A stretch of DNA of 64,000 nucleotides from Trichoplax adhaerens (Eukaryota; Animalia; Placozoa): assembly GCF_000150275.1 (NCBI RefSeq), contig NW_002060953.1, positions 1,089,693-1,153,692 on the forward strand, given 5' to 3'. Position 1 is the first letter of the stretch. Every line of letters begins with the position of its first letter. Below the pieces are notes generated by a model that saw only the letters and a program-made list of their open reading frames with translations, did not search any database and was not told the DNA's origin. A program made the translations under genes and the position numbers. Shown here in pieces: positions 1-64,000 of the stretch.

Positions 1-2
1 AA

Positions 3-3000
3 GCCGCTAAATTGTTAGCTAAAGCTAACATTGAAGCCAAGAAAGTAGAAACCAGGGCTAAACTAGAGCATGCTAAATTGCTTTCTGATGTTCAAATTAA
101 ATCCATGAAACTGAAAGAAAATGCCGAAATACGATCGAAAGAACTAATTCACGATAGCGAAGTTGCTACTTTAACCATGAAATTGGAAGCAGATGCTAAA
201 GTAGCTGAAATTAAAAAGGATTTTGTCTACGCTAGTCGATGTAAGGCAGAAAGTAAAGCACAAAGTAAAATTATGGCGATTAATGTTGAAAAAGAGTTGA
301 AAGAATATCAAGCTAAAAATGCCATCAAATTAGTAGAATTAGAAGGTCAAAATCAACATGATCAAGTCATGATTAGTGTCGAAGGCGAAGCGAGTATCAT
401 TATTGCTGAAGCGAAAGGAGAAGCGGAAGCCATACGTGAAATTGCCAATGCTAATGCAAATATGGTTTTAGCTCAAGCTGAAAAAGAAGCCAACGATGCT
501 CGAGCTGCTGGCAATGAAGCGAAAGCTAAAAAGATACTTGCTGAAGCTAATTATCAAGCTGAGATATTGAAAGCAGAAGCTGAAATTCAAGCTGTTCAAA
601 TATTAAGTGATGCCAAAATAAAAGCCAATCAATTACGCTCTGAAAAAGAAGCAGAAATTATCAAGCAATGCTACGAAAATGAAGCACGAGTTATAGGTGA
701 AAATTTTACAAGTTTAGATGCTACTGGTGAGAAAGCAGGTAAAGTAAAAAGCGATGCAATTTTATTGAAAGCAGAAGAGAAATCGACATTTGTTGCTGTC
801 AAAGCTGAACGAGAAGCGAAAGCTGCTGAAAATGATGGTGATCTCATTCGAGCTGCAGAACTTCGAGCAGAAGCTTGCACAAGTACTCATACCATTAAAG
901 CAACTGCTCAAGCTGATGCCACCTTAGCTGAAGCTGAAGAGAAAGCCGAAGCTATTACAGCTCAAAGTGAAAGCGATGCTATGGCTGCTATTCGAAAATC
1001 AATCGGTGAAGCAGAATCAATCCTTGCTACTACTCGTGCTCAAGCTGAAAATGTTCGAATCGATTATAAACGAAAATCCAATGAAATATTACAAAAAGCA
1101 AAGATACAATCGCAAAAGTTACGCACTGAAGGGAAAGAAAAAGCTGCTGATGAATGCTTACGACGAGGTGAAGCAGAAGCAGCTAAAGTTGCAGCTGAAG
1201 GTGAAGCAAAATGTGGAAAAATTAATGCTGAAGGTGCTGCTAAAGCCGATAAAGCTAAAATTGCTGGTGAGGAAAAAGCTGTTCAAATTAAAACTGCTGC
1301 TAAAGCCAAAGTTACCGAAATGATGCTAGATGCAAAAGCCAATGCCAACAAAGTTAAAGAAGAAGCCAAAGCGACAGCTGTTCGCGAATCCAATACTATC
1401 TTAGCTCGAGGCTATCGTAAATCGCGCGATGAAGTTAAAGCTGTTGCTTTACAAGCTGAAGCAAATAAGGAATATTCTAAACAGATGGAAAAAGCGCAAT
1501 CAACGACAGCAAAATTACTTGCACAAAAAGATATTGAAGTAAAAGCAGTCAATGTTCAAGGAGAAGCTGAAATGGAAAGATTGAAAACTACTGCAGAAGC
1601 GGTTAGCGTTAAATCGCATGCTAAAGCTGCTGCAATCACTGCTATCATGGACGCAGCAGCCGATACAGCGGTTAAAAAAATCAACCAAAAGAATGACCAA
1701 GTTATCCTACAGTCTGAAATGAAAGGGAGAGAAGATGCTGCTCGCTTATTAAAAGATGGTATTACTGAAGCAACAAGGATGATTATTGATGGTGAAGAGA
1801 AAGCTCAACGTTTAAAAACTAAAGTAGCTATTGAAGCTGTCCGAGCTAGAGTATCTGCTGAAAGTGAAATATTACAATATACAGCGGATAAAGCTGAAGA
1901 GAAACGTGAAGGGATTCAACAATCGATTAAACAATTGACAGCACAAGCTGAACAAGAAATCAAGAAAGTCCTTACATCTGGTAATGAAGTTCGTGCTAAT
2001 GCTATTCGAGAAGATTTAGCAACAAAAATTGAAGTGATGGAACTAGAAGGACAAGTACTGACCAAACATTTAAGTGAACGTGCTAAAATGGAAGCGGAAC
2101 GTATCAAAATGGCTGGTAAAATTAAAGAAAATAAAATTTTAAAATTTGCCGAAGCTGATATTACCATTGCTACTGCAGCAACATTAGCTGAAGCGAGCAA
2201 AGAGAAAGCAATTAAAGATGCTGAATTTGTCAAGAATAAATCTTTAGCTGAAGCCAATTTAGCTAAAAATAAAGGTGAAAAAGAAGAAGTTATTGATGCT
2301 ATTATCAACGACGGTAAACAAGAAGCGGAAAGAATTACTAAAGATGCTGAAGTAATTTCATTACGATTAATGGCAGAAGCACGCGCTAAAGCAACTAAAT
2401 TAAGAGCCGAAGCAAGTGCTGAAGCTGAATTGTTAACCGCTGAACAAAATGCAGAAGTGTTAAAAAATCAAATGTCGGAAGCTGCCGATGCAGCGATTGT
2501 AACTGGCAAGAAAGAAGCTGCTAGCGTACGCTTAAAAGCGAAAGAAAATGCACGCGAATCGGATTTACGCAATAAAAAGAATGCCGCTACTCGTGCATTA
2601 GTTAATGGTGAAATAGCTGCTGAAGTTGCCTTAACAAAATCAGTAACAGATTCTATCCAAAAACGAGCTCATGGTGAAAATACCGCAGCGGTAACAACGA
2701 TGGAAGGTAAAGTGAAATCGATTAAAACAATCACTCATGGCGATATTGAGGCTGTCAAGATAAAATATGATGGTAAAATTGCTGAAGCTCAACTTCTTGG
2801 CGATGTTACTAGAGTGGAAGTATTAAAATTACAACGTGATGCTGAAGTGACTAAAATTACAGCGTTATCCGCTGCTGAATTAAGTCGTGTCAAATCGGAA
2901 GAAGAAGCAGCATCGTTATTAGCACGACGTGAAGAAGAAGCTAAAGTAGCTAAATTAAAAGCTGATCAATGTCGAAGTGCTGAAAATGTCTTATTACTGG

Positions 3001-6000
3001 AAGATAAAGCAAAAGCGGATATTTCATCAGCCAATGAGTTAGCTCAATCGATACGTGATAGTGCTGATGAAAAAATTGATGCTGCATTAGCTGATGGTGA
3101 TGGCGCTGAAGTTGAAAGAATTCGTTCACAAGCTGAAGTGAAAGCGATTAAAGCAGCAACAGAAGGAATCATCCAAGCTGTTAATCAAAAAGGTGAAGCT
3201 CGATTCAATGCTGCATCAGAAGAAGCCAAATTGGTTGCTGAAGCAGCTAAAATCAATGCAGAAGGTAAAGCATATTCAACAAGAATAGCTGCTAAAGGTG
3301 AAGCTAAATGTATACGTGCTAAAGCTGAAGCTGATGCAAAATATGTTAAAGAGATGTCAAGAGCAAAAGCGAAAGATTGCATGCGAAAAGGCCATGTTAG
3401 TGAAGCTGAAGAAGCATTACAAGCTGGTGAAGCTGAAGCAAAAAGGATAATTTCAGAAGCAACGATTGCCGCTACAAATTTAATTGCACAACGTGAAGCT
3501 GAAGCTATACAATCATTATCAGAAGGTGGTATTGAGCATGAAAAATTAAAAATTGGTAATCCTGAAACCGTTATCATTAAAGCTGAAATTGAAGCTGAAG
3601 TAATGCGTAATAATAGCAATGGTCAAATAGAAGAATGTTTATTACAATCACAAAGTAAAGCAAGATTAACAACGATTGAAGCTGAAAGGAATGCTAAAGC
3701 AGCTTTCTTAGCTGGTGATGAAGCAAAAGCAGCTGAAATCATTCTACAAGGTCATATTGCATCGGCTGAAATGATTGCACGAGGTCAAGCGGAAGCCAGT
3801 GATATTAAAGCAAAATGTGACGAAGCCATTGCTCTCAAGTTAGCTGATGCTAAAGCAGATGCTGTTAAATTAAGTTCAGAGAGAGATTCTATGGCTGCTG
3901 AAATTGAATCAGAGTTAAAAGTCAAAGCTTTCAAACTTCAAATTGAATCTGCTGCTCAAGCTGCTGCACGCCGTGGTGATCCAGAAGCTAAACGTTTAAC
4001 CATTGAAGGTGATAAAAAAATAGCTACTTTAACCTCGGACAATGATGTCAAAGTAAAAGTAATGCGTGCTGAAGGAAACGCTGAAGCAATACGATTACAA
4101 GCACAAGCTCAATCTGAAGTAGTTCTTATTCAAAGTAAAGCACAAGCGGAAAATATCCGACTTCAAGCTGATAATGAAGCAAAAGCAGCGATTGCTAAAG
4201 CAAAGCATCAAGCTGAAGCTACCCGACAACAATTAATTAATCAAGCCAATAAGGCTAAAGCCAATGGCAACGAAGATGAAAGTATCAAATTAAGAGCATC
4301 AAGTGAAGCACAAGCTGCTAGAATAATCGCTAAAGGTGAAGTGGAGGCTTGTAAAATTCGTGGTGAAGCCGTAGTCAAAGCATCAGAAGCAATCAATAAA
4401 GGGAAATTAGAAGAAAGTAGTATTCTCCATGAGGGAAGTGTTGAATATCATAAGATTAAATCAGAAGCTGAAGCCCATGCCTTACTTGATAATGATCTAG
4501 ACAACAGAGCGGAAGAAGTTGCTGATCAAGGTGAAAAGGAAATTAAACGTTTACAACAACAAGAAGATACACATGCTGATATCTTACAGTATCGTGCCCA
4601 AGCTGAAATGATTATTGCTAATGCTGAAAAAGATTTAGCATGTGAAAAGATATTATTGGAAGCTGAAATTCAAGCGTCACGTATCGAGGCAGAAGGTAAA
4701 AGTTCAATTATAACTGCTAAAATGGACAGAGAGATTGATAATGCAATCGTACGTGGTGATCATAAAGCTGCTATGGAAAGTAAAATGAAAGGTGAAATTG
4801 ATTCAAGTCAAGTGAAGACTAATGCTAACATTGCAGCAATACGTAAAAAAGCAGAAATGGAATCGAAAGCAGCGGCTACAATGGCTGAAGCTGAAGCAGA
4901 AGCAAGCCAGTTAAGAGCAGCTGAAGAAGCAAGGATTGCATTATCAAAAGATGACGAAGGCCAAGCAGCTCAAGCAATGGCCGAAGGAGAAGCTGTTGCT
5001 ATTCTTATTCGAGGTGAAGGCCAAGCTAAATCTAAAATTATTAATTCTACTGCAGACGTTGAAGTATTACAAGCTGAAGCATCGATGAAGGCCGATGCTG
5101 TACAATTAAAAGCTGAAGCAGCCGCTCATAATGCTGAATTGAGTGGCAATTCGTTATTAGCCGCTGAAATTAGAGCTAAAGGAGATGCCGATAAAGCCGC
5201 ATTAAAATTACAAGCTGATGCAGAAGCTGCAAAAGTCAATTCTTATGGTGAAGCAGAAGCTGTTTTAATTCAAGCAAAATCCAAAGAAGAAAGTATTTTA
5301 TTAAGAGCAAAAGGAAAATCAGAAGAAATAAAAGCATTCGATGAAGAAGAAGCTAATCGTATATTAGATGAAGCTCAAAGAGACGCTGAAAAAGTGATAG
5401 CGGAAGGTAATGCAGAAGCTGAACGTTTGAAAAAATTCGGTGATACTGAATATACAAGGCTACATGCTATGGCTACAATCGAATCAGACCGGCAAATTGG
5501 TCGTGGTCGAGCTCAAACAGTGAAAGAGAGCGGAAAAGAAAAAGAAGCTGCTGAAATTGAAGGTCAAGTTGAAGCTAAAAATGTAACATCTAGAGCTGAA
5601 ATAGAAGCCAATGCAGTTAAAAAACAAGCGGAAATTGAAGCTGCTAATATTCGATCACAGGCCGAGGCTCGTGCCATAGCTGTAGATAAAACTGGTAATA
5701 GTAGTGAAGCCGAGAGAATTCGTCGAGATGGAGAAGTCGATGCAACTAAAGCTCTCGCTATTGGCATGATCGAAGCTGATAGAATTATTGCAATTGGTAA
5801 GCTTGAAACTGAGTTGGAATTCGCAATGGCTAAAGTTCAAGCAGCTAAGCTTAAAGGAGATAAAAATAGTGCCATTCGACTTACAGCAGAAGCTGAAGCA
5901 AAAGTTTCTGAGCAAACTAAAATTCTCGATGCAGAAGCGTTATATCAACGTACGGAAGAAGAAGCAAAAGCATTACAGCGTAAAGGACAAAACGAGATTC

Positions 6001-9000
6001 AAGCGATTAAAAAAGCAGCTAAACAATATGTCAATAACGCTAAATCAAGTGGTAGTACTATGGCTGTATCAATTGTTACTGCTCAAGCTGAAGCAGAAAT
6101 TAATCGAATTGAAGCAGCTAGAAAAGCAGAAGCGGAAAGATTATTGACAAAGGCTAACGCTGAAAAAACACTTATAAATGCTGAAGGTAAAGTTGAAGCA
6201 ATCAAAATGATCGCCCGTGGTGAAGCAGATATAGCTGAATTACTGGATGATAATAAGAAAATTAAACAAGTTTTAAATACCGCAGAAATGGATTGTGCTA
6301 AAATATTAGCCCAAGCAACACAAGAAGCTTCACGAATTGCTGCAGAGGGCGAAGCTAGTGCTACTCAAATTCATGCTCAAGGTTTTGCAACATCGGAAAA
6401 TATTAAAGCGACAACTAATTCAACCGAAATTGAAAATCTTGGTATGAAACATAAGGCGCAAAGTATAAAAGAAGTTAAAAATGCAGAAACTAAAAGTACA
6501 GTTAAATTAGGCAAAATTGAAAGTATAAAAACACAAGAAATTGCAAAAGCTAACGCTGACAAGCAAGCTGTTGAGCGTGAAACAGAAGCTTTAAAATCGA
6601 GCGGAAATGAAGAGCAAGCTATCCTTAAAAAAGCTCAAAGTGACGCAAATTATATTATTGCTGTTGCTGCAGCTGAAAGTAAAGCTCTTCAAGCCAAAAG
6701 TTTAACTCAAGTTGCTGTTGCAAAAGCGGAACTAGAAAGTAAAATCAAGTTAAAGAAAGCGGAAAAAAATGAAAATGCTATTACTGAAATGACAGGTGAA
6801 TTAAAAGCAATTGAAATTTTAGCACAAGCTACCGCTGAAATTGATGGTACGTTACAAAATAAATTAGCAAAAATTGAAGCCGAAAAAATTATTGCTGAAG
6901 GACAAGCTGCAGTAATAAGAATGAAAGGTAATCCAGTGAAGGCAGCAGAGATGACAGCACAGATCCAAGCTAAAGCGATTAAAGCAGCTGCTAAAGCTAA
7001 AGCGGACGCTCTCAAAAATAAAGCACAATATGAAGCTAAAGCTGAAAAGATAGTAGCTGAAAGTCGTACTAATGTAGCGGAACGTTCAGGTGATAAAACC
7101 AAAGCTGACCTGACCAAAACAGTTGGTGATATTAAAGCCGGACGAATAATAGCTCTTGCTGAAGCTCAAGCTTCCCAAATTGTTGCAGAAGCGGATGCTG
7201 AATCAGATAAGCTAGTTCAATTAGGCAAGGCTGAATCGCTTAAACATAAAGGTGATGGGGCTGAAGTGAAACAATTACATGCCAAAGCAGAATCCACCTG
7301 TTTAAGAGTAAAAGCAAAGGCTTTAGCCGATGCTATTAAAATTAAGAATGAAGTTGAAGTGGAATCTAAACGCCAAATTGCAATTGCTGAGTCGAAAGCT
7401 GTTCGAGCAAACTCAGAAAAGAAGGCAGCTAATTTGGCCAAATCGAACGATAAGATTAATAGTAAAAAAGCAAAAATTGAAGGAGATATTCAAGCAGCAC
7501 GTATAATGGCAACTTGGGAAGCTGAAGCAATTACATTAAAAGCGTTTGCTGAATCCGATGCTTTACTAGCAACATGTGAATGTGATGCAGCTACGATTGA
7601 TATCATATCTTCGAATCAGGCTGATCAAATTAATGATGATGGTAATCCATCGAAGGCAACTATTTTAAAGAAAGAAGGTGAAGCAGAATCGAAGGGAAAG
7701 CGTATCGAAGGTAGATTAGAAGCTGATAAGATTAAAATACAAGGAGATTGCGAAGTGATCCGATTAAAAGCTGCAAAACAAGCTGATAATATAAGATTAA
7801 CAGCAGAGATGCATGCACATTCAGCTGAAGCTGCTAATAATCACTCTGATGCAATCCGCATTAAAGGTGATGCACAATATGATGCCGCAAAATTTCAGTG
7901 CAATGAAGAGATTAAGGCAGCAAAGATGAAATGTCAAGCAAGTGTTGAATCAATACGTAAAAATACTGCCAAAAAGATTGAAGCAGTTAAAGTTAGTAGT
8001 GAAAGAATTATGGAAGTGCATTCTGTATCAGGTGATGCAGATGAAGCTACTAAACAGCGAAAGTATTATTTAGGTAAAATATCTGTTATTGAGGCGGAGC
8101 AAGCAGCAAATGTAGCTATTGAAAAAGCTGAAGAAGAAGCTGCAATAATAAAAGCTGAAGCGAAGATAAAAGCAGCACATGTCATTCAAAATGCAGCAAA
8201 TCAAGCAGCGGAACTATTAAAGCAAGGTAAAAAATTGCAAGCCCAAAATATCACTAAACTTGCTGAAGAGGAAGCTGCTAAAATATCGCGTTTGGCTGAA
8301 ATTGAAGCTATCAATGTTAGAGCTATCGCAGAAGCAGAAGCTTTAAGATTAGTAGGCAAGGGAAAAAGTGAGGCGGCACAAATTGAAGGAGATAAAACTA
8401 AAGCTCAAAATGAATTATCTGACGCTAGAGCTAGAGCATATCTTATTGAAGCAAACAGTAAAGCAACAGTAGTGAAAAATACTGCCGAAACTGAAGCCAA
8501 TTATATATCAAGATTAGCTGAACTTGAAGCTCAAGATGATATCGAGCGTGGTAACGAAGAAGCTGCTTCCATTAAAATTTCTGAAGCGGAAGTAGAAAGT
8601 AATAGAATAAAAGGTGTAGCAGCAGTTGTGGCTGATAATATTATAGCCATTGGTGAAATTGATTCAGCATCACAAAAAGAACTTGTAAAAGCCGAATTCT
8701 TACAAGCTAATGGCCAAGAAGCTAAAGCTATCTCGGCGAAGGCTGAAGCTTTATCTGATGCAATTACCAAGAAAGGTGAAGTTAACGTTACTAAAGAACA
8801 AGAACTATTACAAGTTGAAGTGGCGGCTGCCGTACAGAAAGCAGTTGCCAATATTGAAATAGCCAAGAGTAAAAATGATCAAATTGAAGCTGATAGAATG
8901 CTAAAACTTGCAAAATTAGAGGAAGAGAAACTTAGAAAAATCTCGAAGATTAATAGCGATAAAGTTAAGAAAATATCTGTTACTGATGCCAACCTCTGTA

Positions 9001-12000
9001 AAGCCACTGCTGAAGCAAATATTGCTAAAGTTAAAGGTGATGCTAACAAATATAGTCAGTTGATGAAAGATGCAATTACTACAGCGGCAAAGAAGAAAGC
9101 TTCAATCGAAGAGCACGCTCTTAAAGCTTTTTTAGAAGTTAATGTTGCTGATGTACAACAAGTAGCTAAAAGTAATGCTATTGCTGCAAATCAAAAACAT
9201 GACAAAGTAGAAGCTGATAAAATTAAAGCTGTGAGTAAGGCCAAAATTGAAAAATTGCAAGCTAGTACTTCTGCTGAAATTGCTAAATTTCAAGGGATTG
9301 CTGCATTGGAAATCAAAGTTAGTAAAACCCTTGCAGAAGCTGGTGTTCACGAAATTAAAGGCAACAAGACTCGAGCTATTATTACAAGGTCTGAAGCAGA
9401 AGCAGAAAAAATAAGACTTACAGCTGATGCAGAAGGAAAACTTGTCGAGAGATTAGCTGAAATTGACGCTGAAGCTATAAGAATTTGTACAAAAGAAGAC
9501 GGTAAAGCAGCAAGATTACATTATACACAACTTGCGAAAAAAGAGCAAGCCGCGGGAAATCTCTTAGAAGCTGAAAAATTAAAAGCTGAAGGTGAAGCAC
9601 AAGCATACATATATAATCACCAAGCTGAAATTGAAGCAAGCAAAGCTATAGCTAAGGGAGAAGCTGATGGCCTAATAGTAAAGGCAACCGGAAATGCGGA
9701 AGCTACACAAAAAATATTTGATGGCCAAGCGGAAGTCGCTTCGATCGAAGGGAATACACTAAAATCAAATACATTAATTAATAACGGCAACGAGGCTTCA
9801 ATCTTGATCTTGGCGGAAGCTAGTGCCAAAAGAGAGAGAATATTGGCTAAAAATGAAGCGGTGTCAATACGAACGACTGCTGCTGCAGCGGCGGAAGGGA
9901 ATAAATTACGAGTTAACGCTGAAGCTGACAATGCCAGAGTTTTGGGTGATAATGTTAAAGCAGCGCAATTAGATGGCAATTGCGTAGCTGAATATTGGCA
10001 AACAGTACGCCTTGGTGAGATCGAATCCGAAAAGAGGCTTGCGCTTCTTGACGCTGAGGTAGAAATGATACATTCTAAACGTAAGAGTGACTTATCAAAA
10101 GCTCTTGGCGATGAAGTTGGTGCTAAAGTCATCATTGAAACTGGTAAAGTTCAATATGAACGTGCGAAAGCAGAAATTGAAGCAAAGTATGCTAATTTAA
10201 TTGCAGAAGTCCAGGTTGATGCGACTCTTCAGAAAGCACAGTCCGATGCAAAAGCAGCAGATAAACATGGAAAAGCAGAAGCTGCCGATGAATTCCGACA
10301 AGCGGGTAAAAATTCAGCTTTTAGCCTCAGAAGAAATAGTGTAAAGCTGCAGCATAAACGTCAAGGTGATGCTCAAGGTAGTAAATCTAAAGCGGAAGCG
10401 CTACGTAAGGCTGAAGAAATTTTATCTAAAAGTAAAAAGTTGGCTGATGGTAGTAGACAAAGCAATAATTATAGCAGTGCAGTAAAAATTTCAGCAGATG
10501 GCCGCGCTAAAGCAATTGATGTTGTCACTACAGGTGAAGCTCGAGCAATTTTAGCATATGCTAATGCAGAAGTAAAAATCGCAAAAGATAAAGGTGACGA
10601 TAAAACAGTTATACAAGCTAGAGTATTAGGTGACCAAGAAGCTGCTAAGTTGCAGGCCTTAGGTGAAGCGGAAGCACGACGTTTGAATCTGGTGGGTAAA
10701 GCTTCAGCATTAAGATTAGATTCACAAAATCAAGCCAATATATTAGATAAAAAGACACTTTCCGAAATTGAAGCAGCACGTGAAGTTGGTAATAAAGTTG
10801 GAGCAATTAATGTACAAGCTGATGGTCATATACGTAAAGAGCAATTACTTGTAGAAGCAACTGCAGAAGCTATCAAAATTGAAGCGTTAGCAGAAGCTGA
10901 ATTTTATAGAATCAAAACCTTAGGAGCAATTTCAGCCGCTCAAACTGCAAATGACACATTAGAAGTCTATAAATTGGAAACATCATCTAAAATCGAAATT
11001 GAAAAATTGAAAACAATGGGTGAAATTGAAGCCAATCGTGTCATTGCTATTGGTGAAGTTAATAATCAAAATATAAGAGATGAAGCTGAAATCAACAAGG
11101 CTGAATTAGCTGGTGATACTGATCGAGCTGATAGATTAAAAGCAGAACATGAAGTAAAAGATATCCAATGGAGAGCCAAAGCAGAAGCAGAATCAGTTAA
11201 AGCTAAAGCTGAGCTTAATGCAAAACTAACTATCTTAAATGCTGAAAAAGAAGCTGAGATTAAACGTCGAGAAGGCGATGAGAAAAATGCACAGCAGATA
11301 TTAGCTGAAGCTAAAGCAACAGCAAAATGTATACGTGCAGATGGCGATACAGAAGCGACTAGAATTTTAGCTCTTGCTAATGTTGATTGTGAAAATGTGA
11401 AAGCATTGGCTGAACTAAAATCATCGCAAAAAGTTCTTGAAAATCAAATTAATAATGCTGAGGCTACAGATCAGAAGAAAAATGTAATTCGATTGAAAGC
11501 ATCACAAGAAATTAATGATGTTTTACAAAAAGCAACAGCAGATGCGAAACGAATATTTGGTATTGCCGCTGCTGAAGCTAATGGAGTTAAAGCCGCGTTA
11601 GATAATAAAAGTAAATCTGTGGATGATAAGATGGAACAAGCGAAACTGCAAAAATCATCGAAATTGGAATCGGAAAAGATAAAATTTATTGGAAATGCTA
11701 ATTCGACTAAAGCTAATATTCTTGGTGAAATTGAAGCCGAAAGGATCAAAGCTTACAGTGAAGCAGAAATTGCACGCGTAGATGACAATGAAGAAATTGC
11801 AATCCGTTTAGAGACGGCTGCTGATGTCAAGGCAGTCAGGCTTGAAGCAGAAGCTAAAATCAAGAATGTTAAGGCAGTTGCCTTACAAGAAGCTCAATTT
11901 GCAGCATTAAAAATGGAAGCTAATGCAGAACATGCACTCGCAAAAAATGATGAAATTGAAGTAAATAACCTTAAATACCAAGGTCAATTGGAAGCGCAAT

Positions 12001-15000
12001 TAATTATTAATGTAAGTGATATCGACTCAGCCTTACTAACTAGGTTAGCCGAAATAGAAGCTAATAAAGTTAGTTTGTTAGAAAAATCAAGAATATCTAA
12101 ATTGGATAATGATAGTATTGAAGTAGAGAAAGAAATAACTGCAGTTGAAATCAATGCCATCGAACGAAAAGCTATCGTTAAAGCTGATGCGATGAAAGCG
12201 AAAGCTAAATTAAAAGCTGAAGCCGCAAATGAGATTGCCCACAGTAATGCTCAAGCAGCACTAAAAAAAGGAGATAAAATTTTAGCTGAAAGATTCATTT
12301 TGGAAGGTGAAGCGGAATCCAAAAATATTATTGCTAGGAGTGAAGTAGAAGCAGAAGAAATTCTCGCTTTAGCAGTTGCGGAAACGCAAGAGCTAAAGGC
12401 AAATTTAAGCGTGATTATTGCTGAAGTAGAGGATAAAGGAGACCATGAAGCTATCCAATTGGAAAATGAAGTTAACATTCTTCGAGCGAAAACTAGTGCA
12501 GAGGTAAACTACATACTAAAAAGTAAAGAGCTAGACGCACAAGTCTTTGAAGCAAAAGAAAAATTTAAAGCTGAAGAATTAGAGAAAAAGGGCAATGCCA
12601 TTGAAGCTACAAAAATAAGAGCTTACGCCGCCGCTGAAACAAATAAAATTCGTGCCCTAGCTGATGTTGAAGCTAAGCAGTTACAAACAGAATGTGAAAT
12701 TGATGTATTAAAAACTCAGGCAATTACTAGAGTTGCCAAAGCAAGACAGTCAGGAGATGCAGCTAAGGCAATCAATATTGAGACAGAGATGAATGTAGAT
12801 ACAGTCTTATTAGAGACTGCAACAGAAATAGAAAGTATTAGGGCAGCTGCTAGAGCAAACGCTAATTTGATTATTGAAAAAGCTAGAGCGGATGTAAATG
12901 CACTACAGTCTCAGTATAATCTAAAAATAGCTCAGGCTAAAGCTAATAATAATATCGAAGAAGCAGATTCATTGCAAAAGCAGTGTTCTACGGAAGTCTT
13001 GGAAATTATTTCAAAAGCTGAAGCTGATGCCTGTATGATTGAAGAAGATGCTAAGGCTGATTGTGAACGTTTAGAAATGGCATGCAAAGCAAATATTGTT
13101 AGACTTAAGGCCGCAAGTTCTGCAGAGAAAGCACGAAATGAGGGTAAATTTGCAGAAGCTGCTCAATTTGAAATTGATGGTGAGAAACAAGCATTAGAAA
13201 TAGAGATCGAAGGTGAAATTATTGCTGCAAGAATTCGATCAGAGGCCAAGGCTCAAGCCATCCTAATTAAATCGAAGGCAGAAGCAGCTGCAGCTAGATT
13301 ATCAGGAAATGATATGAAAGCGTCAAGAATACTTGCTGAAGGCGAAGCTTTAGCTAATAGCACTATTACGGAAGGAGAAGCAACAGCTGATAAATTAAAG
13401 CTGGAATTAGCAATCAAGCAATCACAACTTAAGAACGGCTACAGAGAACTGGGTGCCATTGAAGCTGAATATAAATCAAATACCGAACAAATAAGAGCCG
13501 ATGGTAGAATAAATGAAATTAGAATGCGCGCTACAGTAGATGCAGAAGCTGCAGTTTTAAATGCTGAACGAAAAGCTGAGGCTGCTAAAGCTTCTGGAAA
13601 CCATCACGAAGCTGAGCATTTAATCGCTGAGGGTAAAATAAATGCGAAGAAAATTGTAACTTTAGCTGACGCCGAAGCTGAACTGTTGAAAGCATTAGAT
13701 GAAGCTACTACAAATTTAACCCAAGTTAAAGCTCAAGTTGCAGCTCTTAAAGCTTCTGGCGATGAAGAGAAAGCAATCAGGATGGAACTCCAAGCTGAAA
13801 TACGTGCGGCAGAACTCAGAGATGCTGCTAGGATAGCTTATACCAGAAAAAAGGCAAAAGCCGATTCAGATGCTATTCGTGCTCTTGCTAACAGTAGTGC
13901 AGAATTAGCCCGTAAGCAAGGAAATGCAGAAAAAGCAGAAATGATATTAAAGGAAGCAAATATTAAACTGAAAGAAGTTGAATTAATCGCTGAAGCAGAA
14001 ATTGAATCAATTCTGACTGATGGATCGATTCAAAATGAGCTAAAGAAATCATTGGCAGAAGCGGCGATTGCTAAACTTAAAGGTCATAAGCAAGATGCTG
14101 TCAAGCTACAATATGCAGGTGAAGCAAGGGCAGCTATTCGGTCTTCAGAAATTAAAAGTAATCTAGAAAAGACAAAGGCCGGCATTTTTGCTGATACAAT
14201 TTTGCAGCTTGCTGAACTGAAAGCCGAAGAAGCAAAAGCTAAGGGAGATAATGTAGAAGCTGATAAAATACTAGCTGAAGCAATGGCCAAAGCAGAATTA
14301 AAAAGAGCTTTAGCAGAAGCTGACGCTTTCGAATTAACGTCTGCTGGTAAGATAAATGCAAATAGAGCAGAAACAAGTACCGCATCGGAAATCGCAAAAT
14401 TACGCGGCGATCTGAAAGAATCTAACAAATTACAAACATCGAAGGAGATTAAAACTGCAAAACAAACTGCTACAATGCAAGAAACAGTCGCTCAAATGCG
14501 CGCTGATGCTAGGGCTAAATATAATGAAGCTTCAGCTGCAACTGCAACCGCAGCATTTAAGTCAAAAAGTGATGAAATTAACGCTGAAGTTGCTTTAGCT
14601 ATTAACAAAGCAGATAATGCGAAAATAGCAACCCTAACGAAAATTAAGGGTGACTTACAAAAGAAATTAGCGGACATTGAAACTCAAAGGCTATCAAAGT
14701 TAGGAGAAGCTGAAGCACTTCGATTAAAAGGAGAGACTGAAAAAGCTGATCAGATAGTTATGGAAGCGAACACCAAAGCTGCTGTTGAGAAAGCTGAGGC
14801 GCAGTCTGCGTCCGTAAGGGCCTCTGCTGAAGCTGAAATTTTATATAACAAGCAATTAGCTGAAGCTAGAGCTACTGCCGCTAACAAATTAGGAGACCGA
14901 CAGAAAGCAAATATGATCTTAGCTGAAGACGGTATAGAAGCTACATGTGTCAATGATACTGCTGAAGCTGAAAGTACGTTAATTGAGAAATTAGCAGACA

Positions 15001-18000
15001 TCGAATCAGAAAAGATATTAAAACTAGGTGAAGCAGCAGCTGCTGCAGCTATTGGCGAAGATGAGAAAGCAATTAGGCTAATTGCCATATCTAAAGCTAA
15101 TGCAGCTAAAAAAGCCGCAGAAGCTAGAGCAGCTTTTACACTGATGCAGGCAGAAGCTGAAGTCAAAAAAGCGAACGGTTTAGCGAGAGCGGCTACCAAA
15201 AATGCGGCAACAGAAATTGAGACTATTGAGGCGAAAATGTTAAAGAATACCGCAGAAGCTCATTCAAATTGTATCCAAGATGTAGCAGAAGCTAAGGCAT
15301 CCCGTGCGATCTTACAGGGTAATGTCGAAGGTCAAGAATTTCATGCTATAGCTGATGCGGAAATAGTTCTACTGAAACTTAAAGCGGGTGATATAGCTGA
15401 AGATGAGTGTAGAGAATACAAAACAGAAGCAGAAAAGATCAAAGTTAGCAATAAAGTTAATAAATTATCTACAATTACAAATGAAGATATCCGCGTATCC
15501 GACACTATTGCAAAGTCAAAGGCCGAAGAAATTACGAAGACTGCTGTAGAAAAGGCTCTAGCAGCTAGATCTAAAGCACAATGGATGGCGGCTGAAGCAA
15601 GACGTAAAGGAGAACAAGAGCAAGCCGAAGAAAAATCAAAAGACGGTGAATTGGAAGCAATTAAGTTAAATGCTGAAGGCGAGGCAGAAGCTGTAATTCT
15701 ACTAGCTGAAGGTGAAGCGGAGGCTGCTGAATACAGTTCAGAATGCGATGCAGCGACTGCTCTAGCAAAAGCTAACTTTAGAGCTGAAGAAGCCAAACTA
15801 TATGGTGATGTGGAGAGAGCGATAGAGATTAATAAAGAAGCTGCTGATGATGCTCTTAAATTTAGAGCTGCAGGTAAAGCCAAAGCAATACGTATCAGGA
15901 TCGAAAGTAAAGCACTAGCTGCCATGATAAAATCTGAGGCAGAAGCTGAAATTGCTAGAATGGTAAATGATGAAGAGAAAGCCGAGGAATTGATTGCTGA
16001 TGGATTAGTTGAAGTAGAGTTAATAAAATGTGAAGGTGAAGTTGCTGCTGAAAGGCTTCTTGCTGATGCTGATGTTGCCATATTGCGGAAGAAAGGCCTA
16101 GAAGCAGAAGCGGTCACCTTAATAGCTGAGAAGGAAGCACTTATTGCTCGAATAATTGCTGAAACTGAATCTAGAATTGCAGCTATTCGAGGTAATAAAG
16201 AACGCGCTAAGAAGATCATTGCTAAGAATGAACAGTCATCTAAAATGGTTTTCACTATTGGTGATATCGCTGCTAAAAATTATCGAATGCGACAAGGCGT
16301 ATTTAGGCCTAAGCCAGGTCCAAAAGGTGGTCGATTAAATGATATCGGTAACAAAGATTACTTTTCTCGTGATGGTCAACGTAAACTCGGTCCACCGTTT
16401 AATGATAGAGGAATTGGCGATATAGGCACTAAGGCTTATCGATTAAGGGATGGAGATAAGCAAGACAATCTTTATAAACATAGAGATCATGATCTACTTG
16501 ACATTGGAACAAAATTATATCGATTCCGTGAAGCTATCGCAGTGAAAAAAGCTGCTCCGCGGATCTCAGTTGATGACCGAATTAAATTAGCTCAACAAAG
16601 ATTAATAGAGTTAGAAATGAAGCGACAAGAACACGCTGAACGAAAGCGTGTCCAGAGAGAAGAGCGAATTAAAAATCTAGATGCTCATAAGCGAGGTTAT
16701 AAATAATTATAATTTGCTGTTATTCTTAGCTTGTTAAAAGGTTATTGAATGGTTATATTGCTAATATTTACTTGTAGGGTATAATACTTATTTATGTATT
16801 GATTAATTTTTACTTCTTATCAATTTCTAATCATTTATAATTTATTTATAGCGATGCGCTTAAAGTATAAGAAGAGAATAGTTAAGAAACCCCCGGAAAA
16901 GTTACAGCCTACCCTACCACCGACAGCGAATGATATGGAGAAATTGATGAAGCAACGAAGACTATCTAGGAGATTATCCAAACCTAAGTTGATTAAGGAA
17001 AAGACGGAAGTAATTGTTCCCGAAGAGCCACCTAAAGAGCCTGAAGTTGTTGAGGAAGAAGTCAAGGTTGAAGGTAATTTTTGATCTAAGCGGGTAGTAA
17101 TTCGTATTAAAATTATACTACAAATTCCTTCTGTTACATTTTGTAAAATGAATCGTAATTATACTTACTACAATTTAATCGTCTACAGAAAAAGATGAGA
17201 AGGCAGAGGAAGCAAAGAGAATGGCTGAGGAGGCCGAAGCCGCTCGCAAACTAGCAGAAAAAGCAGCTATTGAAGCAGGTATATATTTAACGAATTTTAA
17301 TTTAAGTAATGTAATTATAAAAGATTTCAATCTAATGTTTTAGTTAGAGCAATTAAATGAAAGAATTAATTAAATGGTATAATGGTCAAATATATTGAAA
17401 ATTGAAATTGTAAACGATTATGTTAATCTTAAGTGTTATAAAATGGCACTAGTTGATCGAATTTCGAATAAGGTGTGTATTTTAATTTCAATAGCTAGTG
17501 AAAAAGAGAAAGAAGAAGCAGAGGAAGTTCTTAAAGTGGCTGACTCTCAAGCTCGAGCGCAGAAAAATAAAGCCCTTCGAGCTAATCTCGCATCTGCCGT
17601 CTCTGCTCGCGATAGAGTAAAGATTGAAATCGCCATTGAAGAAGTCACACCACTTGTTGAAGAAATCCCAGAAGTAAAGGAAGAGATAGATGACGCTACG
17701 AAGCTTTACAAACGTTTGACTGGGCAACATTTGGTCGATGTTGCTATTGAAACCCGGAAAATGCCCGATGTAGAAAAAGCTGTCATTTACGTTAAAAAGG
17801 AAGGCTTAGAGGAATTTATTGGTGAAAAATTCGATTATGTTTCCAACGTTTATGGTCGATTGAAACGGTTGGAAAAGATGCGACAAGAAGTTGTCAACTT
17901 AAAGCAGACGAACGTTGCTGAAATTCGTAGTTATCAGAATCCTCATCCTTCAGTCCGCAATATTATGATTGCAACTCACATATTATTGGGACACACTGAA

Positions 18001-18410
18001 AAAGAGGTTCGTAATTGGAAAGTTATGCAGGCTTTGATTGGTAAAACTGGCAAGCAAGGATTAAAAAGACGTGTCGATGATTGCGATACCGATAATATTC
18101 CTCTTCAAGCAGCAAAGAAAGCGCAATCTCTCATTAAAGGATTAGATGTTGATTCTGTTCGTGATATTAGCGGTGGAGCTGGTGTTTTCTTTGGTTGGGT
18201 ATGTATAAAATGTTTATAAATGTATACGAATTAATTATACCTATAGAAATATCTTAAAGATGTTTTGAAGTCTCTATTTATGCATCATTTATAAACTCTG
18301 CATTATTATTAGAGTTAATCAACATTAGAACTTACTATTATTGCTGTAAAATAATTTAGGTCCAAGGTACTGCCGAAGTGGTATTTACAAGGGAAGAGAA
18401 AATTGGTTAA
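3..18410 (+). CDS. Giant (>5,900 aa, 5'-incomplete) Ala/Glu/Lys-rich alpha-helical repeat protein with C-terminal dynein MTBD-like domain
   Basis: Frame is open from the window start; the TTG at 12 is not a real start. Hand-spliced exons with GT-AG sites and consistent phases: <3-16695, 16852-17073, 17189-17278, 17495-18198, 18360-18410 (ends ...FFGW|VQGTAEVVFTREEKIG*). This model joins ORF-track entries 12..16706, 16854..17084 and 17395..18219. Confidence 0.9.
17899..18410 (+). other. Dynein heavy-chain stalk-head (microtubule-binding domain)-like region
   Basis: LKQTNVAEIRSYQNPHPSVRNIMIATHILLG...NWKVMQALI...DCDTDNIP...LDVDSVRDISGGAGVFFGWVQG follows the dynein MTBD pattern L.K..L.E(I/V)(R/K)S...PP..V......C.LLG....W.......F....I.......V...S.A...L..W(V/A). 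Recognised by eye, no HMM run. Confidence 0.7.
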
Positions 18411-20379
18411 TACCACTTAGCCATTTATGACAGGATCATATTAAAATTGTCGGTAATACTTATATCATCAACGCTCTAGTTGGATTGTATCTTAATCGTT
18501 ACCATATTGTCCATGTCATAAAATTTATTATACTCATATGAACGTTATAAGTGATGTGTGTGTAATATGTTTAATTTCCATTCCTAGTTCAGAATAAGAA
18601 CTATAGCATAGATGATTTGCTATGGAATGCTAAGTCATTTAAATTTTACTTATGTACGTAATGACAGTCTAACCCTCGATACCGAATATTGATTTAAAAT
18701 TTAATTTCAAACCTTATTAATTATTTCTTACTTGCTCTTTATTGCTTTACGCGTATAATAATTAAATCGAACGATCGATACTAAAAGTACTAGTATCTGA
18801 ATAACAGGATTCGACAAATCCCAATTATGGACTGCTCTTAGTTTATAAGCAAAAAAAGTTTAACATCATTCTTTTTTGTTTTGAAATTAATATTAATCTT
18901 CTATATTTCCGATAAAAATTGCATGCCTATTTTTGTATGATTGAAAATACTTTTGATAAAGCATTTGGTAAAAATACTAGCTATTATATTTTGTAGTTAT
19001 GATATCCTAGGTGAAACTTTAACTCCCTATTGCCTTGGTATCTTGGTATAGAATAATGTACATCAGTTTGATATTAAAATAAAAATAACAAAAAATCAAG
19101 TATACCTAAAGAATTATCCCTTACTTTTGCTTTGTTTATTCAGTATAAACTAAATTTAAAGCTATACTATACTTGATACTTGAAATAGTCGTTAAAATGT
19201 TGCTAGAATGATGTTAACCGGTACAAAAATAACATTTCGAGTTACCTACCCTTTCGAATGCTATAAGTTTGTACGAGCGTAGAATCTGTATAAATTATTC
19301 AATTTTTACGTAACTAACGCAATTAGTAACCTATATTTAGTCTACATTTCTTGTAACCAGCTCGGCTGCAATCAGTAAACATTCGTCTGACTCTTCCAGT
19401 GTGACGTTTGCATTAATAATAATTAAATATTAAGTTGCAGTAGCAACAAGTCACTATTGATTCTGAGGTTAGAGTAATAACTTGGCTTCAATCGGGCTAA
19501 GGAATCCGATAATACAATATCACTAAGAAATCGTTTTAGTCAATGTAATAGTTTATCGCTATATATATACACTGTACACGAGTATATATTACAGGCAGTA
19601 AACGTTCCAAGATGTATTTTAACAACATCCAAAATGAGCTATACTTTAATTAAGCATTCAGCTAAGGCTGAGGGCAGTTAATTATTCCAAACTTCACGAT
19701 AAATCATTTACAATGACCCTGAGGACATACAGACATACACGACTTTTATACACGTGAAGTAGGTTAACGAAGTTTACAAAATGAACATAAGTTTTTAGCG
19801 TACTATGCGGAATTTAGTAAGTACAAAAGGTTAGATTCATCATACGAAATAAAGATAATTATTAATAAAATGAGCTAAAATAACTAGATAGGACGGATCA
19901 TATTAATAATAATTAAATTATAGGAGTGTTTTACAAGAGATATAGTTGAAATTGATATACTGTAAAGAAAAACTGTTATTAGATAATGGTAAAATGAATG
20001 AATACATGGAACAAGTAAAGAACACATCATTGAGTAGACTGGAGAATCACATAAATTATTATAGCACATGATGCAATTTTTACACTGAATCAGATATACG
20101 CAACATTTACAAATGTAGTATTGGCAAAATGACCTATTCCATTGCAAAGATCTCTTCCCTTCACAAATTTAAAGCAGCATGATGAAATAATCACGTAAAG
20201 AATCAAGACGAAACAATTTAAATACCAGAATATGACAAGCAAATTTGGAAAAAATCAGGTTAATGTAATTTGAAATGAAAAAAAATCTACAAAGAAAGCT
20301 CGATCATGTAAGTATACCACCATTACTAACATACTATTAATTCAACTAGGGAACTGTAGATACTGAATATTATTCAATT

Positions 20380-24774
<4,395 letters not shown>

Positions 24775-27151
24775 TAATCGATTCCAATTAGCAGGATTCT
24801 ATTGCTAAGAGTTCCAATATGGAGGAGAGAAAATTTTCCAACAACAAGCTTGATCAACGACTGACTGACCACCACAAGCCATTCAATGGTGTTGAAGTCA
24901 CTAGCTCCCAAGTCATTTTATATGGTGTAAAATAGATGTCGTATATCAATTATACAATATACTATGAATTAGGCCTAGTTTATGACATCTACTTTACACG
25001 GATGCGTACTATACCCACACTTGGTCCAAGGACTTGTATGGTCAGCGCAGTAGGTTTTCCTTCTCATACTGAACACTGGTGCTACGCACCAGTTTACGAC
25101 TGTAGGCTGCCATACTGTCCAATGTCCAGTTGTCCATAGTGCTGCATCATGATCTTTCTCGACCTTGAGAACCGTGGGGACGGACGGACAAGGTGGAAAT
25201 CGCTCATTGCATACTGTGCTGGACACATTGTAAAGGTCATTATACTGTAACCGTTGAATAACAGTACTGTTTGTGCACTACCCAGAAAGCTCATTCAAAG
25301 CTTCATTCAAGTCATTCCAATGGTGTAAAGTCAGTCAAGATTGTGTAAAATAGATGTCGCATACAACCTCTACGCTATACTATTTAATAATGCGTAGTTT
25401 ACGACATCTACTTTACACACAAGGGTACTATACCTACACTTGGTCCATGGACTTGAACGGTATGAGCAATAGGTTTCCTTCTCTTACTGAAGACTGGTGC
25501 GTAGCACCAGTTTACGACTGCATGCTACCATACTGTCCAATGTCCAATTGTCCATAGGGTTGCGAAAGGCCTTAAGAACCGTTGGACGGACGGACAATGA
25601 TGAAAATCCCATAATGATCTTTCTCGACCTTGAGAACCATGGGGACGGACGGACAGAGGTGGCAATCGCTCATTGTATACAGAGTTGGACACATTGTAAA
25701 GGTCATTATACTGTAACCGTTGAATAACAGTACTGTTTGTGCACTACCTAATGGACTTGAACGGTATGAGCAATAGATTTCCTTCTCTTACTGAAGACTG
25801 GTGCGTAGCACCAGTTTACGACTGCATGCTACCATACTGTCCAATGTCCAATTGTCCATAGGGTTGCGAAAGACCTTAAGAACCTTTGGACGGACGGACA
25901 ATGATGAAAATCCCCATAGCATACTGTACTCTACACTCGTCTACAGGTCTGCATACTGTAACGCTTGAATGACAGCACTGTTTGTGCACTACCCAGAAAG
26001 CTCATTTAAAGCTTCATTCAAGTTATTCAATAGTGTTCAGTCGGTCTAGATTGTGTAAAATAGATGTCGTATAGAAGCTATACGCTACACAATTAATAAT
26101 GCCTAGTTTGCGACATCTGCTTTACACACAGCCTTACTATAGCTACACTTGGTCGTTGGACTTGTACGGTAGACGCAGTAGCTTAGCCTTCTCCTACTGA
26201 ACACTGGAGCCTAGCACCAGTTTACGACTGTATGCTACCATCCTGTCCAATGTCCAATCGTCCATAGCACTACAGAAGAACTTCCCCGACCTTGAGAACC
26301 ATGCGGACGGACGGACAATGGTGAAAGATCACCTATAGCCCCCTGTACTGTAAATGTCCCTATACTGTAAGACTTGAATGACAGTACTGTTTGTGCACTA
26401 CGGAGGAAGCTGCTCACGCAGCCATCAAGACTTCGATGGAAAGCTGTTTCTTTTACCTCTTTCATCCTTCCATCGGGACTACTTGTACTATTCCTTGTGT
26501 TCCTGATATAGTCAGGAAAAGAGAGAGATGGTGACGCAGTGCCAAAATAGGCAGACTTATCCTCATATTTCGAGTCATTCTACCGCTAAAAATCCTATGT
26601 CAGCTTCTTGGAATAACATGGATGGACATTGGATAGTATAGTGTATGGTTATGGACATACGGTACAGTTCAAATGACCAGTAAAATAATCGCCCTACACG
26701 ATTTAACTTAACTGTATGGCCATGTTCTGTCCGTCTGTAAACCCGTCGGTTACGCCTTATGGCATGGAACTCATACAGAAAGAGGCAAACGAGAAAATTA
26801 CTATGGTTTAGTATCGCCTAACAGATACTACTTGCGCTACGTATTCTTCGTCATCCAGCAGTACGACTACTGCAGCTGAGGTTGCTTTCGACCGACCTCA
26901 CTACCCGTTCATGAGGAAATTGCAACATTGCATATCCGAAGCTTCAAGATAGACAGTAAATTCTCTAGAAATAAAGCATCCATTGCATATCTCAATCAAT
27001 ATAACGCGTTCAGCAAAAGGCATTGAAGGGATAGCTTGCATTTGCAATTTGGTAATATCAGGATACTGTGGTTGCAAACACAATAAAACCACTACCTAGC
27101 CCATTGGCTCTCAGCAAGTCGATCGATCATCTCTATCGTTGCTCTTCCATC
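24775..27151. promoter_or_regulatory. Divergent (head-to-head) intergenic region, probable shared promoter region of AMMECR1 and CLNS1A
   Basis: Start codons at 24774 (minus) and 27152 (plus) point away from each other 2.4 kb apart. No TSS is visible from sequence alone. Confidence 0.5.
24880..26420. repeat. Complex tandem repeat (~420-bp unit, one copy with an internal ~300-bp duplication) between AMMECR1 and CLNS1A
   Basis: gtgtaaaatagatgtcg recurs at ~24925, ~25343 and ~26053. The actggtgc-NNN-gcaccagt hairpin, tactgtccaatgtcca, ggacggacggac and cagtactgtttgtgcacta recur in each unit. Confidence 0.88.
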
Positions 27152-29914
27152 ATGATTGTTTTAACCCAGGTCGCTATACCCACTGAGAATGTCTTCTGCA
27201 AGCAAGAAAATTGCAAAGCTGTCCTCAATCACCAAGACTATGGTACAGGTACCTTATACATTGCTGCAAGGTAACTAGCCATGATTTAGCCATCATGTCA
27301 TTCTAGTGGACACGATATTGACGAGTAATGTTTAATCGATCCTGCACTTCATGATGCTGATCGTGAATGAATGCAAACTATCTTGCGATTGTTCAATATC
27401 CATACTAATACTGTAATGATTATTAACTACCAGCATGTTAACATGGTCCAACAACGAAGGTAATGGATTGAATCTGGAATACCCTTCCATCTCGCTCCAT
27501 GGTGTATCGAAAGATTTGAGCGTTTATCCTCATCCATGCATTTACTGCATGCTTGATTTACAATTGAAGGGTAAGCGTAGAAATAGCAATGCGTACAGAC
27601 TCAGATGTTGCAATACTGTAGCATGCAATAACCTGAGATTAATCTTGATGTTGATAGACCAGATCAAAGTACGACTCTTTTATCACTTCATTTTACCACT
27701 AGCTTACAACTTCGACAATTCTATACAATCTATTCAAATGGTTAGAATTACTAAACTCATATCTAAAGATTGCAATAGCATGGCTCAAGTTAGCAAGAGA
27801 TTATAATTTATGCTTGTGGATGAGATCAAAGTACGACTCTTTCATCCCTTCATTTTTTCACTAGCTTGCAATTTCGACAATTCTATACAATCTCTTTAAA
27901 TGGTTAGAATTACTAAACTCATATCTAAAGATTGCAATAGCACGGCTCAAGTTAACAAGAGATTATAATTTATGCTTGTGGATGAGATCAAAGTACGACT
28001 CTTTCATGCCTTCATTTTCCCACTAGCTTACAATTTCGACAATTCTATACAATCTCTTCAAATGGTTAGAATTACTAAACTCATATCTGAACATTGCAAT
28101 AGCATAACTCAAGTTAACAAGAGATTATAATTTATGCTTGTGGATGAGATCAAAATGCGACTCTTTATCCATTAATTTACCTCTAGCCTGCAACTTAGAC
28201 AATTCTGTACAATCTTTTCAAACAAACAGCTAAAACTACTGTACAGTACTGATATCTGTAAGATCGCAATAGCATGCAACAAGCTAACAAGAGATTATCA
28301 TCATGTTAATAGACTAGATAAAAGTACGGCTCTTGATCCCTTAATTGTACTACTAGCTTGCAATTTAGACAATTCTATTCAATCTCTTCAAATAGTTAGA
28401 ACTTTAGCACTAACGTCAGTAACATTACAGTAGCATGCAAACAAGAGATTATCATTTGTATTTATGGATTAGATCAAAGTACGACTCTTTATCCATTAAT
28501 TTACCCCTTGCTTGCAACTTAGACAATTCTATACAATATGTTCAAACAGTTAAAACTGCTGTACTGATATCTGCAAGATTGCACTAGTATGCAACAACCC
28601 AATAGAGGAAATTCATCTTCATGCTCATAAAACAGATAAAATACCACTCTTTATCCTTAATTTTAGCTCTAGCTTGCAATTAAGATAATTCTATACAAAT
28701 ATTAAAAATGATTACTGCTGTACCACTATCCTAGATTATAGGTCTTAACATTGCTGTGTTGAAATTTAGCAACAATAATCATGCTCAGTAACTTATTCCT
28801 ACTAACGATGTATATTGCCTTTTGCTAACATATCTATATGATAGATGAAAATGGAGACGAGCAGTCTGTCGGCGAACTCATCCTTGCCCCAGAAGATGAA
28901 GCATCATGTAAGCACATCGTACTAATCATTATTAATGTTGTCTCAAGTAATACATAAATTGATCCACGTGCCGTCAATAACGTCTAGAAAGATTTTTTTG
29001 GGATATTACCATTTCAATACATACAGCAAATAACTATAGTATTTTTATAAAGCATTATACTAGGTAGATTTCATGTGCGATTGTAAAAATTCTAATATCA
29101 AACGTTGTCAGCTTTACATAATAATACTGTATATATACTGGGTATGAAAGAGAATTTTCCTATTGCATTCACTACCTAACTGTAATCTTACTATTATACA
29201 CATAACATAGTGGAAGATATTTATAACGCCATAGCAGATTGCCAAGCTTTACATCCAGATGATGAAGATGAGGATTTGGAAGATGGTATGTAGCTTAGTT
29301 TGTATCTATACCATTTAACTAATATAAGCGTACATTATACCTCAAATGAAAAGCCCTAAATATTTATTTAATAACAGTCGAAGAAGAAGATGAAGATATA
29401 AATGAGGTATGCAAATAATGTATAGTCAAGTTATAAAATTATGATACAATACTACAGTAGTGTTATTGTGGTATAGTTTTCACTACCTCAGGGACATATC
29501 TCTATTGATAGTATTATAGCGTTAGTGTTGTTCGTGTGTAGGCTCATTTCACGATCTTGTTTTTATATCGTTTGTAGGAAGGAAATGGGACTAGTTCGGT
29601 AGATATGCCAAGTCAGCAAGAATTTCAACACATGATTGAAGATCAATCCACTTGTGAGTAGCCTATCATAATACTTGCTACTAATGATTGTAAGCAAGAT
29701 CAATAATAATTCTGCATTGTCGGAAAAATTAATAAGGGAGCTCTCGTTAACCGTCGGTGTGATGATAGTTATAGAACACCCTAAAGGAATTTTGTTAACT
29801 AAAGTGCTGTATATTTATATTTTTACAGCTGGCTATCAAGATGGAAATATGGTCTCCACAGAGCAATCAAATCAAAATAATGATGGTCAATTTGATGATG
29901 CTGATGACCATTAG
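27152..29914 (+). CDS. CLNS1A: Methylosome subunit pICln (chloride nucleotide-sensitive channel 1A)
   Basis: Exons 27152-27270, 27434-27570, 28845-28907, 29211-29285, 29378-29406, 29578-29653, 29829-29914, all GT-AG and in phase. Motifs GTGTLYIA, LEYPSISLHGVSKD, PCIYCM, IYNAIADCQALHPD, an acidic tract and C-terminal GQFDDADDH* match pICln. Confidence 0.95.
27600..28720. repeat. Tandem repeat, ~162-bp unit, ~7 copies, in CLNS1A intron 2
   Basis: gatcaaagtacgactcttt...ctagcttgcaatttcgacaattctatacaatct recurs near 27662, 27824, 27987, 28148, 28317, 28472 and 28635. Confidence 0.9.
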
Positions 29915-31227
29915 CGATTCGATATGCCGGAAATCGGATAAACACTCGAAACGTGTTGATGTAAATTTAAAGATATTGACACCTTGACTGTATAATAATA
30001 TCGAAAACTGGTAAACACTATGGATAGAACTAAAACTTTAGTTTTATAGCACGATTAGTATATTAAGAATTGAGGTAAAAGCTTTCGATAATTAATGATG
30101 ACTCGATTTCACTTTGTAACAAATAACTAATAAAAGAGTTCGATGGAGCACTTTTCTTCTGTAATAATGCAAACGTCATTTTTATGTGATCAGAAATAAA
30201 ATATTTTAATGCAAATATCGGTAATAGAAAATTTTCAACAATGATCCAGTTTATCACTCATTAGGTGATAATATTTAAAAAACATATGATTCGACAACCA
30301 CCGCCAAATATAATAATGATTTACAGATACTACGATGTTTCTGGTGTTACAGCTATAGTATATAATAATGGCATAATATCTAATATCGTCAGTGAACAAA
30401 GTCTACATCCTGGACATCAGGGATGCAGGAATAAAAGATAAACCTGTAAACGAGAACTCTTAGATCAATGATTACTATAATTACCAGAATAAAATGATCA
30501 CCCTAAGCTATTATTGAATTATGTGGAGAATAATGCAATTGCAAGTTATCGATTGAATTTTTATTACTACATGATACTTACATGCTACCTATGTACGCGT
30601 ATTCATATCAGCTAACAATCTATACCACATATTGAAAGCCATCATGCATAACTGAAACTTTGCTATTACTGATTCACTTTTCTGCCATGAAGGAAATACT
30701 ACTGATGATCGTAGTAAGAAAATTTATTTTTTATACTGTACGCGCATATCAACTGTCAAAATAATATAATCATACCATTGAGTCAAGGCACTGACTAACC
30801 ACTACAAAATATCAGCGATATTTTTGTACTGTACTTGGGTAAAAAATCGTGCCATGATATTAGCATTTGAAGGATATGCTTAGTTGTGTTTATATGAAAG
30901 TTATTTGAAATCATAAAAATACATCTTAACCTATTTATCATCCAGCATGAAACAATCTTAAATCTTAGTGTGATCTTTATCTTACATTCTATAATTTTAA
31001 TCCAACCCTTCGGCTTTAAATCGTATTATAAGTTATGACATAGAATTGATTAAAGAAATTAACAAGTATTAAACAAATAGTAGTCAATTAGACAATATAT
31101 ATCATCTTGTCGCTGATCTCTTATGTTGCCGCAAATATCCTGGTTAAATTGATTTACTGGATTGGCTTCATAAACGATCTAGATTTTCATCCTTTAGTCA
31201 TCTTTGTTTTCATTATGACTAATCTTC

Positions 31228-34200
31228 TTAATCAGTAGAATATTCTCTTACAACCGATTTAGAACAACGATGTGACCAAGCATTCTGAAACAAACAATTC
31301 ATCATTACATCTGGAATTACCCCTTCGATTAAATTTCAAAGCGCATTTCTTGCGATCAATTAATGAGGTATCAAATAGCTAGAAAGATTAGAGTTACTTT
31401 CAGGGTGTAAGGTAATGGTTAATAATCATATACAGTATAACGATAATATTGCGACTATGTGGTACTACTCGACACAATTATGCATCCTAAGATGCCAAAA
31501 TGCTAACCCGTAAATCTGCTAAATTTAGGTGTTTAAATGTTTCTTTGTCCATACTAAATACAATGGCATTCCCAGCACCTATATGAAAATATTAACATCG
31601 ATTAGCTTATCTTCATTAGGGGAAAGTACCGGTACGCAAGCAAGATTGAATATTTTAATATAAAAAGACTTTAACCTTTTAAACTTGAGGAAACAATTTG
31701 TAATAGGTAAAGGGTAAAGCTCGCATTATCTGGTTGAACAGTATTTTGTATCCTATTAATTGTATCTTAATATTAGAAAATACCCTACAGAGCTAATGCT
31801 TAGCAAAATCAGAGGCTACTGAAAAATAGAGAGGAGCTGAATTTCATCGTTATAAATAAATAAAAAATGCTGCATTTTTTAATCCCTGCAAATGTTAATA
31901 TAGTTACCGATTTACTAGTGGGAAAATACTAAGTAACAAATATACCAATGGATACGCCATCAGTGGCTTTACACTTTCTCGCATGAGTTCCTATTTAGTC
32001 GACAGAGACAAAAATTGCTAGCAATCATTAAAAGACTTTATATATCCATAGCAATATGTTGTATAGATACTCTAATAAACGCGATATAATCATGATGCAA
32101 GTAAATTATCAATCAGACTGTAATCTAAATAATTAACATCAAATTAACTGACTCTTTCTCTTTCGTGGCAACCCGTCCACATGCTAGTCTAGCAATGAAA
32201 ATAAAATACCATTCTATAAATTATTCGTCCCAACCGGCTTCATATATGCGTATTTTAAATCAACTAACACAATTTTGAACACATATTTACCTGTTTTCTA
32301 ACATACTTAAAGATATAAAAATATACCAAAAATAGTACGAAAATGATCAAGAATCTGGGGCCATACCAGCTATTGGGTCATAAAATTGAAAATAAGTAAA
32401 CTGTTATCATTACAATCATATAGCAGCAAGATTTGCTTAAAACTTTTCAAATCTAACATTGCAAAACGCCAGGCAGGGTCATTTTCTATCCAGCTAATTT
32501 TAAGTTAAGGATAATAAAAAGGATAAAAATAAATTCGAATGCACTAATGCAGGACGTTTATAAGAAAAGCACTGAAAGACCTACATGTATACGAGTATAG
32601 GACCTGTACTATAAAATTTTAAAGTATATTTACTTACCACCATACGCCAGCTGGTCCATACTTATTACTCGAGAAAGGTATTACACTTATGACTACGGGA
32701 ATACCCCAACCAATAAGATGGTAGTAACTATGATGTAAACATGGGAAGCATAAAATTTCTTATATATTTGAAAGATATAAATATGATTCAGAATAGTAAT
32801 CATGCAATGATCATCACTTTAAGAATGTAAGTTTATGAATATAAAAAAGTAACTTCACTAAAGATGTAAACTCTTGTAGATGTGATAGAAAGTCTACTAT
32901 GGTAATTTTTAAATATGTTTGCGTTAATAGAATATACATTGGCATACATTTCAAATCTTTCAGTACTTTTCTTAGCAACAGCACTCCAGTATAAATTAAA
33001 AGTTATTAATATAACCCATAAAAGAATGGCCCACACTAGTTAATCGAAACACGAATATATGAGCATCTCAATACAATTATACAATAAATACAAATAGCAA
33101 ATAGTAACAGTTAGCATACGTATGATAATTAATAATGACTAGGCTTGTAGATTCGTAAATATATCCAACTTATTTAGCTAAAAATAGAAGTTGCCAGCAA
33201 GTAACTAAAAACAAAATTTAATCAAAGCTGACTTGTTGCAACGAATAACAGGATCAAATCTAGTGAATAACGCTACTCTAGCTCTCTTTTCCCTTCTCCT
33301 TGATCTAAGTTTGCATGGCCCTAAATATTGTCTATCTTATGCAATCATACTCATGTAAAAGTTACTAATTTAAACCAGCAACATTATATAATGTTAATTA
33401 AGATTAATGTTAGTCACTGCACTAACAGTAAAGACCATAACATCAACATCACATTACCAATATAGCAAGCATTGCAACAGTATCAATATGTATAGAATGT
33501 TGACTGGTTTTTAAAATAAAATAACCTGAAATTCTGCGTATTTTGATAATGCAATACTTATGACAGTAAATGAACTTACCAGATATCGTTATCATGACCG
33601 CTTCAAAAGTACATTTAGGACTAGGTTCTACACTATCAGCCTATAATTAAAAGCAAATTCTGTAAGGTTACAGCAATTATGCATCGATATAATACGTATT
33701 CAATTACGAAATTTTTTCGTTTAGGAAACGCGGAGTAATATTGGTCTAAAGCTTATAGTAAAGTACAAAGCCAGCTAATATTATAATTAGATAATCAGTA
33801 TGACAATTATAGGTATTACTAACATTAAGCATTTTATCTATCAAGCGAATAGCATTATGAAGATCAACCTTCGGCAATAGATGTTATATAAGAGATAGAT
33901 ATCTTATAAGTGACTTTTGCTAACTAATGTTTATTTTATTTTCGTAAGATAACATACTTTGGTATTATTAAGAATGCCGCTATCTATAACGTCCATTCTT
34001 TTATAGATGAACGTATAGTTTTATGACATTATTTGAATACTGACTATTAATGTTTCTGTAGAGTTACCATAAATTAACTGATTTTGTAATGGATTTCAGG
34101 TTCAGTTCTGTCTAAGAGAGACTAGTGGTATTACTATTCCTCTTGAAGATGGGAAATCGTCAGTATTTATAGTCGTACTGTAGATAAATGTCCGGGGGGG

Positions 34201-36198
34201 GGGGAAATTTTTAACAAACATGTAGTACTATGTATATTCTATGGAGGAAATAACTACTCACCATAAAAAAAGTAATGCTATTTATTAGGCACGCGATGCT
34301 TAGATATAAAAGTAAACGCTGTAAATTGTAGATATTAGTACCGGCAATAATTGTTAAGGAAACAGTTGCATTATGGAAGAAGCAATTGTGATCGTAAAAA
34401 GTCTAAAAAAACTTTTCAAACCTGAGCAAAGAATTGGTACTTTTTAAACAGCCAAATTAAGAAGATCATAGCGAAACTATAAATAATGAAATTTTATATC
34501 ATCAGGTTTAGTATTAGTCCAAAAGGATAAGATTTCCAGTAAGAATTAATGCATATAGTGCAAAAGCTGCCATCATTAATTATGCAGTATATATATATGT
34601 TACATATATACAACTGTTCATGATTTAGTCTAAATTCATATTGATACATATATGTGCTGTATATCTAGATGACTTTTATAAGTAACAACGGTTTTCTAAT
34701 CTCAGTATTAAATACATACTCTCTATTTTCAGCCTAGACCTTTTCTATTAATGTATTATGATTTCCAGCAGTCCCATTCCCCCTCCCCGTCAAATTAAAA
34801 GTTTAAAATTTCTATCAATTTAGCCATTTTGCACGAACGACATACTTGTATACTGTAAATTGTGCAGCTTTTCCACCAGTATAACTAATATTCAATCATG
34901 GAAGTAATACGTAAACTGAAGATCACGTCTGCGATATACAATTTCTGTTGCAAGAGTGCAAGGTTTTGTCCTTTATCAACGTTTTTGCTTAATTCGATAC
35001 GAACTCCAAAATATATTCAATACTTTTACTGCATGTGATCGTAGATAAAATTATGATTTAAAGATGACTTATTATCGTAAAAGCTAGAAATTACTTGGCA
35101 CTTTAAGATCCTGAAGCACCTATAATGCCTTATTATCGTTTTAATTACCTTCAACGAGCATAGAAAAAAATTAGTTTTGATGGATTGTGTTATATTATCG
35201 TCATTATTATCGAAAGCATAAGCATCAAGGTCAATACAGCATTACTAACCTGCCAGCAATGGATAATGAAGCCAAGATTCTTTTGACAAGCAAGATGTTC
35301 GTCTAAGCAAAATTATATTGATCTATTCAGTATTAGCTAGAATTGGATTATGTAAAGTCACGCTATTAGTATCGAGTGCAAAACTGTGGTAGTAATTATC
35401 AGTGAATATCTTTGCAAACGTGATTATTATTGACAGAAACTTTGCAATCTTATATTGTATTGATTTTTATGCACAACAAACTACATACAACAATTCGTAA
35501 AAGACACTATATTAAAATACTAAATGATAATATGTACAAATGTCACAATTTGGGTTGCGAGCGGGTCTTAGATAATTATTCTAGCGATGCCGTCGTATAC
35601 CAAGATCTCCAACTAACTCTGTGGATCTTCGTACATAGTTCTACCTCCAGTAAATGTGCTTAATAAAAATATAACTACTTTATTATCAAGCAGTCTCACA
35701 TCGAAGAACTGACAGTTATAAGAATCTTTTAAAAAGAGCTGACTAACTTGCAGTTAATCGCTCGTTCCTTTATATTGTTACTCGATCTTAAAGGTTCATA
35801 TCCGAGCATTATCAGATACCATAGCTAGGCACAATTAGCGCTTTGTGAAATATTTATTAGGTGTAAATAATCATGATTTCTTCCAACAATGAATGATTAC
35901 AGTCTACCATCAATTAATCCACACAAGCTAAGATAAGTAATAAGATTTAAGCACAGCTATTAGGGAGTATAGCACCGTAACAATAAGCTAATGAAAGTAC
36001 ACGGCCACCGAATAGAGTAATATGCGCTATTTCTATCCACTTTATTATAATATTGCCTAATATCTCGGCTCATAACCCTTTTAAATTATTTTAATGTCAT
36101 TAGAATCGGGCTCTAATTACCCATTGCATGAGAAGAAGTTGGACACTTACGCAATTACTTTCATCTCCAAGAAAGCAGCTGTAATTGGCTGGTTTCAT
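31228..36198 (-). CDS. cAMP receptor-like (Dicty_CAR / GCR1 / GPR157-related) 7TM receptor, paralogue A, 14 exons
   Basis: Exon 1 36198-36151 (MKPANYSCFLGDESNC); exon 2 35302-35250 (VKRILASLSIAGS). Later exons encode QRLLLYLSIA, CTFEAVMI, ITFNLYW, YYHLIGWGIP, YGPAGVWCWI, LMAYPLVY...FPLVNRIQN and GAGNAIVF. Last exon 31284-31228. Confidence 0.85.
34068..34252 (+). repeat. Dispersed repeat, copy 1 (in an intron of GPCR paralogue A)
   Basis: ataaatt.actga...gtctaagagagactagt...atcgtcagtattta.agtcgt.ctg...aatgtc...atggaggaaaa is shared with 61195-61332. Confidence 0.7.
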
Positions 36199-37320
36199 CT
36201 TTTGACTGGGTTAGCAATTGTCAAGTTTAAAAGGCAACTGGAAAGAGAAGTGATGAAAGCTACAGATGGAAATATAGCAATAATGGCGATAAACGTTTTG
36301 ATCAACGTACGCGTATTTTTTTTAGACAAAAATGGCCTTACGATTCACAGCTACTTAAAAATATATATATTGGCTATGTCTTGTTTTATGCAGTAGATTA
36401 TCATATTATACCTGTTTATCTCAATTGATTATTTTTGTAGCTATGAAAATATACAAAAGTTGTTCGACTGCGCTATGCAATACAGTAGTTTCTGGGATTA
36501 AGCAGCCCGTAATAACTATAATCGAGTAAGGTCCTGTTCTGTATATGTTACAATGATGTCAAGAAATGGGTTGATACTCCGATCATACTATTAATATTAC
36601 CTCAACATATAAATTATATTGATCTGTGAGCAATTAACGACAGATTGCAAGATTTTCTATATGCTTTAAATTCGATGATATGATCTGAGACACAGGAATA
36701 TGATCAAGTATGTTACAGTGATCAGAATAAAATTATTCACTGGAAATATATTCTTATTAGCACCGACGTGTGCCACACTTTAAATAATTATATCTATGCA
36801 CTAATACTCTATTATTACTTATCCTTTCCGTTATTAAACAACTCGTATACTACTCAAGTTTGTGGTAAGATTTCATATGTATTTCAGTTTCCACTGTAAT
36901 TTCGATATACGATTGACAAGTCCCTGCAAACGATCAACACTATTGCATACTATTACAAAAATTCTTATTGCGACAGTCTGAGCTGATGGAAATATTTCGC
37001 TCCACCAAGCTTAATTTAGGATGGAAATCACTTTGGCTAATTGTAGCCTCCAAAATATCTCATAACTCATTATTATCTAGCATGAAACCAGTTTTGATCT
37101 AAAAGTCCGATTTTATTCTAAATACTACATTTTCAATACAACCCTCCAGTTTGATGTCGTAAAACACGTTATTACGTAAAATTAAAAGAAACTGAGAAAG
37201 AATTAAATAGGTAACAGTCACTCAGATTGTATACATTACTAGATACGTATTTTTGACTCGTTTATAATCTTCACTAATTACAACTGAAATGTACAGGTTA
37301 AATTTATTGAGTTGATTTAG

Positions 37321-40300
37321 TTAAGCACTGGGATTTCCATCCGATAGTTCTTCATTATCTTCTAAATGGCTACTCTCATTAATAACAGGATATTCCCTCA
37401 CAACCGATTTAGAACAGCGTTGCGACCAAGCATTCTAAAATAAGTAAAATTCCACAATTTACTGTTATATCTCGTACAAACAGGCACTGTTAGGATAAAA
37501 TCGCACGGTATCAAGCAGTCAGAACATTATAAGTATTGTGAAGCTAACTTATGGTTAATTCTAATAGTAATATGCATAACAACAAACAGTGAAGCTATTA
37601 CTTAGCACAAATTATACATTAAAAGTTATTAAGTGCTAACCCTTAAGTCTGCCCAATTTAAGCGATTAAATGTTTCTCTGTCCATACCAAATACAATAGC
37701 ATTCACAGCGCCTAGATGAAATGTCAACATGGATCGATTTATCTTCACAGAAGGAAAAAGCTAGAGCTACGTTGAACAATTTCTTAATACAAAAATTTAT
37801 TAACCTTGCAAGCTTGATGAAATAACTTGCAACAGAAAAAGAATAAAAATAGCATGGCTTGGTCTAGCAGCATTTTGTATCCTATCAATTATATCTTAAT
37901 ATTAGTAAAATCTACAAAAAATGTGTTTAGTAGAATTTCATCCGTAAAAACTAGGGTAACAGTTTACTGTCCAAAATGCAAAGTCGATTTACCGATTTAT
38001 TAGTGGGCATATATTAAGTAACAAATATATGAAAGGGTACGCCATCAAAGGCCTAACTTCTTTCCGCATTAGTTCCTATTTGATTGATGGATAACAATAC
38101 TTGTCATCAATAATATATATATATATATATATATGTAATTGTAATACTTGGTACGTCTATGTAAAGATGTGGTAGAAGTACTCTGATAGCCTAGATACGA
38201 TTACGGTAAAGCAAACTAATTTATAACAGTTTAAAACTATGCACTTGACTTACTCTATTTCTTTCTATTTCAGGATCGTAGCTACCCGTCCACCTAGTCG
38301 CCTAGAAGTGGAATTTAAACATTTTAATTTACTATTTAATTCCAAAATTTCATCACATCATTTAAATTAGGTATTATAATCCTAATCACCTGTCTTCTAA
38401 TATATATAAAAATATAAAGGTATACGCAAAATAATGCGAAAATTATCAAGAACAATGGGCCATACCAACTATAATGAGATAAATTCGAAAGTTTGTAAGT
38501 TGTCATCATTTGCAATTATACAACAGTAAAGAATTGTTTAAAGCCTAGATCTTACATAGCGAAGCGCCAGGGAGTGTTGTTTTTTATCCAGCTAGTTTTA
38601 AATTGAAGACATAATAAAAGCGACAAAAATTTGATACGTTATACAACACGTAAGTATTGACAGTTCTGCAAGTACATAGAATCTGTATGCTATGTTTTCA
38701 AAGTATATTTACTTACCACCAAGCGCCAGCTGGTCCATACTGATTGCCAATGAATGGTAATACACTTATGACAACAGGAACACCCCAAGCAACAAGATGG
38801 TAGTAGCTACAGCGTCATCATGTGAAACATAATAAATCCGATAAATACAAAAGTTATGGATGCACATGCGACATAGCACGATGGCTATCACTATAGGCAT
38901 TGTAAGGTTGTTAATATCTACGGAAATATCTTTGTTAATGATAGGACTGTATACAGTACACGCTGCAAAATGTATGTTAAAGTGATTCATTATTAGGCTG
39001 TATCGTATTGATAGTTAGGCAAAAAGAAACGAGTAAGAATGACATACATTTCAAATCTTTCAGTACTTTTCTTAGCTACAGCATTCCAATATAAATTGAA
39101 GGTTATTATTGTAATCCATAAAAGTACAGCCCAGTCTAATCAAATGGAAGACATTCAAATATTTTGTAATTAATCATGAAATAATAAGCGTAATAACAAA
39201 TAGCAATATTACTATACGGTAACGACAGCATGGCAATACGTGTAGAACAGTAATACTCTCAAAATAGACTATCTGGACACATGCGAACAATAACTATGTA
39301 ACTCTTGTAACTGCTAACTTACCAAAAATCGATAGCATTACTGCTTCAAAAGTACATAAAGGACCAGCTTCTTGAATATCACCCTACCATTAAATAGAAA
39401 GAAAATAGCAATACTTTGTGAAAAACATATACATTATAATCTATAATTCATCATTTTTCCATGAGGATAACGCTGAAAGAGACTTGTCTAAAGCCTACAG
39501 TAAACTACAAAGTCGATTAACAATACAATTTGATAATTAGTATTTACAATTCATTACGTAACTATTAACTTTACTATTGATCTTCAAGATTTATGTCCTA
39601 CAAAATTCCTAATATCTAGTACTATACAATCTGGTACATGAAATTGGTACTTACCATAACATAAGATACGCTGTCTAATAACGCTGCAATGCTCAGAAAC
39701 AAAAGTAATCGCTGTTGTTTAGCAAATAATGGATATTAGTAACAACAAGTACATGGTCCAAATTTCTAGTTGCACAGTAATTAAGAATAAGAAGGATTTT
39801 AAAATGTTTATCGCACCTGGGCAAAGAACTGGTGTTTATTGAATAGCCAAATCAAAAAGATCATTGCAAAGCTGTAGTATCGAAAATTTGACATAAGGTT
39901 AGTATTCATTGAAAGTTATCACAGCACACCTGTACTACTGTACGTATGGGAGTCTAAAGCTAGTATCTTTGATTGCATTGTATAAGTTACAGTGTATCTT
40001 TGTCATTCTCATCAGCCAAAGCAGCTAGCAGATGCTAAATTGCAAACATTTACACCGCATTTTTAATCTGCCTTACTTCACAGTTAATCTATTAAAGCAA
40101 TGTGATTGTTATTGGCTCCATAAACAACGATAAGGCAAACAGTTCAACAAGCCTTGCTACGCTATGGTAAAATTACAATATGCGTTTAAGCCAGAATAAC
40201 AAGTGAAAAAATTTATATGCTACTTATAGCTACCGTATGTTAGAGGAGCGGGACTTGCAGGACTACGACATACACTTTATTAACCGAATTATCACCTTAT

Positions 40301-41737
40301 TAATTACCTGAATATCATGCGTACATTTAATTCACTGTCGTTCATTATTTAATAAACTCGCACGCAATAAGGTAAGGTATAGCCGATTCTAAAATCTCAC
40401 ACTTGCTTTTAGTTGTTGCTTTCGGAAACATAAATATCATCATCATCATCATCATAACAAATTCAATCATCGTGACATGGCGTACCTGCCAACAATGGAT
40501 ATGGAGGCCAAAATTCTTTTGACAATTACGATGGTAGACTACACAAAAAACGTGAAATAAAAAGTTATACATCTCCTTAGCATTTAATTAGAACGAATTG
40601 TAGATCACTACTGCAAGCTAAGCCATTCAGTCTTTCGGTTCTCTAGATAGACATTCATTTATAAATAAACGATAAATACATTACCGAATTGGATGGCTTT
40701 ATTTACAGCTATCATTACATCAATATCGATTTATGGACACGTATACTGGGGTCATTACGTCTAGGATAAGATAATGGAGATACCAATTGCTATAGTATGA
40801 TTTGTCAAACTATCGTTGCATCGTGTCATTTTCTAGTCCTTGCCTAAAATCCATCTATCCTCTCTTCTATTCCATTAATAAGCTTCGGTATCCCCAAGGC
40901 TCGACTCGAAGTTGATATGATTATAAATTACTGCTACTGGCGTCAACTACAGAGGAAAACAGTACTGTACATAGATATGTCTATTTTTACTTTATTCCAC
41001 TTGTTTTCAAAGCTTGTCATTTTCAGTTAATTGGCACCTTATCGAAAACTAATTCTTCGAAGTTCAACTCAGCAACATGTCTTGTGATAATCGTGAATTG
41101 AAAATAGAACAAAATTTTCATCAAGTCAATGTGCTATTGAACATGCTGTACAAGTTAGACTCGTTTCATTACCCCTAGAATGTAATGATACGCTGAAAGA
41201 AGCCATTTTGCCCGATTGGCTTTGAATCATATGTACTGTATACAGTTACGATAATCAATGAATCCAGTTGTGTCTATGCCGTAGACTTCAAAATAAGGAA
41301 CACCCCTCCACATTGGGATTACTAGAGTATTGGATTTGATCGATAATAATTAATCCTAGGATAGATTGATCTGTAGTACAGTAAAATTGGTTAGGTGACA
41401 CCAATGATCAAGGATACAAGAGTAATTTCTTGAATGATTTTATGTCTTCATCAAGCAAGTCAATTAGATTCCTACTGACGAGATGGGACAGTGCTTGGTT
41501 TCAACTGTACAGTATAGCACTCTAGTCTACTGTCTATTTTAATTTCTTACAGGGACACTTTGAAGTAATTTTATCGTTTTGTGTATTTTTCTTTGGATAG
41601 TAGTCTACTGGAGCTTAAAGTAGGCTGTTTAATCCATGTATAGTACTGATAGCATGCATTTTAGCCATTACACTGGATAGGATACTTACGCATTTACTTT
41701 GATCTCCTTGAAACAAGGTACAATTCATTGAAGTCAT
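37321..41737 (-). CDS. cAMP receptor-like (Dicty_CAR / GCR1 / GPR157-related) 7TM receptor, paralogue B, 14 exons
   Basis: Exon 1 41737-41690 (MTSMNCTLFQGDQSKC); exon 2 40538-40486. Intron positions and phases match paralogue A. Motifs QRLLLFLSIA, YYHLVAWGVP, YGPAGAWCWI and LMAYPFIY...PLINRIQN. Last exon 37434-37321 (...LSDGNPSA*). Confidence 0.87.
38113..38134. repeat. (AT)n microsatellite
   Basis: Run of about 11 AT units in an intron of paralogue B. Confidence 0.9.
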
Positions 41738-42269
41738 CTTGAACGATAGGCCAACTACAAGAGCACTGGAAACAACGAAAATGCCAGAGGGAGTAACAGC
41801 GCTAATGACGATGATGGACGAGTGGATGCTTATATAATATAGGCTTTTCCAGTAATAATCAATGGAAAAGGAATACAACTACTTGACCTTATTCTCTCCA
41901 GTCGCCAACACTCGCTAACTATTCCTAATTAGTGGGCTATGCAAATTGACAAAAATAGTGCTGACTGTCAGAAATGGCGACGCCTAATGTCCTCCTGCTG
42001 TACTGTAGTCTACACTACAACATAGATCACCGTCTTGAAGGAAAACACCCAACGATTTTCAATTTCTTTAGCAATGGCAGACTACTGGTGGTTCATATTC
42101 AATCTACAAGTCCTCAGCTATAAGTATTTCAATCCCACTCTTGGGTTTTGCAGCGACGACGTTCAAGAAAATTGGCAATTTATGTCAACTCCGCTACACC
42201 AATATTATTCTAACCTACCAACCGTTTTGGTGTCGGCTGCCCAACCAGATCGCAGCCCACCCCCTATTC

Positions 42270-43270
42270 AGAGTACTGTAGGTGCTGTACTGTACACTAC
42301 AGCGTCCAGCTTGATCGCTCTTGGACGGACAGACATAGACCGTTCCTACTAGTCATTTTTCAATCGGTCAGAAACATCCGTCTGTCTGAGGTAAGCGAAC
42401 AGTCCAGGTCTTCTACAGTAGTAGTCCATGACTGTACAGTATACACTATTCAGTACTGTACACTGTACAGCGTATGGCTTGATCGCTCTTGGACGGACAG
42501 ACATAGACCGTTCCTGCTGCAGTAGTCATTTTTCAATCGGTCAGAAACGTCCGTCTGTCTGAGGTGAGCGAACAGTCCAGGTCTTCTAGTAGTCCATGAC
42601 TGTACGTCTGTACCGCTTGATCGCTTCTTGGACGGACAGACACAGACCGTTCCTACTACAGTACTGTACAGTGTACACTGTACACTGAGTGTACTGTACA
42701 CTGTACAGTACAGTAGTCATTTTTCAATATTGACGACCTCAATCGGTCAGAAACGTCCGTCTGTCTGAGGTGAGCGAACAGTCCAGGTCTTCTAGTAGTC
42801 CATGACTGTACTGTACTGTACGTCTGTACCGCTTGATCGCTTCTTGGACGGACAGACATAGACCGTTCCTGTTACTGTACAGTGTACACTGTACAGTAGT
42901 CATTTTTCAATATTGACGACCTCAATCGGTCAGAAACGTCCATCTGTCCGAGGTGAGCGAACAGTCCAGGCCTTCTAGTAGTCCATGACTGTACTGTACT
43001 GTACGTCTGTACCGCTTGATCGCTTCTTGGACGGACAGACACAGACCGTTCCTACTACAGTACTGTACAGTGTACACTGTACACTGAGTGTACTGTACAC
43101 TGTACAGTACAGTAGTCATTTTTCAATATTGACGACCTCAATCGGCCAGAAACGTCCGTCTGTCCGAGGCGAGCGAACAGTCCAGGTCTTCCAGTAGTCC
43201 ATGACAGTGCAGTGTACAAAATAACAAGTCCAATGCAGGACACTGGCGTGCATACTGTACAGTGCACACT
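42270..43270. repeat. Tandem array of ~5 units (170-220 bp) with length-variable TACAGTA/TACTGTA/TACACTGTA palindromic inserts
   Basis: gcttgatcgct(t)cttggacggacagac...gaccgttcct...gtcattttt...aatcggtcagaaacgtccgtctgtctgaggtgagcgaacagtccaggtcttct recurs near 42309, 42477, 42615, 42831 and 43014. Confidence 0.92.
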
Positions 43271-44873
43271 CAAGGACTAATCGATACTATTCTACTCTAT
43301 AGTATGATGACAGCATTGCAAAATACAGACTTCTAACCTGAAGACTACAGTGTAATATGATTCTTGCAGTATAAAATGATTGATGTTAAAAGTGATGAAA
43401 GGATAAAGAGGAGGTTTTATTGATAGATTGACAGTAAACACACATAGGTAGAACATTCATTAATGAACTGTATAATCCATGGACAACTGGACGCCAAGGA
43501 CCTGAAGAAAAGATGATGTCATCTCTACTTTCCTCGTACAGTACACACTGTGTACAGTACTCACGGTGTTAGAGGAAGACCTGGACAGTGGACAGCTGGA
43601 CTGATCACCTCCCCTCAGGCGGACAGACTTTTCTACAATACCAAATATGGCCGAAAAAGGGGAACAATAACTATTTAGTATGGATCTTCCTTGTCTGTTT
43701 TCCCCAAATCACTAGGTCCTAATTGAATTTATTCACTAGAAATTCAATTAAATAAACATTGACAATCCTATGCACAATTATACTGTAGCTGTTTCCTAGC
43801 AGAACTTTCATGTAGCCATAGAGGTAAGAAGAACGGTTACATTAAAGTTCTGCTGGCAATCCGATGTAACCGATTCCATGCAATATGAATTATAATAATT
43901 TAGTAACAATCAGTCCATTTAGAATGGACCGTCTGCATACTCGGCTGATGCGTGAATATTGGTGCATCTAGCTTAGTAATCCATGAATTAATTCAAATAA
44001 TTGCATTCTGTTATTACTTGATAACCCATTTACTACGTGTTAAGAGCTATTGGTTAATTTATAGTTCATGAATAAAGTACGATCGACGCGTTAATCAAAC
44101 AAAAATGGTTTGCAATAACATCCTGAAAATCGTAAAATACTCACTCTTCGAAAGAACTCCTATATAAGTATAGATCGAGCCGAATACATTCTTAATATGG
44201 CCGGACATCAGTTTAGTCTTGAAATAATCTCACCAGCACTATTTCATCTGTAGTATGATACAGCTGTGTCGGCAAAGCATGCCTGTAATACATGATCCAA
44301 ACAATCAAAATAGTATTCATCAATATCAAGCCTAATTCTTTAATTCCATTGGTAATAGTAAAAGAATAGGTATCAAGCGGTGATGATGAAAAGCATACTT
44401 GGGAGTAGTAAATAAAATGATTTTGTTTGCTGCAATAACAGTGTACCGTATTCCCTTATTCAATCAATCGTAAATGGTAGACAACAAGCTATTTTATATT
44501 GGATTGAATTAGATGCTCTTACCTCCCGCTAAAGGATATTACTCATCAGTCAGTATAAATGTTTGTACTATCACGTTTATTCGTCCAATCGAACTCATGG
44601 CCTTCGGTCACAATCATCAACGTTAATGCTAATATTACCGTCCATCAATAAAATTCTGCAAAAACTTACATGGTGTCGGTTATTCCTATTGGTAATGTAT
44701 TAAATGAATTTCATTACTTTCCTAATGAAGTGTAGCCTTCAAGCATACTGTCGATCATTGGCGCTACAGTATTAATGTACGATAACTATTTCTGTTAAAT
44801 TAGATCCCTGATCGATATACGACTTAGGTTATGACAATTTTTTCCCCGCGCAGATGATTAAAGAACGAAAATA

Positions 44874-45592
44874 ATGAAGGCGTTAATTATACTCGCGTAT
44901 GCCATATTCTTTCTTCACCAGGCTTCTCTCAGTCATGCTAGCCTTGCTACTATTAACGGACCCCATGATAAAGAAAAACATGCAAACTATGATGAAAACT
45001 ATCTTATTAACGGAGAATTCAACGTTGAGGATATTTCATCCCTAGAAGATAGTTTAGCTCATAATGCGAATGATCAAGACATTGCCCAAGATGATCTATT
45101 GGCAGACGATGACCGACTTGCTGAAGAGGCCACGGAGAAACATCATGTAAGTTCAAATGTCAATTTCATTTCATTTCATGCAACAGATGCCTTTAGTTAA
45201 TAGAGACTTGATAATTACTACCTATAAAAATATTCTACTTTCTACGACGATGGCTAAGACAGTATAACAAGTATCTTTCGTCGATTTTAAATGCTTGCGA
45301 CGCTGATCGATGAATATGAGCCACGTAAAGCTATAAATTGATTTTCGCTTCGTGTGTATTTTGCTTATTGTTATTTAACTAGTGGATACGTCGTCGTCGT
45401 CGTCGCCGCCGTCGTCGCCATTATTTGTCATGGCCTTCTATTAGACATTTTGGTCGTCCTATTCCTACTTCCAGTTTACCAGGTCATCTATATAATGTGT
45501 TTATTAGTCGACGACGCCGCTACAGACCTAGTGATGGCTCTAATCACTACTTTCGAGGCCGATACTACTTTAATCGTCGAAAATATCATTAG
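44874..45592 (+). CDS. Secreted prepro-protein (~160 aa): signal peptide, acidic pro-region, Arg/aromatic-rich cationic C-terminus
   Basis: Exon 1 44874-45146: MKALIILAYAIFFLHQASLSHA signal-like start, D/E-rich, CAT|GTAAG donor in phase 0. Exon 2 45383-45592 after a TAG acceptor: WIRRRRRRRRRRHYLSWPSIRHFGRPIPTSSLPGHLYNVFISRRRRYRPSDGSNHYFRGRYYFNRRKYH*. Confidence 0.75.
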
Positions 45593-47021
45593 TATTGTAA
45601 TTTCTTGATCTTGCCTATCTAAATGGGCAAGGGTAGTTGGCTCTTGCTACAAGCATGAAAACAGGTACTATGCTCTCTACCCAAATCTTGCTTTCTCATT
45701 TCAATACATTAAATCTGGTTTTGGTGAAGGACCGTGGATAACCAATGGTTTCAGGAAATACATTAGAAAATATTTCGACGTTTAGTAAAGAATAAACTAT
45801 TTGCACCTAATCACTCTCAAGAAAAATGATTTGAATGTTTTCATCACTGCTTTAACTAAATTCAATCCAAAGCCCTAATCAATAAGGATGTATGATATCT
45901 AACTTCTTTACAACTATGGTATTAGAAACTAGCGAATTAATATTTCAAATCTTAATTTCGGCGACTATTTTAAACGAGCTACGTAGAATTAGTAATAAAA
46001 TTACTTGTTACACAATATACAGGATGTTAACTATAGTGTCTCTCTCGCTTTCAAAATAAAAAATCATCAGTATTAATGTTAATAAAGAGTGCAGCCATTA
46101 ATATATCTGTCTTACGCTGTGGTATATCACTGTTATGTATAATGTTGGAAAGAAATAGCTATCTTGTATCAGTAAGCACGTATTCAATCTTCAATAATGT
46201 CCATCATGATTGCAGTAATGCTATATTCAAAATAGATAGAGTTGAATAAAATCTTCTCTACGTAATAAATGTTTTTCCTTAGAGTTAATTAAAGCCTATT
46301 ACTGTGTCGTTTAAATTGAAGATAAAGCCTAAAATTATTATTGTGAAGAGTTGCGCTTTAAATAAGCAAAACAAGTAGCTACAAATAATGCCCAGGTGAT
46401 GTACTGAGTCATAAATATTTCTCTATATTTGCTTTGTGTTGCAAATTTGCAATGGGAATAGCAGATTGTAATTTCAACATCTCAAGATATTATATAATAG
46501 GGAATTAACTTCAGCTATCACTATCTTAAGGGTTACTGGTACTACCTAAAGTAGCGATAATGAGGATATCACTCTAAAAACTTGCTTACCATCTAGATCA
46601 ATTAAAAAAAATTTAAATATCATCCAATCAGTTATAACAACTAAGAGCTAAAAGTACATGATCAGGACAAAGTAGAGCTCAGGTGTGCTAGAGTAAAATT
46701 TATCATTTTCTAATTCGAAGCAAACGAGAAGTCGATTTGTAACTGTATCGTCAGTGAAAAGTTATCCTGATCGCCATACTATATTATCATGAATTCATAA
46801 TCTACTCTTTGCTGATTTATAAAGTATACGAGTAGATACCTATAGGGCCACGATACTTCTCACTCAATACTATATGCCAGACAACAAGCAAAGCATAGAC
46901 AATTTGCTGTAGGAACTCGCATAAGCCAGTTGTTACAGTGTTAAATACTGTATTACAGTAGAAATAACTATGTTAGGATAATTCTGTTAGACTATCCTTA
47001 TTTAGTTAACTTCTAATTGGA

Positions 47022-47071
47022 NNNNNNNNNNNNNNNNNNNNNNNNNNNNNNNNNNNNNNNNNNNNNNNNNN
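47022..47071. other. Assembly gap (50 N)
   Basis: Run of N; about 65 bp upstream (46868-46931) is repeated immediately after the gap (47073-47137). Confidence 0.97.
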
Positions 47072-50000
47072 CATACTATATGCCAGACAACAAGCAAAGC
47101 ATAGACAATTTGCTGTAGGAACTCGCATAAGCCAGTTTATGAGCCATTGCAATAACTATTAACTCTAAGACTAACTGCAATTCTATCCATCAGTGCTAAC
47201 AATATTTGCTTAATAGTCTTTGTAGCACAAAACGCATAGATCAAATTGATTTAGTAGGGATAGCCTAAACAGATCAGGATTGCAAATTAAGATTATAAAA
47301 GCCAACGGAAATAATATTAAACTCTTTAAAAAACGCATAAAAGTTTGCGTAGGGTATCTCTTCGCAATAAGTTTCGCTATGAGCGCGATAGAGACAAACC
47401 TAAATAGACCTGGAGTGATAATTAAAATTGTAAAAGCCAATAGAAATTCTTCATTTCCTACATCATAAAATCTCGACTCTGTTCGTATATAGAGCATCTC
47501 TTTGCATAATAAAAAAAAAACACCATGATATAGTATAAAAGTCTATGTAGGGTATCTCTGCACAAGATCTTGTTATGAATTTACGCCGATAAACCTAAAT
47601 GAAGCAAGATTGTTAATTAATATTTTAAAAGCAATTGAAAGTAATTTTGTACACAATGAAGTATAAAGTCTATACAGGATGCTATCTTTTTAGTCGTAAT
47701 ACCTCGCTATTAATCTTACGATATTATCTGCTGTATTCAGAAAGACCCTAAAAGCACGCGTAAAATTACTGCATTAACATGGTATATCAGAATGTAGAAC
47801 ATGCTCTGTAATTGGTTTAAACATTATTACTCATAAAAATAGTAAAGAATCTTAATTTAGCTGAAGTCTTTGTCATTCATTTAATAGAGCATATGGAATA
47901 ATACTGGAACAAGCACCGCTAACGAAAAATGTTGTTTTGTAATAAAAGACATTAAAACTATATTTCGGTTAGTAAATGGCATACTCTATATCTGTCACCA
48001 GTTAAATCGGCATTAACGAAAAGGCAAAGTATCAGCGCTTCTTCTTATCGATATAGCAAAGCTACTTGTAGATTAATAATAATTACAATTACTATTCGAA
48101 TGCTAGATCCCATACTGATATTGCAGATAATAACTTCAATTTTTTTGCTACAGAGAGCTATTTATCAACTTGTAGGACTCTATGCTAGCCATCATGAGCT
48201 ACTGTTGCGACTCCAACACGATATATCTACATTTTATTGAATGAAAGCAATCCCATTTTAAATAAAAGATTTTTCGTACTCGGGTGATAAATAATTTCAT
48301 TAATATTCTTTATACTAAAAACAACAACAATACTTCAAACATTACTGCTGAGAATACGGAAATACATATATTGATTTAAACCGCAATTGAGCCGTTACTA
48401 ATATTCATACCTTACGAACTCGCACAGTAGTATATGTATACGAGTATATATATTAATAGTATAGTTTTGTGCATATCGAGAATAAATTTAATGTAGTAAC
48501 ACCAACTTTTGAGCTTACATTTTTCAACCCTATTAAATAAATAACAAATTTCATTATTTAAAATTACTCAAAGTTGAAATTACATAAACTAACCTTAAGT
48601 TGAGATCAGTAAGAGAGAATAAGTGATAGTTTCGCTTAACTTGGAGTCACTTAGAAGGATCCTACATCATTAACTAATATTTACTAATATTTTCCGGCCT
48701 CGAATTATAGTACTTAAGTAACTCAACTCTAATGAAATTTAAACCAATAGATTTATTAATGCATTGATGTAACAGTTTAAGCACTTTCTACGTAGTATCT
48801 TAATGTAAGTCTAGTACCAAGGAAGGCAATATTCGACAACATCAATTGCTTTCTAATATTGTAATTCACTACATCCCTACCTTGCGGGTAGTATTACATT
48901 TTGTATCTAATATACATAAATTCATAAACATCTTACCCTTTGTTAGCATAACGATATAGTTTAGCAGTCTTAATCGAAAATAGTACCGTAGATATAGAAA
49001 TATATAATAAGGAAAATGATTACTATAATATATGAATAAGTAAATTGAATAGATAGATGATCGTTTTCTCGTAAAAAGAGTAATACATTTTTTAACTAAA
49101 ATAATTATCGTCGTGTATCATTAATGGTCCATAGGTTAAGCCTGGAACTATAGCATACTCACACAAAAAATTTGCTAAATGTATCAGTTCGCCATTTCTG
49201 CTTACTTACTACCAAGACAGCTACTTCTTCTACAGGTACAGAAACTAATACAATTTTATCTAAGTCTCAGTCACGAATAATATGTAAAATAAAAATAAAA
49301 TTTTAAAATATCTACTTATCACCTATCTTATGTATCTTATTATCTTACGATATTTACTCCGAGAGTAGCTTTCAAAAATTGATCATTTTGTTCATCAACC
49401 TATGTTTATATGCTTTCACTAAGAACGCAACGTACTATCATGATCCGCAAACTCTACTAGCCAAATTTAGGGCTATGATGTAGGCTATGTTGTCTCATAT
49501 AGTGAAATCTTACACATCCATATCAAGAGTTACAGACGATTACATATTAATATTAAATCTTACATACTCATCTATCTTACGTTATAATTGTCATTACTTA
49601 CTCTGTACAATACTGTACATATCTGCCTATATAAATTTACTTATACTTCTCGTGACAAAGATATACCGGAGATATTTCTGCATTTTCACCTATTTCGAAC
49701 TACAGTACTGATCAAGATTAATTATCCGTGACAGCTATGAACCTTTTCCTTAAGTTTCACGGCAGAAATAATATAGACCTTCCCTTTATGCTCTATTTTA
49801 AAATACGCCAGGGTATACATAGAACATATACAGTCATGATCAGAACATGACCTGACCTTTGAGTCTTCCCATAAATTAGGTAAGCTTGATTACTATATTT
49901 TATTTCGATGCCGTATTTAACGCTATTGCTCACTAAATAAGCCCACAACTACTTTTAAAAAACTAAGAACTTTAAAGTAAGTAAGAGAGACCGCATAAAT

Positions 50001-53000
50001 TGTATTATAGCTAATAATCACTAAAGTACCGTGTTACAATCCAATTGCATGTACTGTAATTGTATAATTATTAATATTATAGCACAACTCAGATGACTAT
50101 AAATAACTTTGTTATGTCAATGAATATACGCATATCTATTAGTATATTTACAGCATCATAGACCAAAATTGACAAGCTATAAATTTATTAGCGTTTCTAT
50201 TTCGCATTATGTTATCAAATAAGTTAGTCTAATTTACAATTCGCTTTAATTAAATAGATCGTAAATAAAATGTTGTTATGTTGATCCTGTACTTGATATT
50301 ATTTTTTAAAGTAGATTAGCGAACGGTATACACCTCCCATAAATTAAATGGAAAGTTTTACTTTAAGTACCTTTATTTCTTATGCTATATCACTGAATAA
50401 ATTTAATATAGCATGATAATATAATTCGGTAAGACCGATAATTTATAGAATCTTACAAAGTATAGTATTATTTCTTTTAAAATGTGGTATCCTGGCGTAT
50501 AGTTTACTGACGTTTTGAATATCGCTATATCAAATTAAGCTGTGCCAACAAATCATAAAGCTATTAACAGAAGGCTACATGCACATCACGAACACGTTAT
50601 TCAAGTCAATAAAAACATGTCATTTTGGATAACCTGTATAATAATGAGTACGTGATTCATAAATAAAAATTAGCCAATCATAACTCATTTAACGGTATTT
50701 ACCAGCTACAGAATATCTGAATAGCATAAATATATTATCAGTATATTTAGTAATATGTTGTTTGAAATTTACTATCTATGGCGTTTACTAGAGGTGCTGT
50801 ATAAGTACTTCGAATTGCAATTAATAATTACTATTTTTGTAAATATCGTATCGCATTAAAACTGAAAAATAGAACATATGTAGATTATCAATGTATTTGG
50901 TACTGTGAGAAATTATTCAAATAAATTTTTATTTATCTACCCAATGATTACTGATTAGTGAAAAGAAATTAGTTCACTGAGTGGTGAGCGAGGCAGATAG
51001 GACTATGTTAACATTGAAATAGGACATCACTATAATTAATAGGATATTATTTTCAATGGCCATCACACCCTTATTTTCGCATTATATTTTTGTCAAATTA
51101 TGCTATATTTATGTAATAACATCAATATATTTATTTATTTATAATTTTTATCTTATTCTTAAGGAGGGCATAGAGTGAGAGAAAGGGCCTCTGTCAAATA
51201 TAGTATGGTGTAAGAATAGTAAATCTATTTTTATCACAATCTGGACTACATAATGCGGAAGTGGTATTCACGAACACTTATCGGGAAAGTTATTTTTTAC
51301 ATTGAGTAATATTCTAAGCTCTAATTCGGCTAATAGCTTCGGTAACCATACGTAATTGAGTCTAATATTTCTTTCCAACTCCAGAGAAGATCTTCTGCTC
51401 CTGGCTAACTTATTTCCTATATAAAATTACGTCAGCACTAATTTCTATTTACTATTTACAAACAAAAAAGTTCAAAAATCGTTACGATATTATCTTAATT
51501 GGTGTAATATTCCATATGAGATGCCGTACACTAGATTGATTCACTACTGAATCTTTACCGAATCAATAAAGCACCGATCTTAATTTTATTTATTCACTCA
51601 TATTTCTCTATAGGCTATAAAATATGGAATTATATCAAATAATTATGGAAGTGAATAAGTAGATAAGTCTGAAATGTCACGAGATGACATTAATGAAAAT
51701 CTTATCTAATGAAAATATCTCAAATAATTCTATCTATTTATATTTTATAATAAGGATCTATTGTAAGTATAAAAATAATTCAATAGAATTTAATTTCATT
51801 AGCAGGTTATTTTTCTCATTAAAATGTGTCACTCTTTTATGAGGCAAAAGTTATAAATATTATAATTTGCGATGTTCTTTGCGTTAAAGAAATCAGGATA
51901 ATTTTTACCTGATATTAGTTAAAGCTTAAGTAAACTTGAGAAATCATTCCATGAGCATAATAATTTCTACTTTTAGTCCTTCCAAACTTAATATAGCTTC
52001 AGTGCTCTACAAAAATATCGAGTAATCAACCTAATTAATGTGTGCACCCCGTATGTAAGTAACGTATATTTATCCTTATAAGCATTTCAAAAAAACAAAT
52101 ATCGACTATTATCACCAATTATAAAGAAATATTGTCATTGTCTACAAATTCTTTCCTTAAAGTTTTTAAGAAAAATTTTAGTTAAGATCTATTAGCTTTA
52201 GAGAGATCATTGCCAAACTTTTGATTTAGGCTAAGGAAATAAAATCACTATGGTAATTAACGTTGTGAGTTATTCGCGTAGACCAAATATCCGTTTCCAA
52301 ATTCAATTTCGAGTATTATTAATGTCGATAAATAAGTATGATAAAAATATTCTGCGCTACGGAAGAAAATTTGCTATTAAACTTATTTATGGAGGTAAAA
52401 CATACAGTTAAGCTAAAAGGTAAACAACATTCCATCGAAAACTGTTTCGAAAGCCAATTTTAATAACCGACATATATTAATTTGCTACATTATTGACTAT
52501 ATGCCTTAACTTAAGCCCACTAAGATATAAAACTAGAGATAGGGATTATGATCAAAATTTTACTATCATTATAGAGCTAACACGGTAAATTATTTTCTTG
52601 ATAAAAGGCATCAGAGGATTATTATTGTGTGATTGACAAAGAATACCACGGCATGCAAATTCAATTTGATTTTTGTTATCAATTTTCAATGCTAAATATT
52701 CACATTTTCCAAACGTGGGAATATCAATGATCACTTGTGATAAAATTCGATCGCAAAAATTAGGACTTTACTAGATCTAATACAAAGACTATCTACACAT
52801 ACCTCTACTGTAGCCGAATACAACTACTGAAAGACTTCTAGAAAGAACAATCAGATAATCTAATGCCTCCTGCTTTTATTCTCTCTCGCTACCTTCGCAG
52901 CTACAATTAGCATAGCAGCATTCTACCATATTTTACACATATTCAGCTTATTAGTAGTTACAATATTTTACTGTGAATCATCATTAATCCAATATGAAAT

Positions 53001-55979
53001 AATTACGATATTTTCGTAGACATTATTCCTATCTCTCAAAGTACAATGTACTAAGCATATACTAATATATGATTTACAGTTTTATTTCTACCTCTAACCT
53101 TATTAGTTGCTCAGCGTCTTATTGTATATAGTTATATGTACTCTAGCATAGAGTCTATCCTTACAGTCCATAATTATGGGCCACTAAATATCATAAGATA
53201 AATATAGAAAAGACACTACCGTACATCAAACTAAACATGGCAAATAGTCTACAATCAAAATATTAAGTTACTTTGTATGACTGTAAGGATATTTCAGTTA
53301 AATTGCAGCTTAAAATCCTAAACGTTCTTTACTATTTTCATTCAATATTATCATCAAGACAAATTCTGCATATTGTTGATACAGCTTCATAGGTTCAATG
53401 CGTCAGATTTAGTCGTAAACAACCTTTTAGGTACGGAAACTATTTAACCGCATATAAAATTAAGCCGTCCATTTGGGATAATAGTAATAAGGTAGTTTCT
53501 TTCATTTAGATTTTAATATAAACTGTCAACACACAGACTAAAGCAGAATTCTTTATAGTTTCATTTCTGTTCAAAACAAAAAATAAGAAATCTTATTGTC
53601 CTATGGACGTCAGATGTAATTGTTGTGCTTCTTGATTTACTAGCAAATTTCATCCCTGATTGCTTACAAAATGTGATAAAATAAGCCATTGTCTGTTGTT
53701 ATTGACAATGATTATTAACATTATCATTATCTCAAAATATCGCATACAGGTACTGTTGACTCAATAAGACAGTGAAAGGAAAGTAGGAATACAATCCAGG
53801 AAAACAAATTGATGCAATATCGTTGGGCAATTTTAAAATAGTTTCATAAACGTATACATTTCTCCTCTCATCCTTTTACGGATTTGGTAATAACCACTTA
53901 AGGAAAAGATATTGATCAGGGAATTATCCAACTTAAAGATAGTTAATTATTCGTCGTTTTACTACTATTAAATAGCAATATGATAAAATTCTATAGTACA
54001 GTACCTATAAAGTTTTGAAAAATAAATTCAAATGCCTATCTTCAATGAATTTAGATCATCAGACGCTATTATACCGATGTTATAGAATGGAGAGCTGCAA
54101 TTTCAATTTCTCAGCAAAATATACATTGTACCAACTAGTAACAACTGCTATTAGTGGACAATGATGAATAGCTACATTTCAGCAATTGTAGGTTTTAAAA
54201 TGAATTGACAAAATAGTCTATGACTCGTTAATACTCGTAGTTATGTTTGACTCCCCAACATGCTATAGAGTAACATAATGAAATAGATATTGTACAAAAG
54301 AAGGATAGAATTTATCATAGATGAGGTAAATGTCTCTCTACTTATTGGAATAAAAGAAAATCGAAAGACTGAGTTAGTTTTCATTTGTTTATTCATTGAA
54401 TTATTCAAATTCGTAATAATTCTCTTCTACCATATGCGTATGATCATTATTACAATGGGTTGATGAATAAATAGAATAGTTCAACAGATCCTAGTTCTAT
54501 TAGAACTATGTCGAATTAGAATAATCTCGTTAAGTTATATTTAGTAATAGTATCATCTTCATTTTGAATACATTAAACGGTAGAATCGAAACAATTAATA
54601 CCAATACATAAACCGAACTTTTTTTAACCACATTAACTCTTAAAATTAGAAAGCCAGACATTGCTAAGCTATGAAAAGTTCATATACAAGTAGAAGTGGA
54701 CGTAATTTATGTCTAATTCGTTATCCATTTTAGCAGTTACGGTAATATAGATAACATATTTCTGGGCAGACCAATTTATCTCACACTTTCAGTAATATTT
54801 TCATCGACGGGCGTAAGAATAAAAAGAGACATAAATATTGCAACAAAGAAAATACTTATACAGTAATTGCCAGAAAGGATATTAAGTTTAGGCAATTTAC
54901 AAAATCGTCAACAATGATGGTACATAAGCTTTCAGGCTGAATAATTTATTTCTGATTCTATCTTCAATAAACTTCTAAATAAAGTTGAAATTTAGCAAGC
55001 TATACTAATATGATAAATGGAAGAAAGCAATAAAAGTATCATTTTAATGCCATTTCATGCGTTTAAACACCTGTAAAAAGCGCATTCAAGAAAAATTTTT
55101 ATACGGTTTGAAACTTGTATAATATCTTTTGGCCAAAAAATTATCTTTCCCTATTAGTAGGTTAATATGATTAATTATAATCAATGATACTTTCAATAGA
55201 GAAAGTAATTCTTTCAGGTTGTCTATAGGATGAGTTTCTGGTAAGAAGATGATAACTTTTTATATAAGTACATAGACATTATGCTTCTCGTCAGGGTGAC
55301 GAGAAGCAATTGTAACTTTCGGTCTAAATGCTAAAAATACTTTAACCGTTTACAAAACATAGGTTATAATAAAATGGAAATTTTATCTGTAATTAAGCTA
55401 TTAATTTACTGTACATGTTATGAAGAAAACTTATCTTTCTATTTATATGTTGCTGATGACCATGACAAAAAAAGAAATTTTAATAATTTTTAAATTCATT
55501 TCTGGAAGATGTTGAGAAGCAATCTATCAATACAACATTTTCAATCAATTTTTTCTTTGTTTCCCTAAATAATATTAAATTTCTGCCCCTAGCTAATTTC
55601 TAGGCAAGCAGTCTTGACTTATTTAAATCTTGTATATATATTCATATGTAAAATTTAGTCTTATTGAGAATTATATAACATAGCGCGTATTAATATCAAG
55701 TTTTAGAATTGCTTATGCTTAGTCTATCTATTGGATATTTTATTGAATTCATTGCAATAAAACATTCATCGAGTATATTTTTGTTACCTGTACGAGTAAA
55801 ATATTTAATAGTATTCCATATCATTAAAAGGCTGGATAGTTTTTCGATTATCCGTAAAATATAGCCTAGGCGCTGCTTTAGCTTTGTTCAGTCATCTCTT
55901 CGTTTAATGTTTGAGTGCCCATAATTTACAGTATATGAAAGATGATTGGTATTGTATTGAAGAAAAGTTGCGTCCTTAT

Positions 55980-57056
55980 TTATGCCAATGCAGGATTCGA
56001 TCCAGTTTGTTTATTTGGTAAAATAATTTCGGGAATTTTAAAGCTATTTGTTATTCCGGGGTTAGGCTTATGTTTTTTATTACTTAGACATTGAAATCGA
56101 TGCAACATTTTGCGAAATTCTTGACGATAATAAGGATTAGTGCTAGCGTAAATGAACGGATTAATAGCAGAATTGAGTAGGACAAGTAACTTGGTAAGAA
56201 AATGGCCATCGTTGCCCGTTTTCAGAAGGTTTAAATTAGCTAATGTGAAATAGACGATATTAGGCAACCAGCACAGAAAGAAAGCTAATGATGTCACAGC
56301 ACAAGTAATGGTAATTTTGTTTCTCATTTTATAAGCAGCCGTGTTGCGTTTCATTTGATCAGAAAAGCTGCGAATGGTCGTTCTCATGTAGCGCAAGATA
56401 TTAAGATAGCATGCGATTATCATTACCATCGGTAATAAAAACCGTAAGAAAAAATAAAGTGAGTAAATCGTAAAATGCAGTGCTTCATCAGGTAAATTTT
56501 TCCATACGCATGATGGATTTTCATCTGGATAATAATGAGTTTGCCAGAGGTTGCCTAAAACTAAGACGAAACCCCAAATCCAGACAAAGACTAACATGAT
56601 TCGAGTACGAGTTAAAGTAAAATAACGAGGATGCAGATTGGCTTTGACTACGGCATACCGTCTTTCAATACCTAATACTACCAATGTATACATGGATATA
56701 AAACCAAATCCAAAGGTAAATACCTCTGAACCAATAGCCACACAAAATATATGAGCACCCAAACCAGGTGGTGGTTGAATGTAACCATCCCTAATAATAT
56801 GCTCCGGAGTAACGATAATAAAGATGCCGGTTAGAAAATCGACAAGAGCTAAATTCCAAATTAAAACACCGTGCGGATAACTTCGTAATTTACGGCTATA
56901 CATGAGCACAATGAAGACTAAGGCATTACCAACAACGGAAATACCAGCAACCATACCGAAAGCAATTTGTGTACCGATTCCTCCATCATAAACGGATTCA
57001 GAAGAATTAGTAGAATTAGTTGTACTAACTGTGGTGCTAAAACCACTACTTGCCAT
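55980..57056 (-). CDS. Rhodopsin-like (class A) GPCR, intronless, 358 aa
   Basis: Seven hydrophobic segments with GNALV (TM1), NLALVD (TM2), IERRYAV (DRY-like), W in TM4, LLP (TM5), CWLP (TM6) and NSAINPFIY (TM7); N-terminal N-glycosylation sequons. Confidence 0.95.
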   Translation of the reverse strand: MASSGFSTTVSTTNSTNSSESVYDGGIGTQIAFGMVAGISVVGNALVFIVLMYSRKLRSYPHGVLIWNLALVDFLTGIFIIVTPEHIIRDGYIQPPPGLGAHIFCVAIGSEVFTFGFGFISMYTLVVLGIERRYAVVKANLHPRYFTLTRTRIMLVFVWIWGFVLVLGNLWQTHYYPDENPSCVWKNLPDEALHFTIYSLYFFLRFLLPMVMIIACYLNILRYMRTTIRSFSDQMKRNTAAYKMRNKITITCAVTSLAFFLCWLPNIVYFTLANLNLLKTGNDGHFLTKLLVLLNSAINPFIYASTNPYYRQEFRKMLHRFQCLSNKKHKPNPGITNSFKIPEIILPNKQTGSNPALA

Positions 57057-60000
57057 GATGGAATTTGAAAATAAATCAAGATTAAACTAAGAAGAAAAAA
57101 ACGATAGGATAGTTTAAATACTTTAAAATTGATCAACGAAAGTTAGGAAGGTTTTTGGCCCAATGTGATCTTCTTGAACAGAGACGACTGAAGAAATTAA
57201 AACTATTATATTATTATTGAAATGACAGTGACAGCATAAAGCTTTCAGAATTGCACTGACAATTCCTGGATGAATGGCACAGACGAACGATGAAAGTATT
57301 TAGACTTGAATTCAGAAATTATTTTTAATCAACTATAGTTTGGAGCTGCTAATTGATTCTAGAGATGATTTCAAAATATTGACTGGTTCCTTTAAATGAT
57401 GTTGGTCAATTTTAATTAGTGCTTTCAAAGAATAGAAATGGCTACATAAATCAAGTTGGAAAGTCGTGATAAAGTGGTAATGATCTTACAGCAAGGTTTG
57501 AGTTGAGAAAATTCCTTAACAGAGAACAGTTGGCTTCTTCAATAAAAGAAAAGTTGATTTATGGCTGTTAATTTTTGTAATAATATTTTAAAATAAAAAA
57601 TTATTTAAAAAGATTAATATCATTAATACCAATCTGTTATAAATGCAGGAATAAATGATGCTGGTTGTATGTTGGTTGAGATAGAAAGAAGTTGATAATA
57701 TTATTTTAATAGGTATACTTCAAATGATAATCGCTTGTTAGGATTTGAAAAGGCATCCAGATCAAAACTATTGGTTCTGAAAATCTGCTAAATAGCCATC
57801 ATAAAGCCATGCTATAGTACTGCTGAGAGAAAATGAATTAGGAACTTTGGATACCTTGAAGATATACCCAAGATAATTAAATTGATGAGTTTACATTTGA
57901 TTTGACAGCGGAAAATTCTCATCCATCGAACAATAAATATTCTTTTCTAATTCAACATTAAAGTTATTGAATAGAAAATAGAATAATAATATCATCTAAT
58001 AAAAGGTTCTTAATTAGATAAGCATTCTATGTTAAAAGAAAAGATTCCAGTATTTCTCTAAGTTGTTGCATTAAAATGCACCTGTCGTTAATTCTACACT
58101 ACTTTCATAGTACATTCTAATTTTATTATTCATAATAAACTTGTGATACGGCCTTGAAATAAGTATGGTCATAGTCTATCAAGGCCATTAATTATGGATG
58201 ATGCATAGTTACAATTAATGATTAATAATGGTCTCTTCAAAAGACACTGTGCCATTTTTAATATTTGCGTAGACAGCATTATTTTCTGTTGTATTTGAAA
58301 TAACTTATTGCATTAGCTTACATCTATTTCCTTAAATTAATCGATTTTGATTTACGCCAGCCAAGTAATGAAGCATAGTGAAGCTAAATATTGATGCTTA
58401 GGAAGACATCAAGATAGCATTACCGATATTTATTTAGCTTATTCGAGTACCTCGGTTATAAGAATACTGCAATTCAAGTTGAACATGCTATATGTAGCAT
58501 CTAGATAGTATTGATTGAATTAGTTAGTGAGAGCGCTTTAGCTAGGACCTATTAGTTATTACTTTAGAAATGTATAGTTATAGATAGCTATTTTCTAACT
58601 TTAATTCTAAACCACTAAGCATTGGCTTTTACGTCAAATAATCAAGTTATAAATTGACGGTAAACATAATTTTATCGAATTTAAAATGTATATATACATA
58701 GAACCAAGTTTGGAAAATATAGAAGTATACACAAGAATGTTTATAAAAAATAATTTAAGCTACATATAAAAAATTGCAGTAATTAATTGATAGAAAAGAT
58801 GTTTATTGACTTTGTCTAAAAGTAACATAATCGCAGAGGTTACAAAAAAATCATAGCATACTCGTGGACATGAATTATTAACTGTGCTATTAGTAATAAA
58901 AAATTACAATAGACGTTATCTGGCTTTCAATCAAAATCAATAATTTATTATTATTTGTTTGAAGTAAATTTTAGAATCCAATACCTTCAACTTTCCCACT
59001 GTCTCTCCAATACTATAAAATTAGCTTTATTGCTAATCCGAATTTAATCTGGGTTCAAATTAAGTCACATGGATGCCAAAATTTAGTTGTTTACGACGAG
59101 GTCAAAGGATCTTATCATCTTCAATAGTCAAAATAGTATGTAACTGAGAGCTTTATTTGAAACTTGATGCCTTCACGTTAGGTCCGGCTTAATTTATTTC
59201 CAGGTTCATTAAAATTTTAGTTTTAGCATTTTTGATAAAAATTCAATCATTTACCGAAGCTAACAGCAAAGATTTCAAAATAGGTTGCTTTAAATAGTTA
59301 TTGCTTCGTCAGAAGTATTGGTAAGAAAGCCGTAGATGGAATAGAAACTGTACCTAAATTAAATGTAATGTCCAGTTCACTATTGGATTCCGTATTCATT
59401 CACTCAATACACCTTTCTCATAATTGCAAAGGTACAATTGATCAGAATGTCCTAATTTAATCAAAATATTCTAGCGATTAGAATATCTTTATATTTTAGG
59501 CCTATAATTTGCGATTTTGCATGCCAAAAGGTACTTGTTCATTACATTGTGGGGCAATCACTTATTGTAGATAACCAGTGGGATCATCTTGATAGGATTG
59601 AAACCCTCAATACTTGTATGCTAATATTACAGTGAATCACGAACCAACTTTTAAAGAAAGTAGGCTAACATGATGTCTAAAATATACACTGTACAGCCTC
59701 AACTTAGCTTAAAATTAAAATTATTAATCATCCTGTAACCAATTGCACGTAGAAGTCATGAATTTGGCTGCAAAATTTAGTAGTCTGATTGTAGGTAGAT
59801 AGTCCTTGATAGTCGTAAGATAAATGTGATTTTTATGTAATGAAGTGAAAGATACAAGAAACTGTAGTTCTTACTTCACTATTTTGAAGGGAATTTATTA
59901 TACTATATACAGCTATTTTTAGTCAGCTTAGCAGTGCATATGAGCACAAATGCGGCGTTTTTTCTTTACAGTATATTTAAAAAAAATATATCATAACGTA

Positions 60001-61194
60001 AACTTATATACTAGTTATGCACTAACATAATTTCAAATTATTGGGACAACTTTTTAATCGATTGATGTTGATGCATACAATACTGACATGACATCTTCAT
60101 TATTGTGTAACCTCATAATTAGTTTCATAGTAAAGTTATAAAGTAGCTGATATCATACAAGAAATAATTACTTTACCTTTTAAAAACAGATCATGAGCGA
60201 GATATTATAATCACGTTTAAAAGATTGTCACGGTACGAACTACCGTGAAGAAATACCTAAATTTGGTTAATATAATATAGTGATAATATATTACAACTAG
60301 TTACTTACAATAGGAATTACTCTAATTATAAATGTGTTACTGTAAATTTAATGCTTTGCTGTAATGTGCACTGAAATAATTCTGTGAATGGACATATTGC
60401 TGTTCGGCTGTGAAAAATTAGTTAGTAGATGTTCTTACCTAAGTATTTTTATAACATAACTCGTGAATGTTAGCTGCTGTAGAAGGGTATATAAGCCCGT
60501 CAGATAGTTGAGTAAAGTAGTTCTCAATTGTCTAGCTGAGTTTAACGTAGAATCAAAGGGGTCTAAATTCTTGTGAGTAGGAATACTGAATCCGCAGATT
60601 TTAAGAGATTTAGAGATTTATTTTACGTTATCCTTGTCACGAAGCTGGTTTGTGACTAAGATATTTACGAATTCGGAAGATACTGTAAGGATGGACAATA
60701 TGTACTCTAATTGTCAGCCGTTAATAACATGCGAGGCCTTTAAACAACACTAAACCTAATAAAAAAAGCAATTAACAACCTGGATATTATTCTTAAAAAA
60801 AAGCTAATAAATACGTTAAACTTTAGAATGGAGGATAGTTTCGGTTTCTGAACGTTGAGAATGCATATAATGACTCGAGTAAATAAAGCTGCCTTTATTG
60901 AATTTCTAAATTATGTGTATGCTGTGTTATGTAAGCGACGCCGATTATGAATTTGCGACCTACACGCTCCATTTTCACGTTTTATTAATATTCACCGGTT
61001 TATTTATTTGTTAATGTTAATAGCTGTAACGGAGTAACTTTTGCGTAGCTGTCATAACATAGATTTTATATGATAATTCATCTAGAAATATGTTTAAATA
61101 GCGTTATCTATGACTTTTTAAATATTTTTAATAGATAATTGCATAGCTTTATAACATTATCTATAAATTGATTACTAATATTTGTATCGTTTCA

Positions 61195-61332
61195 TTATAA
61201 ATTGACTGACCTTCCAATAAAGTTTGGGTTAAGTAATGTCTAAGAGAGACTAGTTGTGTTACCGTTCTTCCTGACTATAGGAGATCGTCAGTATTTAGAG
61301 TCGTTCTGAGGGTTAATGTCATGGAGGAAAAA
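61195..61332 (+). repeat. Dispersed repeat, copy 2
   Basis: Same-orientation diverged match to 34068-34252. Confidence 0.7.
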
Positions 61333-64000
61333 CCTGGCAGTAGACTCGTGGTATAGTTTCTACAATAGTTCTAACATTTCCTCGTTACAAATTTCAGTTT
61401 ATATCAATAGCATATAAAATTAGCGTTCTGTAATACAAGATCACGATTTCGTGCTAACGTCTTGATTCTTCAGAATTTAATAGGGGATAAACAAGGTCTT
61501 GCATATGATTCAGTTAATGATATCGATACCTGTCAACTAGTACTGCGGAGTAAATATCTTCATAGCTAAGCTAGTAATTCTTATAGAAATGAAATTCAAA
61601 TGCCAGAAATAAAGCTAGATTCTGAAGCTTTAACATTAAATTGATTTTTAACATTGAATTAGAATAGTCTCAACGGATAGAGGATGCATAAGAATTGATA
61701 ACTAAATCTTTTAATTACGGCTGTTACTGTTACTTATCATCGAGCAATTAATTATAAAAAATTAGTTTTAGCGCGATTATGTACAACCCTATATCCTACG
61801 TAATTGAAGATAGCAATACTACTTAGGAGATTTTTTTCATGAATCGAAAATTTATTATACTTTGACATCTATTAGAATTTGTAAATTTATACGTATCATT
61901 TATACTTTCAAGGGCATCCAGTATTAAGTTTGTAGATATTCTTTAGTTTAATTAAGATATAATTATGATATAAGTTATTTTTTATCTTAGATCTCAGGAA
62001 AATATCCTAACACCGGAGTATTTCTATCGGTAAGACATTGACTAAAACATTGTTACTTTCTCTTGTTCTTATAACAGTATCAATTTAGACGGATATCATA
62101 AAACAGCTTTGCAACAAGATAGCGTAATGTATGATCGATAAGTCAATTCCTTAAACCACGTATCAAGGAACGATATCTGCACTATTAGGAACACTTTTGC
62201 TGTACTAGTAAACTACACAAAGACTTAGACGCCTCGTATTTTACGTTAAACCATAAGTTTAAGAACTAACTTTATTATACGTTTAATGCATTTGGTATTC
62301 TTCCTCAATAGTTCATGAATCATAATTGGTACGATTAGCTTTGGATACATTCACTGAATAAGATAATAATTTTAGCTATTTTTCTCTAAAAATGCAGACA
62401 ACTGTACTTACAAACATAGATATCTGATGGCTAATACAGAATAGTCAGATTACGATATATCCTATCACGAGATATTTCCACGATAATTTAAAATCCACCA
62501 TAAGTAAGTTACAATCACAATGTTTCGAACTGTAAGTAGATAATTTGCATTCTCTAATATAACTATTAATTTCGATATATACTAGGTTACGGTCATAAAA
62601 AGCCAGTGCTACATTAAAACACGGTATATCCAAATTAGAAGTTAACTAAATACGGATAGGCTAACAAAGTTATCCTAACATAGATATTTCTACTCTAATG
62701 AAGTATATAACACTGTCACAACGGATAAGACATTAGCTAATCATCCAATATCTTGTCGATATAATGAAGAGTCTTGTTTAATTTTTACTACTGTAGATGA
62801 AGCATTATTTTAATTATATACCATTGAATTTACACACTTAGAAACTAAGCAACTATTAATTAATTCCGATTATCATAGCCTTACAGCTATTATCTAAAAT
62901 TTTACTAAGTAAAGATTTTGTATTATATAAGCTCCATTATTGCATGAATAGATTAAATTATTATCTAATCGATATCGTGCATATATTGATCATATTCCAA
63001 GAATCTTTCATCAAATGCGACAATATTGGTTCTCTTTTAATTGTGCATGTAAGATTAGTATTATTACTTCAAACAATACATCGGTACAAGAATTTGAACA
63101 AAAATGAATTATTTTGGTTTTGTGCTATAAAGAATATAGTTTGATGTTTATTGAATTTTACATATGTGTTAACAATACAACCACAAAAAACGTTCTTATT
63201 CCTAATGACAGAATTTTATTTGCAATACTTTCATCCAAATAACTAACTAAGGTTCTTAATTTTAAATTCTTCAATTAAACCCATCTTTTCCTCGATAATG
63301 CGAGAAAAACTTTCTAAACTTGGATAGAATCACTGCCCTATATAATAGTGCATCTTTAGAAAATGTATTTATAAAAGATTTAAATTATTCTTACAACACT
63401 GCAAAGAATAATCGTTCTCAGTTAATAAAGCTAGCGGTAAATTTCAGATTATGGTAATAACATTAAAATATCAATGGATTAATTTTATTTTAGTATTTTT
63501 AACCTAGATAAAGTATTTAATTTTTGTTAAGATGTTTTTACCTTTTTGATGCCATTGTGACATCATATTTATCCAATACAGTTTTGAGCATTGTATAAAT
63601 TTATTAACTTTAATACAATACAACAATAAAGCGATAATATTGACTAATCCTTAATATTATTGTATTATTATAATTGGAGGAATTGTTACTAAAATTGTTG
63701 TCCTTGCGCTCCTTTTACATATTCATATAATTACCTTAAGCATAAACAATGTCTATCTATAATTAATGCTATGTTCAAATTTGTCAGTCATGATGATCTA
63801 AAAATATGACGATATAAACTGAACTACAATTGTCAAAACTATCAATGCCATGCAAGATGCTATAGTTTAAATGGTCGTAATCATGTCAGCATTTATATTA
63901 TTCATTATTGATTAAAATCGGTATGTATATTTTCAAGGTGATGTCACGTTAGTATTCTGACGGATTAATTAATGTTTGACTTTGAAATGAAGGTAATAGC

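What the first reader, a model, noticed from the sequence alone, without database searches (positions are those of the whole stretch)
17899..18410. Dynein-type microtubule-binding domain at the tip of a giant rod protein with no motor domain in view
Seen: the last ~115 aa of the spliced giant protein (LKQTNVAEIRSYQNPHPSVRNIMIATHILLG...W...D..NI...V..IS..A..FFGWV) follow the order and spacing of dynein MTBD helices H1-H6, and the protein stops about 15 aa later. Established: in dynein this domain sits on the CC1/CC2 stalk emerging from the AAA4 ring and is followed by AAA5/AAA6. Seen: there are no Walker motifs in the ~5,900 aa visible and no long return strand. Inference: an MTBD detached from its motor and placed on a very long helical rod could be a passive microtubule tether or cytolinker (e.g. 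ciliary rootlet, cortex or fibre-cell cytoskeleton). This is the best candidate here for an undescribed system. The N-terminus is outside the window.
Basis: partly seen in the sequence, partly recalled or inferred. Interest (0 to 1): 0.9.

Follow-up and report, generated by a model that had tools for sequence, protein, structure and literature searches.

The report
Motorless dynein-type microtubule-binding domain on giant protein
The last ~230 residues of a ~6,550-residue placozoan-like protein are a true relative of dynein's microtubule-binding tip with no motor attached. The same end-piece sits at the C-terminus of many non-motor proteins of marine invertebrates, so it looks like a portable cytoskeleton anchor that I found described in no paper.

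Summary
Window 17899-18198 plus the last exon, 18360-18410, encode a dynein-type microtubule-binding domain (MTBD). The protein stops 16 residues after the final Trp.

- **Homology.** A family profile hits only dynein stalk tips among the 60 solved structures listed (best E 9e-14). A profile-profile comparison with this genome's own dyneins gives probability 99.2%, E 1.3e-19. An AlphaFold model (pLDDT 94.9) superposes on dynein MTBDs at 2.2-2.8 Å, Z 10-14.
- **Gene model.** RNA contigs confirm all four introns in the window.
- **No motor.** The N-terminus, 5.4 kb upstream of the window, is an EF-hand-fold head. The 6,029-residue giant exon has no Walker A motif. There is no return strand (CC2).
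- **New context.** The gene is the giant paralog of an animal-wide family of about 550 residues: EF-hand head, charged linker, this module. A normal-sized paralog lies elsewhere in the same genome.
- **Other carriers.** The module also ends KY-transglutaminase/CARD proteins. It also ends the presumed cytoplasmic tails of CLCA/VWA membrane proteins.
- **Untested.** Microtubule binding is inferred, not shown. A basic cluster is conserved, but two dynein contact arginines are not.

I found no paper describing this family. The scan had noted the neighbouring head and rod of the same gene.

The parts
1..16695 (+). 3' 16.7 kb of the giant exon. The exon starts upstream at L004:8609 = G000:C1404:1088301 and is 18,087 nt, about 6,029 codons. 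It encodes an Ala/Glu/Lys/Ile-rich helical rod.
   Evidence: The surrounding open frame has 6,040 codons without a stop and no Walker A motif; composition A 19.5, E 12.7, K 11.3, I 8.3 %. Residue autocorrelation peaks at lags 11, 22, 54 and 108. There are no DNA tandem repeats. RNA contigs of 17-19 kb cover it.
16852..17073 (+). Small exon encoding a basic, Pro-rich linker (MRLKYKKRIVKKPPEK...).
   Evidence: GT..AG joints 16695|16852 and 17073|17189 are seen in contigs of 3 runs. Both introns are phase 1.
17189..17278 (+). Small exon encoding a 30-residue charged helix-type linker.
   Evidence: Joints 17073|17189 and 17278|17495; reading frame read.
17495..17820 (+). Helical base of the conserved C-terminal module (residues 1-108 of the exon-5 translation).
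   Evidence: It is conserved in family members from residue ~2-26 onward. The AF2 model has helices 2-37, 40-55, 58-86 and 89-102, pLDDT >90. The only fold matches are weak spectrin-repeat-like ones, Z 7-8.
17824..17895 (+). CC1-like helix that leads into the MTBD (residues 110-133). It lacks the conserved CC1 proline of dynein.
   Evidence: The model has a helix at 110-133. It aligns to the end of dynein CC1 in hhalign and in VIA (3err_A, model 100-234 vs 3262-3393). In the alignment the seven own-genome dyneins have the Pro and the family does not.
17899..18198 (+). Dynein-type MTBD, helices H1-H6 (residues 135-234), ending in ...GAGVFFGW.
   Evidence: Profile vs PDB E 9e-14. hhalign probability 99.2%. 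Foldseek 6kjn rmsd 2.5 Å over 115 columns. VIA Z 10.2-14.4 for 11 dynein entries. An unbiased search of 48,161 chains ranks dynein 1-5.
18040..18072 (+). Family-specific basic motif GKTGKQGLKRR (residues 182-192). It carries a 3-residue insertion relative to dynein, just after H3.
   Evidence: Alignment with own-genome dyneins. Column conservation in A1: G185 96%; positions 183, 186, 190 and 191 are 84-87% basic.
18360..18410 (+). Last coding exon: 16 residues (VQGTAEVVFTREEKIG) that finish H6, then the TAA stop. There is no CC2.
   Evidence: Joint 18198|18360 in RNA contigs. Translation. Family members end a median of 5 residues after the end of the profile match.
18411..18670 (+). 3' untranslated region (its end is approximate).
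   Evidence: RNA contigs run on to 18597-18600 and about 72 nt further.

Best explanation
The window holds the 3' end of one gene of about 6,546 codons (about 720 kDa). The order is: an EF-hand-fold head, a ~6,000-residue helical rod in a single exon, two short linker exons, and a conserved ~250-residue C-terminal module.

The module is a helical base, a CC1-like helix and a six-helix domain homologous to the dynein heavy chain's MTBD. It has no CC2 return strand, no stalk prolines and no AAA+ ring. So it cannot be switched by helix sliding as in dynein.

Most likely it is a constitutive, nucleotide-independent anchor. It would dock the C-terminal tip on the acidic microtubule surface through the conserved H1 Glu-x-Arg/Lys-Ser motif and a family-specific basic cluster (GKTGKxxLKRR). 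The head would hold another partner and the rod would set the distance.

The gene is the giant paralog of an animal-wide family of about 550 residues. The same module is also used as a C-terminal end-piece by single-pass membrane proteins (on the presumed cytoplasmic side) and by KY-transglutaminase/CARD proteins.

Shown: homology, fold, gene structure, absence of a motor, and the family and its architectures. Inferred: microtubule binding, the tether role, and the junction of exon 1 with the giant exon.
For: **Homology and fold**
- Profile vs PDB: best E 9e-14 and all 60 listed hits are dynein stalk tips.
- hhalign vs seven dyneins of the same genome: probability 99.2%, E 1.3e-19.
- The same profile finds those dyneins in the genome at E 1e-16 to 1e-5.
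- AF2 model: pLDDT 94.9, pTM 0.77.
- Dynein MTBDs are the top fold matches in Foldseek, in VIA on Foldseek's list (Z 10.2-14.4) and in the unbiased VIA search (ranks 1-5 of 48,161).

**Gene model**
- Four GT..AG joints are seen in RNA contigs, one of 19.3 kb.
- Exon 1 (L004:4300-4786 or -4801) and the giant-exon acceptor (L004:8609) are both phase 1.
- Exon 1 is 47% identical to the head of a 547-residue family member that carries the same C-terminal module.
- The head model (pLDDT 93.1) matches sorcin, calmodulin and calpain penta-EF-hand domains.

**No motor**
- No Walker A motif in the giant exon and no + strand ORF downstream.

**Family**
- 524 cluster representatives at E<=0.001.
- Orthologues occur in ctenophores, a sponge, cnidarians, molluscs, annelids, a brachiopod, echinoderms, hemichordates, amphioxus and tunicates.
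- The module is terminal in 139 proteins, with a median of 5 residues after the match.
- CLCA/VWA proteins have a signal peptide, one membrane helix, then a tail ending in the module. This places the module in the cytoplasm, where microtubules are.

**Binding surface**
- The MTBD part has pI 9.7 and net charge +5.
- E142 is invariant, position 144 is 96% basic, and positions 183, 186, 190 and 191 are 84-87% basic.
Against: - No binding test was possible.
- Two arginines that I recall as dynein-tubulin contacts are not kept. The H3 Arg is Gln in the family. The H6 Arg position holds Asp/Glu in most of the family members aligned.
- Dynein's affinity depends on the CC1/CC2 registry (PMC6629372). 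With no CC2, the state of this domain is unknown.
- The best non-dynein fold match belongs to a radial-spoke entry (7jtk_C, Z 12.2). I could not establish which protein it is or whether it touches tubulin. So the fold may not guarantee microtubule binding.
- The junction of exon 1 with the giant exon was not seen in RNA.
Confidence: 0.6

Rival explanations
1. The module is a true descendant of the dynein MTBD but has been re-purposed. It would bind something other than the microtubule lattice, such as another filament, an acidic membrane surface or a protein partner. The proteins that carry it would then not be microtubule tethers.
For: - The dynein H3 Arg is Gln, and the H6 Arg position is acidic in most of the family members aligned.
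- The family hallmark is a new basic insertion that dynein lacks.
- The family is split from all seven own-genome dyneins by a long, fully supported branch (100/100).
- A radial-spoke chain of undetermined identity has a similar fold (7jtk_C Z 12.2, 7jrj_I Z 8.2).
Against: - The H1 Glu-x-Arg/Lys-Ser motif, the Pro after H1 and the core Trp are kept as in dynein.
- The conserved surface charge is basic, as expected for a tubulin binder.
- In every membrane-protein architecture examined, the module follows the membrane helix at the C-terminal end.
- A Toxoplasma microtubule-bound globular domain, probably ICMAP2, shares the fold weakly (9ya2_L Z 7.4; PMC12819142).
Confidence: 0.32
2. The likeness to dynein is chance or convergence of a small helical bundle, and the domain is unrelated to dynein.
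For: - Pfam MT is below its gathering score (13.6 vs 24 bits).
- Foldseek E-values are modest (0.0025-0.3).
- Helical bundles often give middling Z-scores (notes).
Against: - Profile E-values are 9e-14 and 1.3e-19, in register over all six helices.
- The same Pro, Trp, Ser and Gly landmarks line up.
- Dynein entries fill ranks 1-5 of an unbiased search of 48,161 chains and stand 2-6 Z units above the next matches.
Confidence: 0.02
3. It is a gene-model artefact: a stray dynein fragment or pseudo-exon next to an unrelated giant repetitive ORF.
For: Giant open frames in AT-rich genomes can be spurious. The exon 1 junction was not seen in RNA.
Against: - Single RNA contigs join the giant exon to all downstream exons with canonical splice sites.
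- Both ends of the gene match the two ends of the same ~550-residue family.
- A paralog with the same order of parts lies on another contig.
- A related placozoan-type sequence is 88% identical over the C-terminal exon.
Confidence: 0.02

Closest known systems
Dynein heavy chain stalk tip: the microtubule-binding domain (Pfam PF12777 'MT'; structures 3ERR, 6RZB, 6KJN)
   Same: - Six-helix domain with the same helix order.
- Same landmarks: H1 Glu-x-Arg-Ser, Pro after H1, LLG at the end of H2, Trp at H3, Ser-x-Ala-Ala...Trp in H6.
- Superposes at 2.2-2.8 Å over 106-122 residues.
- Preceded by a CC1-like helix.
   Different: - No CC2 return strand, no AAA+ ring, no stalk prolines.
- Sits at the extreme C-terminus.
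- Has a 3-residue insertion giving the GKTGKxxLKRR motif, and a shorter H5-H6 loop.
- The H3 and H6 arginines are not kept.
- Rests on an upstream helical base instead of an antiparallel stalk.
Non-motile dynein heavy chains (DNAHX, DNHD1, and the 'dead AAA1' dynein noted elsewhere in this genome)
   Same: They carry dynein parts that appear to be used without motor activity.
   Different: They keep the whole heavy-chain architecture (ring, stalk, CC2). Here only the tip survives, on unrelated proteins (bioRxiv 10.1101/2025.01.18.633724, seen only as a listing; scan note s1-747282).
Long rod-shaped cytolinkers with a terminal microtubule-binding module (spectraplakins such as MACF1/ACF7 with EF-hands plus a GAR domain). 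This comparison is from my own knowledge.
   Same: EF-hand domain, very long helical rod, and a C-terminal module proposed to bind microtubules. The overall logic of a spacer between two binding ends is the same.
   Different: - The EF-hands are at the opposite end.
- The rod is not made of recognisable spectrin repeats; Pfam finds nothing in it.
- The terminal module is dynein-type, not GAR/GSR.
- No calponin-homology actin-binding domain.
Non-dynein solved chains with an MTBD-like fold: Chlamydomonas radial-spoke chains 7JTK_C / 7JRJ_I, and Toxoplasma intraconoidal-microtubule chain 9YA2_L (probably ICMAP2)
   Same: - Fold similarity to the model's MTBD part: Z 12.2, 8.2 and 7.4.
- ICMAP2 is a long coiled-coil protein whose small globular domain sits on the microtubule wall (PMC12819142).
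   Different: - No sequence relation was shown.
- Chain identities are inferred from residue numbers only.
- Z values below about 8 can be common helical arrangements.
- The ICMT paper does not mention dynein or an MTBD in connection with ICMAP2. I did not read a paper on the radial-spoke structures.

Membership tests
Dynein MTBD (Pfam PF12777 'MT', stalk tip) | Six short helices H1-H6 in the dynein order and packing | tested here: met
   AF2 model pLDDT 94.9. rmsd 2.2-2.8 Å, Z 10.2-12.5 to isolated MTBD structures. Dynein takes ranks 1-5 of 48,161 chains.
Dynein MTBD (Pfam PF12777 'MT', stalk tip) | Significant sequence relation to dynein heavy-chain stalk tips | tested here: met
   Profile vs PDB E 9e-14. 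hhalign probability 99.2%, E 1.3e-19. The single sequence against Pfam's own model is below the cut-off (13.6 vs 24 bits).
Dynein MTBD (Pfam PF12777 'MT', stalk tip) | Held between two antiparallel stalk helices CC1 and CC2, with conserved prolines at the junction | tested here: not met
   A CC1-like helix is present. The protein ends 16 residues after the H6 Trp. Both prolines are absent in the family and present in all seven own-genome dyneins.
Dynein heavy chain | AAA+ ring (AAA1-AAA6) around the stalk, with Walker motifs | tested here: not met
   No GxxxxGK[ST] in the giant exon. Pfam finds no AAA domain in about 5,800 residues. The N-terminus is an EF-hand-fold head. The transcript ends about 260 nt after the stop.
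Dynein MTBD (functional definition) | Binds the tubulin intradimer interface | not testable with these tools
Only indirect signs exist: basic conserved cluster, pI 9.7.
EF-hand head / charged linker / C-terminal module family (unnamed; auto-annotated as 'trichohyalin-like' or 'EF-hand domain-containing') | N-terminal ~150-residue EF-hand-fold head homologous to that of family members | tested here: met
   47% identity, E 2e-41 to P0008. 40% identity to the own-genome paralog. The fold matches sorcin/calmodulin.
EF-hand head / charged linker / C-terminal module family (unnamed; auto-annotated as 'trichohyalin-like' or 'EF-hand domain-containing') | C-terminal ~220-residue module ending 13-45 residues after the H6 Trp | tested here: met
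   E 1e-41 to 1e-28 to full-length members, aligned from residue ~2-26 to 234. Tail statistics.
EF-hand head / charged linker / C-terminal module family (unnamed; auto-annotated as 'trichohyalin-like' or 'EF-hand domain-containing') | Short (150-400 residue) Glu/Lys/Arg-rich linker; total length 500-800 residues | tested here: not met
   Here the linker is about 6,100 residues, Ala/Glu/Lys/Ile-rich, with an 11-residue period. The short form exists as a paralog at G000:C1414:11145937-11149901.
Canonical Ca2+-binding EF-hand | 12-residue loops with Asp/Asn/Ser ligands at positions 1, 3 and 5, Gly at 6 and Glu at 12 | tested here: inconclusive
   By eye on the model's loops none of the four loops is canonical; the third reads D-T-E-R-R-G-T-I-S-V-M-E. 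Pfam finds no EF-hand in this head. Some orthologues carry precomputed EF-hand hits.

The most novel reading that the evidence does not exclude
Dynein's microtubule-binding tip exists as a free-standing, portable cassette in non-vertebrate animals. It would be a nucleotide-independent microtubule anchor recruited to the C-terminus of unrelated proteins: EF-hand rods, single-pass CLCA/VWA membrane proteins, and KY-transglutaminase/CARD proteins. In placozoans one copy would cap a rod hundreds of nanometres long. That would make a molecular tether or ruler between microtubules and whatever the EF-hand head binds. It would be a new class of microtubule-associated proteins. It would also be a natural experiment on what the MTBD does without stalk registry control.
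Probability: 0.5. Interest if true: 0.78.

Novelty: new variant of a known kind. Interest (0 to 1): 0.7.

Why it matters
In the structural literature I read (PMC6629372), the dynein MTBD is described only as the tip of the motor's stalk, with its affinity set by sliding of CC1 against CC2.

A conserved, widespread family that keeps the tip but drops CC2 and the motor raises two points:
- The domain can presumably fold and work on its own.
- The family offers a registry-free version for biophysics.

It also suggests a class of microtubule anchors in most animal phyla outside vertebrates, arthropods and nematodes, including membrane receptors and CARD-bearing proteins.

For placozoan biology, it marks one of the largest proteins of the animal as a candidate link between microtubules and a second, EF-hand-bound partner. 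That can be tested with antibodies to the two ends.

If the module does not bind microtubules, the case is still useful as an example of a motor part re-used for another purpose.

Tried and rejected
- **Pfam alone.** Pfam on the single sequence gives only E 0.035, below the cut-off. It is not enough by itself, and Pfam finds nothing in the rod.
- **Tubulin complex test.** I fetched alpha- and beta-tubulins and aligned them (A2, A3). The two homologue searches spent on it therefore led nowhere, and there is no verdict on binding.
- **Own-genome tubulins.** The eight tubulin genes I looked at are split by an intron near residue 60-75, so none could be used by reference.
- **Literature.** Searches for a dynein-like MTBD in non-dynein proteins found nothing relevant. 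A search for a giant Trichoplax coiled-coil protein also found nothing.
- **PDB chain 7JTK_C.** Its identity could not be settled from the papers held.
- **Other placozoans.** The contig of a related placozoan-type sequence (P0151) has only 330 nt upstream. It says nothing about a rod there.
- **DNA tandem repeats.** There are none in the rod, so it is not a recent amplification.
- **Contact residues.** The paper read (PMC6629372) gave only K3299 and the general interface. The H3/H6 arginine comparison rests on my memory of earlier mutagenesis work and on the alignment.
- **Joined protein.** Every search used single exons by reference, and the length was obtained by adding exon lengths.
Full report
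**What is in the sequence**

The window is G000:C1404:1089693-1153692 of a 105.6-Mb, 1,414-contig, AT-rich, intron-bearing genome. Another scan note calls it placozoan.

Position 17899 opens the codons for LKQTNVAEIRSYQNPHPSVRNIMIATHILLG.... This exon ends at 18198 on Trp, with a GT donor at 18199. After an AG at 18358-18359, the last exon (18360-18410) reads VQGTAEVVFTREEKIG and stops at TAA.

**Gene model**

I laid contigs of four public runs on 15800-18600.
- Three runs show the spliced form. One is recorded as RNA-Seq (X10); two are only guessed to be RNA (X4, X8).
- The GT..AG joints are at 16695|16852, 17073|17189, 17278|17495 and 18198|18360.
- The fourth run keeps the introns, as genomic DNA would.
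- One contig is 19.3 kb long. It runs from deep in the giant exon to about 260 nt past the stop.

Upstream DNA (L004) shows that the giant open frame begins at an AG acceptor at L004:8607-8608. The exon therefore starts at L004:8609, in phase 1.

About 3.8 kb further up lies an ATG-initiated exon, L004:4300 to 4786 or 4801. It has two possible GT donors, both in phase 1.
- Its product is 47% identical (E 2e-41) to the N-terminal head of a 547-residue protein that carries the same C-terminal domain.
- I did not see this junction in RNA. It rests on phase compatibility and on the orthologues' architecture.

Adding exon lengths gives 19,641 nt, or 6,546 codons (five more with the second donor). 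All searches were exon by exon, by reference.

**Is it a dynein MTBD?**

Sequence evidence:
- Pfam's MT model gives only 13.6 bits, E 0.035 (cut-off 24), but over the right part of the model.
- The single exon against all PDB sequences has dynein heavy chains as 10 of its 12 hits, all weak (best E 0.0013).
- An exhaustive search of 1.84 billion representatives found 524 proteins at E<=0.001 and 199 at 1e-10.
- A profile of 45 of these (A1), searched against PDB, listed 60 hits, all dynein stalk tips, the best at E 9e-14.
- The same profile finds this genome's own dyneins at E 1e-16 to 1e-5.
- A profile-profile comparison with seven of them (A5) gives probability 99.2%, E 1.3e-19 over 119 columns, from the end of CC1 through H6.

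Structure evidence:
- An AlphaFold2 model of the 234-residue exon has pLDDT 94.9 and pTM 0.77.
- Foldseek's top matches are dynein MTBDs; 6KJN superposes at 2.5 Å over 115 columns.
- VIA-align gives Z 10.2-14.4 for eleven dynein entries.
- A search of 48,161 representative chains that does not depend on Foldseek puts dynein at ranks 1-5.

The alignment shows the shared landmarks and the differences.
- Kept: H1 Glu-x-Arg/Lys-Ser-aromatic, the Pro after H1, LLG at the end of H2, the Trp at H3, and Ser-x-Gly/Ala-Ala...Phe-x-x-Trp in H6.
- Different: a longer H2-H3 loop; a 3-residue insertion that creates the family hallmark GKTGKxxLKRR; a shorter H5-H6 loop; and loss of both stalk prolines.

On a small tree, the family and the seven dyneins fall on two sides of a 100/100 branch. 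It used 10 family rows and 7 own-genome dyneins; other dyneins were left out, and the root is unknown. So the domain is homologous to dynein but forms its own clade.

**No motor**

- The 6,040-codon open frame that holds the giant exon has no stop and no Walker A motif.
- Pfam finds no AAA domain anywhere in it.
- The head is an EF-hand-fold domain. Its AF2 model has pLDDT 93.1 and matches sorcin, calmodulin and calpain penta-EF-hand domains. The language-model look-alikes are EF-hand clusters.
- By eye its four loops are not canonical Ca2+ sites, so Ca2+ binding is doubtful.
- The protein ends 16 residues after the H6 Trp. The transcript ends soon after, and no + strand ORF follows.

**The family**

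The direct orthologues have the same order of parts: head, then 150-400 residues of Glu/Lys/Arg-rich linker, then the module. They total 500-800 residues.
- They occur in ctenophores, a sponge, cnidarians, molluscs, annelids, a nemertean, a brachiopod, a bryozoan, echinoderms, hemichordates, amphioxus and tunicates.
- They carry only automatic names such as "trichohyalin-like".
- I saw no vertebrate, arthropod or nematode among the named hits. That is not proof of absence.
- Pfam has no family for either end.

The module also closes other architectures:
- KY-type transglutaminase plus Ig-like_KY repeats, sometimes with a CARD.
- CLCA plus VWA proteins with a signal peptide and one membrane helix. 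The module lies at the end of the tail after that helix, presumably cytoplasmic (P0011 helix 731-749; P0030 helix 892-910).
- Several other membrane proteins.

In 139 proteins the match ends a median of 5 residues before the C-terminus. One pearl-oyster protein has three tandem modules.

This genome has a second, normal-sized gene of the head-linker-module type at G000:C1414:11145937-11149901 on the minus strand. Its head is 40% identical and the first 77 residues of its MTBD part are 56% identical. The window gene is therefore the giant paralog. A placozoan-type sequence from another sample is 88% identical over the C-terminal exon.

**The rod**

- It is Ala/Glu/Lys/Ile-rich.
- Residue repeats appear at lags 11, 22, 54 and 108, and hydropathy power at 11, 11/4 and 11/5 rather than at 3.5.
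- It has no DNA-level tandem repeats.
- This agrees in part with the neighbouring scan note on a hendecad rod.
- If fully extended as a helix, it would span about 0.9 µm. If the 54-residue units fold back on each other, it would be several times shorter. I could not fold it.

**How it most likely works**

Established knowledge (PMC6629372): the dynein MTBD is six short helices at the end of an antiparallel CC1/CC2 stalk. It binds the tubulin intradimer interface. Its affinity is set by the registry of CC1 against CC2.

Here there is no CC2 and no proline hinge. The CC1-like helix is preceded by a confidently modelled helical base. My inference is a rigid, constitutive binding head.

The conserved exposed charges are basic: position 144 in H1 and positions 183, 186, 190, 191 and 192. 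The MTBD part has pI 9.7. This fits an acidic target such as tubulin.

Against this, two arginines that I recall as dynein contacts are not kept: H3, Gln here, and H6, Asp/Glu here in most of the members aligned. In addition, a chain of a radial-spoke entry, whose identity and position I could not establish, has a similar fold (7JTK_C, Z 12.2).

One weak precedent points the other way. Chain 9YA2_L (Z 7.4) is, by its residue numbers and the paper's description, probably the globular domain of ICMAP2. That domain sits on the wall of a Toxoplasma microtubule (PMC12819142).

My estimates:
- Homology: near certain.
- Microtubule binding: about 55-60%.
- A re-purposed binding role: about 30%.

**Comparison and novelty**

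It is not a dynein: the ring, CC2 and the stalk prolines were tested and are absent.

It is a member of an unnamed animal family, from which it departs by a linker more than tenfold longer.

Full-text searches found no description of a dynein-type MTBD outside dynein heavy chains. Automatic cluster names in the ESM Atlas do label look-alike short mollusc sequences as "microtubule-binding stalk of dynein". So databases may have touched the family, but the searches above found no study of it. I rate it a new variant of a known kind, with interest 0.7.

Noticed in passing
G000:C1414:11145937-11149901 (minus strand; loci L027, L006, L013): A second, normal-sized gene of the same type. It has an EF-hand-fold head (40% identical), an exon of about 265 residues with EREEAERIAEEQRK repeats, then the same C-terminal module split over at least four exons. 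Like the window gene, it has His in place of the second Pro after H1.
   Followed up: partly
P0002 (Pinctada imbricata, 1,437 aa) and P0023: P0002 has a KY-transglutaminase head followed by three tandem copies of the whole ~220-residue module (516-726, 907-1132, 1271-1431). P0023 has two MTBD-like copies. So the module is not always single.
   Followed up: partly
PDB chains 7jtk_C (res 439-575), 7jrj_I (461-534), 9fqr_Xl (1344-1478), 9ya2_L (1207-1444): These chains, whose entries are not named as dynein, have an MTBD-like fold (Z 12.2, 8.2, 8.0, 7.4). They come from two Chlamydomonas radial-spoke entries, a bovine sperm axoneme chain, and a Toxoplasma intraconoidal-microtubule protein that is probably ICMAP2. 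Their identities and any sequence relation were not settled.
   Followed up: partly
L004:5175-5864 (first intron of the gene, upstream of the window): Overlapping ORFs read as near-copies of MSFLFSILRVILFFTSI..KRLSLKIT.VIPILHP..YFILH. This points to a tandem DNA repeat of about 90-180 nt inside the intron.
   Followed up: no
window 1-16695: The rod shows residue repeats at lags 11, 22, 54 and 108 and G-[N/D] pairs often 54 apart, but no heptad signal and no DNA tandem repeats. It may be built of 54-residue helix-turn units rather than one continuous coiled coil.
   Followed up: partly
window 16852-17073: The small exon after the rod is very basic and Pro-rich (KYKKRIVKKPPEK...RRLSRRLSKPK). It has two RRLS-type motifs that look like basophilic kinase sites. 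It may be a regulated hinge before the module.
   Followed up: no
G000:C1412:7958593-8022088: A cluster of at least six alpha-tubulin-type gene copies lies within about 64 kb. All copies examined share an intron near codon 60-75.
   Followed up: no
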